A stretch of 64,000 nucleotides of DNA, from NCBI GenBank assembly GCA_034414555.1, contig DAOUMA010000005.1, forward strand, positions 41,220-105,219. Direction: 5' to 3'. Shown piece by piece: positions 1-64,000 of the stretch. Within the stretch, counting starts at the first letter, position 1, and each line of letters begins with the position of its first letter. This DNA comes from Dehalococcoidia bacterium. Its GTDB lineage: Bacteria > Chloroflexota > Dehalococcoidia > GIF9 > AB-539-J10. The notes under the pieces were generated by a model, which was not told the DNA's origin, did no database searches, and saw nothing but the letters and a program-made list of their open reading frames with translations. Position numbers and translations under genes: made by a program.

Positions 1-154
1 AGGATTATGGAGACCTTGTTTTTGTCCATTCTTGCTCCATTGTAAGCGGAATCAGGGGCATAATTCAATACGTAGCTACAGACTTTCCTTCTCCTTCTAA
101 CTCCCTCCTGCCATATTTGCCCGGAAGGATCAGTATAGATTGCTTCGGCACGTT

Positions 155-199
155 GTGCCTCGCAATGACAAAAGAGGAGAGTGCCTCGCAATGACAAAA
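155..199 (+). promoter_or_regulatory. Tandem direct repeat (2 x 19 bp 'gtgcctcgcaatgacaaaa' separated by 7 bp) about 75 bp upstream of the MauE/DoxX-like ORF; candidate operator
   Basis: Exact 19-bp direct repeat read in the sequence at 155-173 and 181-199. A related core 'gcaatgacaa' recurs near 5441. Confidence 0.3.
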
Positions 200-272
200 A
201 AAGGCGTTCAAAAATGTCGTGTGAGGCTTTGGAGGTTGCGTGGCATAGTTACACATTCTATAATAGCGTGAT

Positions 273-779
273 ATGCCTCGTATCATAACCAAAGGGGACT
301 GGCGGAGAGATTTGATTGCCCTTGGCCCCACCACATTTGTGGGTTTGACCTTGTTTATCTCCGGGGCAGGCAAGATACCCGGTCAAACGGAATTTGTTGA
401 CTTGCTGATGAAGTCCTTCTGGACTCCGACTATGGCTTACTTCATCGGTCATGTTTTGCCTGTAGGGGAGATAATTCTGGGGCTGTTTTTAATTCTGGGG
501 ATATTTCCCCGAATTGCGGCTGGGTTGTGTCTCCCGCTCATCATTGGCTTTATGGCTAATAATTCCCTGGCAATAAGCCGAGGAATTGAAGCATTTCCCT
601 CATGCGGCTGCTTTGGGGTATGGGAAACGCTTTTCGGGATAGTGACACCAATGCAGGCAATGGTCTATGATATTGTGCTTTTAATGCTGGCGGTGATAGT
701 ATTGGTGTTTCATCCCAGTGGATTCTGGCACTTTCGTCCCTGGCTGATTAAAAAATGGAAATGGGAGGGCATAAAATGA
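273..779 (+). CDS. MauE/DoxX-family integral membrane protein
   Basis: 168 aa with 4-5 hydrophobic helices and a 'SCGCFG' motif typical of MauE/DoxX-type membrane proteins. Overlaps the next ORF by 25 nt. Confidence 0.5.
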   Translation: MPRIITKGDWRRDLIALGPTTFVGLTLFISGAGKIPGQTEFVDLLMKSFWTPTMAYFIGHVLPVGEIILGLFLILGIFPRIAAGLCLPLIIGFMANNSLAISRGIEAFPSCGCFGVWETLFGIVTPMQAMVYDIVLLMLAVIVLVFHPSGFWHFRPWLIKKWKWEGIK

Positions 780-1684
780 ATTTATGGTTACGGAAATGGC
801 TAGTTGGCTTGATTGTTCTCGTTGTTGCTATCGTTATTGCCTGCGGTTGCGGCCTAGTTAATCATTCCCCGGTTATCAACAGCCTCAAGGCTGCTAAAAC
901 GTTGGTGCTTCCTTCAGAAACGGTCAACATTGAATGTAATGCCACTTCTATTGCTGGCGGTAACCTGACTTATAACTGGTCAGCGAGTGGAGGCGTTATG
1001 CGTCCTCGGGCGAGCGGTGAATCTGGTGGCTGGACTGCTCCTGGTGAGCCGGGCAATTACACCGTCACGGTTAATGTGACCGATGAGTATGGTAATGAAG
1101 CTACCGGCTCTATAATCATCACCGTGAGGACTAACAGGCCTCCAATAATTACTAACTTGACTGCGTGTGGAGATCGGGTGGTTCCTTCAGGTAATTGCCA
1201 GATAGAGTGCCAGGCTGAAGACCCTGATAATGACCAGTTGACTTATAAGTGGGAAGCTGAAGGTGGTAACATTACTGGTGAAGGCCCTATAGTTAACTGG
1301 ACTGCTCCTCAACAACCGGGCAGTTATAATATCACTGTGCTGGTCGAGGACAGCATGGGAGGTATTTGCACCACTTCGGTGACTATCAATGTGGGGGTTA
1401 ATCATCTACCGGTCATCGAGAGCTTGACTGCTGAGAAAACCAGAATTCTGCAGGGTACGAGTTGTAATATTGATTGTATTGCTTCGGACCCCGATAATGA
1501 TAAACTCAGCTACTCCTGGTCAATCGATGCCGGGAATATCTCCGGAAGTGGGTCTGAGGTTGAGTGGACTGCGCCTCCACGCGGAGGGCAATTCATCATT
1601 ACGGCAACCGTCTCGGATGAACATGGTGGCGTAGCCAGCCAGCAAGTGCTCATCACCGTGGTAACTTGTTCCTGCCAGTTGTAG
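755..1684 (+). CDS. Membrane-anchored secreted protein with three tandem ~90-aa PKD-like repeats
   Basis: N-terminal TM/signal anchor (LVGLIVLVVAIVIACGCG). Three repeats each carry a conserved Cys pair and a 'DPDND.L[ST]Y.W ... WTAP' motif resembling PKD/Ig-like domains. Confidence 0.65.
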   Translation: MEMGGHKMNLWLRKWLVGLIVLVVAIVIACGCGLVNHSPVINSLKAAKTLVLPSETVNIECNATSIAGGNLTYNWSASGGVMRPRASGESGGWTAPGEPGNYTVTVNVTDEYGNEATGSIIITVRTNRPPIITNLTACGDRVVPSGNCQIECQAEDPDNDQLTYKWEAEGGNITGEGPIVNWTAPQQPGSYNITVLVEDSMGGICTTSVTINVGVNHLPVIESLTAEKTRILQGTSCNIDCIASDPDNDKLSYSWSIDAGNISGSGSEVEWTAPPRGGQFIITATVSDEHGGVASQQVLITVVTCSCQL

Positions 1685-2393
1685 CCAGGGGCACGATTTT
1701 TACCTTGCCCCAGATTCCCATCTTGTCGTCCTTGATGATGATTATGCCATATAACCCGGCGATGTCTTTGGCTTTCTCAATTGCTTGAGGAATAGCATCT
1801 ATGTCTTTGACCATGTTGCCTACGGCAGTAGCGATGGCATCTGCCAGAGCTGTGGATGATGAGAGGGCGACCGCAGCGTCTGCGCAGCCCAGGCTTAAGG
1901 AATGCCCTATGGTTCCCGATGAGGTGCATATCCCCAGAGGCGTTTCTTGGGGCTTAATTTCCAGGGCGATTTTGCCAGTAAGGGGGGATTCCCCGGCATA
2001 AATGCCCACCAGCCTTTTTTTCGATGTTTTCAGGAATATATCGCCGCCGTTTTCCACGATTATCTCGGGCGAGAAAGGGAGCAGATCCCTGCCCACGGCT
2101 TCAGCGATGGCGCCAGCTACAGCTGACATAGGACCAGTGCCGGCTATTTTGCTTGCTATTGTCATTTCTTTGATAATGGCTGGAGCGTTTTGTTCTGCTG
2201 GATATGGCTCGAGCGTTGTTAAAAATAAGGGGTGGTGCTGGATATATCCTTCCAGAGAGCGGCGGTGTTTCATCACAGATTTAAATGCCTTATCCTTGAG
2301 GTTGTGTTGTGCTCGGATATACAGGTTGGTCTGTTTTACCACAACATTGAAGGAAACTAAGTCGGTGTCTTTAATCCCGAGGCGATAGAACAT
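1653..2393 (-). CDS. UPF0280/ApbE-like family protein
   Basis: 246-aa Gly/Ala-rich alpha/beta protein with ApbE-like appearance. Sits in the same minus-strand block as the homocysteine and Thi4 genes. Confidence 0.5.
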   Translation of the reverse strand: MFYRLGIKDTDLVSFNVVVKQTNLYIRAQHNLKDKAFKSVMKHRRSLEGYIQHHPLFLTTLEPYPAEQNAPAIIKEMTIASKIAGTGPMSAVAGAIAEAVGRDLLPFSPEIIVENGGDIFLKTSKKRLVGIYAGESPLTGKIALEIKPQETPLGICTSSGTIGHSLSLGCADAAVALSSSTALADAIATAVGNMVKDIDAIPQAIEKAKDIAGLYGIIIIKDDKMGIWGKVKIVPLATTGRNKLPR

Positions 2394-2804
2394 TTAGAAA
2401 TATAATTCCATAGCTCGAGGGGGGCAAGCCTGAACGCATAACCCACAAACCACGCATTTATTATGGTCAAAAAGCACCTTTCTTGTTTCAGGGTCTATGG
2501 AGAAAGCACCCGTAGGGCACAGGTTGACACAGGCGCCACAGTGGGTGCATCTGGTTTCATTGCGAACTACATCCTGGCTCAAGGATTGAATTTTCACTCC
2601 CACTTTGGTGAGGTACTGGATACCTTTGTCGTAATTTCTCTGGTCGCCGCTTAACTCCATAACCATCAGCCCTTCCTCTCCTGGTGTAACCGAGGCTTTA
2701 AGGATGTTAAAAGTAAGGTCGAAGTCCTTAGCCAGTCGGCACACTATGGATTGATTGGTAATGCGGGGAGGGAAGTGCAGCACTATTCTTCGGGAAACGT
2801 CCAT
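2394..2804 (-). CDS. NIL-domain protein fused to a 2x[4Fe-4S] ferredoxin (MA1822-like partner of COG1900)
   Basis: C-terminal motifs CTHCGACVNLCP and CVVCGLCVQACP; N-terminal ~70 aa NIL-like domain; 4-nt gap to the COG1900 gene. Confidence 0.7.
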   Translation of the reverse strand: MDVSRRIVLHFPPRITNQSIVCRLAKDFDLTFNILKASVTPGEEGLMVMELSGDQRNYDKGIQYLTKVGVKIQSLSQDVVRNETRCTHCGACVNLCPTGAFSIDPETRKVLFDHNKCVVCGLCVQACPPRAMELYF

Positions 2805-2808
2805 CTCA

Positions 2809-4017
2809 TCACTCCATTATCGGTCTTTCCTTAAGAGGCTTAATAGTTATCCCTGATTCTGCTCCGGGCAAAGGTGCTACTGGTTCGGTAAGTCTAAATT
2901 CGCCCTTTGCTATCCATAGTTTCAAGGTATTAGCGATTTCCTGAGCTTTATAGTAGCTGGATAAAGAAGCGGTGGGGACATCCTTTCCGTGAATTTTTAT
3001 GTGACCGCTTTTCAGTTCAGCGTAGCTCACTTCGCCGAGATTGCCCGCTTTCATTTTAGGGTAAGCTTCAGAATAGTCGATGATAGGGGCGAATATTTCA
3101 GCATCGGTCACAGTGGTATAGCGTAAAATCTCTTCAGAGAGTATCGGTATAGGAACGCCTATCCCTACGCTCAGGGTGCAACCATAGCCAAGCATGCTGG
3201 TTCCCACCAACCATTCTGGTTTCATCTGTTTTAAATCGCCGATTACCGCTAAAGTCCCGGCGGGCTCTAAGGGCACTCCATTATCCCCTCGGGGGACATC
3301 GGGATTGTGTTGTGTACCATGCCAGGCGACATAGCCCACGCCACCACCCAGGAATATCTTGGTTCCTATGCCTATGGTTTTATAATAGGGGTCATTAAGC
3401 AAGGGGGAAAGCTGTCCCGAGGTGCAGTAATTAGCGTTGCCCAGCTGTGGTTTCAACACACCCATATAGGTATAAATCATTCGGTTCGATAGGTTTACCC
3501 CGACATCATAGTTCTGGTAGGCGTTCCTTATGTTAAACAGGATGGCGTTATTTATGTCGTTGATGTTAATCCATGTTTCCAGCTTCTTTCTGGGGTAGCA
3601 GTCAGTCCCATAAGCGATAGCTTCTAACCTTATGTTTTTTCCGGCTACCAGCTCCTCGATGATATGTCCGCCGCCATACTGAAATTCGCCAGGATAGATT
3701 TTGTTTCTGGGGTCATCATCGGGCAAAGCAGTTGCGCCGAGGAAGATATCCACGGCTGCCAGACCGGTGTAGGCTGGAACATCGTTTAGATAAACCTTGC
3801 CGCCGCCAAACTTCATCCTCGGCGTGGAATGGCCGATGTTTAGAAACACGCCTGAAGAGCACATCGGGCTGAAGGTGCCCGTGGTAACGACATCGATTTC
3901 CTCGGCTGTCCTGGTAATGCCCTTTTCGCGGGCAATATCAATTATCTCTTCAGCGGTTACCACCGCCGCCTTTCCTTGTTTAATTTTTTCGTTAATCTCA
4001 GCGATTGTCTTTGCCAT
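2809..4017 (-). CDS. COG1900/DUF39 homocysteine-biosynthesis protein (MA1821-like; aspartate-semialdehyde sulfurtransferase family)
   Basis: 402 aa with a characteristic DUF39 core (…TGTFSPMCSSG…GGGHIIEELV…). Directly adjacent to a NIL-ferredoxin, as in the methanogen MA1821/MA1822 pair. Confidence 0.7.
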   Translation of the reverse strand: MAKTIAEINEKIKQGKAAVVTAEEIIDIAREKGITRTAEEIDVVTTGTFSPMCSSGVFLNIGHSTPRMKFGGGKVYLNDVPAYTGLAAVDIFLGATALPDDDPRNKIYPGEFQYGGGHIIEELVAGKNIRLEAIAYGTDCYPRKKLETWININDINNAILFNIRNAYQNYDVGVNLSNRMIYTYMGVLKPQLGNANYCTSGQLSPLLNDPYYKTIGIGTKIFLGGGVGYVAWHGTQHNPDVPRGDNGVPLEPAGTLAVIGDLKQMKPEWLVGTSMLGYGCTLSVGIGVPIPILSEEILRYTTVTDAEIFAPIIDYSEAYPKMKAGNLGEVSYAELKSGHIKIHGKDVPTASLSSYYKAQEIANTLKLWIAKGEFRLTEPVAPLPGAESGITIKPLKERPIME

Positions 4018-4019
4018 TG

Positions 4020-4793
4020 TTATTTCAGTAATTTTATAGCCAGCTCAGCAGCCTCTCTGCCTGATAGAAGCATGCCTCCGAATATTGGTCCCATCCTGGG
4101 CAAACCAAAGGCGGCACTCGCTGCCATGCCGGCAACTATTAATCCGGGATAAACCTCTTTAGTGTTTTTCACAACCTGTTTCTCAGCCATATCAGCCCAC
4201 ATCGGTTTTTCGCCGATTATGTTTCCTGTGGACGTCCTGAGCTTAGCGCCTATTTTCCTGGTGACCAGATGACAAACCTCACAATCATGCCCCGTAGCAT
4301 CAATTACCAGTTTAGCTTTCATAGCCAGGGGGTCGATATGTAAATTTGCTATGGGCACAGCGCTCCAGTTCAACACCAGCCCGCTAACTTTATCGTTTTC
4401 TTTGATAACCACATCTTCAACATTAACCAAGTTGAATATCCTGGCGCCAGCTTTTACCGCTTGCAAGCAGAGGGCAGAAGCCACCTCTATGGCGCGGGCA
4501 ACATAATAGCCTTCCTGGTATTTAGTAGTGGTGATGCCGAATTCATCGAGTATTTTCTTGCCTTTATCCTGGACTACAATTCTATTGAACATCATTCCAC
4601 CACCCCATATGCCGCCCCCAATGCTCACTCTCTTTTCGAAGATGACGGTGTTTATTTTTTCCTTTGCCAGATAACAGGCAGCAACCAGCCCTGACGGTCC
4701 GGCACCCACTATAGCAACATCGACCTCCATTGCCTCAAGAAGGTCTTTTATGTAGCTTTCAGTTATCGCTTTGGAGATAATGACTTCATCCAT
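4020..4793 (-). CDS. thi4: Thiazole synthase, Thi4 family (archaeal/eukaryotic type)
   Basis: FAD/NAD dinucleotide motif VAIVGAGPSGLVAA and overall Thi4-like sequence (…GGGIWGGGMMF…). Confidence 0.8.
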   Translation of the reverse strand: MDEVIISKAITESYIKDLLEAMEVDVAIVGAGPSGLVAACYLAKEKINTVIFEKRVSIGGGIWGGGMMFNRIVVQDKGKKILDEFGITTTKYQEGYYVARAIEVASALCLQAVKAGARIFNLVNVEDVVIKENDKVSGLVLNWSAVPIANLHIDPLAMKAKLVIDATGHDCEVCHLVTRKIGAKLRTSTGNIIGEKPMWADMAEKQVVKNTKEVYPGLIVAGMAASAAFGLPRMGPIFGGMLLSGREAAELAIKLLK

Positions 4794-4838
4794 TAGCGTG
4801 CAATATTGGGATAGTATATGCTATTTAGCTAGTATTTG

Positions 4839-5069
4839 CTAGGGATTAGCGGCCCACAATCCTCGTTTTTGCTCTCGTGCCTCTCTCTCCAATTGGAGAA
4901 AATATTCTTGGTATTTGGTGTTTGGTGAATAGGAGTAACAATAGGCATAGCCTAGTTTAACAAGTTCAGCGTTAACCATAGTATTGTCCACCCATACGTA
5001 CCTGAGCAAGCGACCATATTCGTCTTTATCCTCAATGTCCTTTTCCAGGTAAACTTTCTTTCCCTCAAT
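4839..5069 (-). pseudogene. 3' remnant of a thermonuclease (staphylococcal-nuclease-like) gene; N-terminal ~half missing, no start codon
   Basis: The minus-strand frame between stop codons reads IEGKKVYLEKDIEDKDEYGRLLRYVWVDNTMVNAELVKLGYAYCYSYSPNTKYQEYFLQLEREAREQKRGLWAANP*. This matches the conserved C-terminal half of SNase-family nucleases (…YGR.LAYV..D…N..LV..G.A…). Upstream sequence is non-coding. Confidence 0.45.
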
Positions 5070-5221
5070 TCAGGCTTAGTTTTCATAAAGTTCTCGCTGT
5101 GAATCTATAGTGATTATACAGGAAAACTAAGGCTTGATAACTTTTTGTGTCTTTGAGAGCGAAGCGTGGCAATCTCATCCTCCGACTGACGGATAAGCGA
5201 AGCAACGCTGCATGTTAGAGA

Positions 5222-5370
5222 TTGTTTAGCAACCTATCTTCCTGCCCCCTTCCCTTGCTAAGGGAAGGGGGAGTGTAGGTAAGAGAGGGGTGAACCCCCT
5301 CTCCATAGATTTCTTCCCCTCTCCTTTGAAGGAGAGGGGGATAAAGGGGGTGAGGTTAGTAAACACTCTC
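5222..5370 (+). repeat. Intergenic repeat element copy 1 (~150 bp, three consecutive GC-rich hairpins)
   Basis: About 88% identical to 51608-51757. The hairpins are ccccttccctt-gcta-aagggaagggg, agagagggg-tgaa-ccccctctc and cccctctcct-ttga-aggagagggg, followed by the conserved tail gataaagggggtgaggttagtaaacactctc. Confidence 0.8.
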
Positions 5371-5524
5371 TATGTTACACAGGTTGTTATGGGTGCAAGC
5401 GAGGTATCTCTCTTGCAGATTGCTTCGTCGCTGACGTTTCTTGCAATGACAAGGTCGGCTTTTTCAGAGGTGGATGAAACTTGGCTCTTTAATTTGCCTC
5501 TGAAATGGGCTAAACTTTATCACC

Positions 5525-7969
5525 ATGGCGTTGAAATACAATCCCTGGGAAATTGAGAAAAAGTGGCAGGATAAATGGGCCGCCGATGGCATTTATGAGG
5601 TAAGTGAGGAAAGCGACCGCCCTAAATTTTATGCCCTGACCATGCTCCCCTATACCTCAGGGGACCTCCATATCGGGCATTGGTATGCTATGGCTCCTTC
5701 GGATGTGTATGCCCGATTTAAGAGGATGCGGGGTTATAATGTGCTTCACCCGATGGGGTTTGATGCTTTTGGGCTTCCTGCCGAGAACGCCGCTATTAGC
5801 CATGGTATCCATCCCTATGTATGGACGATGAAGAACATCGAGAATATGCGCCGCCAGTTAAAAAGCATAGGCGCAATCTATGATTGGAAGCGCGAGGTGA
5901 TTACCTGCCTTCCTGAATATTATAAATGGACACAGTGGTTTTTCTTAAAGCTTTACCATGCTGGATTGGCTTATCGGGCTAAGGCGCCAGTTAACTGGTG
6001 TCCTAAGTGTCAGACAGTATTGGCTAACGAACAGGTGGTAGGTGAGGGATTATGTGAGCGTTGCGGCACTCAGGTGACTAAAAAGGATATGGAGCAGTGG
6101 TTCTTTAGAATCACCAAGTATGCCGAAGAACTCCTTGACCACAGTCAAATAGATTGGCCGGAACGCATAAAGATAATGCAGAAAAACTGGATTGGTAAAA
6201 GCGAAGGTGCTGAAATTTCCTTTGAGTTAGAACAAGAGGGCGTAGAGCAAAAGGAGATAAGGGTGTTTACCACTCGCCCTGATACTATTTTTGGAGTGAC
6301 CTTTTTCCTGCTAGCACCGGAACATCCTTTGGTTCCTTTGTTGACTACCCCGGAACATAAGGCTGAGGTTGAAAAGTATACTGAGTGGTGTCGGCGGCAA
6401 ACTGAATATGAGCGGACAGCCTTAGGCAGGGAAAAGACCGGGGTTTTCCTGGGAAGCTATGTCATCAATAGGTTGAATGGCGAGAAAGTGCCTATCTGGA
6501 TCACTGATTATGTGATGCTTAGTTACGGCACTGGAGCGGTGATGGGGGTACCTGCTCATGATGAGCGAGACCTGGAATTTGCTCGAGAATTTAGCTTGCC
6601 TGTTCGTCCTGTCATTGCTCCTCCTGGCTGGTTGGGTGAGGAAACTCCGCTGCTGTATATTGAGCAAGGCGTGATGATAAATTCCGGTGAATTTACCGGG
6701 TTGTCCAGTGAACGAGGGAGTAAGGCGATTTGCGATTTGTTAACGGAAAAGGGGTGGGGTAAACCAGCTGTTAGTTATCGACTCCGGGATTGGCTCATCT
6801 CGAGACAGAGATACTGGGGAGCGCCGATACCTATAGTTTACTGTGATAAATGTGGCATAGTTCCTGTGCCTGAAGAGAAATTACCTGTTTTACTTCCTCC
6901 TGATGCTGAATTTAAGCCCACCGGTGAGTCTCCTCTTAAATACTGTCCCTCGTTTGTCAACACTACCTGCCCTCAGTGCTCTGGTCCAGCAAAGAGGGAA
7001 ACTGATACTATGGATACCTTCATGTGCTCTAATTGGTATTTCCTGCGATATACTAGCCCCAAAGCGAGCGATGCTCCATTTGATGCTGAAAAGATAAAGT
7101 ATTGGCTGCCAGTTGACATGTATACTGGCGGTGCCGAGCATGCAGTGATGCATCTTCTTTACGCTCGTTTTTTTACCAAAGCATTGAGAGATATAGGTCT
7201 GGTTGATTTTGCCGAGCCATTTACTCGTCTATTTAATCAGGGCACCATAATTTACCATGGTGGCAAGATGAGTAAGTCTAAAGGAAATGTAATTGCTCCG
7301 GATGAATACGTAGCCGAGTTAGGCGCAGATGCTGTTCGGGGTTATTTAATGTTTGTGGGACCATGGGAGTCCGGTGGTGAATGGAGTGATAGCGGTATTG
7401 TAGGCATAAGCCGCTGGCTGAACAGAGTATGGAGCTTGGTAGTGACAGACTATGTTAGCCTGGAAGTCGAATCTGAAGGTGAGAGAGAACTTCGCCGAAT
7501 TGTTCACAAGACAATTAAGAAGGTGACTGAGGATTTGGAAAAATTTCGCTTTAATACTATGGTAGCTAGCCTTATGGAGTTAACCAATTACCTATCCAAA
7601 GTACAGGAAGTGAGGAATGTCTCACTTCTGCTGTGGCAAGAAGCTATTAGCTATTTTTTGCTTCTTCTTGCTCCCACCGCTCCTCACCTTGCTGAGGAAT
7701 TATGGGTTAGGAGTGGTCATTCTTACAGCGTTCATAATCAATTCTGGCCGAAGTTTGACGAAGAGCTTGCCAAAGAGGCAGAAATTACGCTACCGATAGA
7801 GGTAAATGGTAAGTTACGTGACAAGTTGGTTGTGCCTGCTTCTATAACTGAAGTTGAAGTCAGGGAACTGGCGCTGAGTCGTGAGCGAATTAAAGCCTAC
7901 ACCAATGGTAAAAAGATTGATAGAATCATCTACATTCCTGGTCGAGTGATGAATATTGTGGTGAGATAA
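5525..7969 (+). CDS. leuS: Leucyl-tRNA synthetase
   Basis: 814 aa; HIGH motif (LHIGHWY), KMSKS motif, editing-domain features. Confidence 0.95.
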   Translation: MALKYNPWEIEKKWQDKWAADGIYEVSEESDRPKFYALTMLPYTSGDLHIGHWYAMAPSDVYARFKRMRGYNVLHPMGFDAFGLPAENAAISHGIHPYVWTMKNIENMRRQLKSIGAIYDWKREVITCLPEYYKWTQWFFLKLYHAGLAYRAKAPVNWCPKCQTVLANEQVVGEGLCERCGTQVTKKDMEQWFFRITKYAEELLDHSQIDWPERIKIMQKNWIGKSEGAEISFELEQEGVEQKEIRVFTTRPDTIFGVTFFLLAPEHPLVPLLTTPEHKAEVEKYTEWCRRQTEYERTALGREKTGVFLGSYVINRLNGEKVPIWITDYVMLSYGTGAVMGVPAHDERDLEFAREFSLPVRPVIAPPGWLGEETPLLYIEQGVMINSGEFTGLSSERGSKAICDLLTEKGWGKPAVSYRLRDWLISRQRYWGAPIPIVYCDKCGIVPVPEEKLPVLLPPDAEFKPTGESPLKYCPSFVNTTCPQCSGPAKRETDTMDTFMCSNWYFLRYTSPKASDAPFDAEKIKYWLPVDMYTGGAEHAVMHLLYARFFTKALRDIGLVDFAEPFTRLFNQGTIIYHGGKMSKSKGNVIAPDEYVAELGADAVRGYLMFVGPWESGGEWSDSGIVGISRWLNRVWSLVVTDYVSLEVESEGERELRRIVHKTIKKVTEDLEKFRFNTMVASLMELTNYLSKVQEVRNVSLLLWQEAISYFLLLLAPTAPHLAEELWVRSGHSYSVHNQFWPKFDEELAKEAEITLPIEVNGKLRDKLVVPASITEVEVRELALSRERIKAYTNGKKIDRIIYIPGRVMNIVVR

Positions 7970-7978
7970 AGGAGGGAT

Positions 7979-8770
7979 ATGAAAATAACATTTATTGGTG
8001 GTGGGACGATGGGAGAAGCAATGATTAAATGCCTTCTGGCTAAAAAGGTCGTTTTGCCTCAGGATATTGTGGTTAGCGATGTGAATGAATTAAGGCGTGA
8101 ATTATTAGCCCGAGAATATAAGGTGAAAACCTCTGCTGATAGTAGCAGAGCGGTGGAGAATGCTGATGTGGTTGTCCTGGCAATTAAGCCTAGGGATTTA
8201 GCGGAGGTGATGGAGGTCATAAGAGGGTCACTGCGCCAACAAGCCATATTATCCATAGTGGCTGGCGCTAGCTTATCTACTCTGAGTGATGGTTTAACTT
8301 ATCCTTATATCATTCGTGCTATGCCTAATATGCCTGCGCAGATTGGAGAAGGAATGACGGTATGGACTACGATGAGCGAAGCTACTCAGGAACATAAAAA
8401 GATGGCTCGCTCTATTCTTAGTGCTTTGGGTAAGGAACTTTATTTTCCCGATGAGAAGTATATTGATATGGCTACGGCTTTAAGTGGTAGTGGTCCAGCT
8501 TATGTATTTCTATTTATCGAAGTGCTTACCGATGCCGGCGTCCATATCGGTTTACCTTACAAAGCGGCTAAGGAATTAACACTACAGACGATACTTGGCT
8601 CTGCTTACATGGTGGAAAAGATGGAAAAACACCCTGCTGAGCTGAGAAACATGGTTACTTCTCCAGGTGGGACGACTGCTGAAGCTCTGGCTCAATTGGA
8701 GAGGGGAGGCTTTCGCTCCAGCATTCTTGAAGCTGTTATTGCTGCTTATGAGAAAGCCAAGCGACTTTAA
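7979..8770 (+). CDS. proC: Pyrroline-5-carboxylate reductase
   Basis: N-terminal Rossmann motif MKITFIGGGTMGEAM and a conserved P5CR C-terminal domain (SPGGTT). Confidence 0.9.
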   Translation: MKITFIGGGTMGEAMIKCLLAKKVVLPQDIVVSDVNELRRELLAREYKVKTSADSSRAVENADVVVLAIKPRDLAEVMEVIRGSLRQQAILSIVAGASLSTLSDGLTYPYIIRAMPNMPAQIGEGMTVWTTMSEATQEHKKMARSILSALGKELYFPDEKYIDMATALSGSGPAYVFLFIEVLTDAGVHIGLPYKAAKELTLQTILGSAYMVEKMEKHPAELRNMVTSPGGTTAEALAQLERGGFRSSILEAVIAAYEKAKRL

Positions 8771-8787
8771 GCAAGCAACAAGGTAAG

Positions 8788-9735
8788 ATGGATTCATTAT
8801 TTGAGCATCGTAATTGCCCCAATTGTGGAGAGAATGACTTTGAGGTGCTGTTCGACTCCAATATAAAGAGAGGTGACCTTCAAGGTGGTATAGATACTAT
8901 CTATATGCTTCCCGGGGATAAATATGGAAGGCATGTTAAGTGTCGAAAGTGCCAGCTTGTATGTGTAAATCCAATTGAGAAAGCAAGCCGAATCAACGAT
9001 AACTACTCTGAAATGAACAATGGCGATGTGTCTATTGTTCGGGAAAATCGCTTACGTGCCACTAAAGCGCAGGTGAAATTAGCCCAAAAATATAAGGGCA
9101 ATACCAAGCTTTTAGATATAGGTTGTGGGGAAGGGTTTTTCCTGTTTAATGCTTCCAGGGCAGGCTATATTACCGAGGGGGTTGAATTATCGCAGAATGC
9201 CGTGGAATATGCCAGGAGGGAGTTTGGCTTGGATGTAGAGGTAGGACCATTTGAAGAGATGCAATTTCCAGAAAACTATTTTGATGTGGTTACTTTATGG
9301 CAAGTTCTGGAGCATCTGCCACAACCGCTTATGGTTCTTAAAGAGGCCTGCAGGGTGCTTAAGCCAGGAGGGTTGCTGGTGGTATCAACGCCAGACTTTG
9401 GAGGGATACCAGCAAGAATCATGGGGAAAAGATGGTGGAATGTGAGGAGAATTCACATCAATCAATTTACCACCAAAACCCTTATGAACATTATGAAGAA
9501 TGCCGGGTTTGAGAATTTATCTTCGGTCAACTACAGGGAATCCATAAGTTTACTTATGCTGGTTATACCATTGTTGAGATGGTTTAAGGCGCGTAAGCTG
9601 GGAACGGCGTTACTCCACCCTGGCTCTACTCAAGGAAGGATTATGAATAAGATAACATTGGTATACCCTTCAAGACTCGATAACTGTGTAGCGATTGGCT
9701 TCAAACAGAAGTCTCAAGCTATTGCTAGCGAATGA
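8788..9735 (+). CDS. Class I SAM-dependent methyltransferase with N-terminal Cys4 zinc-ribbon (C-methyltransferase-like architecture)
   Basis: CPNCG…CRKCQ zinc ribbon followed by SAM motif I LLDIGCGEGFF and a post-I acidic residue. This resembles sugar/natural-product C-methyltransferases. Confidence 0.7.
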   Translation: MDSLFEHRNCPNCGENDFEVLFDSNIKRGDLQGGIDTIYMLPGDKYGRHVKCRKCQLVCVNPIEKASRINDNYSEMNNGDVSIVRENRLRATKAQVKLAQKYKGNTKLLDIGCGEGFFLFNASRAGYITEGVELSQNAVEYARREFGLDVEVGPFEEMQFPENYFDVVTLWQVLEHLPQPLMVLKEACRVLKPGGLLVVSTPDFGGIPARIMGKRWWNVRRIHINQFTTKTLMNIMKNAGFENLSSVNYRESISLLMLVIPLLRWFKARKLGTALLHPGSTQGRIMNKITLVYPSRLDNCVAIGFKQKSQAIASE

Positions 9736-10724
9736 CGAATTTTTCGGTATTACAAGGACTTAAGCTTGCCAGGAAGGCAATACGTAACTATATGACAAAT
9801 CGCCCTGTAGTGGTTTCTTATGAAGTGACTCTTTCTTGTAATTGCAACTGCTGCCATTGCGACCTCGGTGGCGTGATAAGGGACGAAAAGCAACTTCAGC
9901 CACATGAGTATGGTGAGCTAACTAGATTGTTGAATCCTCCTGTGTTGCAGATCTCAGGTGGGGAACCGTTTCTGCGTAAAGATATAATCGAGGTGGTGAA
10001 GGCTGTCAAGCAACCTGATGGGCTTCCCTATTTGATATTTGTTACCAATGGGGTGCTATTAAATGAGAGTAATTATCTTCAGTTACACGAAGCTGGTGTG
10101 AATCAAATTTCGGTATCGCTTGATTTTCCCGATGAAAGGCATGACGATTTCCGACGGCATCAGGGTTTGTATAAACGTTTGGAGAAGACACTTCCACAGT
10201 TAGCGAAGTTTGGTTATCGAGATATTATCTTGAACACAGTTATAACCAGAGCGAACCTGAAGGAAGTTTTGCCTATAGCTAGGAAGGCTGAAGAGTGGAA
10301 TGTATTCATATCATATAGCGCATATACTGCAAGACGGACGGGTGATAGAAGTTATTGTATCGCTAGTGAAGAAGAACAGGAAATTTTACGCAGAACTATT
10401 GAACAACTTTTGGAATTACAAAAGCGAACTAATCATATAGTTAACCCTAAAGCTGAACTTTTGGATACCTTGAAGTTCCTTGAGCAAGGATATATGCCTA
10501 ATTGCAAGGCGGGTATAAGGTTCTTCGTGGTAATGCCTGACGGAGCTTTTGTCCCGTGTTCACTATGGCGTAACAAATATTCCAGCCAAAAAGAGATGAT
10601 AGAAAAGTTCTCGCGCTCTAATCAATGTAGTGATTGTTATGTTAGTATAAGGGCTTACAGCGAGAGGTCATTTTGGGGTCAGGTAAAAGAGGCTCCAAGT
10701 TATGGCAAGCGGTTTTTCGCTTAA
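9732..10724 (+). CDS. Radical SAM protein with Cys-rich C-terminal (SPASM-like) region
   Basis: The CxxxCxxC cluster is embedded in SCNCNCCHCD. Additional C-terminal cysteines: NCKAG…PCSLW…NQCSDCYVS. The start overlaps the methyltransferase stop (ATGA), implying translational coupling. Confidence 0.7.
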   Translation: MTNFSVLQGLKLARKAIRNYMTNRPVVVSYEVTLSCNCNCCHCDLGGVIRDEKQLQPHEYGELTRLLNPPVLQISGGEPFLRKDIIEVVKAVKQPDGLPYLIFVTNGVLLNESNYLQLHEAGVNQISVSLDFPDERHDDFRRHQGLYKRLEKTLPQLAKFGYRDIILNTVITRANLKEVLPIARKAEEWNVFISYSAYTARRTGDRSYCIASEEEQEILRRTIEQLLELQKRTNHIVNPKAELLDTLKFLEQGYMPNCKAGIRFFVVMPDGAFVPCSLWRNKYSSQKEMIEKFSRSNQCSDCYVSIRAYSERSFWGQVKEAPSYGKRFFA

Positions 10725-10744
10725 AATCTTTGATAAGCTTTACC

Positions 10745-11011
10745 TTAAGTGACAGTTGGAGTCTCGCCGGGATGTAACTTGCGCCACTTTCCCAGAAGTT
10801 GCTCGTGGGTTTCCTTATGCTCTGGGTCGAGAACACAGGAATCTACTGGACATATCTCAACACACTTGGATGATTCGAACCACCCTACACACTCAGTGCA
10901 TTTGTCGGGGTCGATGACATAGATTGATTCACCTTCACTTATCGCCTCATTCTTGCATTCTGATTCACAGGCGCCACAACTGATGCATTCATCGTTAATT
11001 TTGTATGCCAT
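10745..11011 (-). CDS. 2x[4Fe-4S] ferredoxin with C-terminal extension
   Basis: Motifs CISCGACESEC and CTECVGW…CVEICP. Confidence 0.65.
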   Translation of the reverse strand: MAYKINDECISCGACESECKNEAISEGESIYVIDPDKCTECVGWFESSKCVEICPVDSCVLDPEHKETHEQLLGKWRKLHPGETPTVT

Positions 11012-11030
11012 TCCTTTATCACCTCCTTAA

Positions 11031-11564
11031 TTACAATGAAATTTTGTTTCGATGTGAAGCCTTTTCTGCTGGAGCTTCAAGGTATTCTCCACATAACTTT
11101 TCATTCAAGGCAACAGCAACATGTTTGGGAACTAGTCCCTCAAGGCAACCTCTAAGCTTTGCTACTTCCTTAATCAACCTGGAACTGAGGCACTGATATT
11201 CAGAGCTTGTCATGAAGCAAATTAATTCTATGTCTGGTGCCAGCTTCTTATTCATCATTGCCATTTCGAACTCTGCCTCAAAGTCGGAATTCATCCGTAA
11301 TCCTCGAATCATTATCTTTCCTCGCTCTTTGCGGATGAAGTCCACGGTAAGGCCAGAGTAGGATTTAACATAAACATTGTGTACTTCAGCTACTGCTTCT
11401 CTGGCCAAAGCTAACCTTTCTTCTAGAGAGAAGAGCATTTGTTTATCCGGTCTATCATAGATGCCGATGATTAACTTGTCAAAAAGAGCAGACGCACGGT
11501 TAATAATATCGAGGTGTCCGTTAGTTATGGGGTCGAAGCTACCGGGATATATTGCTGTTACCAT
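11031..11564 (-). CDS. coaD: Phosphopantetheine adenylyltransferase
   Basis: AIYPGSFDPITNGHLDII signature. Confidence 0.9.
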   Translation of the reverse strand: MVTAIYPGSFDPITNGHLDIINRASALFDKLIIGIYDRPDKQMLFSLEERLALAREAVAEVHNVYVKSYSGLTVDFIRKERGKIMIRGLRMNSDFEAEFEMAMMNKKLAPDIELICFMTSSEYQCLSSRLIKEVAKLRGCLEGLVPKHVAVALNEKLCGEYLEAPAEKASHRNKISL

Positions 11565-12111
11565 TGTTTATTCTTTGATACATAGAAACACATGTATCAC
11601 CATAATGAGATTGTTTAACTAGATGTAGTTTATCATACTCAGAGTTTGGTGAAAAGTGCTTCGTGTGGCAAAGCACTACCATGGAGTTGGCTCCTATAAG
11701 CTCTGAACTGGCTATGGTTGTTAATACGTTGTCTATAGATGACAGAGAATACGGGGGGTCAAGGAAAATAACATCGTAATTATTGTTTAGGAATGTGATT
11801 GCTTTCTTCACGTTACAACAATAAACGTGAGCTCTGTCGGGAAAACCTGTCTTTTCCAGGTTATGTTTAATAATGTCGCAGCACTTTTTGCTTTGGTCAA
11901 CGAAATCAACCCACTCTGCGTTGCGGCTTAGGGCCTCAATGCCTAAAGCCCCAGTGCCAGCATATAAGTCAACAATCCGGTGCCAATCATGGGACATGTT
12001 CTGTAAGGTGGAGAAAATGGCATGTCTTACTAAATCTGTAGTAGGGCGAAGTGATTGTTTCTGTAGCGTTTTTAATTGTATTCCTTTGGCTTTACCGCCT
12101 GTTATTCGCAT
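11539..12111 (-). CDS. rsmD: 16S rRNA (guanine966-N2)-methyltransferase RsmD
   Basis: MRITGG…DLYAGTGALGIEALSR…DPPY motifs. Confidence 0.85.
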   Translation of the reverse strand: MRITGGKAKGIQLKTLQKQSLRPTTDLVRHAIFSTLQNMSHDWHRIVDLYAGTGALGIEALSRNAEWVDFVDQSKKCCDIIKHNLEKTGFPDRAHVYCCNVKKAITFLNNNYDVIFLDPPYSLSSIDNVLTTIASSELIGANSMVVLCHTKHFSPNSEYDKLHLVKQSHYGDTCVSMYQRINNGNSNISR

Positions 12112-12250
12112 TCTCAGTTATCATTTTATCGTAACTTACTCTCTGCTTCAACAATTGATGACTGCTTTCATGATTAGTGATGTATCATTTACCAGGCTCC
12201 CCCTTGCTTCAGGGTATTCTCTCTACTAGAATATATTCTTACGTAACCAC

Positions 12251-14044
12251 ATGGAGAAAATTTACCACAAATTTGTGGTACAACTGAAGCATATAGCTTC
12301 TTTTGCTACCCTTGCCTACCTGCGAAGGTGGCTTCCCGCCGTCATTTTGATTGGCATTACTGCCGGTGTAGCGTCTATTGCGTTCTTTTCTGCCATAAAC
12401 TGGGCTAGCAAGCTTTTCCTTGGTTTAGGGGCTGGTTTTGTTCCTCCTGTCCCCGCTGGTGTTGGCGAGACTGTTGTCACTGGAATAAGCAGGAAATGGA
12501 TGATTCCCGTAATAACCGCGATCGGTGGTCTAATAACCGGCTTTATCATCTATAAGTTGGCGCCTGAAGCTGAAGGTCACGGAACTGATGCTGCCATAGA
12601 TGCCTTTCACCGTAAGGATGGAGTGATACGAACTAGGATCCCTCTCCTTAAGTTGGTTGCTTCGGCGGTCACAATTGGCTCCGGTGGAAGTGCTGGCAGG
12701 GAAGGGCCAATGGCTCAGATCTCAGCTGGCTGTGGTTCCTTGGTAGGGAGACTATTCAGGTTTAACGCCCATGACCGCAGGCTGGCTGTAGCTGTGGGAA
12801 TTGGAACCGGGATTGGCTCTATATTTAAAGCACCTTTTGGTGGCGCTATACTAAGCGCAGAGATTTTGTACTTACAAGGATTTGAGGTAGAGGCTCTTCT
12901 TCCTTCATTTATATCCACAATCATTGGCTATTCTATCTATGCTAGCTGGTCTGGATTTGCTCCCATTTTTGGTGAACACGTTGCCATAAGCTTCTCCAAT
13001 CCTGCTACCCTGGGTTCTTACGCCCTATTAGGCATCCTTTGTGGCCTAGTAGGCATTGTGTATGCTCGCACATTTTACGGTGTGCGTAACCTTTTTCGTA
13101 GACTGAACATCTCAAACTGCTATAAACCGGCTATCGGCGGCTTGGTTACAGGCTTGATCGGGCTTGCTCTGCCGCAAGTATTGGGTATGGGATATGGCTG
13201 GCTTCAGTTGGCAATGCAACCTGAAAGATTGGCGCTTTCTGTCATGATAGCCTTGGTATTTGCCAAGATAGTGGCTACCTCCTTCTCTATAGGTTCCGGG
13301 GGTAGTGGTGGGGTGTTTGCTCCTGGCTTAGTTATGGGAGGCATGTTGGCCGCTTCACTGTGGACTTTAGGTCATAACTTTGTTGGTTCTTATTTGCCCT
13401 CTAATCCCGAGCCCTTCGTTGTCGTTGGCATGATGGCTCTTTTTGGTGCTGTGGCTCATGCTCCTGTAGCGGTGATTGTTATGGTGAGTGAGATGACAGG
13501 GACATATACGATGCTAGTGCCGGCCATGGTAGCAGTAGGCTTTGCTTATGTCATTGTAGGCAGGATTACTATTTACGAAAGCCAGATTTCATCCCCAATA
13601 GCTTCCCCAGCACACAAATATGAGTATGTCACCCCGCTTCTGAGGATAATGCAGGTAAAGCAGGCAATGGTCAGTGGTTGTGAGGTGATTTCTACAAAGG
13701 CAAGCGTGGAAGAAGCGGCAGAAATGATACATAGATGTAACATGGATATTCCGGTGGTAGATGCAGGGCAGCTAGTAGGAATAGTAGCCAGGGAGGATAT
13801 TCTTCCTATTCCGAGTGAGTCAAGAAGTATAACCAAGGTTGAAAGCGTGATGTCAACTGATTTAGCGGTGATTCATATTGAGGAAACGCTGGAGCAAGCA
13901 CTGGAACTCATGATAACCAGAAGAGTAGCTGTCTTGCCTGTAGTGGATAGGAAAGAGCCTACAAAACTTCTGGGCTTGGTGACCCGCGATAGCATCATCC
14001 AGGCTTATGAATTGGAGGCTAGAAAGATGTTAAGGAAAGTTTAG
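12251..14044 (+). CDS. ClC-family chloride channel/transporter with C-terminal CBS domain pair
   Basis: GSGGSAGREGP and GIFKAPFGG selectivity-filter motifs, multiple TM helices, C-terminal tandem CBS-like region. Confidence 0.85.
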   Translation: MEKIYHKFVVQLKHIASFATLAYLRRWLPAVILIGITAGVASIAFFSAINWASKLFLGLGAGFVPPVPAGVGETVVTGISRKWMIPVITAIGGLITGFIIYKLAPEAEGHGTDAAIDAFHRKDGVIRTRIPLLKLVASAVTIGSGGSAGREGPMAQISAGCGSLVGRLFRFNAHDRRLAVAVGIGTGIGSIFKAPFGGAILSAEILYLQGFEVEALLPSFISTIIGYSIYASWSGFAPIFGEHVAISFSNPATLGSYALLGILCGLVGIVYARTFYGVRNLFRRLNISNCYKPAIGGLVTGLIGLALPQVLGMGYGWLQLAMQPERLALSVMIALVFAKIVATSFSIGSGGSGGVFAPGLVMGGMLAASLWTLGHNFVGSYLPSNPEPFVVVGMMALFGAVAHAPVAVIVMVSEMTGTYTMLVPAMVAVGFAYVIVGRITIYESQISSPIASPAHKYEYVTPLLRIMQVKQAMVSGCEVISTKASVEEAAEMIHRCNMDIPVVDAGQLVGIVAREDILPIPSESRSITKVESVMSTDLAVIHIEETLEQALELMITRRVAVLPVVDRKEPTKLLGLVTRDSIIQAYELEARKMLRKV

Positions 14045-14055
14045 TCGGAGGTAAC

Positions 14056-14085
14056 TTGACAAGATTAACTTTGATTCCTTATAAT
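14056..14085 (+). promoter_or_regulatory. Near-consensus sigma-70 promoter upstream of pyrG (TTGACA-17 nt-TATAAT)
   Basis: TTGACA at 14056-14061, 17-nt spacer, TATAAT at 14080-14085; pyrG start lies ~75 nt downstream. Confidence 0.45.
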
Positions 14086-14160
14086 TGTGTATAATTCAAT
14101 TTGCCTCGTAATCACGTGACCATACCTCGTTTCTTGAGTTAATTAAATCTGTGATAAATA

Positions 14161-15789
14161 GTGGCTAAGTATATCTTCGTTACCGGTGGTGTAATTAGTT
14201 CTGTTGGTAAGGGGATATCGGTAGCTTCTATTGGTCGGGTATTGAAAAGTCGTTCTATTTCTGTTTCAGTGCAAAAGCTTGACCCTTATTTGAATGTTGA
14301 TCCGGGCACAATGTCTCCATATCAACACGGGGAGGTATTTGTTACCCAAGATGGCGCTGAAACTGATTTAGATTTGGGACATTATGAAAGGTTTATCGAC
14401 GTGGAATTAACTAGAGCTTCAAATGTTACTTCAGGAGAAATATATTCCACGATTATTGCCAATGAGCGAAGAGGTGACTTTTTGGGCGGCACCATTCAGA
14501 TAGTACCTCATGTGACAAACGAAATAAAAAGGCGTATCAGGCAAGTAGCTGAAATATCTAATGCCGATGTAGTCATAGTTGAAGTTGGTGGCACTGTGGG
14601 TGATATTGAAGGGCAGCCGTTTCTTGAAGCCATTCGTCAAATGAGGGGGGAAGAAGGAAGAGATAATGTGCTGTATATTCATGTTACTTTTTTACCTTAC
14701 ATTGCTGCCACGGACGAATTAAAGACCAAGCCTACACAGCATAGTGTCAATGAACTAAGAAGGATTGGTATTCAACCTGATGTTATCTTGTGTCGCAGCG
14801 ACCGGGAGATACCGGAAGGGATAAAGGATAAGATATCACTTTTCTGTGATGTGCCAAAAGAAGCAGTTATCCCCTTGGTTACCAGTGAAACTATTTATGA
14901 AGTGCCCTTGATGCTGGAGGAATATGGGTTAGGGGACTTCATAGTCAATCGTTTGGTGCTGGAGGCTAAGGAGGCTGATTTGGATAATTGGCACAAGATG
15001 GTAGCCAGGCTGAAAGCCCCTAAAACCCCAGTGGTCATTGGTCTAGTGGGGAAGTATGTTGAGCTTCATGATGCCTATTACTCGGTGCGGGAAGCATTAT
15101 GTCATGCAGCTTTAGCGCACAATTTGGATGTGAAGATAGAATGGCTTAGCTCGGAAGGATTGGATGGCAGTAATGATGATAAGTTGAGGCAAGTTCAAGG
15201 CATAGTGGTACCTGGTGGCTTTGGGCATAGAGGTATTGAGGGTATGGTAGAGACTGCTAAGTTTGCCCGAGAAGAAAAGGTTCCTTACTTGGGTTTATGT
15301 CTTGGTATGCAGATTATGGTTATTGAATTTGGGCGGCATGTGTTTCATAATATGAGAGTTAATTCTACTGAGTTTGACGCTGACACTCCTTATCCTGTAA
15401 TTGACTTGCTTCCTGGACAACGTGGTATTAGCCAGAAAGGAGGAACTATGCGTTTGGGAACTTATCCTTGCTGCTTAGTACCCGGGACGAAGGCAGCTCA
15501 GGCTTATAATAGGGAGACAATTTATGAAAGGCATCGGCATCGTTTTGAGTTTAATAATCGGTTTCGTCAGCCATTGGAGGAAGCAGGACTTATATCTAGC
15601 GGGCTTTCACCGGACGGGGAATTGGTGGAAATCGTTGAGCTGAAGAATCATCCCTGGATGGTCGCCTGTCAATTCCATCCTGAATTTAAATCTCGCCCTG
15701 ACAGTCCTCACCCGCTTTTTGTGAATTTTATCAAGGTAGCGAATGAGACGCTTGTTGAAGGTGCTCAGACAAGCCTACCCTTGAGTTAA
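14161..15789 (+). CDS. pyrG: CTP synthase
   Basis: GTG start; N-terminal synthetase motif [16 protein letters not shown]; C-terminal glutamine amidotransferase domain with the catalytic Cys in GLCLGMQ. Confidence 0.95.
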
Positions 15790-15800
15790 GTGAGAGAGCG

Positions 15801-16451
15801 ATGCGTTTATTCTTGGATACCGCTAATATAGAGCATATCCGCCACGGTGTAAGACTAGGGGTGATCAGTGGAGTAACTACCAATCCTAGCCTAATATCCA
15901 GGGAAGGGAAGGTTGATTACCAAAAGTTGGTCAAGGCGATATGCGCTATTGTTCCTGGACCGGTATCTACTGAAGTATTAAGCCAGGATGCTTCTGGTAT
16001 GATTAATGAAGCCCGGCAAGTAGCTAAATGGGCAGACAACATCGTGGTGAAAATACCAGCTAACCTCGAAGGAGTAGAAGCTACCTCAGTGTTATCTAAA
16101 GAGGGTATTAAGGTGAATTTCACCTTATGTTTTTCCTTAAATCAGGCTTTATTAGGGGTGGCTGCAGGAGCTAGCTTTGTAAGCCCTTTTGTGGGCCGGC
16201 TTGATGATATCGGCGAAGATGGCATGAAAGTGGTGGAGGATATTGTTAAATTCTTACGCTTTTATCAACTCCCTACTCAGGTAATAGCAGCGAGCATCAG
16301 GCATCCTCAGCATTGCATGGTAGCGGCAAAAGTTGGTGCGCATATTGCTACTGTTCCCTATAAGGTATTGCTTCAAATGATACAGCATCCTTTGACTGAT
16401 ATTGGAGTTAAGCGCTTTATTGATGACTGGACAAGGGTGATGAAGGATTAA
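15801..16451 (+). CDS. tal: Transaldolase/fructose-6-phosphate aldolase family (short Tal/FSA type)
   Basis: MRLFLDTANIEHI…TTNPSL motif; length ~216 aa typical of FSA/short transaldolases. Confidence 0.85.
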   Translation: MRLFLDTANIEHIRHGVRLGVISGVTTNPSLISREGKVDYQKLVKAICAIVPGPVSTEVLSQDASGMINEARQVAKWADNIVVKIPANLEGVEATSVLSKEGIKVNFTLCFSLNQALLGVAAGASFVSPFVGRLDDIGEDGMKVVEDIVKFLRFYQLPTQVIAASIRHPQHCMVAAKVGAHIATVPYKVLLQMIQHPLTDIGVKRFIDDWTRVMKD

Positions 16452-16461
16452 GGAGGTTGCT

Positions 16462-17727
16462 ATGGTAAGCATGACTGAACTTGAAGATAAGACTCGTGAC
16501 GAATTGGAGGTGATGGCCAGGGAATGTGGCGTCACTGGATACTCTTCGCTGAAAAAGGCGGAGCTTATTCAGCATATCCTACAATCTCAAGCAATGCAGC
16601 AGGGTAATTTGTTCGTGAGCGGTGTATTGGAGATTATGAGTGAAGGTTATGGGTTCTTACGGCAGGATAGCTTTTTGCGTGGTGCCAATGACATTTATGT
16701 ATCTAATTCTCAAGTTCGTCGGTTCAATTTGAGGAATGGCGATTATATTTGCGGAGAGGCTAGAGCCCCTAAGGATAGCGAAAAATATTATGGGTTGCTT
16801 CGTGTGGAAAGCGTTAACGGGCTCGACCCTGAAGCGGTCAGGGAGCGTCCCAATTTTGGTTCTTTGATACCTACTTTTCCCGACAAGCTGATTAATTTAG
16901 AAACTACTCCCGGTGAGCTATCTACTCGGCTGATTAATTTAATAACTCCTATAGGTAGAGGACAAAGAGGACTGATAGTCTCGCCTCCTAAAGCAGGTAA
17001 AACGGTACTCCTTAAGAAAATCGCTAATGCTATCACCACCAATTACAATGATATTCACCTTATGGTTTGCTTGATTGGAGAAAGGCCTGAGGAAGTAACT
17101 GATATGAGGAGGTCAGTGAAAGCTGAGGTTGTTGCTGCTACCTTTGATGAGCCAGTGGAGAATCAAACTCGTGTGGCTGAGCTGGCATTGGAAAGGGCGA
17201 AAAGACTGGTGGAACTGAACAAAGATGTGGTTATTCTCCTCGATGGTATCACTCGTCTTACTAGAGCTTACAATTTAGCAATGCCTGTCAGCGGACGCAC
17301 TTTATCTGGTGGTCTTGACTCGTCAGCTTTGTATCCTCCGAAACGATTCTTCGGTACTGCTCGCAATACTCAGGAAGGTGGTAGCTTAACAGTCATTGCT
17401 ACCTGTTTGGTGGATACTGGCAGTCGTATGGATGAGCTTATATACGAAGAGTTTAAGGGGACGGGGAATATGGAGCTTCATTTAGATAGAAAATTATCGG
17501 AGAAGAGGATTTTCCCGGCAATAAACATAATTCCCAGTGGAACGAGGCGAGAGGAGCTTCTTTTAGATGAGGACACTGTAAAGCAAGTATGGCTGCTCAG
17601 GCGTGTAGTTTCTATGCTAGCTGACGATTCTCCTAATCCCAGTGAAGCTACAGAGAGGTTGTTGGCCAGGTTATCTAAGACAAGGGATAACGCTGAATTC
17701 TTAGCTACTTTGTCCAAGGATATGTGA
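16462..17727 (+). CDS. rho: Transcription termination factor Rho
   Basis: N-terminal Rho_N ([19 protein letters not shown]), cold-shock-like RNA-binding domain, Walker [16 protein letters not shown]. Confidence 0.95.
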
Positions 17728-17918
17728 GAAATCTCAATTTTACTATGAGTGCCAAGGGACCAAACTGGGCATACGGAATTAAAGTTAGAATTAAAAAGGC
17801 GTTGGGCAAGGATATTATTCTATGTGATAGTTGCCAGTGGAATTGGCGGAGTGCTTGCAATCGTCCTGAACGTCCCAATGCTATTTGGTGTCCTGATTAT
17901 AGTAAGAAGGGCAAATGA
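17724..17918 (+). CDS. Hypothetical small Cys-rich protein (possible zinc ribbon), GTG start overlapping the rho stop
   Basis: 64 aa, CDSCQ…C…CPDY; no recognisable family; could be spurious. Confidence 0.25.
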   Translation: MRNLNFTMSAKGPNWAYGIKVRIKKALGKDIILCDSCQWNWRSACNRPERPNAIWCPDYSKKGK

Positions 17919-19217
17919 TTATGCTTTCCTTTCCAACACTGCTGCCATGCCCAGTCCGCCACCAACGGGTATAGCTACCAGGGCGTAATGTAGATTCCTT
18001 CGTTTCATATCGTGCATAGCGGTAACTACTAACCTTGCTCCTGTTGCGCCGAGGGGATGTCCCAAGGCGATGCCGCCTCCATGGGGATTGGTGCTATTCC
18101 AGCTCATATCAAGCTCTCTCATGCAGGCGATGGTTTGGGCGGCGAAAGCTTCATTAAGTTCGATGAGGTCCATGTCTTTAATGGTAAGTCTTGCTTTTCT
18201 GAGGGCGTTTTTTATTGCCGGTATAGCCCCCAGTCCCATATAAGCTGGGTCTACAGCTCCAGAGGCATAGGATTTAATAGTTACCCAGGGTTCGAGTCCT
18301 AACGATTTAGCTTTAACACTTGACATAAGTATCACTGTTGCTGCGGCGTCGTTGATGCCTGAGGAATTGCCTGCGGTGACTGTTCCATTGCTTTGAAATA
18401 CCGGGGGCAGGAGAGCCATTTTTTCAAGGCTTGTGTCCATAGGGCGTTCATCGGTATCAAAATGGATTGGTGGACCTCCCTTCTTTTGTGGAACAGGCAC
18501 AGAAACGATTTCCTGTTTGAAGATTCCTTCCCTTATAGCTGTTTTAGCTCGCTTATGACTCAGAAATCCTACTTCATCTTGCTCGGTGCGGCTTATATTG
18601 TATTTGATGGCGATGTTTTCTGCGGTGTTACCCATATGATATCCGTAGAACGCATCCCACAGTCCATCAAGCACCAGGAGGTCTATAACGTCTGCCTTAA
18701 CGGTGATGCTCATCCTGTAGCCCCAACGAGCTTTAGGAAGGATATAGGGGGAGTGACTCATGCTTTCCATTCCTCCAGCAACCACCACATCTGCTTCGCC
18801 GAGCATTATCGCTGCAGCACCTAATATGATTGCTTTTAGGCCTGAGGCGCAAACTTTATTTACGGTATAAGAAGGTGTTTCCTTAGGGATGCCAGCATGA
18901 ATAGCAGCCTGACGGGCAGTGTTTTGTCCCTGCCCTCCTTGAAGGACATTACCCATGATTACTTCGTCAACTTGAATTTCTTGCAAGGAAGGATCCCAAT
19001 TATAGTATTTTGCTTCTAACTCAGAGATTTCTTCGTCTTTAAAAACAGAAGGTCCGTAACTTAGAAGTTTCTTGCTAGTTTTTGGTCTTAAACCAGCTCG
19101 TTTAAGCGTTTCCCTGATCACCAGGTGCCCTAAGTTGGCAACGGGGATATCCCTCAAGGTGCCACCGAAAGTGCCTATCGGTGTTCTTACCCCGCTGACT
19201 ATAACAACTTCTTTCAT
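17919..19217 (-). CDS. Acetyl-CoA C-acetyltransferase (thiolase)
   Basis: VVIVSGVRTPIGTFGG, NKVCASGLKAI (active-site Cys) and C-terminal GGGLGMA thiolase signatures. Confidence 0.85.
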   Translation of the reverse strand: MKEVVIVSGVRTPIGTFGGTLRDIPVANLGHLVIRETLKRAGLRPKTSKKLLSYGPSVFKDEEISELEAKYYNWDPSLQEIQVDEVIMGNVLQGGQGQNTARQAAIHAGIPKETPSYTVNKVCASGLKAIILGAAAIMLGEADVVVAGGMESMSHSPYILPKARWGYRMSITVKADVIDLLVLDGLWDAFYGYHMGNTAENIAIKYNISRTEQDEVGFLSHKRAKTAIREGIFKQEIVSVPVPQKKGGPPIHFDTDERPMDTSLEKMALLPPVFQSNGTVTAGNSSGINDAAATVILMSSVKAKSLGLEPWVTIKSYASGAVDPAYMGLGAIPAIKNALRKARLTIKDMDLIELNEAFAAQTIACMRELDMSWNSTNPHGGGIALGHPLGATGARLVVTAMHDMKRRNLHYALVAIPVGGGLGMAAVLERKA

Positions 19218-19338
19218 TACCTTCTCCTATTTTCTATTTGTTAACCGCAAAAATTGATGAGCGCCATGTAATTTATCTCGAAGGCTATCAATTGAGGGAA
19301 AATTATTTATTTAAGGATAGTGCTGCCAAAACTTCAAT

Positions 19339-19680
19339 TGGTGGAGGCGGGGGAGAGTCGAACTCCCCGTCCATAGGGGGGTTGCCAGAATATTCTACAA
19401 GCTTGGCCAGCTCCATTTATCTCGCCTAACTTTCATCTGCTGACCGAATCCAGCTAAGCCAGTCGATTTCTCTTATCCAATCCTTATCGACATCGGGATT
19501 GGAGCACCTCGACTTTTTGACACCCAGTCCCGACCTTCGAGGAGAGGTTGGGGTGGGTGTGTAGCTTTAATTAGGCTGCAATAGGTTCGGCATTTATTTT
19601 TTGCCATTTGTTTTGTGAGGTTAATGGCACCTCAGCTTGCAATTCTGTAGGCCGTCCCATGTCGAATCCACGCGCCCCCG
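19339..19680 (-). ncRNA. ssrA: tmRNA (SsrA)
   Basis: The minus-strand RNA begins GGGGGCGCGUGGAUUCGACAUGGGACGGCC and ends …GGACGGGGAGUUCGACUCUCCCCCGCCUCCACCA (tRNA-like T-arm and acceptor with encoded CCA). It lies immediately downstream of smpB. Ends were placed by acceptor-stem pairing. Confidence 0.85.
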
Positions 19681-19701
19681 CTATATTGTCAAATTGCCTT
19701 T

Positions 19702-20166
19702 TTACCACCTCCCTTTGATTTTTAGTGCCCGCTCTATTTGTCTTTCTGTCTCCCGGCGGACAATAACTTCCCTCTTATCGTAAATCTTCTTTCCCTTGCC
19801 GACACCAATCTCAACCTTGGCAATCCCATGTTTAATATACAGCTTAAGAGGAACTAAAGTCAAACCTCGCTGCGCTACTCTCTTGGTAAGCCTATCGATT
19901 TCCTCTTTGTGGAGCAAGAGCTTACGAGGGCGGGTTGGCTGATGGGTGTTGTAGCTGGCGGCATCATAAGAGGCGATGTGGCTGTTAAATAGCCACAGTT
20001 CTCCATTTTCTGGTTTGGCATAGGCATCCCGTAAACTTACCTTTCCCTCCCTTATTGATTTAATCTCGGAGCCCTTAAGCACAATGCCAACCTCAAGGCT
20101 TTCCTCAATATGGTAGTCGTGATAAGCTTTGCGATTAACGATTGATATCCCTGAGTTTTTTGCCAT
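19702..20166 (-). CDS. smpB: SsrA-binding protein SmpB
   Basis: NRKAYHDYHIEE…GSEIKSIR signature. Confidence 0.95.
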   Translation of the reverse strand: MAKNSGISIVNRKAYHDYHIEESLEVGIVLKGSEIKSIREGKVSLRDAYAKPENGELWLFNSHIASYDAASYNTHQPTRPRKLLLHKEEIDRLTKRVAQRGLTLVPLKLYIKHGIAKVEIGVGKGKKIYDKREVIVRRETERQIERALKIKGRW

Positions 20167-20310
20167 ATGAAAATCTTACCATTGAAATGCGAGGTTGTCA
20201 TTTTGGATGGGGCAAAGCGGAATGAAGAATCTCCAAGATTCTTCGCTATGGCTCAGAATGATGAAGGATAAGGTCGCTAAAACAACGTCCAAGGAAGGAG
20301 TCTAACTGAA

Positions 20311-20829
20311 ATGAATCAAGCAGATAGATTTTACATCTTTATCACAGTTTTTTTGGTCATTGCCCTGGTAGTTGGCGGGGTTATGCTGCTGGTCAACCGC
20401 AGTAAAATCCAGCCTACTGAGCTAGTGTTATCTCAAGTTGCGCTTCCGCAGCAGAGTGGTGAAGTTTACATTAGTGGCGCTGTGGTTAATCCTGGCATCT
20501 ATCCCCTCAGGGAAGGCGACACGATAGATGCTATTCTCTCAAACGTTGGCATTGAATCCAGTGCTGCCCTTAGCTATATCGGGATTTATATTCCTGAAGA
20601 AGGTGAAGAACAATCTCCTCAAAAGATAGACATCAACCGGGCAGAACCCTGGCTTCTTGAAGCCCTGCCAGGGATAGGAGAAACTAGAGCTCAGGCTATT
20701 GTGGATTACCGCAATGAAAATGGTAAGTTCAAACGGCTTGAAGATTTGCTTCAGGTCAAAGGTATTGGACAGGGAATATTTGACGAGATAAAGGATTATA
20801 TCACTGTATCAGATAGCAAAACTTTTTAA
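20311..20829 (+). CDS. comEA: ComEA-like DNA-binding competence protein (helix-hairpin-helix)
   Basis: N-terminal TM; C-terminal INRAEPWLLEALPGIGETRAQAIVDYR…LEDLLQVKGIG HhH motifs. Confidence 0.8.
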   Translation: MNQADRFYIFITVFLVIALVVGGVMLLVNRSKIQPTELVLSQVALPQQSGEVYISGAVVNPGIYPLREGDTIDAILSNVGIESSAALSYIGIYIPEEGEEQSPQKIDINRAEPWLLEALPGIGETRAQAIVDYRNENGKFKRLEDLLQVKGIGQGIFDEIKDYITVSDSKTF

Positions 20830-22373
20830 TGTGGTTGCTTTATATTAGCTGTGCTTGGATAGCGGGTATTTTTATAGGCTCACAAGTTAGCCTGCCGTTA
20901 ATTGTTATCCCTCTCGGGCTTCTTCCATTCTTGTTCATCCCTCTTTTCCGTGACAAAAGGGGGAGCTTAATAGTGACGGGATTATGTTTTTTTGCTTTTA
21001 TCGGCGGCGGTCTTTATTTTCCGACAAGCTTGCCTCAGATAGATGAGCATTCTGTTTGTTTTTACAACGATGCCGGGGTGGTAGAAATCCAGGGGGTGGT
21101 GAAAGAGGAGCCCGATGTTAGAGACGGGTATTGTCTGTTAACGATTTCCACTAATGAGGTGACCGTAAATGACGAAGAAAAAGCGGTTTCAGGGTCCGTC
21201 TTAATTCGAGTATCAAGGTATCCTGAGTATCATTACGGAGATGTCATCAAGGTAACTGGAGAATTGGAGACCCCTCCTACGTTTGAAGATTTTGACTATA
21301 AAAGCTATCTAGAGCATCAAGGAATTTACTCCATTAGTTATTATCCTAGGATAGAAGTTATTGCTGAAGGTAAAGGTTTTACCCCGTTGCAGTGGCTTTA
21401 TTCCTTCAGGGAGAGCCTTTCGAATTCCCTAGCTAGAGCTTTGCCTGAGCCGCAGGGCTCATTAGCCCAGGGCATCCTGCTTGGCATGACAAGCAATATA
21501 CCCTATTCTGTGAGGCAAGCTTTCTCAAGAACAGGGACTGCCCATATATTGGCTATTTCTGGCTTGCATATGAGTATCATCATTGGCATTCTCCTCAGCT
21601 TTTTAGTTTTAATTTTTGGGAGACAGCGTTCCATATATATCTGGCTTACCCTTATGGCTATCTGGATTTATGCCTTGCTCACTGGAATGCATCCGCCGGT
21701 AATTCGTGCCACCATAATGGGGAGCTTATTTTTGATAGCTGAATATCTTGGAAGACAGCGCAGCGCCATTACTGCCTTAGCTTTTGCTGCTGCAGTGATG
21801 GTGGGTATCCAGCCCCAAATTTTGTGGAACGCCTCATTCCAACTTAGCTTTATGGCAATGCTCGGCCTTGTTCTGTTCTATCCTTATTTTCAGAATTGGG
21901 GAAGGAGGGGCATTACAAAGGTGTTTGAATACCGGGATAAAGCTATAGCTATTGGCAATGTCTTTGTGGATGGCTTTACACTGACCCTAGCGGCTATCAT
22001 CGCAGTCTGGCCACTTATAGCGTACTACTTTGGCATTGTTTCACTGGTTGGTGTACCAGCAACATTCCTTTCTTTGCCTGCTTTGCCAGCTATTATAGTT
22101 GCTTCTGCATTGGTCGCCTTTGTAGGGTTATTTGCTGTATTTGCCTCTCAAATTTTAGGCTGGGTCGCCTGGCTGTTCTTGAGTTACTTACTTTTAGTAG
22201 TTCAGGGTTTTGATGCCATGCCATTTTCCTCTTTCCAGATACCTAGTATCCCTGTGTGGTTAGTGTGGACATATTACATCATGCTTGCAATAGTTGTGGC
22301 GTGGCTTAATCATAGAAAGCAGTTGCCCAATATTTTCCCTATGTTAGCTTCTGAAGCGAAGGGAAGTGGTTAG
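20829..22373 (+). CDS. comEC: ComEC/Rec2 DNA-internalisation channel, membrane portion (DUF4131 + Competence domain)
   Basis: Polytopic membrane protein; AHILAISGLHMSI motif characteristic of the ComEC competence domain. Confidence 0.85.
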   Translation: MWLLYISCAWIAGIFIGSQVSLPLIVIPLGLLPFLFIPLFRDKRGSLIVTGLCFFAFIGGGLYFPTSLPQIDEHSVCFYNDAGVVEIQGVVKEEPDVRDGYCLLTISTNEVTVNDEEKAVSGSVLIRVSRYPEYHYGDVIKVTGELETPPTFEDFDYKSYLEHQGIYSISYYPRIEVIAEGKGFTPLQWLYSFRESLSNSLARALPEPQGSLAQGILLGMTSNIPYSVRQAFSRTGTAHILAISGLHMSIIIGILLSFLVLIFGRQRSIYIWLTLMAIWIYALLTGMHPPVIRATIMGSLFLIAEYLGRQRSAITALAFAAAVMVGIQPQILWNASFQLSFMAMLGLVLFYPYFQNWGRRGITKVFEYRDKAIAIGNVFVDGFTLTLAAIIAVWPLIAYYFGIVSLVGVPATFLSLPALPAIIVASALVAFVGLFAVFASQILGWVAWLFLSYLLLVVQGFDAMPFSSFQIPSIPVWLVWTYYIMLAIVVAWLNHRKQLPNIFPMLASEAKGSG

Positions 22374-22375
22374 TA

Positions 22376-23257
22376 ATGGCTAAATTCTCCCGACATTCGC
22401 TCCTGAAATGGCTCATTCCTCCCCTTTTATTAGCAGCTATCCTGGTTTGGGCTGCAGTTCTCACCACTCCTGATGATAATCTTCATGTAAGTTTCCTTGA
22501 TGTGGGACAGGGAGATGCCATCTTGATACAAACGCCTAGTCATCAGAATATACTCATTGATGGTGGTCCTAGTCCGCAGACAATAGATTTAGAATTAGGT
22601 GAGAAACTCCCCTTCTGGGATAGAACGATCGACCTTATGATATCCACACAGCCTCAAGCTGACCACATCACTGGATTGGTGGAAGTGCTGCAAAGGTATA
22701 AAGTGAAGCAAGTGCTTGAGCCTGGTGTTTCTTATAATTCTTGCGTTTATCAAGAATGGCTCAAGCTGATTGAGGAGAAAGAAATCAAGCACGATGTGGC
22801 TAAAGCGGAGCAGGAAGTTGATTTAGGCAGTGGCATTAAGATAGAAGTGCTTAATCCTCCCGATGAGTTTTTTAAAGGGACCAGCGCCGATGTGGATAAC
22901 AACGGGGTGGTATTAAGGCTAAGCTGGGGTGAGGTCAGTTTTTTGTTCACTGCCGATATCAGGTGGGAAGGTGAATTTGAGCTCATTAAACAGCGAGCTA
23001 ACTTGAGAAGCACAGTCCTGAAGGTAGCCCATCACGGCAGCAAGACGTCCACTACTCCGCAGTTTCTATCCGTAGTTGACCCTCAAATAGCTGTAATCTC
23101 AGTGGGGGCAAACAATACCTTTGGTCATCCCAACCCTGAGGTAGTAGCAAGGCTGAGGGAGAGGTTGGGGGAAGATAGCATTTATCTAACATCAGAAAAT
23201 GGCACTATTGAATTTATCACCGATGGGGAGAAGCTGTGGGTAAAGGCAGAGCGCTGA
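22376..23257 (+). CDS. MBL-fold metallo-hydrolase corresponding to the C-terminal domain of ComEC, encoded as a separate ORF
   Basis: N-terminal TM, HVSFLDVGQGDAILIQTP and downstream His/Asp metal-ligand motifs. It starts 3 nt after the comEC stop. Confidence 0.8.
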   Translation: MAKFSRHSLLKWLIPPLLLAAILVWAAVLTTPDDNLHVSFLDVGQGDAILIQTPSHQNILIDGGPSPQTIDLELGEKLPFWDRTIDLMISTQPQADHITGLVEVLQRYKVKQVLEPGVSYNSCVYQEWLKLIEEKEIKHDVAKAEQEVDLGSGIKIEVLNPPDEFFKGTSADVDNNGVVLRLSWGEVSFLFTADIRWEGEFELIKQRANLRSTVLKVAHHGSKTSTTPQFLSVVDPQIAVISVGANNTFGHPNPEVVARLRERLGEDSIYLTSENGTIEFITDGEKLWVKAER

Positions 23258-23327
23258 CAAGAGCCATTGACATGGGCAGGTCCTAACCGATACAATGTAG
23301 CATTTGTAAAACTGGTATGGATACGAT

Positions 23328-23498
23328 ATGGCTGAAGTAAAACTTGGCTCTGGTGAAGGCTTTGAGAGCTTGCTGCGTAGATTTAACCGGCAAGTGCAGC
23401 AAGGCCGTATTTTAGCTGAAGTTCGGCGTCGAAAGTTTTTTGAGAAACCAAGCGAGGCGCGGAAGAGGAAACAGGCGGCAAAGAGGCGAAAAGTGTGA
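23328..23498 (+). CDS. rpsU: 30S ribosomal protein S21
   Basis: 56-aa ORF MAEVKLGSGEGFESLLRRFNRQVQQGRILAEVRRRKFFEKPSEARKRKQAAKRRKV with a clear S21 signature. It is below the 60-aa cut-off of the supplied ORF track. Confidence 0.85.
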   Translation: MAEVKLGSGEGFESLLRRFNRQVQQGRILAEVRRRKFFEKPSEARKRKQAAKRRKV

Positions 23499-23508
23499 GA
23501 GGGGTGAG

Positions 23509-23958
23509 GTGACACTGGAGGAGAAACTAAGGAAGGACCTCTATCAGGCAATTAAGCGGCAGGATAAGGTACGAATCTCCACATTACGATTGCTCTTATC
23601 TGAGATAAAGAATACTGAAATTGCTCAAGGGAAGCCTATCGATGATAGTAAAGGTATTGATATCCTTGGTAAGGAAGCGAGGCAGCGGCGGGAAAGCATC
23701 GATGCGTTTAAAAAGGGGAATCGCAGTGACCTTGTAGCCCAGGAAGAGTCAGAGTTAGCCATTATTTTAGAATATCTTCCCAAGCAAATGAGCCATGAAG
23801 AAATTATTACCGCAGCGCGGCAAGCAATTGACATAGTTGGAGCAAAAGGGGAGAAAGATAAAGGTAGAGTTATGTCTCAGCTTATGCCCCAGCTTAAAGG
23901 TAAAGCTGGCGGTAAGGAAGTAGACGAGATAGTTTCTGAGCTGCTTGCTCAAGGTTAG
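23509..23958 (+). CDS. GatB/YqeY domain-containing protein
   Basis: YqeY-like sequence (LKEKLRKDLYQAIK…LLSEIKN…). I place the start at the in-frame GTG at 23509 rather than the ATG at 23440, which lies inside rpsU in another frame. Confidence 0.7.
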   Translation: MTLEEKLRKDLYQAIKRQDKVRISTLRLLLSEIKNTEIAQGKPIDDSKGIDILGKEARQRRESIDAFKKGNRSDLVAQEESELAIILEYLPKQMSHEEIITAARQAIDIVGAKGEKDKGRVMSQLMPQLKGKAGGKEVDEIVSELLAQG

Positions 23959-24036
23959 GTCTTTACATAATATTACATCAGGATTTTGGTAATAAACAAG
24001 CTAACCAGCTTGGATAGAACTCGGGGTGATACTTAA

Positions 24037-25341
24037 ATGGCTCAAGTTTGCTCGTTCCGTGGTATACGTTACAGAAAGGAAAAAGTTTCTAACCTAGGGG
24101 CGGTTATTTGTCCGCCGTATGATGTGATTACTCCCGAAGAACAGAGATTTTATTACCGGGAAAGCGATTACAATATAATTCGTTTGGAGCTTCCCACCCG
24201 CAAATCTGGAGGCGGTGCCGAGGCTGAGTATAGTGGTGCTGCGAGGACCCTGAAAACCTGGCTTGCAGAAGGAGTTCTTCAAGCGGATGACTCACCTGCT
24301 TTTTATCTCCATGACCATTATTTTACCTATCAAGGGAAGAGGCGGCGACGTGAGCTAATAGCTCGAGTCAAATTAGTGCCCTGGGGTGAAGGCGTATGTC
24401 CTCATGAAGAGACGTCTTCTAAAGTTAAACAAGACAGACTTAGGCTGTTGCGGGCTTGCCAGGCTACCTTCAGCCCGATTCTTGCCTTATACCAGGACAG
24501 GGGTGGTGAGATCGCTGGAATATCTTCCTCGGTGTCACAGTATAACCCGCCGATGGATTTGGTTGATTCTGGTGAACGTCATCTCATTTGGGCGATAACT
24601 GAGCCTCAGCTAATACGCCGGATCAGCGCGCTTTTATCTGATTTACCCTTTTATGTGGCTGATGGTCACCATCGCTATGAGATTGGGCTAGCGTATCAAC
24701 GTGAAAGAATGGGACGCCTTTCTTCTCCGACTGGGAAGGAAGCCTTTAATTACATAATGATGTCCTTGGTTGAGTTTTCCGACCCTGGACTCGTTGTTTT
24801 GCCGCTCCACAGGTTGGTGCGTGGAATATCGCTCGATGCCAGAGCTAAGCTGAAGCGGCAACTTCGGGATTTCTTTACTGCGGAGATAATTCCTTTGTCG
24901 AATATCTCGGGCGATTTAGCTGAAGGTGTATATGATAGGCTGAAACGCGGTGGGAAAGAAGAAATGGTTTTAGGAGTTTTAGGGTTGGAGGGTGAATCGT
25001 TGGTGATGTTAACCCCCCGCCTGGGGGTACCTCTAGATAAAGCGATGCCTCAAGCTCGTTCCCAAGCTTATAAAAAAGTGGGTGTCAGTTTTCTTAATCA
25101 TCTTATACTGAAGCAAATTTTGGGGATTAATGTTAACAAGGATGCTCTCGGCTATACTAGTGATATTGCTGAAGCTTATCGGGAGATAGCGGAAGGGCAT
25201 TATCAATTAGCCTTTCTTGTTCAATCGCCTGAATTGGGGCTGGTCAAGGCTGTTGCTGATGCTGGTGATAGAATGCCGAGGAAATCAACTTACTTTTATC
25301 CCAAGGTTCCTGCTGGATTAGTTATTAATCCTCTTTGGTGA
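24037..25341 (+). CDS. DUF1015 domain-containing protein
   Basis: 434 aa; VADGHHRYE motif and overall DUF1015-like pattern. Located next to serA/serC. Confidence 0.7.
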   Translation: MAQVCSFRGIRYRKEKVSNLGAVICPPYDVITPEEQRFYYRESDYNIIRLELPTRKSGGGAEAEYSGAARTLKTWLAEGVLQADDSPAFYLHDHYFTYQGKRRRRELIARVKLVPWGEGVCPHEETSSKVKQDRLRLLRACQATFSPILALYQDRGGEIAGISSSVSQYNPPMDLVDSGERHLIWAITEPQLIRRISALLSDLPFYVADGHHRYEIGLAYQRERMGRLSSPTGKEAFNYIMMSLVEFSDPGLVVLPLHRLVRGISLDARAKLKRQLRDFFTAEIIPLSNISGDLAEGVYDRLKRGGKEEMVLGVLGLEGESLVMLTPRLGVPLDKAMPQARSQAYKKVGVSFLNHLILKQILGINVNKDALGYTSDIAEAYREIAEGHYQLAFLVQSPELGLVKAVADAGDRMPRKSTYFYPKVPAGLVINPLW

Positions 25342-26904
25342 TTATATTTTCACCACTTTAGCGGTATAAATGTCAGGCAGTGCCGTAATCTCTCTTAGTT
25401 GTTCTTCGGTGGGTAGCTCATCCAGGACTAGAATCATAAGCGCTTTTCCCCTCGGTTTTTGTCTACTTAAGTGCATTGCGCTGATATTGATGTCAGCTTT
25501 GCCCAGTATGGTTCCGATAGCACCAACCCGCCCAGGGGTATCAAGGTGGTCGCAAAGTAAAAGATAGCCTTCGGTAGGTAATATGTCCATCCAGAACTCG
25601 TTAATTTGAACAATATGGGTCTCGCTATCCCTAGCTGTTCCTGATATGGTAGTAGTGCCTGAATTTGTGTTAACACTTACGGTGAGTAAGTTAGAATAGT
25701 TTGGACAGATTAGCTCTTTTTCCTCGCTAATTTTCAAGCCACGCTGGGCAGCAAGGAAATTAGCATTGACCAAATTTATTTTTTCCTCGGTCACCTGTCC
25801 TAGTAAACCGCTGATAACAGACACTTTTACCGGGCTTAAATCATAATTGGCGATTCCTCCGCAGTATTTGATACGTATGTCGGTTATCTGCCCCTCCATT
25901 AATTGGCTGGCAAAGCTGCCAATTAATGAAGCTGCTTTTAACAGTGGCAGCAATTCGGGAGAGATGTGAGGCATATTGACGGCATATTTGCTGAATTCTC
26001 CGCGAAGGACTGTCAAGACTTGCTCGGCAATATCTTTGGCGACATTTACTTGAGCTTCAACGGTTGAGGCACCAAGGTGAGGGGTGACGATTATTTTGTC
26101 ACTTTTAAGAAGTATACTATCTGTCGCTGGCTCAGTGCTGAAGACATCGAAAGCGGCGCCGGCTAGCCTTCCTTCTTCAATCGCTTTGAATAATGCTTCT
26201 TCGTCAATCAAGCCACCTCGAGCGCAATTAATAACATAGGTTGTAGGTTTCATTTTTGCTATTTCTCCGGTACCAATTAATTTCTTAGTGGCTTTAGTCA
26301 ATGGCGTATGAAGAGTAATAAAGTCGGCTTCTTCCAGTAATTCCTTTAAAGGAACAAGGGTGACATTTATATTTTTGGCATAATGTTCCGAGATGAAAGG
26401 GTCGTAAGCAATAATGCGCATTTCAAATCCTTGAGCCCGTTTGGCTACCTCGGAGCCAACGTTACCTAAACCGATAATTCCTAAAGTTTTGTTTCTGAGC
26501 TCAGTGCCCACTAGCTTGCTTCGCTGCCATATTCCCGATTTCAGTTGAGCATTGGCTTTTGGTATATTGCGTGCTAGGGCGAGCATAAGACCGACAGTAT
26601 GCTCAGCAGCAGATATGGTGTTCCCTGTAGGAGCATTTACTACCACTATGCCTTTCTTGGTGGCGGCACCAACATCGATGTTATCTATTCCTATTCCGGC
26701 TCGACCAATTACTTTTAGTTTTTCCTCGCGTGCAATTATATCTGCGGATACTTTTGTTTCACTCCGCACAATCAGGGCATCATAATCACCGATTATCTCC
26801 TTAAGTTGCTCAGGCTTTAACTCGAGCTTGACATCAACTTGAGTGTGCTCAGCGAGAAATTTTATTCCTTCTTCAGCAATAGGGTCTGCGACTAAAACTT
26901 TCAT
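25342..26904 (-). CDS. serA: D-3-phosphoglycerate dehydrogenase with C-terminal ACT domain
   Basis: GxGxxG motif GIIGLGNVGSEVA, 2-hydroxyacid dehydrogenase catalytic residues, ~520 aa long form. Confidence 0.9.
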   Translation of the reverse strand: MKVLVADPIAEEGIKFLAEHTQVDVKLELKPEQLKEIIGDYDALIVRSETKVSADIIAREEKLKVIGRAGIGIDNIDVGAATKKGIVVVNAPTGNTISAAEHTVGLMLALARNIPKANAQLKSGIWQRSKLVGTELRNKTLGIIGLGNVGSEVAKRAQGFEMRIIAYDPFISEHYAKNINVTLVPLKELLEEADFITLHTPLTKATKKLIGTGEIAKMKPTTYVINCARGGLIDEEALFKAIEEGRLAGAAFDVFSTEPATDSILLKSDKIIVTPHLGASTVEAQVNVAKDIAEQVLTVLRGEFSKYAVNMPHISPELLPLLKAASLIGSFASQLMEGQITDIRIKYCGGIANYDLSPVKVSVISGLLGQVTEEKINLVNANFLAAQRGLKISEEKELICPNYSNLLTVSVNTNSGTTTISGTARDSETHIVQINEFWMDILPTEGYLLLCDHLDTPGRVGAIGTILGKADINISAMHLSRQKPRGKALMILVLDELPTEEQLREITALPDIYTAKVVKI

Positions 26905-26909
26905 TTAAG

Positions 26910-28016
26910 TTAATACCTCGCTTTCGGCAAAGTTTTTTCTATTGCCTGTAATGTTACTTTGATATCATCCTCATTGACCAAGCCCATATGACCGATGCGG
27001 AAGATTTTGCCCGATAATTTGCGCTGACCTCCAACAATAACTACATCAGATTCCTCTTTCAGGATTTGGACGAATTTAGACACATCAAGCTTGTCTGAGG
27101 CGTTGACCGCAGTAACTGTATTGGAGGCGCAACTTTCATCAGGGAGAAGAGATAATCCCAGAGATTTTATGCCATTCCTAGTCATCTGGGCTACTCTCTT
27201 ATGGCGGGCAAATACATTTTGTAGCCCTTCATTCAGCATTAAATCAAGGCTAGCATCCAGAGCGTAGCAAATAGAAATGGCTGGGGTCCACGGGGTCTGT
27301 CCTTTCTGGAGGTAATCCTTGGCTTTAGCAAAGTCAAGGTAAAACCGTGGCATTCGTGCCTGTGAATAAGCTTTCCATGCTTTTTCGCTTACGCTAACCA
27401 TTGCCAGGCCAGGGGGAACCATCCATCCTTTTTGGGAAGCGGTTACCACTATATCACACTGCCAGTCGTCTGCCGGTAAATCGATGCATCCGAGGCTGCT
27501 CACAGCATCAACAAGAAGCAGCTTGTCAAATTCCTTGACTACTGAGCTTATGCTGGCTAGGTCATTGGTCACGCCAGTGGAAGTTTCGTTATGTGTGACC
27601 AGCACCGCTTTGATGTTGGTATTTGCCCTTAAAGCTTGGCGTATTGCTTCCGGCTTTGCCGGGGTTCCCCATTCGAAATTGAGGCGATTTACTTTAGCGC
27701 CATATTGCTCAGCAATATCAGCGAAGCGGTCGCCAAAGACACCACAGGAACAGGCTAGTATCTCATCACCTGGAGACAGTGTATTGACGATAGCGGCTTC
27801 TAACCCACCGGTTCCAGCACAGGTAAGTACAAAAACATCTCCTTTAGTCTGAAATATCTGTTTTAGCCTTACTGTTACGGATTGGAGAAGCTGGCCAAAT
27901 TCCTTGCCGCGATGATTTATCATCTGATGGCTCGCTGCTTGAAGGGTTTCTGGTGGGCACGGTGTCGGTCCTGGTATACGTAGCTGCATGTTACAAACCT
28001 CCTGAAGATAATTCAA
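26910..28016 (-). CDS. Class V aminotransferase (serine-pyruvate/phosphoserine aminotransferase type)
   Basis: PLP-fold; SQKGWMVPPGLAMV segment, where the K in SQK is the likely PLP-lysine. Confidence 0.8.
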   Translation of the reverse strand: MNYLQEVCNMQLRIPGPTPCPPETLQAASHQMINHRGKEFGQLLQSVTVRLKQIFQTKGDVFVLTCAGTGGLEAAIVNTLSPGDEILACSCGVFGDRFADIAEQYGAKVNRLNFEWGTPAKPEAIRQALRANTNIKAVLVTHNETSTGVTNDLASISSVVKEFDKLLLVDAVSSLGCIDLPADDWQCDIVVTASQKGWMVPPGLAMVSVSEKAWKAYSQARMPRFYLDFAKAKDYLQKGQTPWTPAISICYALDASLDLMLNEGLQNVFARHKRVAQMTRNGIKSLGLSLLPDESCASNTVTAVNASDKLDVSKFVQILKEESDVVIVGGQRKLSGKIFRIGHMGLVNEDDIKVTLQAIEKTLPKARY

Positions 28017-29217
28017 TGGCTATCCTGACAAAGTTGTGTTTTCCTACTTTGAGAACGGCGCCATTATGGACATCGATGATATTGCTGCTTATTTTGTTGC
28101 CGTCCAGTTCGATTGCCCCTTGTGCCAGAAGGCGTTTCAGCTCACTATTGCTTTTAACTATTCCTTCTTTAACTAAAGTAGGGGCAATGTCAATGCGGTA
28201 CAGCGCATTTTCAGCATGGCTAGCAATGAAAGCGTATTCCGGGATTTCTTCTGGCAGCTTTTTTTGTTGGAATGCTGTATGAAAATATTTTTCCGCTTCC
28301 TCGGTAGATTTAACATCGTGAAATTTAGCCACGATCTCATACGCCAATCTTTTTTTGAGTATCATCGGGTTGACTGAGTGGCTATCCATCTGCTTCTTAA
28401 ACTCGGTGATTTTCTCATCAGGGATATCGGTTGCTAGCTGGAAATAATCGATAATAAGGTGGTCAGGAATGGACATCACTTTGCCATACATTTCCTGGGG
28501 GGACTCATCGATGCCTATATGATTACCAAAAGTTTTGCTCATCTTTAGTTTGCCGTCGGTTCCAATCAAGAGAGGCACGAGGAGGACTTGCTGGGGGGGC
28601 TGTCCGGTCATTTGCTGTAGTTCTCGACCTAAGAGGCAGTTAAACTTCTGGTCGGTGCCGCCAAGTTCAACATCGGCTTGGATAGCCACTGAATCATAAG
28701 CCTGGAGTAAGGGATAGAGCATTTCAGCCAGAGAAATAGGATTCCCGGCATTGACCCTTTTATTGAAGTCCTCTCTCGCCATAATCTGGGCTATGGTGAA
28801 TTTGCTGGTAAGCTTAATCACCTCATCCAGACCAAATTTATTGTACCATTCACTTTGCCATCTCACCTCTGTTTTACCCTTATCTACCACTTTGAAGAAT
28901 TGTTTCAGGTAAGTTTGAGTGTTAGCCTCCACTTCCTGTGGTGAAAGCATGGGGCGGGTAGCTACCTGTCCACTCGGGTCTCCAATCCGTGCTGTCCAGT
29001 CACCGACTATCAGAATAATTCTATGTCCTAACTCTTGGAATTGGCGTAATTTCCTCAATCCAACTACATGTCCCAGGTGAATATCGGGAGCACTGGGGTC
29101 AAACCCTTGTTTGAGCCTCAAGCGTTTTCCTGATTCCAGTAGCTTTATGAGTTCCTGTTCCACGGTAACCTCAGCTACCCCTCGTCTTAGCAATGACTCA
29201 AATTTTGAAGCTATCAT
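27991..29217 (-). CDS. tyrS: Tyrosyl-tRNA synthetase
   Basis: HLGH and KMSKT motifs; C-terminal S4-like domain. Confidence 0.95.
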   Translation of the reverse strand: MIASKFESLLRRGVAEVTVEQELIKLLESGKRLRLKQGFDPSAPDIHLGHVVGLRKLRQFQELGHRIILIVGDWTARIGDPSGQVATRPMLSPQEVEANTQTYLKQFFKVVDKGKTEVRWQSEWYNKFGLDEVIKLTSKFTIAQIMAREDFNKRVNAGNPISLAEMLYPLLQAYDSVAIQADVELGGTDQKFNCLLGRELQQMTGQPPQQVLLVPLLIGTDGKLKMSKTFGNHIGIDESPQEMYGKVMSIPDHLIIDYFQLATDIPDEKITEFKKQMDSHSVNPMILKKRLAYEIVAKFHDVKSTEEAEKYFHTAFQQKKLPEEIPEYAFIASHAENALYRIDIAPTLVKEGIVKSNSELKRLLAQGAIELDGNKISSNIIDVHNGAVLKVGKHNFVRIAIELSSGGL

Positions 29218-30170
29218 TTTGTTTCTTTGTTCAGGATTATTCTTGCCTTTTCAACATCCTTTTCAATCTGAGACTTTAGTTCTTGGGGAGAAGCGAATCG
29301 CTGTTCATCCCTTATTTTGTGTCTAAATTCCACCTCTATATCTCTACCATACAATTCGCCGTGATAATCTATGAGATAAGTCTCCACAGTTTTTTCACCT
29401 TGCCCGAAAGTGGGACGAATACCTATATTTGTTGCTGAGGTGAATTGTTTACCATCTGCGTAGGCGATTGATGCGTAGACTCCGTTGCCAGGCAATGCCT
29501 GCTGTGAACTTATATCAAGGTTGGCAGTGGGGAATTCCAGGGTATGTCCCCGCTTATTGCCAGTGATGACTTTGGCGCTGATGCTGAAGGGATGTCCCAT
29601 TAATTTTCTCACCTTTTCCATATTTCCCTGAGCGAGCGTTTGTCGTACCAGAGTACTACTCGCCGTTTCATCATCGATGGTCAATGGTGGGATGGTGTCT
29701 ACAAAAAAAGCTATTTTCTTCCCCAAGGTGGCGAGTTTTTCGGCATTTCCTTTCCGCCCTCTTCCAAGGGCGAAATCGGCCCCGATTACCAACCCCCGCA
29801 TTTTGAGATATTTCTTAAGCAGGGTAACAAATTGTCTGGCAGAGAGTTTTGCCACCTCTGGGGTAAAGGATAGCAAAGCAATCAAATCTATGCCAAGCTG
29901 GCGGATTTCCTTAACTCTAGCGTCTAAACTCATTAAGTAGGGCAATTGATTGTTGGGGTCTAGTACAGATTGAGGATGAGGGTGAAAAGTAACTACTCCA
30001 CTAAGTAAATCTCTTTCTTGAGCTCGGTGGATTAGCTTTTCAATTAAATAACGGTGTCCTTCATGCACGCCGTCGAAAACGCCAATGGTGAGGACTGTTT
30101 CTTTGGGCGGAACCAGGTTTGCTAATTCTTGTTCGAGGGTCATAAGAGCTTTAAGAACTTGTCTTTGCAC
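29214..30170 (-). CDS. ribF: Bifunctional riboflavin kinase/FMN adenylyltransferase
   Basis: [15 protein letters not shown]-terminal FAD synthetase motif; C-terminal riboflavin kinase domain. Confidence 0.9.
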
Positions 30171-31191
30171 CGCTAACGGCTAACTTTCTACCTATTGCTT
30201 GGGCTATCGGTGTTAGTTGAGACATGAGTTTACCAAAATTATCGAAGGTGAGCGACTGAGCACCATCCTTGAGTGCCAAATCGGGATTAGGGTGAACCTC
30301 TATCATAAGTCCATCAGCTCCGGCAGCTACGGCGGCAAGTGATACAGGTGTTACCAAGTACCATTTTCCTGTGGCGTGGCTGGGGTCAGCAATAATTGGT
30401 AGATGACTATCTTTTTTGATTACCGGGATAGAGCTGACATCCATAGTATTACGGGTGTGAGTTTCAAAAGTTCTGATGCCTCGTTCACAAAGAATAACCT
30501 GGTCATTCCCTTGAGCGAGGATATATTCCGCGGCCAATAGCCACTCCTGAATGGTGGCTGATATGCCTCTCTTGAGCATCACCGGCTTCCTTGTTTTCCC
30601 CACTTCATCAAGCAAGATAAAGTTCTGCATGTTCCGTGCCCCGATTTGTAGTATGTCAGCATAACCGGCTACCAGTTCAACATCCTCTGGAGTCATTACC
30701 TCGGTGATTACAGGCATTCCTGTTTCTTTACGAACTTTCGCCAGCAGCTTGAGTCCTTCCTCTCCTAAGCCACGAAAGTGGTACGGGGAGGTGCTTGGCT
30801 TGAAGGCGCCGCCTCGTAATATGTTGGCGCCGATTGCCTTGACTGCTAAAGCTGTGGTTAACAGTTGGTCTTCGCTTTCTACAGCACACGGACCGGCTAT
30901 GACCACTATTTCATCACCGCCAATGGTGATATCGTTTATCTTTACTACGGTATTCTGGGGATGAAACTCTCGGCTGGCAAGTTTGTAAGGTTTGCTGATA
31001 GGGATAACCTCTTCCACGCCGGGAAGCAATTCCATCCTGTCCTGAAGTTCGGGAAAGATTTGTCCCAGTATTCCGATAATGGTGTGCTCCACACCTTGAG
31101 AGATGTGTGCTTTCAGCCCATATTCTTCAATGCGGCAAACAACCGTGTTAATTTCTTCTTTTGTGCAGCCGCCTTTCATCACTACAATCAT
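30151..31191 (-). CDS. aroF: 3-deoxy-7-phosphoheptulonate (DAHP) synthase, type I-beta with N-terminal regulatory domain
   Basis: An ACT-like ~70-aa N-terminus followed by a KDO8P/DAHP synthase core ([12 protein letters not shown]…). Confidence 0.85.
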
Positions 31192-31580
31192 GCTTTATCT
31201 CCAGACAGTGCTAACTTATTTTCCTTCAATTTTTTAGCTTCCTCTAAATAAACATGGGTGATTTCCTCAGCTTTCTTTTTGGTGTTTACCAACATTAAAA
31301 TTCTCAGGCAATGAGGTAAGCTGCCAGGAACGTCCATCTCGTGTCCACAAAGCAGGGCGATATGCTGTGGCCATCCTAGCTCTCTTGTTGCTGCTGCCGG
31401 GAATTCAGCGTTCAAGTCAGGCGTGGTGGTAAAAAAGATAGCTGCTATATCATCAATTTCAACTTCGTTAGCGCGAAGTATCTCTTTAAGCAATCTTTTC
31501 GTTGCCGTCATAATATTCTCTCTATCATTGCCAGGCAGCGTAATTGCACCTCTAATGCCGCGGCATCTCAATTTATCCAA
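31188..31580 (-). CDS. aroH: Chorismate mutase, AroH class
   Basis: [10 protein letters not shown]…IFFTTTPDL…motifs typical of monofunctional AroH-type CM; overlaps the DAHP synthase start. Confidence 0.75.
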
Positions 31581-31747
31581 TCTCCTTGCTGAATTTAAGC
31601 TAATAGCCTATCTTTTTTATCAATTTACGTCAAGCTAAAGGATTAATGCGTAGTTGCTTAAATAGCTCTTTGCAGAGCAAAGGCGAGCTGAACAATTTAC
31701 AACCTTTTTGCATTATAGTATAGAGGATTTGTATCCTATTACTTCAT

Positions 31748-32305
31748 ATGGATTTAATAGAAGAGAAAGAGCTTGTGGAAAGGGCTCGGAGGGACCCTGA
31801 AGTCTTTGGCAAGCTTTATGACCAATATTATTCCCGAATCTTTAATTATGTTTTAAGAAGGGTAGCCAACATCGAGATTGCCCAGGATATAACTTCAGAG
31901 GCATTTTTCAAAGCTTTAAAGAATTTAAGACAATTTCACTGGCGCAATGTTCCCTTTTCCTCTTGGCTCTATCGAATTGCCACCAACCAAATTACTGACT
32001 ACTTCAGGGGAGGCAAGCAGGAGATGTTTTCGTTGGAAGAAATCCCTGATTCAATCACTCCGTCTAATCCCTCAATTGAGAGTGAAGTTCTTGAAGCTGA
32101 GGAGGAATTAAGAAGACACGAAGATTTCCTGCTTCTTCATGAAAACATATCTAAATTACCCATTAAGTATCAGGAGGTAATTACCCTGAGGTTCTTTGAG
32201 AATAAACAAATTAAGGAAATTGCCCAGATTCTGGGAAAGCGGGAGGGAACAGTAAAGTCTTTGCTTCATCGCGGCTTGAAAAAATTAAAGGAATTAATGG
32301 AATAA
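31748..32305 (+). CDS. ECF-subfamily RNA polymerase sigma-70 factor
   Basis: Region 2 (FNYVLRRVANIEIAQDITSEAF) and region 4 HTH (IKEIAQILGKREGTVKSLLHRGLKKL). Confidence 0.85.
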   Translation: MDLIEEKELVERARRDPEVFGKLYDQYYSRIFNYVLRRVANIEIAQDITSEAFFKALKNLRQFHWRNVPFSSWLYRIATNQITDYFRGGKQEMFSLEEIPDSITPSNPSIESEVLEAEEELRRHEDFLLLHENISKLPIKYQEVITLRFFENKQIKEIAQILGKREGTVKSLLHRGLKKLKELME

Positions 32306-32353
32306 AATGCAACCTTTTTAAGGCCGGAGCGTTATAGTAGTTAGAGGCAATAA

Positions 32354-33094
32354 ATGAAGGAAGAAGAATTAATCAAAAAGCTAGAAAACACAGCTCTTCC
32401 CGGGATTGAGGTTCAAAGCCACCGACGCCGGCTGAGAATGGCTTTGCTTCAGTCTGAGTATTTTAAGGAGAAACCGGAGGTTGGTGTTTTTGGCCGAGTG
32501 AGCTCGACCGTGAAAAGAGGGGTAGATGTGCTAAGAGGATTAATTTCATGGCGACCGGTATGGAAGCCAGCCTTGGTTAGTACTCTAGCCATAGCTTTAA
32601 TTGTTGGCTCTGCTTTATTTGTCCCATCGCTCGTTAGTCCATCGACAGGGACATTGCCGACTGGTATTGTCACATATAGCTGGTCGGAATCAGGCGCTCC
32701 AGCCAAGCCCATACTCAGTTCACCAACCAATGGTAGCAGGGTCGGATTCATAGGCAAACAGGCTCTGACATTTCAGTGGACGGTGGTGATAGAGTCTAGT
32801 GGAGTAAGCTATGAGTTACAGATTACCAGCGACCCGAGCTTCGTCAACCTAACGATTCCTGAAGTTAGTGGGTTGACGGAAACCAGCTATACCTTGCCTC
32901 AAGGGCAAGCTTTGTCCTACGGCACTTATTACTGGAGGGTGAAGGCAATAGATGGCGCCCAAAATGATAGCGGCTGGACCGCTCCTCATTCTTTCCAGGT
33001 GGGACTCATGCCCCTATGGACATTTATTGTTATAGTAGTTGTAATCGGGATGCTCGTTGCTGCTTTGGTTTATCGTTTCGCCCTGAAAAGATGA
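32354..33094 (+). CDS. Putative anti-sigma factor/membrane protein with extracytoplasmic fibronectin-III-like domain and C-terminal second TM
   Basis: Position immediately after the ECF sigma; one TM at ~aa 70-95; FN3/Ig-like segment (…YYWRVKAIDGAQNDSGW…); terminal TM LWTFIVIVVVIGMLVAALV. Confidence 0.5.
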   Translation: MKEEELIKKLENTALPGIEVQSHRRRLRMALLQSEYFKEKPEVGVFGRVSSTVKRGVDVLRGLISWRPVWKPALVSTLAIALIVGSALFVPSLVSPSTGTLPTGIVTYSWSESGAPAKPILSSPTNGSRVGFIGKQALTFQWTVVIESSGVSYELQITSDPSFVNLTIPEVSGLTETSYTLPQGQALSYGTYYWRVKAIDGAQNDSGWTAPHSFQVGLMPLWTFIVIVVVIGMLVAALVYRFALKR

Positions 33095-33193
33095 GAAAGC
33101 TGGTCACTGTAAACCTTTTCCCAAAAGTCTCGTTTTTATTAACGGAGAATAAAATAAAAAGAGGAAATGGATGAAACAAGAAGGGAGGCTTAG

Positions 33194-33919
33194 ATGAAAA
33201 AGATTTGGTGGTTAATTCCTTGTTTACTGGTGTTATTAGCATTGAGTGCTGCTGGATGCACTCAAGTGGTGACTTCTCCCTTACCACAGCAAAACACTGG
33301 CATATGGGTCACTGGCCAGGGAGAAGCTATGGTGATTCCTGACATAGCTGAGCTGTGTCTTGGTATTGAAGCTCAAGCAGATACAGTAAGCGAAGCTCAG
33401 GCACAGGCAAGCGAGGCAATGGATAAGGTGATGGAAGCACTGAAGGATAACGGCGTGGCTGAGAAAGATATCCAGACACAGCAATTTAGCATCTATCCCG
33501 TGACAAGATGGATTAATAAGAGTGGCGAAGAAGAGATTGTTGGCTATCGAGTTACCAATATAGTGCTTGCTAAGATAAGGGAGGTGGATAAAGCTGGTAT
33601 TATCGTAGATGCTGTAGCCAAAGCTGGGGGTGATCTTACCCGCATTCAGAGCATAAGTTTTTCCGTGGATGACCCTACGCCATATTATGAGGAGGCACAA
33701 GGCAAGGCGATGGAAGACGCCAAAAATAAGGCAACGCAGTTAGCTACCTCAGCCAGTATTCAGCTTGGTAAGCCCACCTGCATTTCCGAAGGAGCGGCAT
33801 CTGTCCCTCGATATCTCGCTGAGATGGCAGGAGGTATAGTTCCTGCTCCTGAAACTCCTATCAGCCCCGGAGAATTAAAGATTACGGTCAACGTTCAAGT
33901 AGTTTATGAAATTAAATGA
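33194..33919 (+). CDS. SIMPL/DUF541-family lipoprotein (YggE-like)
   Basis: Lipoprotein signal LLALSAAGC; SIMPL-like pattern. Confidence 0.65.
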   Translation: MKKIWWLIPCLLVLLALSAAGCTQVVTSPLPQQNTGIWVTGQGEAMVIPDIAELCLGIEAQADTVSEAQAQASEAMDKVMEALKDNGVAEKDIQTQQFSIYPVTRWINKSGEEEIVGYRVTNIVLAKIREVDKAGIIVDAVAKAGGDLTRIQSISFSVDDPTPYYEEAQGKAMEDAKNKATQLATSASIQLGKPTCISEGAASVPRYLAEMAGGIVPAPETPISPGELKITVNVQVVYEIK

Positions 33920-34080
33920 GCGAATTAGGATGAAAAGCTCTTAGCGAAGTGAATATGAAATTATTGGTTGGTTTATTAGCTTTAGGTGCGATATTGCTAA
34001 TCGCAGGCATAGTGCTGGCAATTTTGTAGCTGCGCTAAGCATTTTTTATCCTTTTTGGTTATATTAAAATACTAACTGGA

Positions 34081-34713
34081 ATGGATGACATCTTGCTTGT
34101 AGATAAGCCTAAAGGGCTTACTTCGTCCCGCGTCGTGGAGTTAATGAGGAAGAAGTTAAAGGTAAAGGCTGGTCATACTGGTACGCTAGACCCCATAGCT
34201 ACAGGACTTTTGATTATTCTTACTGGTAGGCGCACCAAAGAAGCTTCGTCATTCTTAACTTTGAATAAGAGTTACGAGGTAAAAGCCAGGTTGGGCATGC
34301 AAACTGACACTTTTGATTGTGATGGGAAAATTCTGCAGCAAAACGATGCCACGATAACAAAGGAGGAGGTGGAGGAGGTGCTGAGGGGATTCCGGGGTGA
34401 AATCTGGCAGGTTCCCCCTCCCTTTTCTGCTAAAAAGTTAGCTGGTTATAAAGCTTATGAACTGGCCAGAAAAGGCGTTAGCGTGGAAGTGCCGCCTAAG
34501 AAGGTTAGCATTTATTCCTTGAAGCTTGAGGAGTTCCAATTTCCGTATTTCACCTTTGACTGCGATGTTTCTTCCGGGTTCTACGTTAGAAGCTTGGTTC
34601 ATGACATTGGAAAGAAGTTATCTGTCGGTGCTATGGTGGTGGAGGTTCGTCGCACCGGAGTTGGTCATTATCGGGTAGAGCAGGCTAAAAAATTAGAGGA
34701 AATTTTGAGTTGA
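34081..34713 (+). CDS. truB: tRNA pseudouridine(55) synthase (short form)
   Basis: LLVDKPKGLTSSRVV…GHTGTLDPIATGLLII catalytic-Asp motif. Confidence 0.85.
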   Translation: MDDILLVDKPKGLTSSRVVELMRKKLKVKAGHTGTLDPIATGLLIILTGRRTKEASSFLTLNKSYEVKARLGMQTDTFDCDGKILQQNDATITKEEVEEVLRGFRGEIWQVPPPFSAKKLAGYKAYELARKGVSVEVPPKKVSIYSLKLEEFQFPYFTFDCDVSSGFYVRSLVHDIGKKLSVGAMVVEVRRTGVGHYRVEQAKKLEEILS

Positions 34714-34867
34714 AAGGCCTGAATTTCTGTCCTGTTTTTCCCATTTTAGATAAAATAAAAAGGGGACAGGTGAGACACTTGCATTAGTGTATTTGTGTTA
34801 GCCGGGCATTCCTATGCTGGTAGAGAGAGGGATGGTATAATGAAAGGTAAGAATAACGGAGGTTAAT

Positions 34868-35452
34868 ATGAGCAAGTTTAAAAGGTATTTAACGCTATTA
34901 GCTATTGTGACACTTCTGGGCTTTATGGCTGTAAGTTGTGTTCCCACTGTGCCCCCAACTGGCACAGTTGAGGTGCATGTCACTGACCCTGGGCATAGCA
35001 GCAATGTAACTAGCATAAAGATCACCGCCTCAGCAGTGGAAATTCACAAAGCAGGAAGCGGGCAGGAGCAAGAACAAAATCAGAGCGAAAAGCAGCAAAT
35101 AGTGGAAGGGGAATGGATATCATTAAATATCACCGGTTCTAGCTTTGACCTTATTGCGCTTAGAGAAGGAGGATTGGAGCAGCTTCTTTCTGAGGGAAAT
35201 GTAACTGCTGGGCATTACACCCAAATTCGCCTGACCATTGAGAAGGTTGAGGTAACCTTAAACGGCGAAACTAAGAATGCCACGGTCCCAAGCGGCGAGT
35301 TAAAATTCGTCCGTCCATTTGATGTGGTTGAGGGACAGACTACTATTCTTACTCTGGACTTTGATGCTGACCAGTCGGTAACCGTCACGGGGAATGGCGA
35401 GGTCTTGGTGAGGCCCGTGGCTACATTAAACGTTACTATGCCATCCGAGTAG
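34868..35452 (+). CDS. DUF4382-like lipoprotein
   Basis: Lipobox LGFMAVSC; beta-rich 194-aa secreted protein; family assignment by resemblance only. Confidence 0.45.
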   Translation: MSKFKRYLTLLAIVTLLGFMAVSCVPTVPPTGTVEVHVTDPGHSSNVTSIKITASAVEIHKAGSGQEQEQNQSEKQQIVEGEWISLNITGSSFDLIALREGGLEQLLSEGNVTAGHYTQIRLTIEKVEVTLNGETKNATVPSGELKFVRPFDVVEGQTTILTLDFDADQSVTVTGNGEVLVRPVATLNVTMPSE

Positions 35453-35531
35453 GAAAATGGAAAATGAGGCACGGCAAGCAGCTTGGTATGTGGTGCTTAC
35501 TGCTGGCTTCTAGACGAGAAAAAATAAAATT

Positions 35532-37904
35532 GTGAAGGGTTTAATTTCTGTCCTTTTAATTGCTGCTTTCCTTGTTAGTGGCTGTGCGCCCAGCGTCACA
35601 CCCTCCCAGTTTACTATACCTTCGGTAGCTGGGGGTGAGGTATTAAATCCTAAATTTATCATGGCGGATTGCTATGAGCCCAATCAACTCTCTATATCTC
35701 TTAATGCCCCTGGCTACGCACTGCCATTAGATTTAAATGATGTGACAAATTTTGAGGAGGTGGAATCCACTTTTTATCTAACCGAGAGCCAGAGGCAACT
35801 TTTGCAGGAAAATGGCTTTGTGATTATTCCCTGGCACGGAGATGATATTGTCCAGCCCTATGAGACATTGAAGGAGCAGGGGATACCCATTTTTGTTACT
35901 TCGGACACTTTGCTTCATCTATACCATATTCAATTCAATGAGATATTGGAGCGATTGGAGGGGGAAGAGTTCTTTGATGAGCTCATTGATATGAGCCTGG
36001 CGATGATGGACAGGTCAGTGGAGGATTACCAGTCCTTCGGTGGTGGTGATTTAAGGGAAGCTGCGAGAAGAGACGTTGCCTATTTTGCTGTCGCCCTGAG
36101 TCTGTTACAAACGCCAACCGAAGGCTACGATGAGGAAGCAATAAAGCAGGAAATCGAGCAGTGGAATAAAGACCATCCATTGGATAAGAAGGAATTTAAG
36201 CCATTGAAAAAGGTTGAATTTACCATTCCGTCTTATGTGGTTGACGATGTCAACGGGGAAATCAGCAATATTGAGGCACAGGAAGGATTCAAGCCCAGTG
36301 CAATATTTAATTCACAGATTGATTGTCAATGTGACCTTCCCTGTTGCTATTGCGAGGACTATTCCCAGTATGTTCCCCGGGGGCATTACACCCGAAGTGA
36401 AGCGCTTAAACGATATTTTAAGGCGATGATGTGGTATGGCAGAATGGCTTTCCTGATCAAAGGGGGTGATGATGCGCTAGTAAGCGAAAAAGATGCTCGG
36501 ATAGCTACAATTCAAGCGTCGCTTATCTCCGCCGAATTGCCTGATGTGTTATTGCCAGCAGGACAGGGCAACCTTACTACTTGCTGGGATACTTGGAGTC
36601 GGATTTACTCTGTTACCTCGTTCTTCGTAGGCACTGCTGATGACCTTACACCTTATGAGTATTTGAATGCCATGGAGAAAGTCCTTGGTACTGAGTTTAA
36701 CGCCACACAGCTTGCTGACGATGCAACTTTGCTCAATTTAGAGGTTGAGCTGGCTCAAATGCGGAATCCCCAAATTTATGGTGGTTCCGGCATTTGTGTC
36801 ATTGAGCCCCCAGTAACCAAGGAGAAACTTTATGAATGTCTAGCAAAGACCAAAGGTTTGAGATTTATGGGGCAGAGATTCGTCCCCGACTCTTATATGT
36901 TCCAGAACCTGGTCTCTCCTGCTGTAGGGATGTATGTCGGCGATGATGTGCCATTTACCATGGAGATGACTGCGCTCGGTCCCAGCAGGTGTTTTCCCAG
37001 GGGGTTGGATGTCATGGCAGTCCTCGGTTCTGAGAGAGCTTATCAGATATTGGATGCCGAGGGTGATACCGAATATCGGGGGGAGAATACGAGCTACGAT
37101 AAGCAACTAAACGAGCTGAAAGAGCAGTTTGGCGCCTTCAGCGAGGAGGACTGGAATCGCAATCTCTACTGGAGCTGGCTCTATTCCCTTGGGCCTTTGC
37201 TTGAGGATTTTGGTCAAGGCTATCCTACTTTCATGCAGACTGAGGCGTGGCAGGATAAGGAATTGCAGGCTGCCTTGGCATCGTGGGCTGAGCTTCGCCA
37301 CGATACTATCCTGTATGCCAAGCAGAGCTATACACCATCGATGACGGCGATACCACCGCAACCGCAGCCAGTGGTGGGTTATGTGGAGCCAGTCCCTGAA
37401 TTCTATAATCGCATGCTTTCGCTCACCACGATGACGAGAGAAGGATTAGGCAATCTCAATGCTTTAAGTGATGAGGAAAAATCAAGGCTGGAGAGCCTGG
37501 AAAACATCTTAAATAGGCTGATTACCATTTCCCAGGATGAACTGGAGGGTAAGGAGCTGAGCGAGGATGATTATGCATTCATCAGGAATTTTGGTCAGCA
37601 GCTTGATTCTATAGTGACTGGCGTTGAAGCGAGAGGGAAAGAAACCACGCTTGTTGCTGATGTTCACACCGATGTCAATTCAGAAAGAGTTTTAGAGGAA
37701 GGAGTAGGTTATGTTGACCTCGCTCTGGTTGCCTATAAGGTTCCTGATGGCAACATTATCCTTGGTGCTGGACCCGCCTTCAGTTATTATGAGTTCAAGC
37801 AGCCTATGGGTGATAGGTTGACCGACGAGCAGTGGAAGGAGCTGCTGGAACAGGGGCAACAGCCCTCAAGACCGGACTGGATAGACAGCTTCTATGTCAA
37901 GTAG
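35532..37904 (+). CDS. Large secreted lipoprotein (DUF3160-like), 790 aa
   Basis: Lipobox FLVSGCAPS; no catalytic motifs recognised; family assignment tentative. Confidence 0.45.
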   Translation: MKGLISVLLIAAFLVSGCAPSVTPSQFTIPSVAGGEVLNPKFIMADCYEPNQLSISLNAPGYALPLDLNDVTNFEEVESTFYLTESQRQLLQENGFVIIPWHGDDIVQPYETLKEQGIPIFVTSDTLLHLYHIQFNEILERLEGEEFFDELIDMSLAMMDRSVEDYQSFGGGDLREAARRDVAYFAVALSLLQTPTEGYDEEAIKQEIEQWNKDHPLDKKEFKPLKKVEFTIPSYVVDDVNGEISNIEAQEGFKPSAIFNSQIDCQCDLPCCYCEDYSQYVPRGHYTRSEALKRYFKAMMWYGRMAFLIKGGDDALVSEKDARIATIQASLISAELPDVLLPAGQGNLTTCWDTWSRIYSVTSFFVGTADDLTPYEYLNAMEKVLGTEFNATQLADDATLLNLEVELAQMRNPQIYGGSGICVIEPPVTKEKLYECLAKTKGLRFMGQRFVPDSYMFQNLVSPAVGMYVGDDVPFTMEMTALGPSRCFPRGLDVMAVLGSERAYQILDAEGDTEYRGENTSYDKQLNELKEQFGAFSEEDWNRNLYWSWLYSLGPLLEDFGQGYPTFMQTEAWQDKELQAALASWAELRHDTILYAKQSYTPSMTAIPPQPQPVVGYVEPVPEFYNRMLSLTTMTREGLGNLNALSDEEKSRLESLENILNRLITISQDELEGKELSEDDYAFIRNFGQQLDSIVTGVEARGKETTLVADVHTDVNSERVLEEGVGYVDLALVAYKVPDGNIILGAGPAFSYYEFKQPMGDRLTDEQWKELLEQGQQPSRPDWIDSFYVK

Positions 37905-37952
37905 CCATTGAGATAACTGTGCACTGGTAGTTATGTTACGAGCAAAAACTTG

Positions 37953-39080
37953 CTAAGCTAAGCCCATCTCCTTAGCTATTACTTCTCGGTAGTAATTATC
38001 CCCGCTGTAACTGAACTCAACAGGTTTGGCTCGCATGGTGTAAAAGTGCAAGTCATGTTCTATGGTAACTCCCATAGCTCCATGAATTTGGTGTGCCAGA
38101 TTGAAGATAAGCGGAGAAACTTCATTTATCCATGATTTAGCTACCGCAATTTCTTTGGTACCGGGGAGCCCTTCACTTAGCATCCAGGCTGCTTGATAGA
38201 CACTGAGCCTTGCTCCCTCGACATAGGTAGCCATATCAGCGCAATAATGCTGTATCACCTGGAAGCTGCCAATAGGGCGATCGAACTGCTTTCTTTCCTT
38301 AGCATAAGCGATAGTATCTTCCAAAACCCATTGAAAATTGCCCACCAGCTCGCAACATTTCGCCACACCAGCTCTTTCCACTGTCTTTTGAACCTCATTC
38401 CATCCCTGATTTAGCTGTCCTAGAATATTTCCCTTTGCTACCGGCACATGATCGAAGAGTACTTCACAAAGCTTATCATGAGCCATAGTTTTCAAGACGG
38501 TATACTTTACTCCAGGACTTTTAGTAGCTACTATAAATATAGTGATTCCTTTCTCCCGCTTGCTGGTTCTAGCTGCACACAGTAGATAATCAGCCACATT
38601 GGCATAGGGAACAAACAGTTTGCTTCCAGTGATAACGTAGGCATCTCCATCAGGAGTTGCCTCAACTGTGATTGCCTTGCGTTCATATTCAAGCTCAGGT
38701 TCCATCCAAGCCAGACTAAAGATTGCCTTGCCACTGGCTATCATAGGTAAATACTGCTTCCTTTGCTCTTCTCTACCAGCATTGAGGATGGGTAAAGCAC
38801 CAAGAACTACAGTAGAGAAGAAAGGTGCTGGCAAACAGGCATGTCCCATCTCCTCTAATAATACACAGAGGTCAAGGAAAGTCATGCTACTGCCGCCGTA
38901 TTTCTCTGGGAATGCCAGCCCAATCCAGCCCAGATTTGCCATCTCTTCCCACAGTTCTGGTGAGTAACCCTTCTCATCCTGCTCCATCTGCTTAACAAAG
39001 CTTTTGTGGCATTTTTCTTGCAGAAAATCACGTGCTGCCTTTTTTAATATCTCTTGCTCTTCAGAAAGTGCTAAGTTCAC
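37953..39080 (-). CDS. Acyl-CoA dehydrogenase family protein
   Basis: ACAD N-, middle beta-barrel and C-terminal helical domains. Confidence 0.8.
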   Translation of the reverse strand: MNLALSEEQEILKKAARDFLQEKCHKSFVKQMEQDEKGYSPELWEEMANLGWIGLAFPEKYGGSSMTFLDLCVLLEEMGHACLPAPFFSTVVLGALPILNAGREEQRKQYLPMIASGKAIFSLAWMEPELEYERKAITVEATPDGDAYVITGSKLFVPYANVADYLLCAARTSKREKGITIFIVATKSPGVKYTVLKTMAHDKLCEVLFDHVPVAKGNILGQLNQGWNEVQKTVERAGVAKCCELVGNFQWVLEDTIAYAKERKQFDRPIGSFQVIQHYCADMATYVEGARLSVYQAAWMLSEGLPGTKEIAVAKSWINEVSPLIFNLAHQIHGAMGVTIEHDLHFYTMRAKPVEFSYSGDNYYREVIAKEMGLA

Positions 39081-39103
39081 TTTATCCCCCTATCAGTTTT
39101 TAT

Positions 39104-40276
39104 TTAGCTAGTTGGTAGTCCCAGCCCTCTTGTAGCTACGATATTCTTCATGATTTCAGTAGTGCCTGCCTGAAGACTATAACCTTTAGAACCTAAGTAT
39201 GAATGAGCTGCCATGCCTCCAAAGGGAGCATATTTAGAGCCAGCCCAGAGCAGGCCGTAAGGCCCCAGGATTTCCATGGCAGTATTCGCCAGGCGCTGTT
39301 CAAAGGCTGTAGCATAGGCTTTTGACATAGCAGCTTCTACAGTGGGTGCTTGTCCTTCGTCCATAGCCAAAGCCACCTTATACATTAGGAGTCTCCCCAC
39401 TTCAAATTCGATCTGAAGCTGCACTAGCTTATATCGAATTATGGTATCCCGGGACAGGGCTTTCCCATTGCGTTTTGTCTCGTTAACAAATTTAAGGAGA
39501 GCCTCAAATAAGGCATAGTTGCCCATTAACCTCTCAAATCCACTCCTCTCATAGGCGAGCTGCTCCATAACATGATAAAAGCCCTTGTTTTTCTCTCCTA
39601 TCAGGTATTTCTTGGAAACTCGAACATTGTCAAAGAAAATATCATTCCAAGCTTCCGTGCCGGTAACATCTATCATAGGGATACGAGAGATTCCGGGAGT
39701 ATCTATAGGAATAATAAACTCACTTATACCTCTATGTTTGGGGACAGTTGTATCAGTCCTCGCCAGCAAGTAAATGTGATTCATAAACCAGGCACCACTG
39801 GTCCATGTTTTCTGCCCATTGATTATATAATCATTACCATCTTCGACAGCCATCGTTCTCAGAGAAGCTAAATCTGAGCCAGCCTCGGTTTCGCTCATCC
39901 CTAGCCCGACATACATCTCCCCTCTTATTATTTTAGGCAAGAATTCCCGTTTCTGTTCCTCACTACCATATTTGAGTATTGAACCGCCTATCTGGCGGTC
40001 AGCAAACCAGTGGCAGGCTGCTGGCGCTCCATAGCGTAACATCTCCTCAGTAAGTATAAAGCGGTCTACAAAGCTACGCTCCTGTCCACCATACTCTTTA
40101 GGCCAGGTAAGCCCCATCCAGCGTTTCTGCGCTACTCTTTTGGTGAATTCTGGATTGTAACCCTGTATCCAGGCATCGCAACTTGGCTTCCAAAGTCCTT
40201 GCTTTATCTCTCCTTCCAGAAAATCACGAACTTCCTCTCGGAATCTGTTTTGTTCCTCAGTAAAAGCGAAATCCAT
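39104..40276 (-). CDS. Acyl-CoA dehydrogenase family protein
   Basis: ACAD fold. The C-terminal catalytic-base region is recognisable but Glu is not unambiguously assigned. Confidence 0.8.
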   Translation of the reverse strand: MDFAFTEEQNRFREEVRDFLEGEIKQGLWKPSCDAWIQGYNPEFTKRVAQKRWMGLTWPKEYGGQERSFVDRFILTEEMLRYGAPAACHWFADRQIGGSILKYGSEEQKREFLPKIIRGEMYVGLGMSETEAGSDLASLRTMAVEDGNDYIINGQKTWTSGAWFMNHIYLLARTDTTVPKHRGISEFIIPIDTPGISRIPMIDVTGTEAWNDIFFDNVRVSKKYLIGEKNKGFYHVMEQLAYERSGFERLMGNYALFEALLKFVNETKRNGKALSRDTIIRYKLVQLQIEFEVGRLLMYKVALAMDEGQAPTVEAAMSKAYATAFEQRLANTAMEILGPYGLLWAGSKYAPFGGMAAHSYLGSKGYSLQAGTTEIMKNIVATRGLGLPTS

Positions 40277-40296
40277 TGTATCCTCCTTCTATCTCC

Positions 40297-41874
40297 CTAG
40301 AGATTAATGTTAGAGTATTTCCTCCACGGTCTGGCTACGGATTTGTTTTCCAGAGCATCCAGGGCTTTGTTGATAAACTTTCTGGTATCATGGGGCATTA
40401 TTACATCATCAACGTAGCCTCTCTCTGCAGCGCAATAGGGATTCTCATAAAGTTCTGAGTACTCCTTTATTCTCTTTGCCCGCACCTCCTCCGGATTTTC
40501 TGCCTCCTTTACTTCCTTGGCGAAGATAACACTGGCAGCAGTCTCAGCGCCAACAATGGTGATCTGAGCAGTGGGCCAGGCGAAGACGAAATCAGCACCA
40601 ATAGACTTGTCCAGCATTCCATAGTGAGCACCAGCATAGGATTTTCTTATTATGACTGAAACTAAAGGCACAGTGGCATCGGCCCAGGCGTAGAGCAGCT
40701 TGGCGCCATGTCTTAGTATACCTGCCCAGTCCTGCTCAGAGCCTATCATATAGCCAGGACAATCCGTAAGCGAGACGAGAGGAATATTGAAGAGGTCACA
40801 AAATCTTATAAACCTAGCCAATTTGTCACAGGCGTTAATATCCAGAATGCCTGACTTTACCATGGGCTGGTTGGATACTATCCCCACGGGACGCCCGCTT
40901 ATCCGAGCAAAGCCACATATGGCATTCGTAGCGTAATATTTAAATATCTCAACGAAGTGCCCTTCATCCACAACCTTATTAATTATCTGATACATATCAT
41001 AGGGTCTTGTGGGCTCGTCGGGGATTATGGTATCAAGCTCGGGGATCTCTCTTTCAGGATCATCCTTGGTCTTTATCTGGGGTGGCTTCTCTTTGTTATT
41101 GTTGTTATTGGATGGGAAGAAAGATAACAACTCCTTGCATTTATCTAAACAATCCTTATCATCTTCAGCTATAATGTGTGTCTGCCCCGATTTAATGGCA
41201 TGATTCTTCCAGCCACTGAGCTCCTCCAGGCTAATTTCCTCTCCGAGTTGTGTTTTGACAAAAGCAGGACCAGCAATGCCCATAAAGCCAGTTTTTCTTA
41301 CTTGAATTACAAAATCCATCATTACCGGGTGGTAGGCTTGCCCTCCCAAACAAGGACCCATTAATAAAGATACTTGAGGGATTATTCCCGAAGCCAGTAT
41401 CTGAGATCTGAATGTCCAGCCATATGATTCCAGAGTATCTATTCCTTCATGGAGTCGGGCACCAGCGGAATCATTCATGCTCACAAATGGCCAGCCTTTA
41501 TCCTTAGCAAAGTCAAGGGCGTAAGAGAGTTTTTTACCATGATACTCGCCAAAAGTTCCCATCATGGCAGTGTAATCCTCAGCAGCAGCAACTACATGCC
41601 TTCCATTTACCTTGCCAAATCCGGTGATGATTCCCTCAGCAGGCACCTCTCTTTTATCCATTCCAAAAGCGGTGGTTCTATGTTTAATCCATAGTCCTAT
41701 CTCGGTAAAAGTGCCAGGATCAAAGAAGTAATCTATTCTTTCCCGTGCTGACATTTGCCCCCTTCTATGGCGCTCTTCAATAGCCTCAGGCCCTCCCATT
41801 TGCAAGATATGCTCTCTTTTATGCTTATACTCCTCAATTCTTCGTGCCGTTGCGCCTCTAATTACTTCGCTCAT
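40297..41874 (-). CDS. Acyl-CoA carboxyltransferase subunit (propionyl-CoA carboxylase beta/methylmalonyl-CoA decarboxylase alpha family) with low-complexity insert
   Basis: Two carboxyltransferase halves (…GGPEAIERHRRGQMSARERI…; …GRPVGIVSNQP…); insert FPSNNNNNKEKPPQIKTKDDPE between the halves. Confidence 0.85.
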   Translation of the reverse strand: MSEVIRGATARRIEEYKHKREHILQMGGPEAIEERHRRGQMSARERIDYFFDPGTFTEIGLWIKHRTTAFGMDKREVPAEGIITGFGKVNGRHVVAAAEDYTAMMGTFGEYHGKKLSYALDFAKDKGWPFVSMNDSAGARLHEGIDTLESYGWTFRSQILASGIIPQVSLLMGPCLGGQAYHPVMMDFVIQVRKTGFMGIAGPAFVKTQLGEEISLEELSGWKNHAIKSGQTHIIAEDDKDCLDKCKELLSFFPSNNNNNKEKPPQIKTKDDPEREIPELDTIIPDEPTRPYDMYQIINKVVDEGHFVEIFKYYATNAICGFARISGRPVGIVSNQPMVKSGILDINACDKLARFIRFCDLFNIPLVSLTDCPGYMIGSEQDWAGILRHGAKLLYAWADATVPLVSVIIRKSYAGAHYGMLDKSIGADFVFAWPTAQITIVGAETAASVIFAKEVKEAENPEEVRAKRIKEYSELYENPYCAAERGYVDDVIMPHDTRKFINKALDALENKSVARPWRKYSNINL

Positions 41875-42258
41875 GATTCAACCTCCTTTTAGTATTCGAT
41901 AGCAGCTAACTTATTACCAGTCTCAATAATTGTGTTCGGTGACGCTAATAGCGCTTTGACTGAGCCCTTCACCGGTGACATTGTGTGATTCTCCAGCTTC
42001 ATCGCACTATAGTACAGACCACTCCGCCCCCTGTATGGTATTCCGCACCGTAGCATTTACGGCCAGTGTTTTCTCTGGCATAGGTGCTCAATTATCTCCT
42101 GTAATTTCGTAGCCTTCTTCAGGGAATATATAGCATTAATAGCCAGGAAGAAGCAACATGGTGCAAAGTTGTGCAAGGTTGCCAAGAAGGGGGCTTGTTG
42201 GGTTATAATCTGATGCTACGAAGCTGTTGATCTAATTTTTACCGTAGCTTGCTATGAT

Positions 42259-42978
42259 GTGAAAATGGAAATAATTCCTGCCATTGATATCAGGAAAGGT
42301 AAATGCGTTCGGCTGTATCAGGGTGATTACCGGCGGCAAATTATCTATGATGAGAAGCCTCTAGCGGTAGCATTGAAATGGCGTTCTCAAGGAACACGCT
42401 GGATTCATATAGCTGATTTGGATGGGGCGGCTGCCGGTAAGCCGGAGAACATAGATATAGTTGAAGAAATAATAAAGGCGAGCAGTTTATCGATAGAATT
42501 TGGTGGTGGTATCAGGCAAGAAGACATAGTTGAAGAGTTATTGCAAAAGGGGATAAAGCGTATTATTTTAAGCACTTCAGCGGTGGAAAACCCAAAGCTG
42601 GTGAAGAAACTATGCAGTAAATATGGCGAGGCGATAGTCGTGAGCCTTGATGCTAAAGATGGCAAAGTCTACATTCATGGCTGGCAAAAGGATACCATGG
42701 TGGATGTTTTGCAGTTGAGTAGAGATATGGTAAATATTGGAGTAAGGCGATTTATTTTTACCGATATAGGGCGGGACGGCACTTTAACTGAGCCCAACTT
42801 TGAGATGGTAGGAAGACTGGCTAACGGGGTAAATGTTCCTGTGATTGCTGCCGGGGGCATTTCCAAGCTGGAGCATTTGAAAAGGCTTAAGCAACTTGGA
42901 GTGGAAGGAGCGATTATCGGCAAGGCTCTTTATACCGGCGATATTGACTTAGGAGAGGCTATACTTGTTGGAGGGTAA
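42259..42978 (+). CDS. hisA: ProFAR isomerase HisA
   Basis: [16 protein letters not shown]…GGGIR…; true start is possibly the ATG at 42265. Confidence 0.9.
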
Positions 42979-42983
42979 TAAAC

Positions 42984-43322
42984 ATGTTGAAGTTTGATTC
43001 TCAAGGTTTAATTCCTGCCATCATTCAGGATGCCAGGAATGGCGAAGTTTTGATGCTGGGCTATATGAATAAGGAGTCGCTGGCTCGAACGGTAGAAAGT
43101 GGGGATGTGTGGTTCTACAGTCGCAGTAGACAGGAATTATGGCACAAGGGGGAGACTTCGGGCAATTTTCTGAGGATGAAGTCCATTATCAAGGACTGCG
43201 ACAGTGATACGCTTCTCATCCAGGCGGAGCCCACCGGTCCAGTTTGCCATACTGGCAATCGCACTTGCTTTTTGCAAAATGATACGGACTTCAGACTCTT
43301 GGAGAACCAAGATTTAAACTAG
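42984..43322 (+). CDS. hisI: Phosphoribosyl-AMP cyclohydrolase HisI
   Basis: GLIPAIIQD…[15 protein letters not shown]…C…C motifs. Confidence 0.9.
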
Positions 43323-43357
43323 CTAGTTCTGTTAAAGGTATTAACAACTGCTCTATG

Positions 43358-43564
43358 TCAATCTTTTATTCTGTATCTCTTCTTGAACCGTCCTACCCTC
43401 CCCATGGTATCCACTATCCTTTGTTCTCCAGTGTAGAAAGGATGGCATTTGCTGCATACCTCTACTCTGATTTCTGGCTTGGTTGAGCCCACGGTAAAGG
43501 TGTTGCCACAAAGGCAGGTTACTTTAGCGTTTTCATAGTATTTAGGGTGTATCTTGTCTTTCAT
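43358..43564 (-). CDS. rpmE: 50S ribosomal protein L31
   Basis: MKDKIHPKY…C.C…C..CHPFYTG signature. Confidence 0.9.
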
Positions 43565-43812
43565 TTGTAAATGCTTACCCTCTTTTTGTATCTATTAGCT
43601 GGCTCATATTTTACAAAACCGTCTATCAGAGCGAATAGCGTATAATCTTTACCTACACCGACGTTATCTCCTGGTAAAATACGGGTGCCTCGTTGTCGAA
43701 CCAGAATGTTTCCGGCACGAACTTGCTCCCCGCCGAATTTCTTCACACCAAGACGCTTTGATTGGCTGTCTCGGCCGCAATGTGTGCTACCACCGCCTTT
43801 CTTATGTGCCAT
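43561..43812 (-). CDS. rpmA: 50S ribosomal protein L27
   Basis: [10 protein letters not shown]…GRDS.SKRLGVK signature. Confidence 0.9.
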
Positions 43813-44137
43813 GCTTATGCCCCCGTGGTTTAATAATTTTATTTATTAATAACGTGGTATAAGTTTGCCGGTGTCCTCTTTTCCTGTGGTAACGAACCTT
43901 GGACTTATATTTAAATACGGTGACTTTGTCACTTTTAAACTCTCCCAATGAAGTAGCTCTTACCTTGGCGCCTTTGATAAGTGGGTTGCCGGTAATCACA
44001 TTTCCATCGTCATTAATGAATAATACACTGTCCATCTCAACGGTATCCCCTTCCGGTATATTCAGGCGCTCAACCTCTATCTTCTGGTTAAGGGCTACCT
44101 TATATTGTTTACTGCCGGTTTCGATAATAGCGTAAAT
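43802..44137 (-). CDS. rplU: 50S ribosomal protein L21; probable non-AUG start (ATT)
   Basis: The conserved N-terminus (I)[13 protein letters not shown] lies in frame upstream of the ORF-track Met at 44035. No ATG/GTG/TTG is available there. GGAGG sits 7 nt upstream of ATT at 44137-44135. Confidence 0.75.
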
Positions 44138-44357
44138 TTTTATTCCTCCAGAGTTAACTATAAATTTACGACTCTTGCTTGCCTGTTGTCAAACAAGCTC
44201 CCTTCTCATGTAGCATATCATTTTGTATGTCTATCACCAAAAGTGCTGTTTCCAGTGGCTTTATTTTTACCTCTGTCACTGTTTACCCTCTTCTCAACCT
44301 CAAAAATTTAGCAAAGGTGAGATTATATCATATAAAGCATAAAGGGAGATAATTATT

Positions 44358-45125
44358 TCAGGAGTTTGAGTGAGATTGAGGGAGAAGCTTTAGACCTTTG
44401 ACTACATCGGTGAAGTCAGTAAACGGTATGCAGGCAATATTTTCCCTTGCACAGCATGATAATAAATCATCCCGGGCGAAAACGTGGTGAGCTAACCGCG
44501 CCGGGTGAATGTCGGAGACGCCATTCCCCAAATATATCAGGCGATAACCCTTTGCCAGAAACAATCTAGCGTAGAGTTCTTTAAGCCCTTTATTTGCTTC
44601 GTTGCCATCTGGTCCGATATATTGAACTTCGATACCCTCGTGACAAAATTTGGTTTGTGCAGCAAATACTTCAATGTTTCTGATGCCAGCATCACTGAGT
44701 ATTACATCGATGTAAAAATCCAGGCCATTGCTTACAATGACCAAGCATACCCCCCTTTTGTAGCAGTAATCAGTCAGTTCCTTGAATCCGCACCGTATCT
44801 TTGCCCTTGTTCTCACAAATTCAGTCAGAGTTTTCCTGCTAGCTCTCACCATAGTAAAGGCTTGCTTGTTAAAGTAGTCCACCGATATCTTATTTTTTCG
44901 GTAGTCTTCCAATAACTTCCTCCAATTCCCCCGGGCAAATGCATCCAGTATCAAGAAACTGACGTCTTCTTCGGTAACGGTGCCATCGAAGTCACATTGA
45001 ATTAGCGTTTTTTCACTGCTAATTGAGCACATAGCAAATTTGTCCTTCGTCAACCAATGAAGCATATTTTTAGCATGAGTTCCAATAACTATCAAGCTTG
45101 ACATAGGGCAATAATCGAAGCACAA
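44358..45125 (-). CDS. HAD-IB family hydrolase (phosphoserine phosphatase/MtnX-like)
   Basis: DFDGTVT nucleophile motif and later HAD motifs; the start may instead be the Met at ~45032. Confidence 0.6.
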   Translation of the reverse strand: MCFDYCPMSSLIVIGTHAKNMLHWLTKDKFAMCSISSEKTLIQCDFDGTVTEEDVSFLILDAFARGNWRKLLEDYRKNKISVDYFNKQAFTMVRASRKTLTEFVRTRAKIRCGFKELTDYCYKRGVCLVIVSNGLDFYIDVILSDAGIRNIEVFAAQTKFCHEGIEVQYIGPDGNEANKGLKELYARLFLAKGYRLIYLGNGVSDIHPARLAHHVFARDDLLSCCARENIACIPFTDFTDVVKGLKLLPQSHSNS

Positions 45126-45135
45126 TTATTCATTT

Positions 45136-45912
45136 ATGAAGATATTAGTTACCAATGATGATGGAATTGACTCTCCTGGTCTCTGGGCAGTAGTTGAGGA
45201 GCTTCGTCGGGAGGGGGAAGTGGTGGTTGTAGCTCCTCAAGGTGAACAGAGTGGGGTAGGGACTTCGGTAAATTTGCGCCGTGCCATTAAGGTATTTCCA
45301 CAGGCAAGAGGGAAAGGAATTTATACTACCGATGGTACGCCGGTTGATTGCATCATTATGGCCTTCAGGGTTTTATTTCCCGGGGAAATAGACCTCGTTG
45401 TCTCAGGCATCAATAGAGGTCCTAACATAGGATATGATGTTTTTGTTTCGGGTACTGTGGCGGGCGCCTTGGCGGGGTATTTTCACGGTGTGCCTGCTCT
45501 TGCCGTTTCGGTAGATTCTTACGGAGAAGTGGATTTTGGAGCTGCTGCAAGATTAACCGCGCTGCTTGCGGCCAGGATAAAGAAAGGCGATTTGCCCAGG
45601 GAAATTCTGATGAATGTTAACTTACCTAACTTGTCCTTGAGGGAAATAAGGGGAATAGAGATTACCAAATTGAGCAAGCAAAGCCACTGTGGCGAGATAA
45701 AAAAGGTATTAAGTGGTGAAAATGAAGGCTATATCATCGTGAAGGATAAAGTGATAGGCGAGATAGATGCGGGCAGTGATGCCTGGGCATTAGAGCAGAA
45801 AAGAATTTCCATTACCCCATTGCTTCCAAATCCTTGGGATGACAAATCAGGCAATTCCTTGCAGGAGTTGGCTCGGGATATTTTCATCGTATTGGTCAAT
45901 GCGCCTATCTAG
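45136..45912 (+). CDS. surE: 5'/3'-nucleotidase SurE
   Basis: MKILVTNDDGIDSPGL signature. Confidence 0.9.
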   Translation: MKILVTNDDGIDSPGLWAVVEELRREGEVVVVAPQGEQSGVGTSVNLRRAIKVFPQARGKGIYTTDGTPVDCIIMAFRVLFPGEIDLVVSGINRGPNIGYDVFVSGTVAGALAGYFHGVPALAVSVDSYGEVDFGAAARLTALLAARIKKGDLPREILMNVNLPNLSLREIRGIEITKLSKQSHCGEIKKVLSGENEGYIIVKDKVIGEIDAGSDAWALEQKRISITPLLPNPWDDKSGNSLQELARDIFIVLVNAPI

Positions 45913-45975
45913 GTTAATTGACATCGACTTAGTTGTGCATTATTCTAATTATGCCCTTTTAACATAGTGTTTTAT

Positions 45976-46048
<73 letters not shown>

Positions 46049-46063
46049 CTGTTTAAGTTATAT

Positions 46064-46148
46064 GCCGAAGTGGCGGAATGGTAGACGCGGCAGTCTCAAA
46101 AACTGTTGGGAGGCAACTCCCGTGTCGGTTCGACTCCGACCTTCGGCA
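46064..46148 (+). tRNA. tRNA-Leu (CAA)
   Basis: Type II tRNA with long variable arm; anticodon loop cuCAAaa; acceptor gccgaag/cttcggc; 85 nt. Confidence 0.85.
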
Positions 46149-46157
46149 GTGGTATAA

Positions 46158-46228
46158 TGCCGGGTTGTGTAGCGGTAGCACAGAGGACTTTGGATCCTTT
46201 AGCCCAGGTTCGAATCCTGGCCCGGCAG
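46158..46228 (+). tRNA. tRNA-Gln (TTG)
   Basis: Acceptor ugccggg/cccggca with a U1:A72 pair, as in many bacterial tRNA-Gln; anticodon loop cuUUGga; T-arm ccagg-ttcgaat-cctgg. Confidence 0.75.
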
Positions 46229-46241
46229 CGCAGTTAAATAT

Positions 46242-46313
46242 TCCCCGGTAGCTCAATGGTAGAGTAGGCGGCTGTTAACCGTTTGGTTGTAGGTTCGAGT
46301 CCTACCCGGGGAG
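46242..46313 (+). tRNA. tRNA-Asn (GTT)
   Basis: Acceptor tccccgg/ccgggga; anticodon loop cuGUUaa; T-arm gtagg-ttcgagt-cctac. Confidence 0.8.
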
Positions 46314-46349
46314 CTTTTTAAAATAGTAACAATTTCCGCTAGTTGCTTG

Positions 46350-46892
46350 TTATCCGACCTCAGGCTCTATCAATCCATAATTGCCATCATTACGGTGATA
46401 TAGTAGCTCGAGCTTATCGGTATCTGAATTGATAAATAAGAAGAAATCATGTCCTAGAAGCTCCATCTGTGTTATTGCTTCATCGGTGGACATGGGCTTG
46501 ACCAGAAAATGTTTGGTTTTTACCACCTTTCTGGGAGTTTGCTGTTCAACTTCAGTTGTTATTCCCTGGCGAGCTGCCGAGATTCCCCTGCCTTTATAAT
46601 AAAGCTTGCCCTTGAATCGTTTGACTTGTTGTGCTAGTGCGGCGGTGACATTATCGATAGCAGTTTGAACATCGCTGGCTCTCACTTGAGCTCTAATTAG
46701 AGTCCCTTTGCTATCAATAGTGAGCTGAGCGATAAATCGCTCAGCCGGTAACTTTGTATCTTCTCTAGAAATCTCTAACTTACCTTCGCTAATGATAGGT
46801 AGATAACGATTTAATCTGGCAGCTTTTTTGTTAGCGTATGCAAGCAGTGCTTCTGAAAGTTCTATATTCTTGGTAATAATCTGTAGTTTCAT
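46350..46892 (-). CDS. hpf: Ribosome hibernation-promoting factor (long HPF)
   Basis: MKLQIITKNIELSEAL…; ~180 aa with C-terminal dimerisation extension. Confidence 0.9.
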   Translation of the reverse strand: MKLQIITKNIELSEALLAYANKKAARLNRYLPIISEGKLEISREDTKLPAERFIAQLTIDSKGTLIRAQVRASDVQTAIDNVTAALAQQVKRFKGKLYYKGRGISAARQGITTEVEQQTPRKVVKTKHFLVKPMSTDEAITQMELLGHDFFLFINSDTDKLELLYHRNDGNYGLIEPEVG

Positions 46893-46901
46893 ATTTCCTC
46901 C

Positions 46902-47597
46902 TCATTCTAGAATTTCCATGGCTACGGTTAACCCCCATATCGAAACAGCCCCATTATTCTTAAGAGCTGTAGCACAAGCTTCCAGTGTTGCTCCAGAAGT
47001 ACACACATCATCGATAAGAATGATTTGCTTACCATTTATTTTATCACCATGACATATAAAAGCACCGGTTACATTTTTCCTTCGCTCTGTCACTGTTGTT
47101 GTTCTTACCTGAGGTTTTGCTTCTTTAACACGAATAAGACAATCCGTGATGGCCGGCAAGTTTATAAGTCTACTTAACTTTTTAGCTAGGAGGACTGACT
47201 GATTGTAGCCTCGCTCTCTCAACCGCCGTGGATGAAGAGGCACTGGAACAAGGACTTCGCCTGGCAGGGGGTTGAGTAGCAAATAATCAGCTAATGATAC
47301 AGCCAGAGATGAAGATATTGCCTTCAAGTTTTGGTATTTCAGCTGGTGGATAGCCTGGCGCACCGTGCCCTCAAAACGAAAGGCGGAGCGGATTCCATCA
47401 ATTTTAGTTTGCCTTTGCCGGCAGGTTGCGCATACGACACCGTTAACCTGGGGCTTGCCGCACTTAGGGCAAAGTGGGGGCAACAATTTTGGCATGCTCT
47501 GTTGGCAATCAGAGCATAAAAAGCTCCCCGTTTTCCCACAGACGATGCACCGCTTGGGGAAAAAGGAATCTACTACCAAGTCAACTAACTGGCTCAA
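46902..47597 (-). CDS. comF: ComF-family protein (zinc-finger + phosphoribosyltransferase domain)
   Basis: N-terminal CxxC x4 and a PRTase motif ILIDDVCTSGATL. Confidence 0.8.
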   Translation of the reverse strand: MSQLVDLVVDSFFPKRCIVCGKTGSFLCSDCQQSMPKLLPPLCPKCGKPQVNGVVCATCRQRQTKIDGIRSAFRFEGTVRQAIHQLKYQNLKAISSSLAVSLADYLLLNPLPGEVLVPVPLHPRRLRERGYNQSVLLAKKLSRLINLPAITDCLIRVKEAKPQVRTTTVTERRKNVTGAFICHGDKINGKQIILIDDVCTSGATLEACATALKNNGAVSIWGLTVAMEILE

Positions 47598-47626
47598 GGG
47601 CAGTCAATTTTGTAATGTGCGTGTTC

Positions 47627-47842
47627 TCAGCGGCGGCTGTGGATTGCTCCGCTGAGAATGGGTTCGTTTATGTATATTTCGCCATTCCTGATTTTTAGAT
47701 TATAGCCACAATCAGGATTGGTGCATACCCAAGCTTTGTAGTGCACTGCCGCTCCCTGGCCACCAAAATCAGATAAGGGTACCAGGTCTCCTTTGCCACA
47801 CTTCTGGCATTTAGGGAACATCATGTTTTCCATGGATTCCAC
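47627..47842 (-). CDS. Hypothetical small zinc-ribbon protein
   Basis: 71 aa; CQKCGKG…CTNPDCGY Cys4 arrangement; positioned downstream of comF on the same strand. Confidence 0.4.
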   Translation of the reverse strand: MESMENMMFPKCQKCGKGDLVPLSDFGGQGAAVHYKAWVCTNPDCGYNLKIRNGEIYINEPILSGAIHSRR

Positions 47843-48064
47843 CTCCCAAAACCAAAATTAATGAACAATTGATTGTATATCAGAGATTACAAATTAGCAA
47901 GTGAAACCCGGTTCTTTATGTTCATGTTACAAACTTATCTTCTTTGTCACTTATTCTTGTGATGTTAAGTGTTGTATATGAAACAAATTATCCCAAGGTT
48001 GCTTAATTAAGATAGATAACGGGCTCCACTTGTTCAAATAACCCCCTTTGTTTATAATCTGGTT

Positions 48065-49465
48065 ATGCCCATAAGTAAAGGGCTTCATCGGGCAAGTCCG
48101 AAATTACCTGAATTTCTTGCTGAGCTATCTGCACCGAGATTCCGCAGGAATGTTATCTGGACAGCTAGAATTCGTTATATAGTAATTATAAGCGTTTGGG
48201 TTTTTGCTTTGATTGGGTATATCCAGGGAGTATTTTCTTTCTCAATGCTTCCGTTCCACATTATAGCCGCAGTGGGAATATCCGCTAATACTTTTCTTTA
48301 CTTTTATCTTCTGAGGCCAGCGGCATATAAGAGAGTAGAGGACTATAGGCGAATAATTTGGATAGCTTTGAGCAGTTTAATTGTTGATATACTCGCGATT
48401 ACAGCCATAGTTTATTTTAGTGGCTACCTGTATAGTCCGTTCATCATACTTTACGTGGTGGCCCTGCTGAGTATCAGCATATTTCTGAATCTGCCTTTGG
48501 CAGGCTGGAGTCTCCTCGGGGTTGCTTCTTTATTTATCGCCGGGATAACACTTCTATCTAAAGCAACCCAATTTCCAGGACTTGTTATGCTTGAGCCTAG
48601 CCCTGCTCTAGCTGTTTTCTCTTTGGCCTTCTTTGCTGCCTGTATTGGTTTAATGGTATTTATGGGGAGCTTCGCGTCCAATGAAGTTAAGTTCAAAACA
48701 GAGGAGCTGGCGGAAACAAATACAGGGCTACAGCAGGTAATTAGGCGGCTTGAAGGACTGAATGATGAGAAGAAACAGATTCTTGTCGGCATATCTCATG
48801 ACCTCCGCAATCCACTTACCTCGGTTAGAGGATTTTCGGAGATGTTGCTCAAAAAGGCCAAGGTAGACTCAGAATCAAAGTACTTCCTTGAAATCATAAA
48901 CAATGAATCTCAGCGTTTAGGGCGTTTATTTGATGATATTCTTGACATATCTCGACAGGAAGAAGGCACGCTGCGCTGGTATATGGAGGTGCACGATGTC
49001 TTAAGTATTATGGAGCCGGCAATAGCCTCGGCGAGACTAGCAGTTGAGGCAAAGGGGTTATCCTTAAAAGTGAATATTCCCAGTAGCTTACCACCAGTAT
49101 ATGGGGATAAAGAGCGATTGAGCCGAGTCGTAACGAATTTGTTAAGTAACGCTGTAAGGTTTACCTCAGCTGGAATGATTAGCATCACCGCGGAAGAAAA
49201 AGACAAAAATATCTTGATTCAGGTATCTGATACCGGAATTGGTATTTCGAAAGAAGACCAAGCTAAGTTGTTCAAGCCTTTTGGGCGAGCTGCTGAAGAA
49301 TATACGGGCATGGGTCTAGGATTATATATCTGTAAAACCATAGTTGACCACCATGGTGGGAAGATATGGGTCGAAAGTGTGCCAGGTGAAGGCAGCACCT
49401 TTTATTTCACTTTGCCTGTACTGGGAGAATCTAAGGTTTTAACGCAACCAAAGGAAAAACTATAA
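48065..49465 (+). CDS. Membrane sensor histidine kinase
   Basis: Multi-TM N-terminus; H-box ISHDLRNPLTS; N, G1 (DTGIGI) and G2 boxes of HATPase_c. Confidence 0.85.
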   Translation: MPISKGLHRASPKLPEFLAELSAPRFRRNVIWTARIRYIVIISVWVFALIGYIQGVFSFSMLPFHIIAAVGISANTFLYFYLLRPAAYKRVEDYRRIIWIALSSLIVDILAITAIVYFSGYLYSPFIILYVVALLSISIFLNLPLAGWSLLGVASLFIAGITLLSKATQFPGLVMLEPSPALAVFSLAFFAACIGLMVFMGSFASNEVKFKTEELAETNTGLQQVIRRLEGLNDEKKQILVGISHDLRNPLTSVRGFSEMLLKKAKVDSESKYFLEIINNESQRLGRLFDDILDISRQEEGTLRWYMEVHDVLSIMEPAIASARLAVEAKGLSLKVNIPSSLPPVYGDKERLSRVVTNLLSNAVRFTSAGMISITAEEKDKNILIQVSDTGIGISKEDQAKLFKPFGRAAEEYTGMGLGLYICKTIVDHHGGKIWVESVPGEGSTFYFTLPVLGESKVLTQPKEKL

Positions 49466-49507
49466 TCCCCGACGTTTGAAATATATACTGTAGCACAAAA
49501 GATTTCT

Positions 49508-49915
49508 TTATTTTTGACGTTTTGTAACTTTGCGCTTCTGATGCTTAGCGGATAGCATATTGTCAATCGTATTTAGCAGGTCTTGGGAAGCGAAAGGTTT
49601 CCTGATATATCCATCAGCCCTCAAGCTTAAGGCAAGTTTCTCATCCATTTCGTACTGGAGAGCGGTGACCATGACCACGGGGATAGTTTCGGTGGCTTTA
49701 TCAGATTTGAGTTCATGACAGGTGCTAAAACCGTCCTTCTTAGGCATTAAGATATCCAGCAAAATCAGGTCAGGTGTTTCTCGTCGAGCTTTGATTAAGG
49801 CCTCATCTCCATCGCTGGCTTCGAGGACATCGTAGTAATGGCCAATCATGTTCTTGACCAGCAATCTTATATTTGACTCATCATCTACTACAAGTATTTT
49901 TTTCTTTTTAGCCAT
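49508..49915 (-). CDS. Stand-alone response regulator receiver protein (CheY-like)
   Basis: KILVVDDE…DLILLDILMP…K receiver motifs; no output domain. Confidence 0.85.
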   Translation of the reverse strand: MAKKKKILVVDDESNIRLLVKNMIGHYYDVLEASDGDEALIKARRETPDLILLDILMPKKDGFSTCHELKSDKATETIPVVMVTALQYEMDEKLALSLRADGYIRKPFASQDLLNTIDNMLSAKHQKRKVTKRQK

Positions 49916-50035
49916 TTATGATTCCCTCCTTAGTTAACTGAACCGCGGAGTTCAAACCCTCCATGCTGTTCTCCTTGATTTAATCATAAATTTTGATTAT
50001 AAATCAAATAGCAAAACCTTTCTACTGTTTTAAAC

Positions 50036-50296
50036 TTAATGTGGAGCATAACCTCCCACATTTTGAGGTATTCCATATCTATCTGTAATCTCAACGGATT
50101 TATCCCGTTTTTTGAAGCCACTTAAAATCTTAACCTGGCTTTGAGGAACGCCGAAGTGCTTTGCCAGTAATTTGATAACCGCCCGGTTGGCGTGGCCTTC
50201 CTTTGGTGGCTCTCTAACTGTGACTATAAGAGTATCGCCTTTCTGTGTAATTTCTTCGGTTTTTGAGTTAGGCTTTACCTTGACTTGAATTTTCAA
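50036..50296 (-). CDS. DUF167/YggU-family protein
   Basis: KPNSK…GHANRAVIKLLAKHFGV…V.I..G motif characteristic of UPF0235. Confidence 0.7.
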   Translation of the reverse strand: MKIQVKVKPNSKTEEITQKGDTLIVTVREPPKEGHANRAVIKLLAKHFGVPQSQVKILSGFKKRDKSVEITDRYGIPQNVGGYAPH

Positions 50297-51599
50297 CCAA
50301 TTCTCCCCACATTCCCTGGTCGTGAACTGCGGTTAATTTGACCTTCGCTATTTTATTGGTCAATGATTTCTCGCTCTGAGTGAATACTCTAACATAATTA
50401 TCGGTCAGCCCGGAATATAGGCTACTTCCAGCGATTGTCTCCTTTTCCCATAAGACGTCTATGGTTTGTCCTAGGAATTGTTCCCGAAAGCTGTGCCGAC
50501 AACTTTGTGACAGCTCCAGCATCCTTGCGGTGCGTTCCTTCTTGACTTTATCGCTCACCTGGTAAAGCATTTCAACTGCCTCAGTGCCAGGTCGAGGTGA
50601 AAAGGGAAAAACATGGATGTTAGCGAAGCCGGCTTGGTGGCAAAAATTGTAGGTTTGCTCAAATTCTTCATCGCTTTCCCCGGGGAAGCCGACGACGACA
50701 TCGGTAGTGATAGCTACTCTGGGTATTGTCTGACTAATCAACTCTGTCACCTTCCTATAATCGTGCCGAGAATAAGGGCGTCGCATTCTCTTTAGCATAG
50801 TATCACTACCGCTTTGAAGAGCTAGATGGAAATGAGGGCATAACCTCTTGTCTTGCCACAATGCTAGAAGGGCTGGGGAGAATTCCTGAGGTTGCAATGA
50901 AGAAAGACGCAGTCGTTCAATTTCTGTGTTACTGAGGATGTGCTTTATTAAACTAACAAGATCGGTACTGTCATCTTTATAGCAGCCGATTTTTGTCCCG
51001 GTGAGAATAACCTCTCTATAATTCATGGCTACTTTTTCCTGAATCGTGCTGATTATTTCTGAGGCTGGCAGGCAAAACTGGTGGGTCCGCACTTTGGGAA
51101 CGATGCAGTAAGCACAGTGGCTGTCGCATCCATCTTGAATCTTTACCAAGGAGCGGACTCTGAAAGTACTATTTTGAATAGCAAGTGGTTGGATCTGTAG
51201 AGGTTCTATTTCAGGTGAGATGCTTTCTATGATTTCAACTAAGTTCTCTTTTTCTTCGTTGTCCAGAACGAAGTCAGCAATAGGTGTCAATTCCTGGGGA
51301 ATCCGTTGGGCATAACATCCGGTAGCGATGGTTAAAGCTCCGGGATTTTTCCGTTTCACCAGCCTAAGCCAGTGGCGCGACTTGCGATCGGCAATATGAG
51401 TGACCGTGCAAGTATTAGCAATATAGATGTCTGCTACATCGTTTGGTGATACAGGCTGGTAGCCAGCATCATGGAATTGGTCAATCAGGGATTCAGTTTC
51501 CGCTTGATTCAGTTTGCACCCCAGTGTATAGAAGGCTACCTTCAAGGTTCTTCTTTTGTACACAAAGTGATTATATTGGCTATTTGACTGTGTGGTCAA
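50268..51599 (-). CDS. mtaB: Radical-SAM methylthiotransferase (MtaB/MiaB-like)
   Basis: N-terminal MTTase domain (VAFYTLGCKLNQAE), radical SAM CDSHCAYC, C-terminal TRAM. Confidence 0.85.
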   Translation of the reverse strand: MTTQSNSQYNHFVYKRRTLKVAFYTLGCKLNQAETESLIDQFHDAGYQPVSPNDVADIYIANTCTVTHIADRKSRHWLRLVKRKNPGALTIATGCYAQRIPQELTPIADFVLDNEEKENLVEIIESISPEIEPLQIQPLAIQNSTFRVRSLVKIQDGCDSHCAYCIVPKVRTHQFCLPASEIISTIQEKVAMNYREVILTGTKIGCYKDDSTDLVSLIKHILSNTEIERLRLSSLQPQEFSPALLALWQDKRLCPHFHLALQSGSDTMLKRMRRPYSRHDYRKVTELISQTIPRVAITTDVVVGFPGESDEEFEQTYNFCHQAGFANIHVFPFSPRPGTEAVEMLYQVSDKVKKERTARMLELSQSCRHSFREQFLGQTIDVLWEKETIAGSSLYSGLTDNYVRVFTQSEKSLTNKIAKVKLTAVHDQGMWGELVENSSQGKA

Positions 51600-51607
51600 A
51601 TTGGTAG

Positions 51608-51757
51608 ATTGTTTAGTAACCTATCCCCCTGCCCCTTTTCCCTTAGCAAGAGAAGGGGGTATAGGTAAGAGAGGGGTGAAACCCCTCTCTATAAATCTCT
51701 TCCCCTTCTCCTTTGAAGGAGAGGGGGATAAAGGGGGTGAGGTTAGTAAACACTCTC
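51608..51757 (+). repeat. Intergenic repeat element copy 2 (triple-hairpin, ~150 bp)
   Basis: About 88% identical to 5222-5370, with an identical 31-nt 3' tail; begins 9 nt from the mtaB start codon. Confidence 0.8.
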
Positions 51758-51826
51758 AAATTGGTAGTATTTACCCTGTTTTTACCATCGTGGTATAGTT
51801 AAAAGTTCCTGTAGAGATCATTAAGT

Positions 51827-53509
51827 ATGGAGTTAATCCCGAGAGTTCAGTGGCATCTTTTACCCTCAGCGCCTGAGGCATATCTGCATGCTTCTAATCT
51901 TCCACCATTGGTTGCCCAGCTTCTTTATAATCGTGGTGTGCAACTTGATAAAATAGAATCCTTTTTAACTGTCGCCCCTAGTCTTGAAGGTAACCCCTTT
52001 TTGCTTCCTGATATGACTCAGGCAGTGGCTCGAATTTATAAGGCTTTACTTTCCGGGGAAAAAATTGCTATCTATGGTGATTTCGATGTCGATGGTGTCA
52101 CAGCCACAGTTGTGGTGGTAGAAGGGTTATCAAGCCTTGGTGGCAAAGTTGTCCCTTATATTCCTGACCGTGTTAACGAAGGACATGGTTTGAATTTAAT
52201 AGCACTGGAAAGAATTCGTAGCCAGGCGGTTAGCCTGATCATCACTGTCGACTGTGGAGTTACCGATATTATTAAAGTAGATGAAGCTAAGAAATTAGGT
52301 ATGGATGTGATTATCACTGATCACCATTTGCCATTAGGAGAGTTACCACGGGCAGTGGCTGTGGTTGATGCCCGGCGAAAAGATTCGCAATATCCTTTTT
52401 CGGAATTAGCTGGTGTGGGTGTTGCCTTGAAGCTTGTGCAAGCGTTGTTTTACCAGGATAGTAGAAAGGAACGGCTTGATGAATTGCTGGATTTGATTGC
52501 TTTAGGGACTGTTGATGACATGGTTCCCCTTGTTGGTGAAAATCGCTATCTTGTGAGCACCGGATTAAAGGTTCTCAATAATACTCGCCGATTAGGACTT
52601 CAGGAATTGATTAAACAGTCTGGATTGGAGATTGGCAAGATTGGTGCTGAGCAAATTTCATGGGTTTTAGGTCCTCATCTTAATGCTGCTGGCAGGATGG
52701 GAGGTGCTTTAGTTAGTTATCGTCTGCTTACTACGCAAGCATCGGACGAAGCTCAGGGTTTGACTGAGGAATTGGTGAGAAGGAATAAGGAAAGACAAAA
52801 GTTGACCGAGGAAGTATTAGATAAAGTGGAGAAGAAGATGCAGCTCAAGGCAGAACTTCCATTGATTATTGACAGTGATGAAAGTTATCCTGTTGGCGTT
52901 ATCGGGATTGTCTCCAGCAGGCTAGTGGATGAATTTAACAAGCCGGCTATTATAGTTAACCTTGGTGACGAAGTATGTCGTGGAAGTGGACGCAGCATAC
53001 CTGAATTTGATATCTCCCTTGCATTAGAGAAATGTCGTGATTTATTGGTCGCCTTTGGAGGGCATCCCGCAGCTGCCGGCTTCGTAGTAAAGCGACAAAA
53101 TTTAGCTCAACTGGAGAAGAAGTTGATAAATTTTGGGGCAAGCCAACTTTCTCACTTGGAGCTACAGCCGAAATTAATTATCGATGCTGAGATTCCGTTA
53201 TCGGCGCTCAGTGGTGAGGTATTGAACCTGATTCAGAGATTGGCTCCTTTTGGGAAGGGTAATCCCCAGCCTACTTTCCTTAGCCATCACGTAGAGGTAA
53301 TAGAGCGTCATAATTTTGGCAATGAAGGGAAGCACTTGGAGCTAAAACTAAAGCAGAATCATGTAACCTGGCAAGCATTTGATTTCAATTCACAGAAACC
53401 AGCGGAGGAAATCCCCGATTGCATAGACATTGTATATCAGTTGAAGAAGGGTCTTTGGGGTGATGAGGAGGTATTGAACTTTAACCTTCTTGATTTTGCT
53501 CTTGGCTAG
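51827..53509 (+). CDS. recJ: Single-stranded-DNA-specific exonuclease RecJ
   Basis: DHH motifs (IYGDFDVDGVT, ITDHH) and DHHA1 domain (GGHPAAAGF). Confidence 0.9.
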   Translation: MELIPRVQWHLLPSAPEAYLHASNLPPLVAQLLYNRGVQLDKIESFLTVAPSLEGNPFLLPDMTQAVARIYKALLSGEKIAIYGDFDVDGVTATVVVVEGLSSLGGKVVPYIPDRVNEGHGLNLIALERIRSQAVSLIITVDCGVTDIIKVDEAKKLGMDVIITDHHLPLGELPRAVAVVDARRKDSQYPFSELAGVGVALKLVQALFYQDSRKERLDELLDLIALGTVDDMVPLVGENRYLVSTGLKVLNNTRRLGLQELIKQSGLEIGKIGAEQISWVLGPHLNAAGRMGGALVSYRLLTTQASDEAQGLTEELVRRNKERQKLTEEVLDKVEKKMQLKAELPLIIDSDESYPVGVIGIVSSRLVDEFNKPAIIVNLGDEVCRGSGRSIPEFDISLALEKCRDLLVAFGGHPAAAGFVVKRQNLAQLEKKLINFGASQLSHLELQPKLIIDAEIPLSALSGEVLNLIQRLAPFGKGNPQPTFLSHHVEVIERHNFGNEGKHLELKLKQNHVTWQAFDFNSQKPAEEIPDCIDIVYQLKKGLWGDEEVLNFNLLDFALG

Positions 53510-54329
53510 TATTATCAGCAGGTTCAGCAATGGCCCTTTGGCGAAACCTGCGAATTCTGATAACGAGCACCGGTAAAGCCACCACCAATATTGCTAAGCT
53601 GATGATTTGCCCTTCTCGAAGTCCAAGGAAAAGTGGGGGGTCGATGCGAAGAAATCTTAAACCGAAATCACCAGCACAATAGAGAGAAAGGTAAAGAAGA
53701 AGAAGGGAGCCCTGTGGTTTGAGCCGTCTCCGTAATCGCCATACCACAGCGAAAACTACCAGATTCCATAATAGGAAGTAAATTTGTGTTGGATATAGAG
53801 GCATGTTCCAGTATTGTGGGGCAATGGTGTCGCGAGGCGTATAAATCACCGCTCCTGGGAAGGAAAGGAAAGGGCTGGGCTTGCCATAGCAACAGCCATT
53901 TATAGTGCAGCCAATTCTACCAATTGCCTGAGCTAACGGTGCTCCTACAGCCATACCATCACCTATGCTTGCTAAGTTCTCCAAGGAAATTTCCCGTGCT
54001 CTTATTTTCCAGTAAATTAACCCTGCCAATATAGCACCGATGATAGATCCATGCAGCGCCCAGCCGTAGGGTGAAATAATTTCGGTGGGGGTTACCCCAT
54101 AGAGGAACCACGGTTGAATGAGGTAAACTAACTTTCCTCCGATAATACCACCAATGAGTCCCCAAAAGAACAGATTGTAGATGGTGTTCTCCGGGATAGC
54201 ACGCTGTCTCATCTCTCGGAAGGTAATGGCTAGCAGTGTTATTACAGCCACAGCCACTAAAATCCCATACCACCTTACTTGGAGGGTGCCAATGGCAAAA
54301 GCGACGGGGTCTATGCTGATGATAAGCAA
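53481..54329 (-). CDS. lgt: Prolipoprotein diacylglyceryl transferase
   Basis: Lgt signature (…GRIGCTINGCCYG…) and multiple TM segments. Confidence 0.9.
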   Translation of the reverse strand: MLIISIDPVAFAIGTLQVRWYGILVAVAVITLLAITFREMRQRAIPENTIYNLFFWGLIGGIIGGKLVYLIQPWFLYGVTPTEIISPYGWALHGSIIGAILAGLIYWKIRAREISLENLASIGDGMAVGAPLAQAIGRIGCTINGCCYGKPSPFLSFPGAVIYTPRDTIAPQYWNMPLYPTQIYFLLWNLVVFAVVWRLRRRLKPQGSLLLLYLSLYCAGDFGLRFLRIDPPLFLGLREGQIISLAILVVALPVLVIRIRRFRQRAIAEPADNTSQEQNQEG

Positions 54330-55760
54330 CTATCCCTTCCTTTTGGATATCTTGAACCACGGATGATAGCTAATTATGGAATCGGTGTCTAATTTACCGC
54401 GGATGAAATAATTAGCGATTCTTAAATAATCTGCTACTCTATCGGGCATCAAAAAGTGTTGTCTAACATATTCATGGGCTTTCTCCCCCACCAATTCGGC
54501 TTCTTTTGGGTTTGTTAATAAGTAGATTATCTTCCTAGCAGCCTTTTTTGCTGAAATGACAAAGAAGCCAGTCTCTCCACTGGTAACCTGAATTGGAATT
54601 GCCCCTACTTCTCTGGTTATCACCGGTTTCCTCTTCCACATGGCTTCGGTGATGGCCAGTCCGAATCCTTCCTTAATAGAGGGTTGCAGTATCACTCTGG
54701 CAGCTCGTTGCAGGGCATTTACCTCCAGCGCATTGACCTCCCGGTCATCTGGAAGCTTGATAATGTGAATATCAGGGTCGTCTTTCGTTTTCTCGCATAT
54801 CTGTGTGAAGACTATTTCACCTTCAGGGTCATCCGTAGCCATATTGCCAGCTATTATTAGTTGGCATTTTTCTTCATTTCGGGCAATTCTGTAGGCATGG
54901 ATAGTCAAATCAATTCCCTTCCAGGGGTCAAATCTGCCTATCTGAGCCAGCATGGGTATGTTCTGGTCTATTTCATATTTCTCCAATACCGGTGTAATTT
55001 CATTTTGGGTTAATTCTTTGTTCTTGTTGGAAAGAGGGTCGATGAACGGAGGGATTATGTATTTCTGTAGCGGCCAGTAATGTACAACATATTGGGCGCT
55101 GGAAAATATTGCCGCATCATAAAAATTAGCCCAGAACGTGATGAACTCCCATAAAGCGGGATTGGCTTCCAATGTCTCGACATCCACATCAATGTGAGAC
55201 CTCCATAACCACTTCTGTCCCTTCTTTTTTAAATAGCGAGCTAGACCAAGCGGCTGGGGGTCATGCATAATCACTATATCTGGCTTATAATCTCTGAAAT
55301 CTTCGGAATAAAGGTCGGCGTTTTCTTTAAGCGTATTGTAATATGTCCTTGTCATGTCCGGCGTGAGGATTCCTTTCTTTCCTTGCAATAGATTGTGGAT
55401 GGTTTTAGTTACCCGGAAGAAAGGCTCGGTCCCGCGCATAACCTTCCATTCATCTTCCAGTCCCAGAGCATTCAAAAACGGTACCTGGGAGTAAAGCATC
55501 TCAGCTACACCACCACCTGTTCCCGTTGAGTTGACCTCTAATATCTTTACCCCCCTGAGTTTGTGAGCAAGTTTTTCCAGTTTCTCTATCTTCTCTCCAC
55601 CCACTATGGGGATATAATCTTGTAAAGGGGATACAGAAAGGGACTGAATTCCCTCTCTGCGACTATACATAGTTCCGTTTTCCAAAGGCAGTTTCTTCTC
55701 CGCCTGCTCAACGATGTCTTTTATCTGAGTCTCCATCTTACTCTCATTGTAGTCATACAA
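54330..55760 (-). CDS. GT4-family glycosyltransferase (476 aa, with ~90-aa N-terminal extension)
   Basis: C-terminal GT-B motif EGFGLAITEAMWKRKPVI; the stop abuts the lgt start. Confidence 0.75.
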   Translation of the reverse strand: MYDYNESKMETQIKDIVEQAEKKLPLENGTMYSRREGIQSLSVSPLQDYIPIVGGEKIEKLEKLAHKLRGVKILEVNSTGTGGGVAEMLYSQVPFLNALGLEDEWKVMRGTEPFFRVTKTIHNLLQGKKGILTPDMTRTYYNTLKENADLYSEDFRDYKPDIVIMHDPQPLGLARYLKKKGQKWLWRSHIDVDVETLEANPALWEFITFWANFYDAAIFSSAQYVVHYWPLQKYIIPPFIDPLSNKNKELTQNEITPVLEKYEIDQNIPMLAQIGRFDPWKGIDLTIHAYRIARNEEKCQLIIAGNMATDDPEGEIVFTQICEKTKDDPDIHIIKLPDDREVNALEVNALQRAARVILQPSIKEGFGLAITEAMWKRKPVITREVGAIPIQVTSGETGFFVISAKKAARKIIYLLTNPKEAELVGEKAHEYVRQHFLMPDRVADYLRIANYFIRGKLDTDSIISYHPWFKISKRKG

Positions 55761-55804
55761 GATGTAGCCAAAAATCTTAAACGATAATAATACCGTAAAT
55801 GAAT

Positions 55805-56713
55805 TTAATATAAAATAGCATTGATGAAAGTTTCGGCATTGAACGGCGCCATATCCTCCAATTTTTCACCGGTGCCGATATAAACGATAGGTATATTCAG
55901 TTCATGGCAAATGGCAAATATTATTCCTCCTTTGGCGGTGCTGTCCAGTTTAGCTAGGAAAATCCCGGTTATACCTACAGCTTCAGTAAAATATTTTGCC
56001 TGAGTTAAGCCATTTTGCCCTGTAGTGGCGTCCAATACCAATAAAACTTGGTGTGGTGCTGTAGGGTCAAGCTTGGCGGTAACTTTCTTGATTTTTTTGA
56101 GCTCTTCCATAAGGTTAAACTTGGTGTGGAGACGACCGGCAGTATCGATAATAACTGCTTGAGCGTGTCGGCTACGTGCTGCCTGGATAGCATCGAAGAC
56201 AACCGCCCCGGGGTCGCTGCCTGGCTGGTGAGCAATAATTGCAGCGCCGGTTTTCTCTCCCCAATACCTTAGTTGGTCTATAGCTGCTGCTCTGAAAGTG
56301 TCACCAGCTGCTAAGATAACCTTTTTACCTTGTGAAGTGAAGCTATAAGCTAACTTGGCAATGCTGGTTGTTTTTCCCGAGCCATTTACTCCGACTACTA
56401 GAATGACTTGAGGTACTGAGTCAGTATTGCTTGGCTTGGGTGGAATATCTAGCATATTTGTCATCTCTGCCTTCAAAGCTGACCTTACCTGCAGAGCTTG
56501 TGTCAGCTTACCCACTCTTACCCGTTGTTTGACTCTATCTATGAGTTTGTTCGTAGTTTCTACACCAACATCAGCCAAAATAAGCAACTCCTCCAGCTCA
56601 TCCCAGATTTCTTCGCCAAGCGAACCTCGGTCAAAAATATGAGCTATCTTGCTAAACCAGGCTTCTTTGCTTCGCTTTACTGCTGACTCAGTTCTCTCAA
56701 CAAAATCAAACAT
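55805..56713 (-). CDS. ftsY: Signal-recognition-particle receptor FtsY
   Basis: NG domain [20 protein letters not shown]. Start set at MFDFVERTE (56713) rather than the upstream Met, which would overlap znuB by ~130 nt. Confidence 0.9.
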
Positions 56714-57515
56714 GACGTAACCTCTGAAGGGTAAAAAAGGAAATAAGGAATAGAATCCCGGCCACCAAAATGATCGTTGCTCCTGAAGGCCAATCAAGCA
56801 GATAAGAAAGCCATAATCCGCATTGAGTGAAAACAATGCCCAAAAGGATAGAAAGAAGCATCATTTTCTTGAAGTTATGGGTGAATTGACGGGCCATCGC
56901 CGCGGGGATAGTCAGCAAAGCTATGACCATGATTATCCCTACCACCCTTATCAACACCACCACCGTCAAGGCTACCAAGCAAAGGAGAGCAAGGTATAAA
57001 CGCTCTGCAGGCAGCCCAGCGGCAGTGCTGAATTCTTCGTCGAAGGAAATAGCTAGCAGTTCCTTATAAAGCAGAAAGGTTACCAAGGCTATAATAATAT
57101 CTAAAATTAGCATCAGAGTCATCTCTTGAGAAGACACGAACAGGATATCGCCGAAAAGGTAGCTCATAAGATCGGGAGCAAAGCCTGGGGTAAGATAAAC
57201 AAAAAGAATTCCTATTGCCATGCCTGTTGCCCAGAGGATTCCAATAGCGGTATCCTCCGTCAATCTTGTTCTCCTCGACACTATACCCATGATTACAGCA
57301 GCGCTGGGAGAGAAAACTAACGCTCCCAAAACAGGGTCTACGCCGAAGAAATACCCCAGGCCAATGCCGCCAAATGAGGCGTGTGAAATTCCACCGCTAA
57401 TGAGCACAATTCGTTTTACCACCACATAGGTACCAACAATACCACAGGCAACGCTGGCTAGTATGCTGGCGATAATAGGATCTCTCAGGATTTCAAGCAA
57501 GTCCATCTTCTCCAA
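56706..57515 (-). CDS. znuB: Zinc/manganese ABC transporter permease
   Basis: ZnuB/MntB-like 8-TM permease (ABC-3 family). Confidence 0.85.
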
Positions 57516-57621
57516 ATATCAAGATGCAAATATATAAGTGCAAAATGACAGAACCAAAGTTAAAGAGCGTTGCACTTTGAGTTGTCATTTTGACTTCTGA
57601 CCTCTGATTTTTCGTGTACCT

Positions 57622-58374
57622 TCAGTGCTCCCTTAGAACTCGATGAGGAACGCCATGAGCGATTAGGTCAACGGGACATTGATAGACTGCCTCCAGGACT
57701 TCAGGGCTTATTTCCTTGGAACCATGATAGAAGAGCCTGTGGTTGAGGCAGGCAATTTTGTCTACATGAGTGGAAACAGCGCCGATATCATGTGACACCA
57801 GAACTATCGCCATCCTTTGTTTTAGCCTTTCGAGAAGTTCATAGAACCCCGCTCGCATCTGCGTATCCACGCTGGCTGTCGGCTCATCAAGCAGCAGTAT
57901 TTTGGGCTCTGTTGCCAATGCCCTGGCAACGAAAACCCTTTGCTGCTCCCCCCCGGAAAGCTTGCCTATCTGCCTGTCTTTGAAATCGAGCATCCCCACC
58001 TCTTTTAGAGCTTCAATTGCCAGGTTTTCATCTTCCTTGGTATATTGCTTGAACATCCTCCTCTGCCCGGAACGTCCCATCAGCACTACTTCCCAGACGC
58101 TTATAGGGAAATCGTGATCGAACAAGCTGTATTGTGGCACATAGCCGATAAATTTCCTCATCCTCTCCGGAGGATTGCCCAGAACGACCACTCTCCCCCG
58201 GTTTGGCTTTAGTAGTCCCAGAATGGCCTTGAGTAGAGTAGTTTTCCCACCTCCATTCGGTCCTATTATGCCCATGAAGTCATCCCGTTTTATGGAAAGA
58301 TTTACTGCCTCCAGTATAGGTATAGTATCGTAGTATATCCAGACATCTTCCAATCTGACTATCTCGTCACTCAT
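57622..58374 (-). CDS. znuC: Zinc/manganese ABC transporter ATP-binding protein
   Basis: Walker A GPNGGGKTT, signature LSGGEQQR, Walker B LLLDEP. Confidence 0.85.
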   Translation of the reverse strand: MSDEIVRLEDVWIYYDTIPILEAVNLSIKRDDFMGIIGPNGGGKTTLLKAILGLLKPNRGRVVVLGNPPERMRKFIGYVPQYSLFDHDFPISVWEVVLMGRSGQRRMFKQYTKEDENLAIEALKEVGMLDFKDRQIGKLSGGEQQRVFVARALATEPKILLLDEPTASVDTQMRAGFYELLERLKQRMAIVLVSHDIGAVSTHVDKIACLNHRLFYHGSKEISPEVLEAVYQCPVDLIAHGVPHRVLREH

Positions 58375-58471
58375 GTTACGCCATTGTAAATGAACCTAAA
58401 TTCACCTCAATATGATAGCATGCTAGGTAGACCTGCAGTAGTTGATTTGCCTTCCCTAACTTCCATACTGT

Positions 58472-59317
58472 TTATTCCATCCCTTGAACCAGTTCACTCA
58501 GAACTTGATACATATTGTCGATATAGTCACGAGCCAATGGGTCTATAAGTGCTACCCTGCCACCGATTGCTTCGGCAATAGTCTGGGCACTCTTGACGTC
58601 AAATTGAGGAGAGGCGAATACCACCTTGATGTTGTGTTCCCTGGCCTCCTGTATCACATTGGCAACGTCCTTGGGGCTTGGTGTCTTTCCTTCAATCTCT
58701 ATGGCTAACTGCGTCAGGTTATAGTCTCTGGCAAAATATCCCCAGGCTGGGTGGAAGACTATAAACCACCTGTTTGTGATGGCTGTTAGGTTGCTACTTA
58801 TATCTGTGTCCAGCTTATCTAGCTTTGCAAGGTACTCATTCTCATTCTGGATGTAATACTCCCTATTTTGGGGGTCAACTTCAATTAGACCATCGCAGAT
58901 GTTCTGTACCATTATTTTAGCATTCCTTGGGGAGAGCCAGATGTGGGGATCGTTTTCTATCAGCTCAATGCCCTTGGAGCAATCGACAACCAGCATATTC
59001 CCATTAGCCTCTACAATACTGTCCATATGAGACAATTCAAACTCCACACCTGAGCCAACCTCAGCATACAACTTAGCTTGTTTCACGGCAACAAGTTGAT
59101 TGAGAGTAGGGGCATAAGTGTGGGGGTCCTGTCCCGGCGGTACCATAACGGTCACAGTTACCTTCTCTCCTCCCACGCTCTCTACAAATTCGGCCTGTGG
59201 CAGTATGGTGACAACCACCCCGATCTTCTCTGTTGTCTCAGCTTTTGGCGCACAGGAGCTGACCAAAATTGCTAGCAATGCTATCAGTGCCGAAATGATA
59301 GCAATTGCCTTGTTCAT
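58472..59317 (-). CDS. znuA: Metal (zinc) ABC transporter substrate-binding lipoprotein
   Basis: Lipobox ILVSSCA; ZnuA/TroA-like fold with His-rich/metal-ligand residues. Confidence 0.85.
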   Translation of the reverse strand: MNKAIAIISALIALLAILVSSCAPKAETTEKIGVVVTILPQAEFVESVGGEKVTVTVMVPPGQDPHTYAPTLNQLVAVKQAKLYAEVGSGVEFELSHMDSIVEANGNMLVVDCSKGIELIENDPHIWLSPRNAKIMVQNICDGLIEVDPQNREYYIQNENEYLAKLDKLDTDISSNLTAITNRWFIVFHPAWGYFARDYNLTQLAIEIEGKTPSPKDVANVIQEAREHNIKVVFASPQFDVKSAQTIAEAIGGRVALIDPLARDYIDNMYQVLSELVQGME

Positions 59318-59459
59318 TTTTCCTTTTTACCTCCTTTGTTTTTCTGTTTTTTCTGGATTTAGCTCCAGTAAGCTGTTTTGTAGGTATGTTAAGTGTAATC
59401 CCGTCTCACTTCATTTGCTGTTTTTTAGATTTGGTTACAGCGATTCATTACAGCTCCCA

Positions 59460-59891
59460 TTATTTCTTTCTCGACTTGTTGCAATCCGAGCACAGTCCGG
59501 AGAATTCAGAAAGATGATGTTCGGTATGAAAGCCAAGATTCTGGGCAAACTCATTTTCTTTTTGGCATAGCCCTTCATCGGCAAATTCTTGAATAGCTCC
59601 ACAGTGCTGGCAGACCATGAAGCGATGGCAGCCCTCTTCATCGCCCAATGTGCACTTCACAAACCCTCCAGTTGATAATAACTTGTGAGCTAAATTGAGG
59701 CTGCAGAACAGGTCGAGTATGCGGTAGATAGTAACGTGGTTTAGATGTGTGCCCTTTTGCTTTAGAAGTCTTTGTATATCATAAGGCGAGAGCGGTCTTT
59801 GTGCCCCATTGAGAATTGCAAGCACCTGCCTTCGCGGCTTGGTTACCTTATACCCCTGAGTCTGCAAAACCTGAATTGAATCCTTAACCAT
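59460..59891 (-). CDS. zur: Fur-family transcriptional regulator (probable Zur)
   Basis: Winged helix followed by HxH…CxxC…CxxC metal sites (HHLSEFSGLCSDC, CQHCG). Start set at MVKDSIQVL; the longer ORF-track start would overlap the helicase gene. Confidence 0.8.
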   Translation of the reverse strand: MVKDSIQVLQTQGYKVTKPRRQVLAILNGAQRPLSPYDIQRLLKQKGTHLNHVTIYRILDLFCSLNLAHKLLSTGGFVKCTLGDEEGCHRFMVCQHCGAIQEFADEGLCQKENEFAQNLGFHTEHHLSEFSGLCSDCNKSRKK

Positions 59892-59938
59892 GGGTGATAT
59901 TATACCGGAGTGGAAGACTAAATGCAACAATGTTGCAA

Positions 59939-62230
59939 TTAGTCCGGATACCATGCAGTCAGTTCCTGAAGCAATATTATCGCTGCCTTCTTATCCAGTG
60001 GCTCGTTGTTGTTGCCGCACTTTGGCGATTGGATGCAGGATGGGCAGCCATCTGAGCAAGGACATTCTTCGATTACCTTCAAGGTGGCTTGCCATAGCTC
60101 GGTTATCATCTCAAATCCTTTCTCAGCGATTCCGATGCCCCCGGGATAGGCGTCGTAGATAAAAATTTGTGCCTTCCCGGTATCAGGATGAAAAGGCGTG
60201 GAGACACCACCAATATCGTTTCGGTCACAGAGAGCAAATAGAGGAAGTATGCTGATGGAAGCGTGTTCGCAAGCATGCAGTCCGCCGTGGAAATCGAGCC
60301 CGGCGTTGGCTATCCTTTCAATTGCTTTTCGTGGTAAGTCAAACCATAGAGCCTTAGTGGGGAAGCTCTGTGGTGGCAAGTCAAGCGGCTCCCCTCTGAT
60401 AACCTCTTCCGTGAACTGCTTTTTCCTCTTAAAGCCCACTACCGTGACGGTAACATCAACATCTCCGAAGTAAACCTTCACCGCATGGCAATCTTTTTCC
60501 TCGAGCAGCTTCGTGACCCGGATATCGTGTATTTCCATAGTCTGGGTATAGTAATCTACCGACCTCGGTTCTGCCCAGGCAATGTGCCGGGCTAAATCGA
60601 GTCCCGTGATAAGATATGACTCACCCTGGTGGAGGTAGATAGCGCCGGCGTGTACTTGAAAGAAGGCAACGCTGGCCTCCACTGTCTCTAACAAGCAACC
60701 ATCCTGACCATCAATGACAGCATAATTTTGCCCTGATGTTGCCCTTATATTTACCTCCTGGGCCGGGTAAGCAATGCTCGGGGAAAGATACCATTTACTC
60801 TTGAATTCCCTTATTTTGCCTTCTTTTTCTAACCTGCCCAATTCCATTCTGGTGTTAGCGCCAAAGAAGCTTTCATCGCTGCTATCTAGAGGCTTTTCCC
60901 AGGCAGCGCATAAAAGATGAAGTTGAAGGATGTATGGATTATTAGGATTAATCAGGGCATTGTCGAAGTTCTTGCTGAAGAGGAAATCGGGATGCCGCAT
61001 GAGATATTGGTCAAGGGGGTTATCCAGGGCAATAAGGAAGCTTAGAGAGCTGCCAGTAGTTCGTCCGCTGCGTCCTGCTTGCTGCCAGGTGCTAGCGATG
61101 CTTCCGGGGTAGCCAGTGAGCACAGTTGCTTCCAAATCACCGATGTCTATGCCCAGTTCCAGAGCTGTTGTGGCTACCAAACCAAGGAGTTCGCCGTTGA
61201 AAAACTGGCGTTCGATTTGCCGTCTTGTCTCTGGAAGGTAACCTGCGCGGTATGGGCTTATTTTTGAGTTGAGCAAAGGTGGTAGCTGCTGGTGGGTATA
61301 AATGTAGACCAGTTCGGTTAGCTTGCGAGTGCGTGTGAAGACAAGGCTACGAATATTTTTCATAACTAGCTGACTGAGAAGGAAAGACGCCTCACTATTG
61401 GGACTACGCCTGGTGCTCTTAGCCTCGCCGATAATTGGTGGATTCCAAAAGGCAAAATATTTCTCTCCGTGAGGCGAACCATCTTCGGAGATTACCTTGA
61501 ACGGCAGCCCAACCAGATTCCGGGCATGTTCTTCGGGATTAGCAATGGTTGCAGAACAGCAAATAAATCGGGGGTTAGAGCCGTAGTGAGCACAGATTCG
61601 CCGCAATCTTCGTATGACATTAGCGGCATGGGAGCCGAAAATACCCCGATAAACGTGAGCTTCGTCAATCACTATATAGTTGAGGTGGCGAAATAGTCTG
61701 TACCAGGATTGATGATTGGGCAAAATGGCAAGATGGAGCATATCCGGGTTAGTTAACACTATCCTGGCTTGCCTCTTTATGCTGGCTCTTTCTGCTTTGG
61801 GGGTATCACCATCAAATGTGGCTATAGCTCCGTCGGGAAGAAAGTCGGGGCATGCTATTTCCTTCAGGCTGGATAATTGGTCTTGAGCTAGGGCTTTGGT
61901 AGGAAAGAGGTAGAGAGCACAGCTGTTTTTATCGGTTAAAGTTGCCTCCAGCGTGGCTAGATGGTAACACAGTGTTTTTCCACTGGCGCTGGGTGTGGCT
62001 ATTATCACATTCTCGCCAGCGAGAATGGCACTTAATGCTGTTACTTGATGGCGGTAAAGTGAGGATATACCTAATGACTTGAGCCGTGTTTTAAGGGCAG
62101 GCTCGATGTTTAGCTTATCTAGCTTAGCTGGGATGGTGCCTTGTGGAGGAATGTGCTCAGTGTGAACCAATTGCTGTCTATAGTTAGGAAGACTTTTGAG
62201 ATGACGGAGAAAAGCAATAGCATTCATCAA
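59939..62230 (-). CDS. DEXH-box helicase with C-terminal DUF1998/MZB zinc-finger domain (MrfA/YprA-like)
   Basis: Walker A PSASGKT, DEAH (VIDEAH), motif VI QQAGRSGR, and a C-terminal four-Cys cluster CPCSDGCPSC…C. Confidence 0.85.
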   Translation of the reverse strand: MMNAIAFLRHLKSLPNYRQQLVHTEHIPPQGTIPAKLDKLNIEPALKTRLKSLGISSLYRHQVTALSAILAGENVIIATPSASGKTLCYHLATLEATLTDKNSCALYLFPTKALAQDQLSSLKEIACPDFLPDGAIATFDGDTPKAERASIKRQARIVLTNPDMLHLAILPNHQSWYRLFRHLNYIVIDEAHVYRGIFGSHAANVIRRLRRICAHYGSNPRFICCSATIANPEEHARNLVGLPFKVISEDGSPHGEKYFAFWNPPIIGEAKSTRRSPNSEASFLLSQLVMKNIRSLVFTRTRKLTELVYIYTHQQLPPLLNSKISPYRAGYLPETRRQIERQFFNGELLGLVATTALELGIDIGDLEATVLTGYPGSIASTWQQAGRSGRTTGSSLSFLIALDNPLDQYLMRHPDFLFSKNFDNALINPNNPYILQLHLLCAAWEKPLDSSDESFFGANTRMELGRLEKEGKIREFKSKWYLSPSIAYPAQEVNIRATSGQNYAVIDGQDGCLLETVEASVAFFQVHAGAIYLHQGESYLITGLDLARHIAWAEPRSVDYYTQTMEIHDIRVTKLLEEKDCHAVKVYFGDVDVTVTVVGFKRKKQFTEEVIRGEPLDLPPQSFPTKALWFDLPRKAIERIANAGLDFHGGLHACEHASISILPLFALCDRNDIGGVSTPFHPDTGKAQIFIYDAYPGGIGIAEKGFEMITELWQATLKVIEECPCSDGCPSCIQSPKCGNNNEPLDKKAAIILLQELTAWYPD

Positions 62231-62234
62231 CTCT

Positions 62235-62528
62235 TTACGGAGCTGAGAAAATTTCTATCTTCGAACTCAGTAATTCTAGTTCAGGGTAGTTTTGAGAGAT
62301 AAATCTGATTGCATTGGACAGAGTTTCGTTATCGTAACTTCTATGGTTGCTAACGCAGGTGAGTCCCAGGGTAGCTAGTTGCCAGGAATCTTGATTGTCA
62401 ACCTCCGCTACGGCGATATTAAACTTATTGTGTAACCGGGTGATGATGGACTGAATCACCCGGCGTTTACCTTTAAGTGATTGATTCTCAGGAAGGCGAA
62501 GTTGTATTTGACATACACCTACATTCAT
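62235..62528 (-). CDS. DUF503 (YlxP-like) family protein
   Basis: …C.I.L.LP…SLK.KR…FN…AEV..QD.W…LG…VS pattern; 97 aa; ends 4 nt before the helicase start. Confidence 0.65.
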   Translation of the reverse strand: MNVGVCQIQLRLPENQSLKGKRRVIQSIITRLHNKFNIAVAEVDNQDSWQLATLGLTCVSNHRSYDNETLSNAIRFISQNYPELELLSSKIEIFSAP

Positions 62529-62613
62529 TTTTGCTCAAGATGATTTGCTACTGTTGTGGAATAAGCTTATTAATTATACTCTGGTTTGTCAACGAGCAAG
62601 TAATTCTGTTATT

Positions 62614-63831
62614 ATGCTTCTAATTGGCGGAGGAAGAGTGTTTATTGAGAGTCCAAGGTATACTGAACGCTTTGGTGCGATAAGGATAAATGGGGTACAA
62701 CGGGTTATCGCATTGGATTCGGGGTTCAAAAGTGAGCTGCCTCCTCATGGTGCCATGGGGGTAATGAAGATAGACGAAGATGCTATCAAACACTTTGAAG
62801 ATAAAATGGCAGTGGTAATCCCAATTAAGGATGAAAAGCTCAAGTTGTTTGAGGGTGTGATTAGTGGTGTGCCACATGATTGCTTGATTATAGTGGTATC
62901 GAACAGCCAGCAGGAAGGAATTGGTAGGTTTAGGATGGAAAAGGATGCTCTGAATCAAATTTGTCGCTATACGATGCGCAATGCCTTCATTGTACATCAA
63001 AAAGACCCTATCATTGCTGACGCTTTTCGGGAGGCGAGATATAATGACATTTTAGGAGAGGATGGGTTGATACGGGATGGGAAGAGCGAGGCTATGGTAA
63101 TAGGCTTACTTATGGCTAAAGTGGCACGGAAAGAATATGTTGGCTTTGTCGATGCTGACAATTATTTCCCTGGCGCGGTATTAGAGTATATCAGGAATTT
63201 CGCTGCTGGTTTCAGCTTAGCTCGGTCTCCTTACAGTATGGTAAGGATATTATGGCATTATAAGCCTAAAATCTCAGGCGGGATATACTTTAAGAAATGG
63301 GGAAGGGTATCAGAGACCACTAACAAGTGCCTGAATGATTTGATTTTCTCTAAAACGGATTTTGAAACCGAGGTGATAAAGACCGGCAATTCTGGAGAGC
63401 ATGCTATAAGTATGAAGCTTGCTGAGCTTTTGCCGTATGCTTCTGGGTATGCTGTGGAACCTGGTGAGGTGGTATACCTCTTCGAAAGTTTTGGTGGCAT
63501 ACTACCTGAGATAGACCATGAGGCTGTAGAGCAGGGTATAGATTTATTTCAAATCGAGACCAGGAACCCTCATATGCACGAGGAAAAGGGAAAGCAGCAT
63601 CTTAAGCGCATGTTGACTGAGGGGCTAGCTACTATTTACCATTCACCACTTTGTGGGGAAGGAACAAAAAAACTTATCTTAAGAGAACTGGTCAACCAGG
63701 CGGCTTTAAATGCTGGGGAAGAACCACCTGTTCCACATTTCAATGCTCCGATAGGTAAAGTAGACAGTGCGAAGTTTATGAATGCTATAAAAGAGCACGT
63801 TGATGCACTTTACGCCTTACATGAGGAATAA
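62614..63831 (+). CDS. mpgS: Mannosyl-3-phosphoglycerate synthase (GT55)
   Basis: Collinear match to archaeal MPGS throughout (…VIVPIKDEKL…IVVSNS…HQKDP…GFVDADNY.PGAV.EY…WGRVSE.TN…TGN.GEHA..MKLAE.LP…). Start set at MLLIGGG (62614), which aligns with the archaeal N-terminus. Confidence 0.85.
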   Translation: MLLIGGGRVFIESPRYTERFGAIRINGVQRVIALDSGFKSELPPHGAMGVMKIDEDAIKHFEDKMAVVIPIKDEKLKLFEGVISGVPHDCLIIVVSNSQQEGIGRFRMEKDALNQICRYTMRNAFIVHQKDPIIADAFREARYNDILGEDGLIRDGKSEAMVIGLLMAKVARKEYVGFVDADNYFPGAVLEYIRNFAAGFSLARSPYSMVRILWHYKPKISGGIYFKKWGRVSETTNKCLNDLIFSKTDFETEVIKTGNSGEHAISMKLAELLPYASGYAVEPGEVVYLFESFGGILPEIDHEAVEQGIDLFQIETRNPHMHEEKGKQHLKRMLTEGLATIYHSPLCGEGTKKLILRELVNQAALNAGEEPPVPHFNAPIGKVDSAKFMNAIKEHVDALYALHEE

Positions 63832-63836
63832 GGAAT

Positions 63837-64000
63837 TTATATCTTCTCCATGAAAGATTGTATTTTCTCTCTTTCCGGCCCGTTAAGCATTTCTTTGTTA
63901 TATGCTGTCACATCTAAATAAAGCTGCACATGTTCGGGTATTTGCCAGATGTCATCTCCAGCATACTGGTAGCCATATCGTGAAGAACTCCCCATCTTCT
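63837..64000 (-). CDS. 3' end of an unidentified minus-strand CDS (partial, continues beyond window)
   Basis: Open minus-strand frame ending …FMEKI* with stop at 63837-63839. Confidence 0.35.
   Translation of the reverse strand, partial: KMGSSSRYGYQYAGDDIWQIPEHVQLYLDVTAYNKEMLNGPEREKIQSFMEKI

Follow-up and report, generated by a model that had tools for sequence, protein, structure and literature searches.

Two hairpin-bearing intergenic repeats of a Dehalococcoidia bacterium as probable copies of a transposase-less mobile element

A repeated element upstream of leuS and recJ

The window analysed here is a stretch of 64,000 nucleotides from the genome of a Dehalococcoidia bacterium (assembly GCA_034414555.1, contig DAOUMA010000005.1). 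Two of its intergenic regions hold versions of the same 153-bp repeat, both on the plus strand and both matched at full length by an nhmmer profile. Copy A (5218 to 5370, GAGATTG...CACTCTC) lies between a minus-strand gene for a Thi4-type thiazole synthase and leuS (TIGR00396, 1042 bits), which starts 155 nt after it. Copy B (51605 to 51757) lies between the divergent genes mtaB (minus strand) and recJ (plus strand; TIGR00644, 508 bits), the latter starting 70 nt after the repeat. An earlier sequence-only reading had described the pair as about 88% identical and had given the same distances to the two genes. The copies are real, although their identity is 90% (139 identities over 155 columns in the global alignment of 5219-5370 with 51606-51757) and their limits are slightly wider than first proposed. 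The identical 31-nt tail of that reading is covered by 51 identical nt at the 3' ends of both copies, and the three GC-rich hairpins that it saw in each are also present. Neither copy has coding capacity, the ORFs that run through the GC-rich stems being spurious only.

The limits were set by comparison with empty sites in relatives (loci from these are designated L plus a number), which give for both copies an element of 153 bp with the termini GAGA...TCTC and a duplication of 7 bp. Two features had been missed in the first reading. One is that the outer ca. 26 nt of each copy (GAGATTGTTTAGCAACCT... / ...AGGTTAGTAAACACTCTC) pair with each other in both folds, which identifies them as imperfect terminal inverted repeats. 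In copy A these are GAGATTGTTTAGCAACCTATCTTCCT (5218-5243) and AGGGGGTGAGGTTAGTAAACACTCTC (5345-5370), both conserved in the family and recovered by an inverted-repeat search; over the outer 20 nt the arms (5216-5235 and 5353-5372) are 85% complementary. In copy B they occupy 51605-51630 and 51732-51757, as indicated by the fold and by family conservation, and the terminal G has mutated to T in the window. The other is a 7-bp direct repeat that flanks each copy. Around copy A it is imperfect, CATGTTA on the left (5211-5217) and TATGTTA on the right (5371-5377), while the MNYD01 ortholog (L029) keeps TATGTTA on both sides; in L138 the uninterrupted site contains TATGTTA only once, which fixes both ends of the element. 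Around copy B it is AAATTGG on both sides (51598-51604 and 51758-51764), and the empty sites (GTGGTC-AAATTGG-TAGTATT) hold one such 7-mer.

Between these ends, copy A has a first hairpin with a perfect 12-bp stem and the 3-nt loop GCT (5245-5271), which is the flipped form of AGC, the commonest loop in the family; a second with the structure AGAGAGGGG-TGAAC-CCCCTCTCC (5282-5304); and a third, CCCCTCTCCTT-TG-AAGGAGAGGGG (5316-5339). The corresponding structures of copy B are a degenerate hairpin 1 with the loop AGC (51632-51659), carrying several mutations relative to a consensus that the MNYD01 ortholog has kept, hairpin 2 (51668-51690) and hairpin 3, in which an extra T forms a bulge (51702-51726); all six are given on the plus strand. 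The predicted folding energies are -88.6 and -84.4 kcal/mol for copies A and B (z = -7.1 and -6.8 against shuffled sequences). The differences between the two copies had been taken as partly compensatory within stems, a pattern that we did not see: the main difference in hairpin 1 is a reverse-complemented loop (TTGCTAA versus TTAGCAA), and the remaining ones are decay of this hairpin in copy B of the window.

Copy A is itself nested within a second MITE-like element, made up of 5149-5217 and 5378-5450 of the window. Without the insert this second element is 142 bp long, with the ends GTCATTGCGAGCGAAGC.../...GCTTCTCGCCATGAC and a fold of -64 kcal/mol. It is found uninterrupted at the start of contig L138, and other full-length copies are present in L086, L036, L040 and L005. 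The region next to it has also changed. In L137, two extra minus-strand genes (SNase-like and BACON-domain) lie between thi4 and leuS (8685-9950), while the window sequence at 4794-5148 aligns with this region up to 5068 only and has no long ORF; at the place now taken by the two nested MITEs these genes have therefore been lost or have decayed. A 402-aa protein is encoded beside thi4 (2809-4017, minus strand), with a sub-threshold match to TIGR03287 "methanogenesis marker 16 metalloprotein" (124 bits, cut-off 364); for the L137 ortholog the Pfam entry HcyBio is given.

Empty sites, target duplications and spread of the family

The first 105 loci of relatives, all of them chosen for carrying the element, contained only orthologous filled sites with differing internal content, and homologs of the RecJ and LeuS proteins served to retrieve further loci. 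Site B is empty in L130 and L131 (94.5–95.5% DNA identity to the window) and in L134 (82%), where it reads ...GTGGTC AAATTGG TAGTATTTACC... with a single AAATTGG, and filled, as AAATTGG-element-AAATTGG, in the window, in L072 (MNYD01, 91%) and in L132 and L133 (93%). Site A is empty in L138 (97% identity), with the uninterrupted sequence ...CACTG TATGTTA CACAGG... and one 7-mer, and copy A is absent also from L137 (96.6%). At a third site, between rsmD and pyrG, a MITE copy is present in MNYD01 (L029, 7055-7218) and in L137 (16640-16793) and none in the window. The insertion patterns differ, then, among genomes that are 95–97% identical, so that the copies can be used as strain-level markers. 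At site B the pattern is moreover out of step with overall similarity (empty at 95% identity, filled at 93% and 91%, empty again at 82%), which points to either precise loss of the element together with one 7-mer or recombination between alleles.

Two gene differences were noticed in the same comparisons. Between rsmD and pyrG the window carries the gene of a 597-aa ClC-type channel with a C-terminal CBS-like region (12152-14079; ORF 12251-14044), which is missing at this position in L029 (91%) and L137 (96.6%), where the MITE copy is found instead. A trehalose-synthase-like GT4 glycosyltransferase gene (54345-55672; ORF 54330-55760, minus strand) is shared with L132-L134 and absent from L130 (94.5%), in which the alignment jumps from 54344 to 55673.

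The duplications are not peculiar to the window. Direct repeats of 6 bp or more that match exactly flank 32 of the 61 elements in which both ends are recognisable (52%), compared to ca. 1.6% when upstream and downstream flanks were paired at random. The duplicated target sequence is arbitrary and rich in A+T (74%), and the outermost bases of the element are G in 52 and C in 49 of 67 cases. The length of the duplication is about 7–10 bp, with clear cases up to 10–11 bp, and a single fixed length had to be rejected, as the best combination of offset and length fits at most 15 of 67 elements. A single transposase would not usually leave such variation; some of the copies, however, are old or eroded at the ends.

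A wider search for copies had been proposed as a check of the first reading, and it retrieved many of them, across species, mostly intergenic and in both orientations. With a degenerate 23-nt pattern covering both ends, scanned against a collection with one genome per species, more than 105 stretches (8 kb each) were found, from ca. 30 species among the matches listed; the hosts among these were nearly all metagenome-assembled genomes of Dehalococcoidia, Dehalococcoidales or Chloroflexota. Three matches in Pelagibacter and one in L100 are due to chance, with nothing beyond the pattern present, and a cyanobacterial origin of the family, akin to Nezha or small dispersed repeats, was also discarded, the hosts in the genome scan being Dehalococcoidia. 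The nhmmer profile built from the window copies detected at least 183–190 non-overlapping members in 700 kb of matching loci, 37–49 of them full length and 16 touching the end of a locus. At least 20 separate 8-kb stretches with the end pattern come from the MNYD01 assembly alone. The same profile gave zero further copies in the window beyond A and B, and there were zero matches in viral contigs and, by blastn with copy A, in a plasmid collection. For the window's own genome (Logan SRR14802572, 100% identical), contigs break off at 5354 within copy A and at 51729 within copy B, as would be expected if a multi-copy repeat breaks the assembly of short reads. We regard this family, together with the second one that hosts copy A, as a main cause of contig breaks in metagenome assemblies of Dehalococcoidia. 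Among the individual loci, L009 (6259-7805), from a groundwater Chloroflexi genome, has five divergent members clustered within 1.6 kb, and a partial member was found in L028 (973-1064), on a 4-kb contig binned as "uncultured archaeon" that is most likely mis-binned Dehalococcoidia.

The sequence-only reading had called the repeats REP/MITE-like. The second half of this description is borne out by the inverted repeats, the duplications, the filled and precisely empty sites and the many dispersed copies, spread widely through the Dehalococcoidia and placed between genes in either orientation. These are the features of bacterial MITEs, as are the small size and the lack of coding sequence, and the 150-bp repeats are very probably copies of such a transposase-less mobile element, i.e., a short DNA transposon without a gene of its own. 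The ca. 26-nt terminal inverted repeats, with the sequence GAGATTGTTTAGCAACCTATCCCCCT and an imperfect complement of it, would be bound by a transposase provided in trans, which would make a staggered cut at the target and insert the element; repair of the stagger would leave the flanking direct repeat. The three GC-rich hairpins would be cargo and not a transposition signal, their number and identity varying between copies, and they would be remodelled within the element through deletions between short repeats and through inversions that flip the loop. Any effect on leuS or recJ would be incidental.

Internal hairpins and placement relative to genes

The cargo is indeed the variable part of the family. 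The elements measure 78–364 bp from end to end, with a mode at 151–155 bp, and hold from one to about eight perfect hairpins of several sequence types; in copies from metagenomes these ends enclose a long hairpin of quite another kind. Orthologs from different species are distinguished by deletions in their interior, each lying between short direct repeats, which give lengths of 106, 170 and 187 bp at one site and of 205 versus 276 bp at another. In addition, when copies are aligned in the same orientation the loops occur as reverse-complement pairs: AGC/GCT, AAT/ATT, ACT/AGT, GGT/ACC and GAT/ATC in hairpin 1, and TGAAA/TTTCA, CTTCG/CGAAG and CTTTG/CAAAG in hairpin 2. The two window copies differ by one such flip in hairpin 1 (GCT in A, AGC in B), and flips are seen also between orthologs, as in hairpin 2 of copy A (TGAAC in the window, TTTCA in MNYD01) or with CAGAG versus CTCTG in L084 and L091. 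The simplest reading of a flipped loop would be inversion of the whole hairpin at the DNA level, through strand switching between its arms, and a process of this kind could keep the palindromes perfect without any selection on RNA. The flipped loops at orthologous sites provide a clean natural example of hairpin-mediated inversion. The hairpins themselves do not appear to be independently mobile units, a possibility that we rejected after all 28 apparently isolated matches proved to have divergent but recognisable element ends.

The alternative suggested by the sequence-only reading was a structured cis-regulatory leader or a family of sRNAs, in which the hairpins would act in the transcript (as attenuator, stabiliser or protein-binding site) to control leuS, recJ and other genes. 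The very stable predicted structure (z about -7) would fit this idea, as would the pairing of 94.7% of the stem positions across 37 copies and 11 both-sided pair changes, a number that none of 500 shuffles reached; such changes occur across the wider family and were not seen between the two window copies. All 11 changes fall within the three internal hairpins, while the terminal repeats are conserved in sequence over the same 37 copies with zero both-sided changes. What is conserved is thus the sequence in the ends, as one would expect of a protein-binding site, and the palindrome in the hairpins. The mismatches allow a further distinction: G·T and A·C are balanced in hairpin 1 (9 versus 7) and hairpin 2 (7 versus 9), with no sign of tolerance to wobble pairs on one transcribed strand. 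In hairpin 3 the excess of G·T (38 versus 10) is largely due to one fixed outer T·G position.

The placement of the copies bears on the same question. Of the scorable copies 60 out of 63 are intergenic, and the downstream gene has the orientation of the element in 42 of the 60 (22 between divergent genes and 20 along co-directional ones), as it does at both window copies. However, 12 copies are antisense between tandem genes and six lie between convergent genes, and the lack of a strict strand rule argues against a strand-specific RNA element. Both window copies are located 5' of plus-strand housekeeping genes, as first noted, but that they belong to the 5' leaders is doubtful, and unlikely in the case of recJ, whose only promoter-like site (TTTACC-18-TATAGT, 51770-51799, by consensus match) is downstream of copy B. 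No match was found in Rfam at either site with gathering thresholds, and permissive ones returned only chance matches to eukaryotic miRNA and snoRNA models (E 0.08–0.6). Hairpin 1 of copy B is decaying, orthologous copies diverge at about the same rate as the intergenic DNA around them, loops flip and whole hairpins are gained or lost at orthologous sites, and both sites are empty in close relatives. A role as regulatory RNA is thus very unlikely. The family is most readily taken as an ordinary kind of selfish DNA, apparently undescribed in Dehalococcoidia, and explaining these structured repeats beside housekeeping genes as mobile DNA avoids their mis-annotation as riboswitch-like leaders or sRNAs.

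A different possibility is that the element arrived by transposition and that the host has since kept its hairpin cargo as an insulator, a stabiliser of transcript ends or a weak terminator. The stems are better conserved than the loops and some changes are both-sided, so that some constraint on the hairpins themselves is possible, although template switching at the DNA level can produce both the upkeep of the palindromes and the flipped loops without selection. The element lies more often between divergent genes than between convergent ones (22 to 6), which could equally follow from the preference for AT-rich targets. At site B the surroundings are suggestive. A strong promoter-like site for mtaB (TTGACC-18-TATAAT, 51599-51570, minus strand, by consensus match) abuts the left end of copy B, which sits exactly between this site and that of recJ, back to back and both intact; in the empty site two -35-like hexamers are found 10 nt apart, and the element was inserted between them. 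Besides, solitary exact 18-nt MITE ends (GAGATTGTTTAGCAACCT) persist 40–90 nt upstream of housekeeping genes (probable recA, hisB, RNase PH) in metagenome contigs: L117, L118, L124 and L129 (which represent the same locus), L125, L122 and L106/L123. Such ends could be left over from elements since deleted, or could have been retained. On the other hand, no terminator-like sites were predicted in copy A or B, the copies are missing from close relatives and the orthologs evolve at about the rate of their flanks. We therefore consider co-option by the host improbable.

Mobilising enzyme and comparison with known repeats

If the repeats are MITEs, as we favour, they would be moved by a DDE-type transposase acting in trans, the kind of enzyme indicated by the 7–10-bp duplications and by the long terminal repeats. 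An insertion sequence with the ends of the family (GAGATTGTTTAGCAACC) was sought in the window, in the genome loci (700 kb), in 24 loci from metagenomes and in viral contigs, and none was found. Pairs of ends located 810–3361 bp apart enclosed ordinary genes (RNase III, holA, a radical-SAM enzyme, ribosomal protein L25) and no transposase, and an all-against-all blastp of 749 ORFs from the 700 kb revealed no repeated transposase-like protein. The search of metagenomes (24 loci) with the end lacking the C-run of the MITE gave elements with other cargo and solitary ends, the latter adjoining pyrG, tatC, hisB, RNase PH and probable recA, and again no transposase. A multi-copy MITE without a visible parent transposase in small, streamlined genomes poses a modest question of mobilisation.

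That no DDE transposase was found would agree with another type of mobility, in which a palindromic element of the REP/REPIN or IS200/IS605 kind is moved as single-stranded DNA by an HUH enzyme (RAYT or TnpA) that recognises hairpins. The GC-rich perfect palindromes, their intergenic location and the loop flips, suggestive of hairpin extrusion in single-stranded DNA, are all in line with it. REP and REPIN sequences mobilised by RAYTs are short GC-rich palindromes with many intergenic copies and no target duplication (PMC3116915). The present elements have, in contrast, long terminal inverted repeats of fixed sequence, which are their conserved feature in place of a subterminal hairpin, and a duplicated target of 7–10 bp in the window copies and in about half of the family, while HUH systems insert without duplication; the number of hairpins goes from one to eight between constant ends, and no HUH gene was noticed in the loci. 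Mobilisation of this kind is extremely unlikely, and the duplication of the target separates the family from REP/REPIN.

A more speculative proposal, to which we would assign a small probability, combines several of these elements: the conserved ends would frame a self-renewing array of hairpins (units gained, lost and inverted), kept by the host as an insulator or transcript-end structure and moved by a host-encoded or unconventional enzyme. The latter is proposed because no insertion sequence with these ends was found in about 30 small Dehalococcoidia genomes. If true, this would be a modular system similar to BOX and new for Chloroflexota.

With the family taken as MITEs, its closest parallels can be considered. 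Bacterial MITEs have about 50–600 bp, inverted-repeat ends, duplications and no transposase, and MITEAba12 of Acinetobacter, whose parent is ISAba12, is constant both in length (113 bp) and in its duplication (9 bp; PMC6382973). Like MITEAba12, the present elements are small, non-coding, dispersed across related species and provided with inverted-repeat ends and AT-rich duplicated targets, and in both cases the duplications are intact in about half of the copies (40% in MITEAba12 versus 52%, counted at 6 bp or more, here). The present family differs in that no parent was found in the loci searched and that both its length (78–364 bp) and its duplication (7–10 bp) vary. Its GC-rich cargo, in a genome of 45% GC, also contrasts with the AT-rich composition usually given for bacterial MITEs.

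Correia elements (CREE/NEMIS) of Neisseria have about 100–155 bp and inverted-repeat ends of ca. 26 nt, and duplicate a TA dinucleotide. To our knowledge they have no cognate transposase and are confined to Neisseria. They resemble the present family in size, ends, high copy number, intergenic position often near promoters and the missing cognate transposase, but by their description are set apart from it by the TA duplication (against arbitrary AT-rich targets of 7–10 bp), by their hosts and by the absence of arrayed, independent GC-rich hairpins. The BOX elements of Streptococcus pneumoniae are built from the modules boxA, boxB and boxC, units of 45–59 nt. Here as there, internal modules in varying number lie between conserved ones at the ends, and the whole can fold stably; by description, however, the BOX units are unrelated in sequence to ours, which are short perfect hairpins of several kinds. 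Since the type of duplication, the end sequences and the hosts all differ, the elements do not belong to the MITEAba12, Correia or BOX families. In Nostoc, small dispersed hairpin repeats were reportedly found nested in MITE-like sequences by Elhai et al. in 2008. The likeness lies in short hairpin units within larger inverted-repeat elements and in small elements nested in one another; the phylum is a different one, and in our case the hairpins never occur outside an element with recognisable ends. In full-text searches of the literature, MITEs of Dehalococcoidia or Chloroflexi were not found described, consistent with the first impression that the repeat was not a described element. The general understanding of MITEs is unchanged by the present family.

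Some smaller repeats and neighbouring features were seen along the way. A variant related to the second MITE-like element, GTCATTCTGAGC...GCGAAGAATC, is the cargo between the ends of the first family in L107, L108, L114, L115 and L126, and a shorter 28-nt motif, GTCATTGCGAGCGAAGCGAAGCAATCT, recurs in L010, L038, L071, L090 and L095. The short motif TTTGATTTTTGAG is repeated just outside MITE copies in L071, L010 and L090, and may be another small repeat or a preferred target context. The window also contains a cluster of four tRNA genes (45976-46313, plus strand) and the tmRNA gene (19339-19679, minus strand, 149 bits), and in the distant relatives L060 and L080 a family member or an end match is located no more than a few hundred bp from the tmRNA region.

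Follow-up and report, generated by a model that had tools for sequence, protein, structure and literature searches.

A methyltransferase and radical-SAM gene pair of Dehalococcoidia as a candidate cassette for tailoring membrane-lipid head groups

Two adjacent genes of a Dehalococcoidia genome, encoding a methyltransferase (MT) and a radical-SAM protein (rSAM), might form a two-step tailoring cassette that acts on a membrane lipid's polar head group, or on a phosphorylated or CDP-activated precursor of that head group. We advance this reading tentatively, from sequence and gene context, and consider that the head group is probably of the inositol type. Relatives of rSAM lie in membrane-lipid gene clusters, mostly inositol-lipid clusters, and these contexts point to a lipid head group rather than to a peptide, a cofactor or RNA. 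Among the substrates that the initial annotation of this DNA had entertained, a lipid is the one favoured by the family-wide gene contexts. The same annotation had called the pair uncharacterised, and we agree, given that no NCBIfam model passes its cut-off for either protein.

Organization of the locus

Within the window, by which we mean the whole 64-kb stretch of DNA that was analysed, MT occupies positions 8788-9735 (plus strand, 315 aa) and rSAM positions 9732-10724 (plus strand, 330 aa), and a ferredoxin gene follows at 10745-11011 on the minus strand (88 aa); all three open reading frames agree with those first annotated. The stop codon of MT and the start codon of rSAM share a 4-nt ATGA overlap at 9732-9735 (plus strand), which had likewise been claimed and can be read directly in the sequence as gaATGAcg. 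This overlap is specific to the lineage of the window, and it is the adjacency that constitutes the conserved trait. Most MT homologues are 306 aa long and end 10-15 nt upstream of the rSAM start, and the junction is consistently an overlap or a short gap across loci.

Upstream of MT, leuS and proC run in the same direction (5525..8770, plus strand) with gaps of 9 nt and 17 nt, and their synteny is conserved in Dehalococcoidia. The four genes probably share one transcription unit. A scan of positions 7800-12300 found no promoter or terminator signals above chance, and an Rfam search of 4800-14200 gave no match. On the opposite strand, rsmD (12111-11539) and coaD (11564-11031) begin an rsmD-coaD-fdx string in which a 19-nt gap separates coaD from the ferredoxin gene. 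As proposed at the outset, the pair is surrounded by housekeeping genes (leuS, proC, coaD and rsmD) with no obvious substrate gene, and none of the MIPS, CDP-alcohol transferase or VTT genes discussed below occurs within the window.

The ferredoxin had originally been grouped with MT and rSAM as a trio, a grouping that we do not retain. It belongs to the YfhL family of 2x[4Fe-4S] ferredoxins (NCBIfam NF033683, 110.4 bits against 86, full length at 1-79/80). Because its gene is the last of the opposite-strand rsmD-coaD-fdx string, we do not count it as a member of the module. Moreover, it lies outside the exchanged MT-rSAM segment described below, is present at the locus with or without MT, and is absent beside other rSAM paralogues. 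It is possible that this protein donates electrons to rSAM.

Two uncharacterised enzymes

The architecture claimed for MT, an N-terminal Cys4 ribbon followed by a class I fold, is well founded. The four cysteines of the zinc ribbon (C10, C13 … C52, C55; 8815..8952, plus strand) are invariant in 25 homologues, as are residues G112-C113-G114-E115-G116 (GCGEG, of the GxGxG form typical of Rossmann-like folds) of SAM-binding motif I (D110-I-G-C-G-E-G116; 9115..9135, plus strand). Pfam places the protein among the class I SAM-dependent methyltransferases, with matches to Methyltransf_23/11/31/25 (E 1e-27 to 1e-17) that include 96 bits against 27 for Methyltransf_23 and 78 against 21 for Methyltransf_11. 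Its similarity to known families is otherwise generic, and the best NCBIfam match, to UbiG, reaches 55.6 bits against 103. Likewise, the names of all 120 listed homologues are generic or absent. Every taxon named among these 120 belongs to Dehalococcoidia/Chloroflexi, and the MT family appears, among the homologues listed, only in Dehalococcoidia. The predicted structure of MT has a pLDDT of 42, and no transmembrane segments were detected by hydropathy in either MT or rSAM.

A resemblance of MT to C-methyltransferases had also been proposed, and it persists as a weak lead. By phmmer, residues 51-243 of MT align to residues 55-247 of TcaB9 (E 2e-5), but neither PF08421 nor PF08484 is among the Pfam matches of MT, and membership in the TcaB9/TylC3 group of sugar C-methyltransferases is therefore not indicated. 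Like the TcaB9-type enzymes with their N-terminal four-Cys zinc domain, MT carries a zinc ribbon ahead of a class I fold. Unlike them, it scores better with generic methyltransferases and differs in its C-terminal domain.

The second protein is a member of the Radical SAM superfamily (PF04055, 63.5 bits against the gathering threshold of 29.5), and this is the sole Pfam match along its 330 aa. Its CX3CX2C cluster motif (C36, C40, C43; 9837..9860, plus strand) is invariant. The CNCNCCHC stretch that had been described as unusually Cys-dense is merely this canonical motif plus two cysteines, C38 and C41, that are not conserved and give way to Ala or Thr in relatives that are at most 50% identical. 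In contrast, the additional C-terminal cysteines reported at the same time are a genuine feature of the family. Four of them, arranged as C258-X12-G-X4-C276 … C299-X2-C302 (10503..10637, plus strand), form a predicted auxiliary-cluster site that is invariant in alignments A1, A2, A4 and A5, and these residues and C36/C40/C43 remain invariant down to 27% identity.

SPASM domains carry a seven-Cys motif (CX9-15GX4C…CX2CX5CX3C…C) and two auxiliary clusters, and a twitch domain is a truncated SPASM that combines CX9-15GX4C with further Cys ligands and holds one auxiliary cluster. Pfam finds no SPASM domain (PF13186) in rSAM, and the CX5CX3C part is absent. The four invariant C-terminal cysteines (CX12GX4C…CX2C) therefore indicate a single auxiliary cluster of the twitch-like, or partial SPASM, kind. 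The earlier label of SPASM-like thus holds for this C-terminus in the more exact form of twitch-like. We assign rSAM, on its conserved motifs, to an uncharacterised family of predicted twitch type. BtrN, BlsE and MoaA, whose substrates are sugars, cyclitols or nucleotides and which are said to represent the twitch-domain class in the 2015 classification of Grell, Goldman and Drennan, share with rSAM a partial TIM-barrel core, the CX3CX2C motif and one predicted auxiliary site starting CX9-15GX4C, and both BlsE and MoaA are among its top fold and sequence matches. However, rSAM is only 15-21% identical to such enzymes, its family scores fall far below the cut-offs, and its second auxiliary half-motif is a simple CX2C unlike that of BtrN, BlsE or MoaA.

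The AlphaFold model of rSAM (pLDDT 80, pTM 0.85) is nearest to the folds of SkfB, BlsE, MoaA, SuiB and viperin, with TM values reaching 0.65, and CteB and PqqE are also close. SkfB, BlsE and MoaA are twitch enzymes, and three of the nearest enzymes (BlsE, MoaA and viperin) act on nucleotide-linked substrates. Among the best 25 of 55 NCBIfam matches, no model exceeds its cut-off, and the best reaches about 80 bits. Membership in B12-binding, TYW1-like or Tes/GrsA-like families, which the initial annotation had put forward for checking, finds no backing. No such Pfam domain is present, the missing cobalamin-binding domain (PF02310) speaks against a B12-dependent radical-SAM methylase, and the Tes/GDGT-MAS model NF045702 matches residues 66-187 only, at 49.5 bits against 450.

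Conservation, loss and exchange of the pair

Related genomes mostly retain the two genes as neighbours. MT lies directly upstream of rSAM in 68 of 123 Dehalococcoidia-type copies, and the place of the cassette in the housekeeping operon is fixed across hundreds of species. Locus scanning used a 10-sequence rSAM alignment, and the best 80 matches in the genome scan with this alignment are all from Dehalococcoidia. About 10 main-locus copies and all paralogue loci lack MT, so rSAM does not need MT, and MT has been lost several times. Paralogues of rSAM occur at other loci, with 2-3 per genome, and some are decaying. One of these (L022/L025) has an in-frame TAG at a Tyr position and in one copy also lacks an invariant Cys, which marks it as a pseudogene; selenocysteine at this stop is ruled out by the codon, TAG, and by its Tyr position.

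Evidence that the pair behaves as a unit comes from a comparison with a close relative (L011). Nucleotide identity between this genome and the window is 95-100% on both flanks (~98%) and 59-87% inside the cassette. The exchanged segment, delimited by identity to L011, extends over 8970..10670 (plus strand) and takes in the catalytic domain of MT and nearly all of rSAM, and the N-terminal zinc ribbon of MT lies outside it. The drop from ~98% in the flanks to ~70% in the cassette indicates that MT and rSAM were exchanged together. Furthermore, the L011 cassette, the imported allele, is closest (84-85% at the nucleotide level) to cassettes of lineages with far more divergent backbones. A mirror-tree comparison lends minor support, with a moderate partial correlation of 0.38 between MT and rSAM distances after flank divergence is removed.

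Gene contexts of the rSAM family

More distant gene contexts were drawn from a metagenome scan and from relatives of a fusion protein. This NTP_transferase-rSAM fusion is represented by two clusters, P0183 (3 members) and P0271 (47% identity), and at another locus (L090) the two parts are adjacent but separate genes. The NTP_transferase domain of the fusion is inositol-phosphate-cytidylyltransferase-like, and its nearest matches are bifunctional NTP_transferase+CDP-OH_P_transf proteins that carry the JGI name CDP-L-myo-inositol myo-inositolphosphotransferase. Downstream of the fusion genes, the same strand carries LPG_synthase_TM, PMT_2 and CDP-OH_P_transf. A combination of LPG-synthase-like, NTP_transferase, CDP-alcohol transferase and MIPS genes is the signature of inositol-lipid clusters in Bacteroidetes (Heaver et al. 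2022, PMC9246714). That paper mentions no radical-SAM enzyme or methyltransferase for these clusters, and the word ‘radical’ occurs 0 times in it. Like the published clusters (PMC9246714), the contexts reported here place rSAM relatives among, or fused to, MIPS, NTP_transferase, CDP-alcohol phosphatidyltransferase and LPG-synthase-like genes, whereas the window locus is without any of the cluster genes.

Some of these contexts involve closer relatives. At two loci (L059/L062), rSAM paralogues that share 63-64% identity with the protein of the window are embedded in the order MIPS-GT4-rSAM-CDP-OH_P_transf, with only 15 nt between GT4 and rSAM, and a copy that is 69% identical (L064) is followed by LPG_synthase_TM. 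The strongest inositol contexts belong to relatives that are 26-33% identical or to these two loci of one lineage (L059/L062), and rSAM paralogues may differ in substrate. A gene for a VTT/DedA membrane protein lies directly downstream of rSAM in 23 copies, where it is convergent and not co-transcribed, and this adjacency may reflect one inherited event. The corresponding VTT-rSAM fusion (P0129) is represented by just one sequence. At 5 loci, rSAM genes of a clade with 41-45% identity point away from an adjacent Glycos_transf_4 gene of the WecA/MraY type, and the neighbours of other distant relatives (GMC oxidoreductase, SpoU and carbonic anhydrase) are uninformative. Literature searches that paired radical SAM with MIPS/CDP-alcohol transferase, DedA, CDP-inositol or Dehalococcoidia found nothing relevant.

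A possible mechanism and its known counterparts

From these contexts we infer the substrate class, and the chemistry that it would entail can be outlined. rSAM would reductively cleave SAM at its CX3CX2C cluster, and the resulting 5'-deoxyadenosyl radical would take hydrogen from a C-H of a polyol or cyclitol, with the single twitch-type auxiliary cluster handling the electron. As in the reactions of BtrN, BlsE, viperin and calditol synthase, the substrate might thereby be oxidised, dehydrated, epimerised or rearranged. The zinc-ribbon class I MT would then methylate the rSAM product, either at O or beside a new carbonyl. The electrons for rSAM could be supplied by any low-potential ferredoxin.

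The sole radical-SAM enzyme described in a 2026 review as installing a lipid head group is calditol synthase Cds (Saci_1489) (PMC13459092). Compared by description only, Cds resembles the proposed cassette in that a membrane-lipid head group, a polyol or a sugar, would be remodelled by radical chemistry after glycosyl- or phospho-transfer, and the GT4-rSAM adjacency at L059/L062 parallels the glucosyl-then-radical order proposed for Cds. Unlike the cassette, Cds is archaeal, acts on GDGT lipids, and has no methyltransferase partner described (PMC13459092). Another parallel is offered by viperins and prokaryotic viperins, which convert CTP to ddhCTP and have a related radical-SAM core (TM ~0.55-0.58; PADLOC pVip models at 52 bits over rSAM residues 25-192 only). 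A cytidine-nucleotide substrate, as in viperin, would fit the cytidylyltransferase fusions of rSAM.

A bolder version, which we consider speculative and rather unlikely, is that the cassette is a bacterial counterpart of archaeal calditol synthase and gives the membrane lipids of Dehalococcoidia a novel head group, a cyclitol or sugar both methylated and remodelled by radical chemistry, with cassette alleles under diversifying selection. In this version, divergent alleles swapped by homologous recombination would yield strain-specific surface-lipid chemistry, and selection on such alleles might be imposed, for example, by phages acting on largely wall-less cells.

Alternative explanations

Dehalococcoides has been reported to contain 10-methyl-16:0 and furan fatty acids, and the pair might instead modify acyl chains, either to produce mid-chain methyl-branched or altered fatty acids or to couple chains in the manner of Tes/Mss. 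The best PDB sequence match of rSAM is to a tetraether synthase, GDGT-MAS (PDB 7tol, E 1e-11, restricted to the core), MT and its homologues show weak CMAS (PF02353) matches, and the membrane-protein neighbours VTT and LPG_synthase_TM would suit any lipid substrate. We nonetheless regard this alternative as unlikely, in view of the low Tes score, the prediction of one auxiliary cluster rather than the two of SPASM, and a CMAS score of 17 bits against 27. Both the cytidylyltransferase fusion and the genes found next to rSAM relatives (MIPS, GT4 and CDP-alcohol transferase) point to the polar part of the lipid, and the many conserved Arg, Asp and Asn residues of rSAM suggest a charged substrate. 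For Mss, PMC13159169 sets membership at E 1e-50 or better and at least 30% identity to Tmari_0825 or WP_129545148.1. Distinctly unlikely, in our estimation, is a tRNA- or rRNA-modification pair in which a housekeeping rSAM and MT are co-expressed with leuS near rsmD. This possibility draws on the tiny gaps between the cassette and the co-directional leuS-proC, the adjoining rsmD-coaD and the stability of this synteny across Dehalococcoidia, and zinc-ribbon class I methyltransferases do include the rRNA enzyme RlmA. However, the matches of MT to NF008300 (E 2.8e-6) and PDB 1p91 (E 2.3e-4) score far under the cut-offs and reflect the generic methyltransferase core only, and RlmN, MiaB, TYW1 and QueE are all absent from the best 25 of 55 NCBIfam matches of rSAM. 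Furthermore, MT is dispensable at about 10 loci, rSAM paralogues are multiple and sometimes decaying, and relatives of rSAM are found in lipid clusters rather than translation clusters. Allele replacement between near-identical strains is itself unusual for RNA-modification genes.

A divergent step in cofactor biosynthesis, resembling MoaA, AhbD, NirJ or HpnH and coupled to methylation, seems improbable. The best NCBIfam matches of rSAM do fall in this area (archaeal MoaA at 83 bits and near full length, AhbD at 82, NirJ2 at 74 and HpnH at 56), and MoaA is among the nearest folds, but all scores are 3-8 fold under the curated cut-offs. Specifically, the MoaA models TIGR02666, TIGR02668 and NF001199 give 83.1 against 325, 72.4 against 284 and 75.3 against 231, and AhbD, NirJ and AhbC give 81.9 against 500, 74.1 against 500 and 61.2 against 650. 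Other genes of such pathways are absent nearby, and a core cofactor step does not fit an enzyme that has several paralogues, an optional MT partner and exchanged alleles. Cassette replacement between strains might also be expected of an anti-phage or competition module, in which a viperin-like, nucleotide-modifying rSAM and MT are under diversifying selection. Viperins are among the nearest folds, and PADLOC models match both proteins (pVip for rSAM as given above; mad2 for MT, 50 bits), although these matches cover only part of the core and this explanation accordingly ranks low. We judge it very improbable, because the NCBIfam model for prokaryotic viperin (NF038283) reaches 45.7 bits against 180, viperins to our knowledge lack the four-Cys auxiliary domain, neighbouring defence genes are absent, and the cassette occupies a fixed place in a housekeeping operon rather than a defence island. 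Finally, the suggestion that the pair matures a RiPP whose precursor peptide escaped annotation is effectively refuted, despite the presence of SkfB, SuiB, CteB and PqqE among the nearest folds and weak core matches to peptide-maturase NCBIfam models. The gaps flanking the pair, where a search for small open reading frames had been recommended, measure 17 nt (8771-8787) and 20 nt (10725-10744) and leave no room for one, and a conserved small open reading frame is found at none of about 170 loci. With Radical_SAM as its only Pfam domain, rSAM has no detected peptide-recognition element and lacks a full SPASM domain, and no protease or transporter gene lies nearby.

Implications of the head-group reading

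Aquifers and subsurface sediments harbour Dehalococcoidia in abundance, but most of these bacteria have not been cultured and little is known of their lipids. For bacterial lipid head groups, radical-SAM chemistry is undescribed, the archaeal calditol synthase being the lone case in the 2026 review (PMC13459092). Given its presence in more than 550 species-level genomes and its recurrence in inositol-lipid clusters, the rSAM family is a testable candidate for the origin of unexplained polar lipids in anoxic environments, and its contexts point to a step still lacking from the ‘CDP-inositol’ pathway of bacteria. The clean replacement of one allele by another amounts to a natural experiment, with two cassette alleles in one genomic background, and the allele carried by the window was also found at a further locus (L145, 97.5%).

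Organization and distribution of the pair

The zinc-ribbon SAM-dependent methyltransferase gene (8788-9735, + strand, 315 aa) and the radical-SAM gene (9732-10724, + strand, 330 aa), together the cassette, overlap in the sequence as ATGA and are followed by a ferredoxin gene (10745-11011, - strand, 88 aa). All three open reading frames lie where the initial annotation placed them, in a window of about 45% G+C. Upstream on the same strand as the pair are leuS (5525-7969) and proC (7979-8770), with 9 nt between these genes and 17 nt between proC and the methyltransferase gene. Downstream, rsmD (12111-11539) and coaD (11564-11031) occupy the opposite strand. Promoter and terminator consensus scans of the locus returned signals at chance level only.

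The ferredoxin is a dicluster protein of the YfhL family (NCBIfam, 110 bits versus a cut-off of 86). Given the gene order on the opposite strand and the gap of 19 nt to coaD, its gene is best regarded as the last of the rsmD-coaD string and as simply convergent on the pair. It also sits outside the tract exchanged relative to L011, the locus of the close relative ‘Dehalococcoidia bacterium CG2_30_46_19’, whose flanking proteins are 97-98% identical to those of the window. For these reasons, we no longer count it as a member of a functional trio.

A word-indexed search finds more than 1,200 relatives of the radical-SAM protein. The best 120 of these (66-96% identity) carry generic names only, and all taxa named among them are Dehalococcoidia/Chloroflexi. 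Exhaustive searching of 50%-identity representatives yields 81 clusters with E-values of 1e-30 or lower, and species-representative genomes encode relatives at 551 loci or more. Among the best 80 of these loci, 79 come from Dehalococcoidia/Chloroflexota MAGs (one labelled merely ‘bacterium’), the exception being a 2.3-kb contig binned as Spirochaetales. The methyltransferase family, too, is known from Dehalococcoidia only, and the majority of its members are 306 aa long.

Two proteins outside curated families

The methyltransferase lacks a transmembrane segment and has only generic class I matches in Pfam (Methyltransf_23, 96 bits), while no NCBIfam model comes near its cut-off (best UbiG, 55.6 versus 103). 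Neither residues C10, C13, C52 and C55 nor the GCGEG motif vary across 25 homologues, and the constancy of the four cysteines indicates that the N-terminal Cys4 ribbon noticed initially is real.

The radical-SAM protein, also without a transmembrane segment, matches only PF04055 in Pfam. Its best NCBIfam scores (archaeal MoaA 83, AhbD 82, NirJ2 74, HpnH 56, Tes 49.5, viperin 45.7) all fall three- to ten-fold under the cut-offs. Alignments down to 27% identity retain C36/C40/C43 and C258/C276/C299/C302, a pattern of CX3CX2C plus CX12GX4C…CX2C. The C-terminal cysteines are thus predicted to form one twitch-type auxiliary site, as opposed to the seven-cysteine SPASM motif, so the earlier ‘SPASM-like’ label survives only in the sense of a single auxiliary site. 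The ‘CNCNCCHC’ segment is not an unusual cluster, as its extra C38 and C41 give way to Ala or Thr at greater distance within the family. The AlphaFold model is of usable quality (pLDDT 80, pTM 0.85) and finds its nearest folds in SkfB, BlsE, MoaA, SuiB, viperin, PqqE and EpeE, at TM ≤0.65 and ≤22% identity over full-length matches.

Neither protein belongs to a curated family of NCBIfam (June 2026 release), in agreement with their description as uncharacterised. In the literature, searches pairing radical SAM with DedA, CDP-inositol, Dehalococcoidia or the genes of inositol lipids gave no relevant paper. A search on radical SAM, inositol, lipid and headgroup led only to a 2026 review, in which archaeal calditol synthase is the single head-group radical-SAM enzyme described (PMC13459092). 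We therefore consider the radical-SAM protein a new, uncharacterised twitch radical-SAM enzyme with an attached methyltransferase.

Adjacency and joint exchange

We surveyed 123 Dehalococcoidia-type radical-SAM copies (≥58% identity) from 172 fetched loci. The methyltransferase gene is immediately 5' in 68 of these, whereas 10 copies directly follow proC without it. Eight are second copies in radical-SAM tandems, 23 lie elsewhere in the genome with a VTT/DedA gene immediately 3', and two are embedded in a string of MIPS, GT4, radical-SAM and CDP-alcohol phosphatidyltransferase genes. Several MAGs hold both main-locus and VTT-linked copies (for example L013 with L025, and L015 with L022). These counts and co-occurrences indicate that the proposed conserved pairing is common but that the methyltransferase is facultative.

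Joint movement of the two genes is best supported by the comparison with L011, in which nucleotide identity of 95-100% on either side drops to 59-87% between about 8970, past the zinc-ribbon codons, and about 10670, which is 55 nt short of the radical-SAM stop. The L011 segment is closest (84-85%) to cassettes of lineages with far more divergent backbones (for example L013: proC 66%, rsmD 59%), and metagenome contig L145 carries the window allele at 97.5% identity. With flank divergence removed, the pairwise distances of the two proteins show a modest partial correlation of 0.38.

Main-locus tandems (L032, L034, L038, L040, L042, L047, L050, L085) are ordered methyltransferase, radical-SAM, radical-SAM, ferredoxin, with proC replacing the methyltransferase in L040, and the two copies of each fall in different tree clades. 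Insertions of 1-2.5 kb occur at the proC/methyltransferase junction in L045, L047 and L084 and between the cassette genes in L072, and this junction appears to be a rearrangement hotspot. The VTT-linked paralogue of L022 (6870-7865) and L025 (8001-8996) is interrupted by an in-frame TAG at codon 195, where relatives have Tyr, and that of L025 also lacks the invariant Cys276; this copy is decaying in genomes that retain the methyltransferase-linked one.

Gene contexts of relatives

Several separate contexts of radical-SAM relatives implicate the membrane, inositol-type head groups being the most specific indication. In one clade, at 26-33% identity to the window protein, the enzyme is fused to an N-terminal NTP_transferase (cytidylyltransferase) domain (clusters P0183, with three members, and P0271, which shares 47% identity with P0183); L090 has the corresponding genes side by side but separate. 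The fused domain is 40-52% identical to that of bifunctional NTP_transferase+CDP-OH_P_transf proteins, named CDP-L-myo-inositol myo-inositolphosphotransferase by JGI. In L088, the same-strand genes downstream of the fusion are LPG_synthase_TM, PMT_2 and CDP-OH_P_transf; in L089 they are LPG_synthase_TM, CDP-OH_P_transf and a further radical-SAM gene (4777-6090, 437 aa, of a different family). For inositol-lipid clusters of Bacteroidetes, Heaver et al. (2022, PMC9246714) give as the signature MIPS, an NTP-transferase and a CDP-alcohol phosphatidyltransferase, with an LPG-synthase-like gene close by.

Closer to the window protein, the copies of L059 and L062 (63-64% identical) lie in the MIPS-GT4-radical-SAM-CDP-OH_P_transf string, with successive gaps of 59, 15 and 146 nt, and that of L064 (69%) precedes an LPG_synthase_TM gene. 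The VTT-linked clade reaches as far as L123 and L128, whose copies are at 53-55% identity, and a VTT-radical-SAM fusion is represented by one single sequence. At five loci, members of a clade at 41-45% identity are transcribed divergently from a neighbouring Glycos_transf_4 gene of the WecA/MraY type.

Elsewhere the neighbours of relatives are uninformative (GMC oxidoreductase, SpoU, carbonic anhydrase, a second radical-SAM). Those at 47-51% identity (L106, L107, L108, L117, L126, L132, L137) have a second, divergent radical-SAM gene of about 345 aa some 500 bp upstream, 24-26% identical where BLAST detects likeness; 11 loci of this set additionally have an upstream gene for a SpoU-type methylase. 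Nitrospirota-type relatives (L086, L091, L092; 27-30%) face a convergent gene for a 640-aa oxidoreductase of the GMC family, and in L086 a FAD_binding_4/FAD-oxidase_C protein is also encoded immediately upstream.

Proposed role of the cassette

The observations comprise the architecture and conserved ligands of the proteins, the adjacency and joint exchange of their genes, and the contexts in which relatives occur; from these we infer a substrate class and reaction. Our tentative proposal, with somewhat less than even confidence, is that the cassette tailors a membrane-lipid head group in two steps, acting on the head group itself or on its phosphorylated or CDP-activated precursor. The radical-SAM enzyme would take hydrogen from a polyol or cyclitol, resulting in oxidation, dehydration, epimerisation or rearrangement with the use of its single auxiliary cluster, and the methyltransferase would then methylate the product. 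The twitch enzymes BtrN and BlsE, and viperin acting on CTP, are precedents for the first step. Another is calditol synthase, which acts on a lipid-bound hexose (PMC13459092). Weak similarity of the methyltransferase to TcaB9 would fit C-methylation beside a radical-generated carbonyl, although this is only a lead. The cassette as a whole supplies a specific, testable functional lead.

Modification of RNA might be expected of genes in a housekeeping operon, one of which has an RlmA-like zinc-ribbon architecture, but this role is contradicted by the radical-SAM paralogues, the facultative methyltransferase, the allele swap and the lipid-gene contexts of relatives. The membrane neighbours, and a GDGT-MAS match over the radical-SAM core, would fit action on acyl chains, yet neither the cytidylyltransferase fusion nor the family scores fit such a substrate. 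Scores below the respective family cut-offs count against both a part in cofactor biosynthesis and viperin-like defence. The RiPP-like system suggested initially was rejected on the flanking gaps of 17 and 20 nt and the absence of a recognition domain and of a full SPASM domain.

Other features of the window

Between rsmD and pyrG, the region 12152-14079 contains a 597-aa open reading frame (12251-14044) that, judged by eye, encodes a putative ClC-type channel with C-terminal CBS domains. Its absence from the otherwise collinear L011, L006, L009 and L010 indicates a strain-specific insertion or deletion. A G+C-rich, imperfectly palindromic repeat of about 170 bp with nested hairpins (MITE/REP-like) occurs at 5216-5376, upstream of leuS, and at 51595-51760; an Rfam scan of 4800-14200 gave no match for the former copy. 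L011 has copies at 55-213 and 7046-7224, and a repeat copy there occupies the exact site of the extra ClC/CBS gene of the window.
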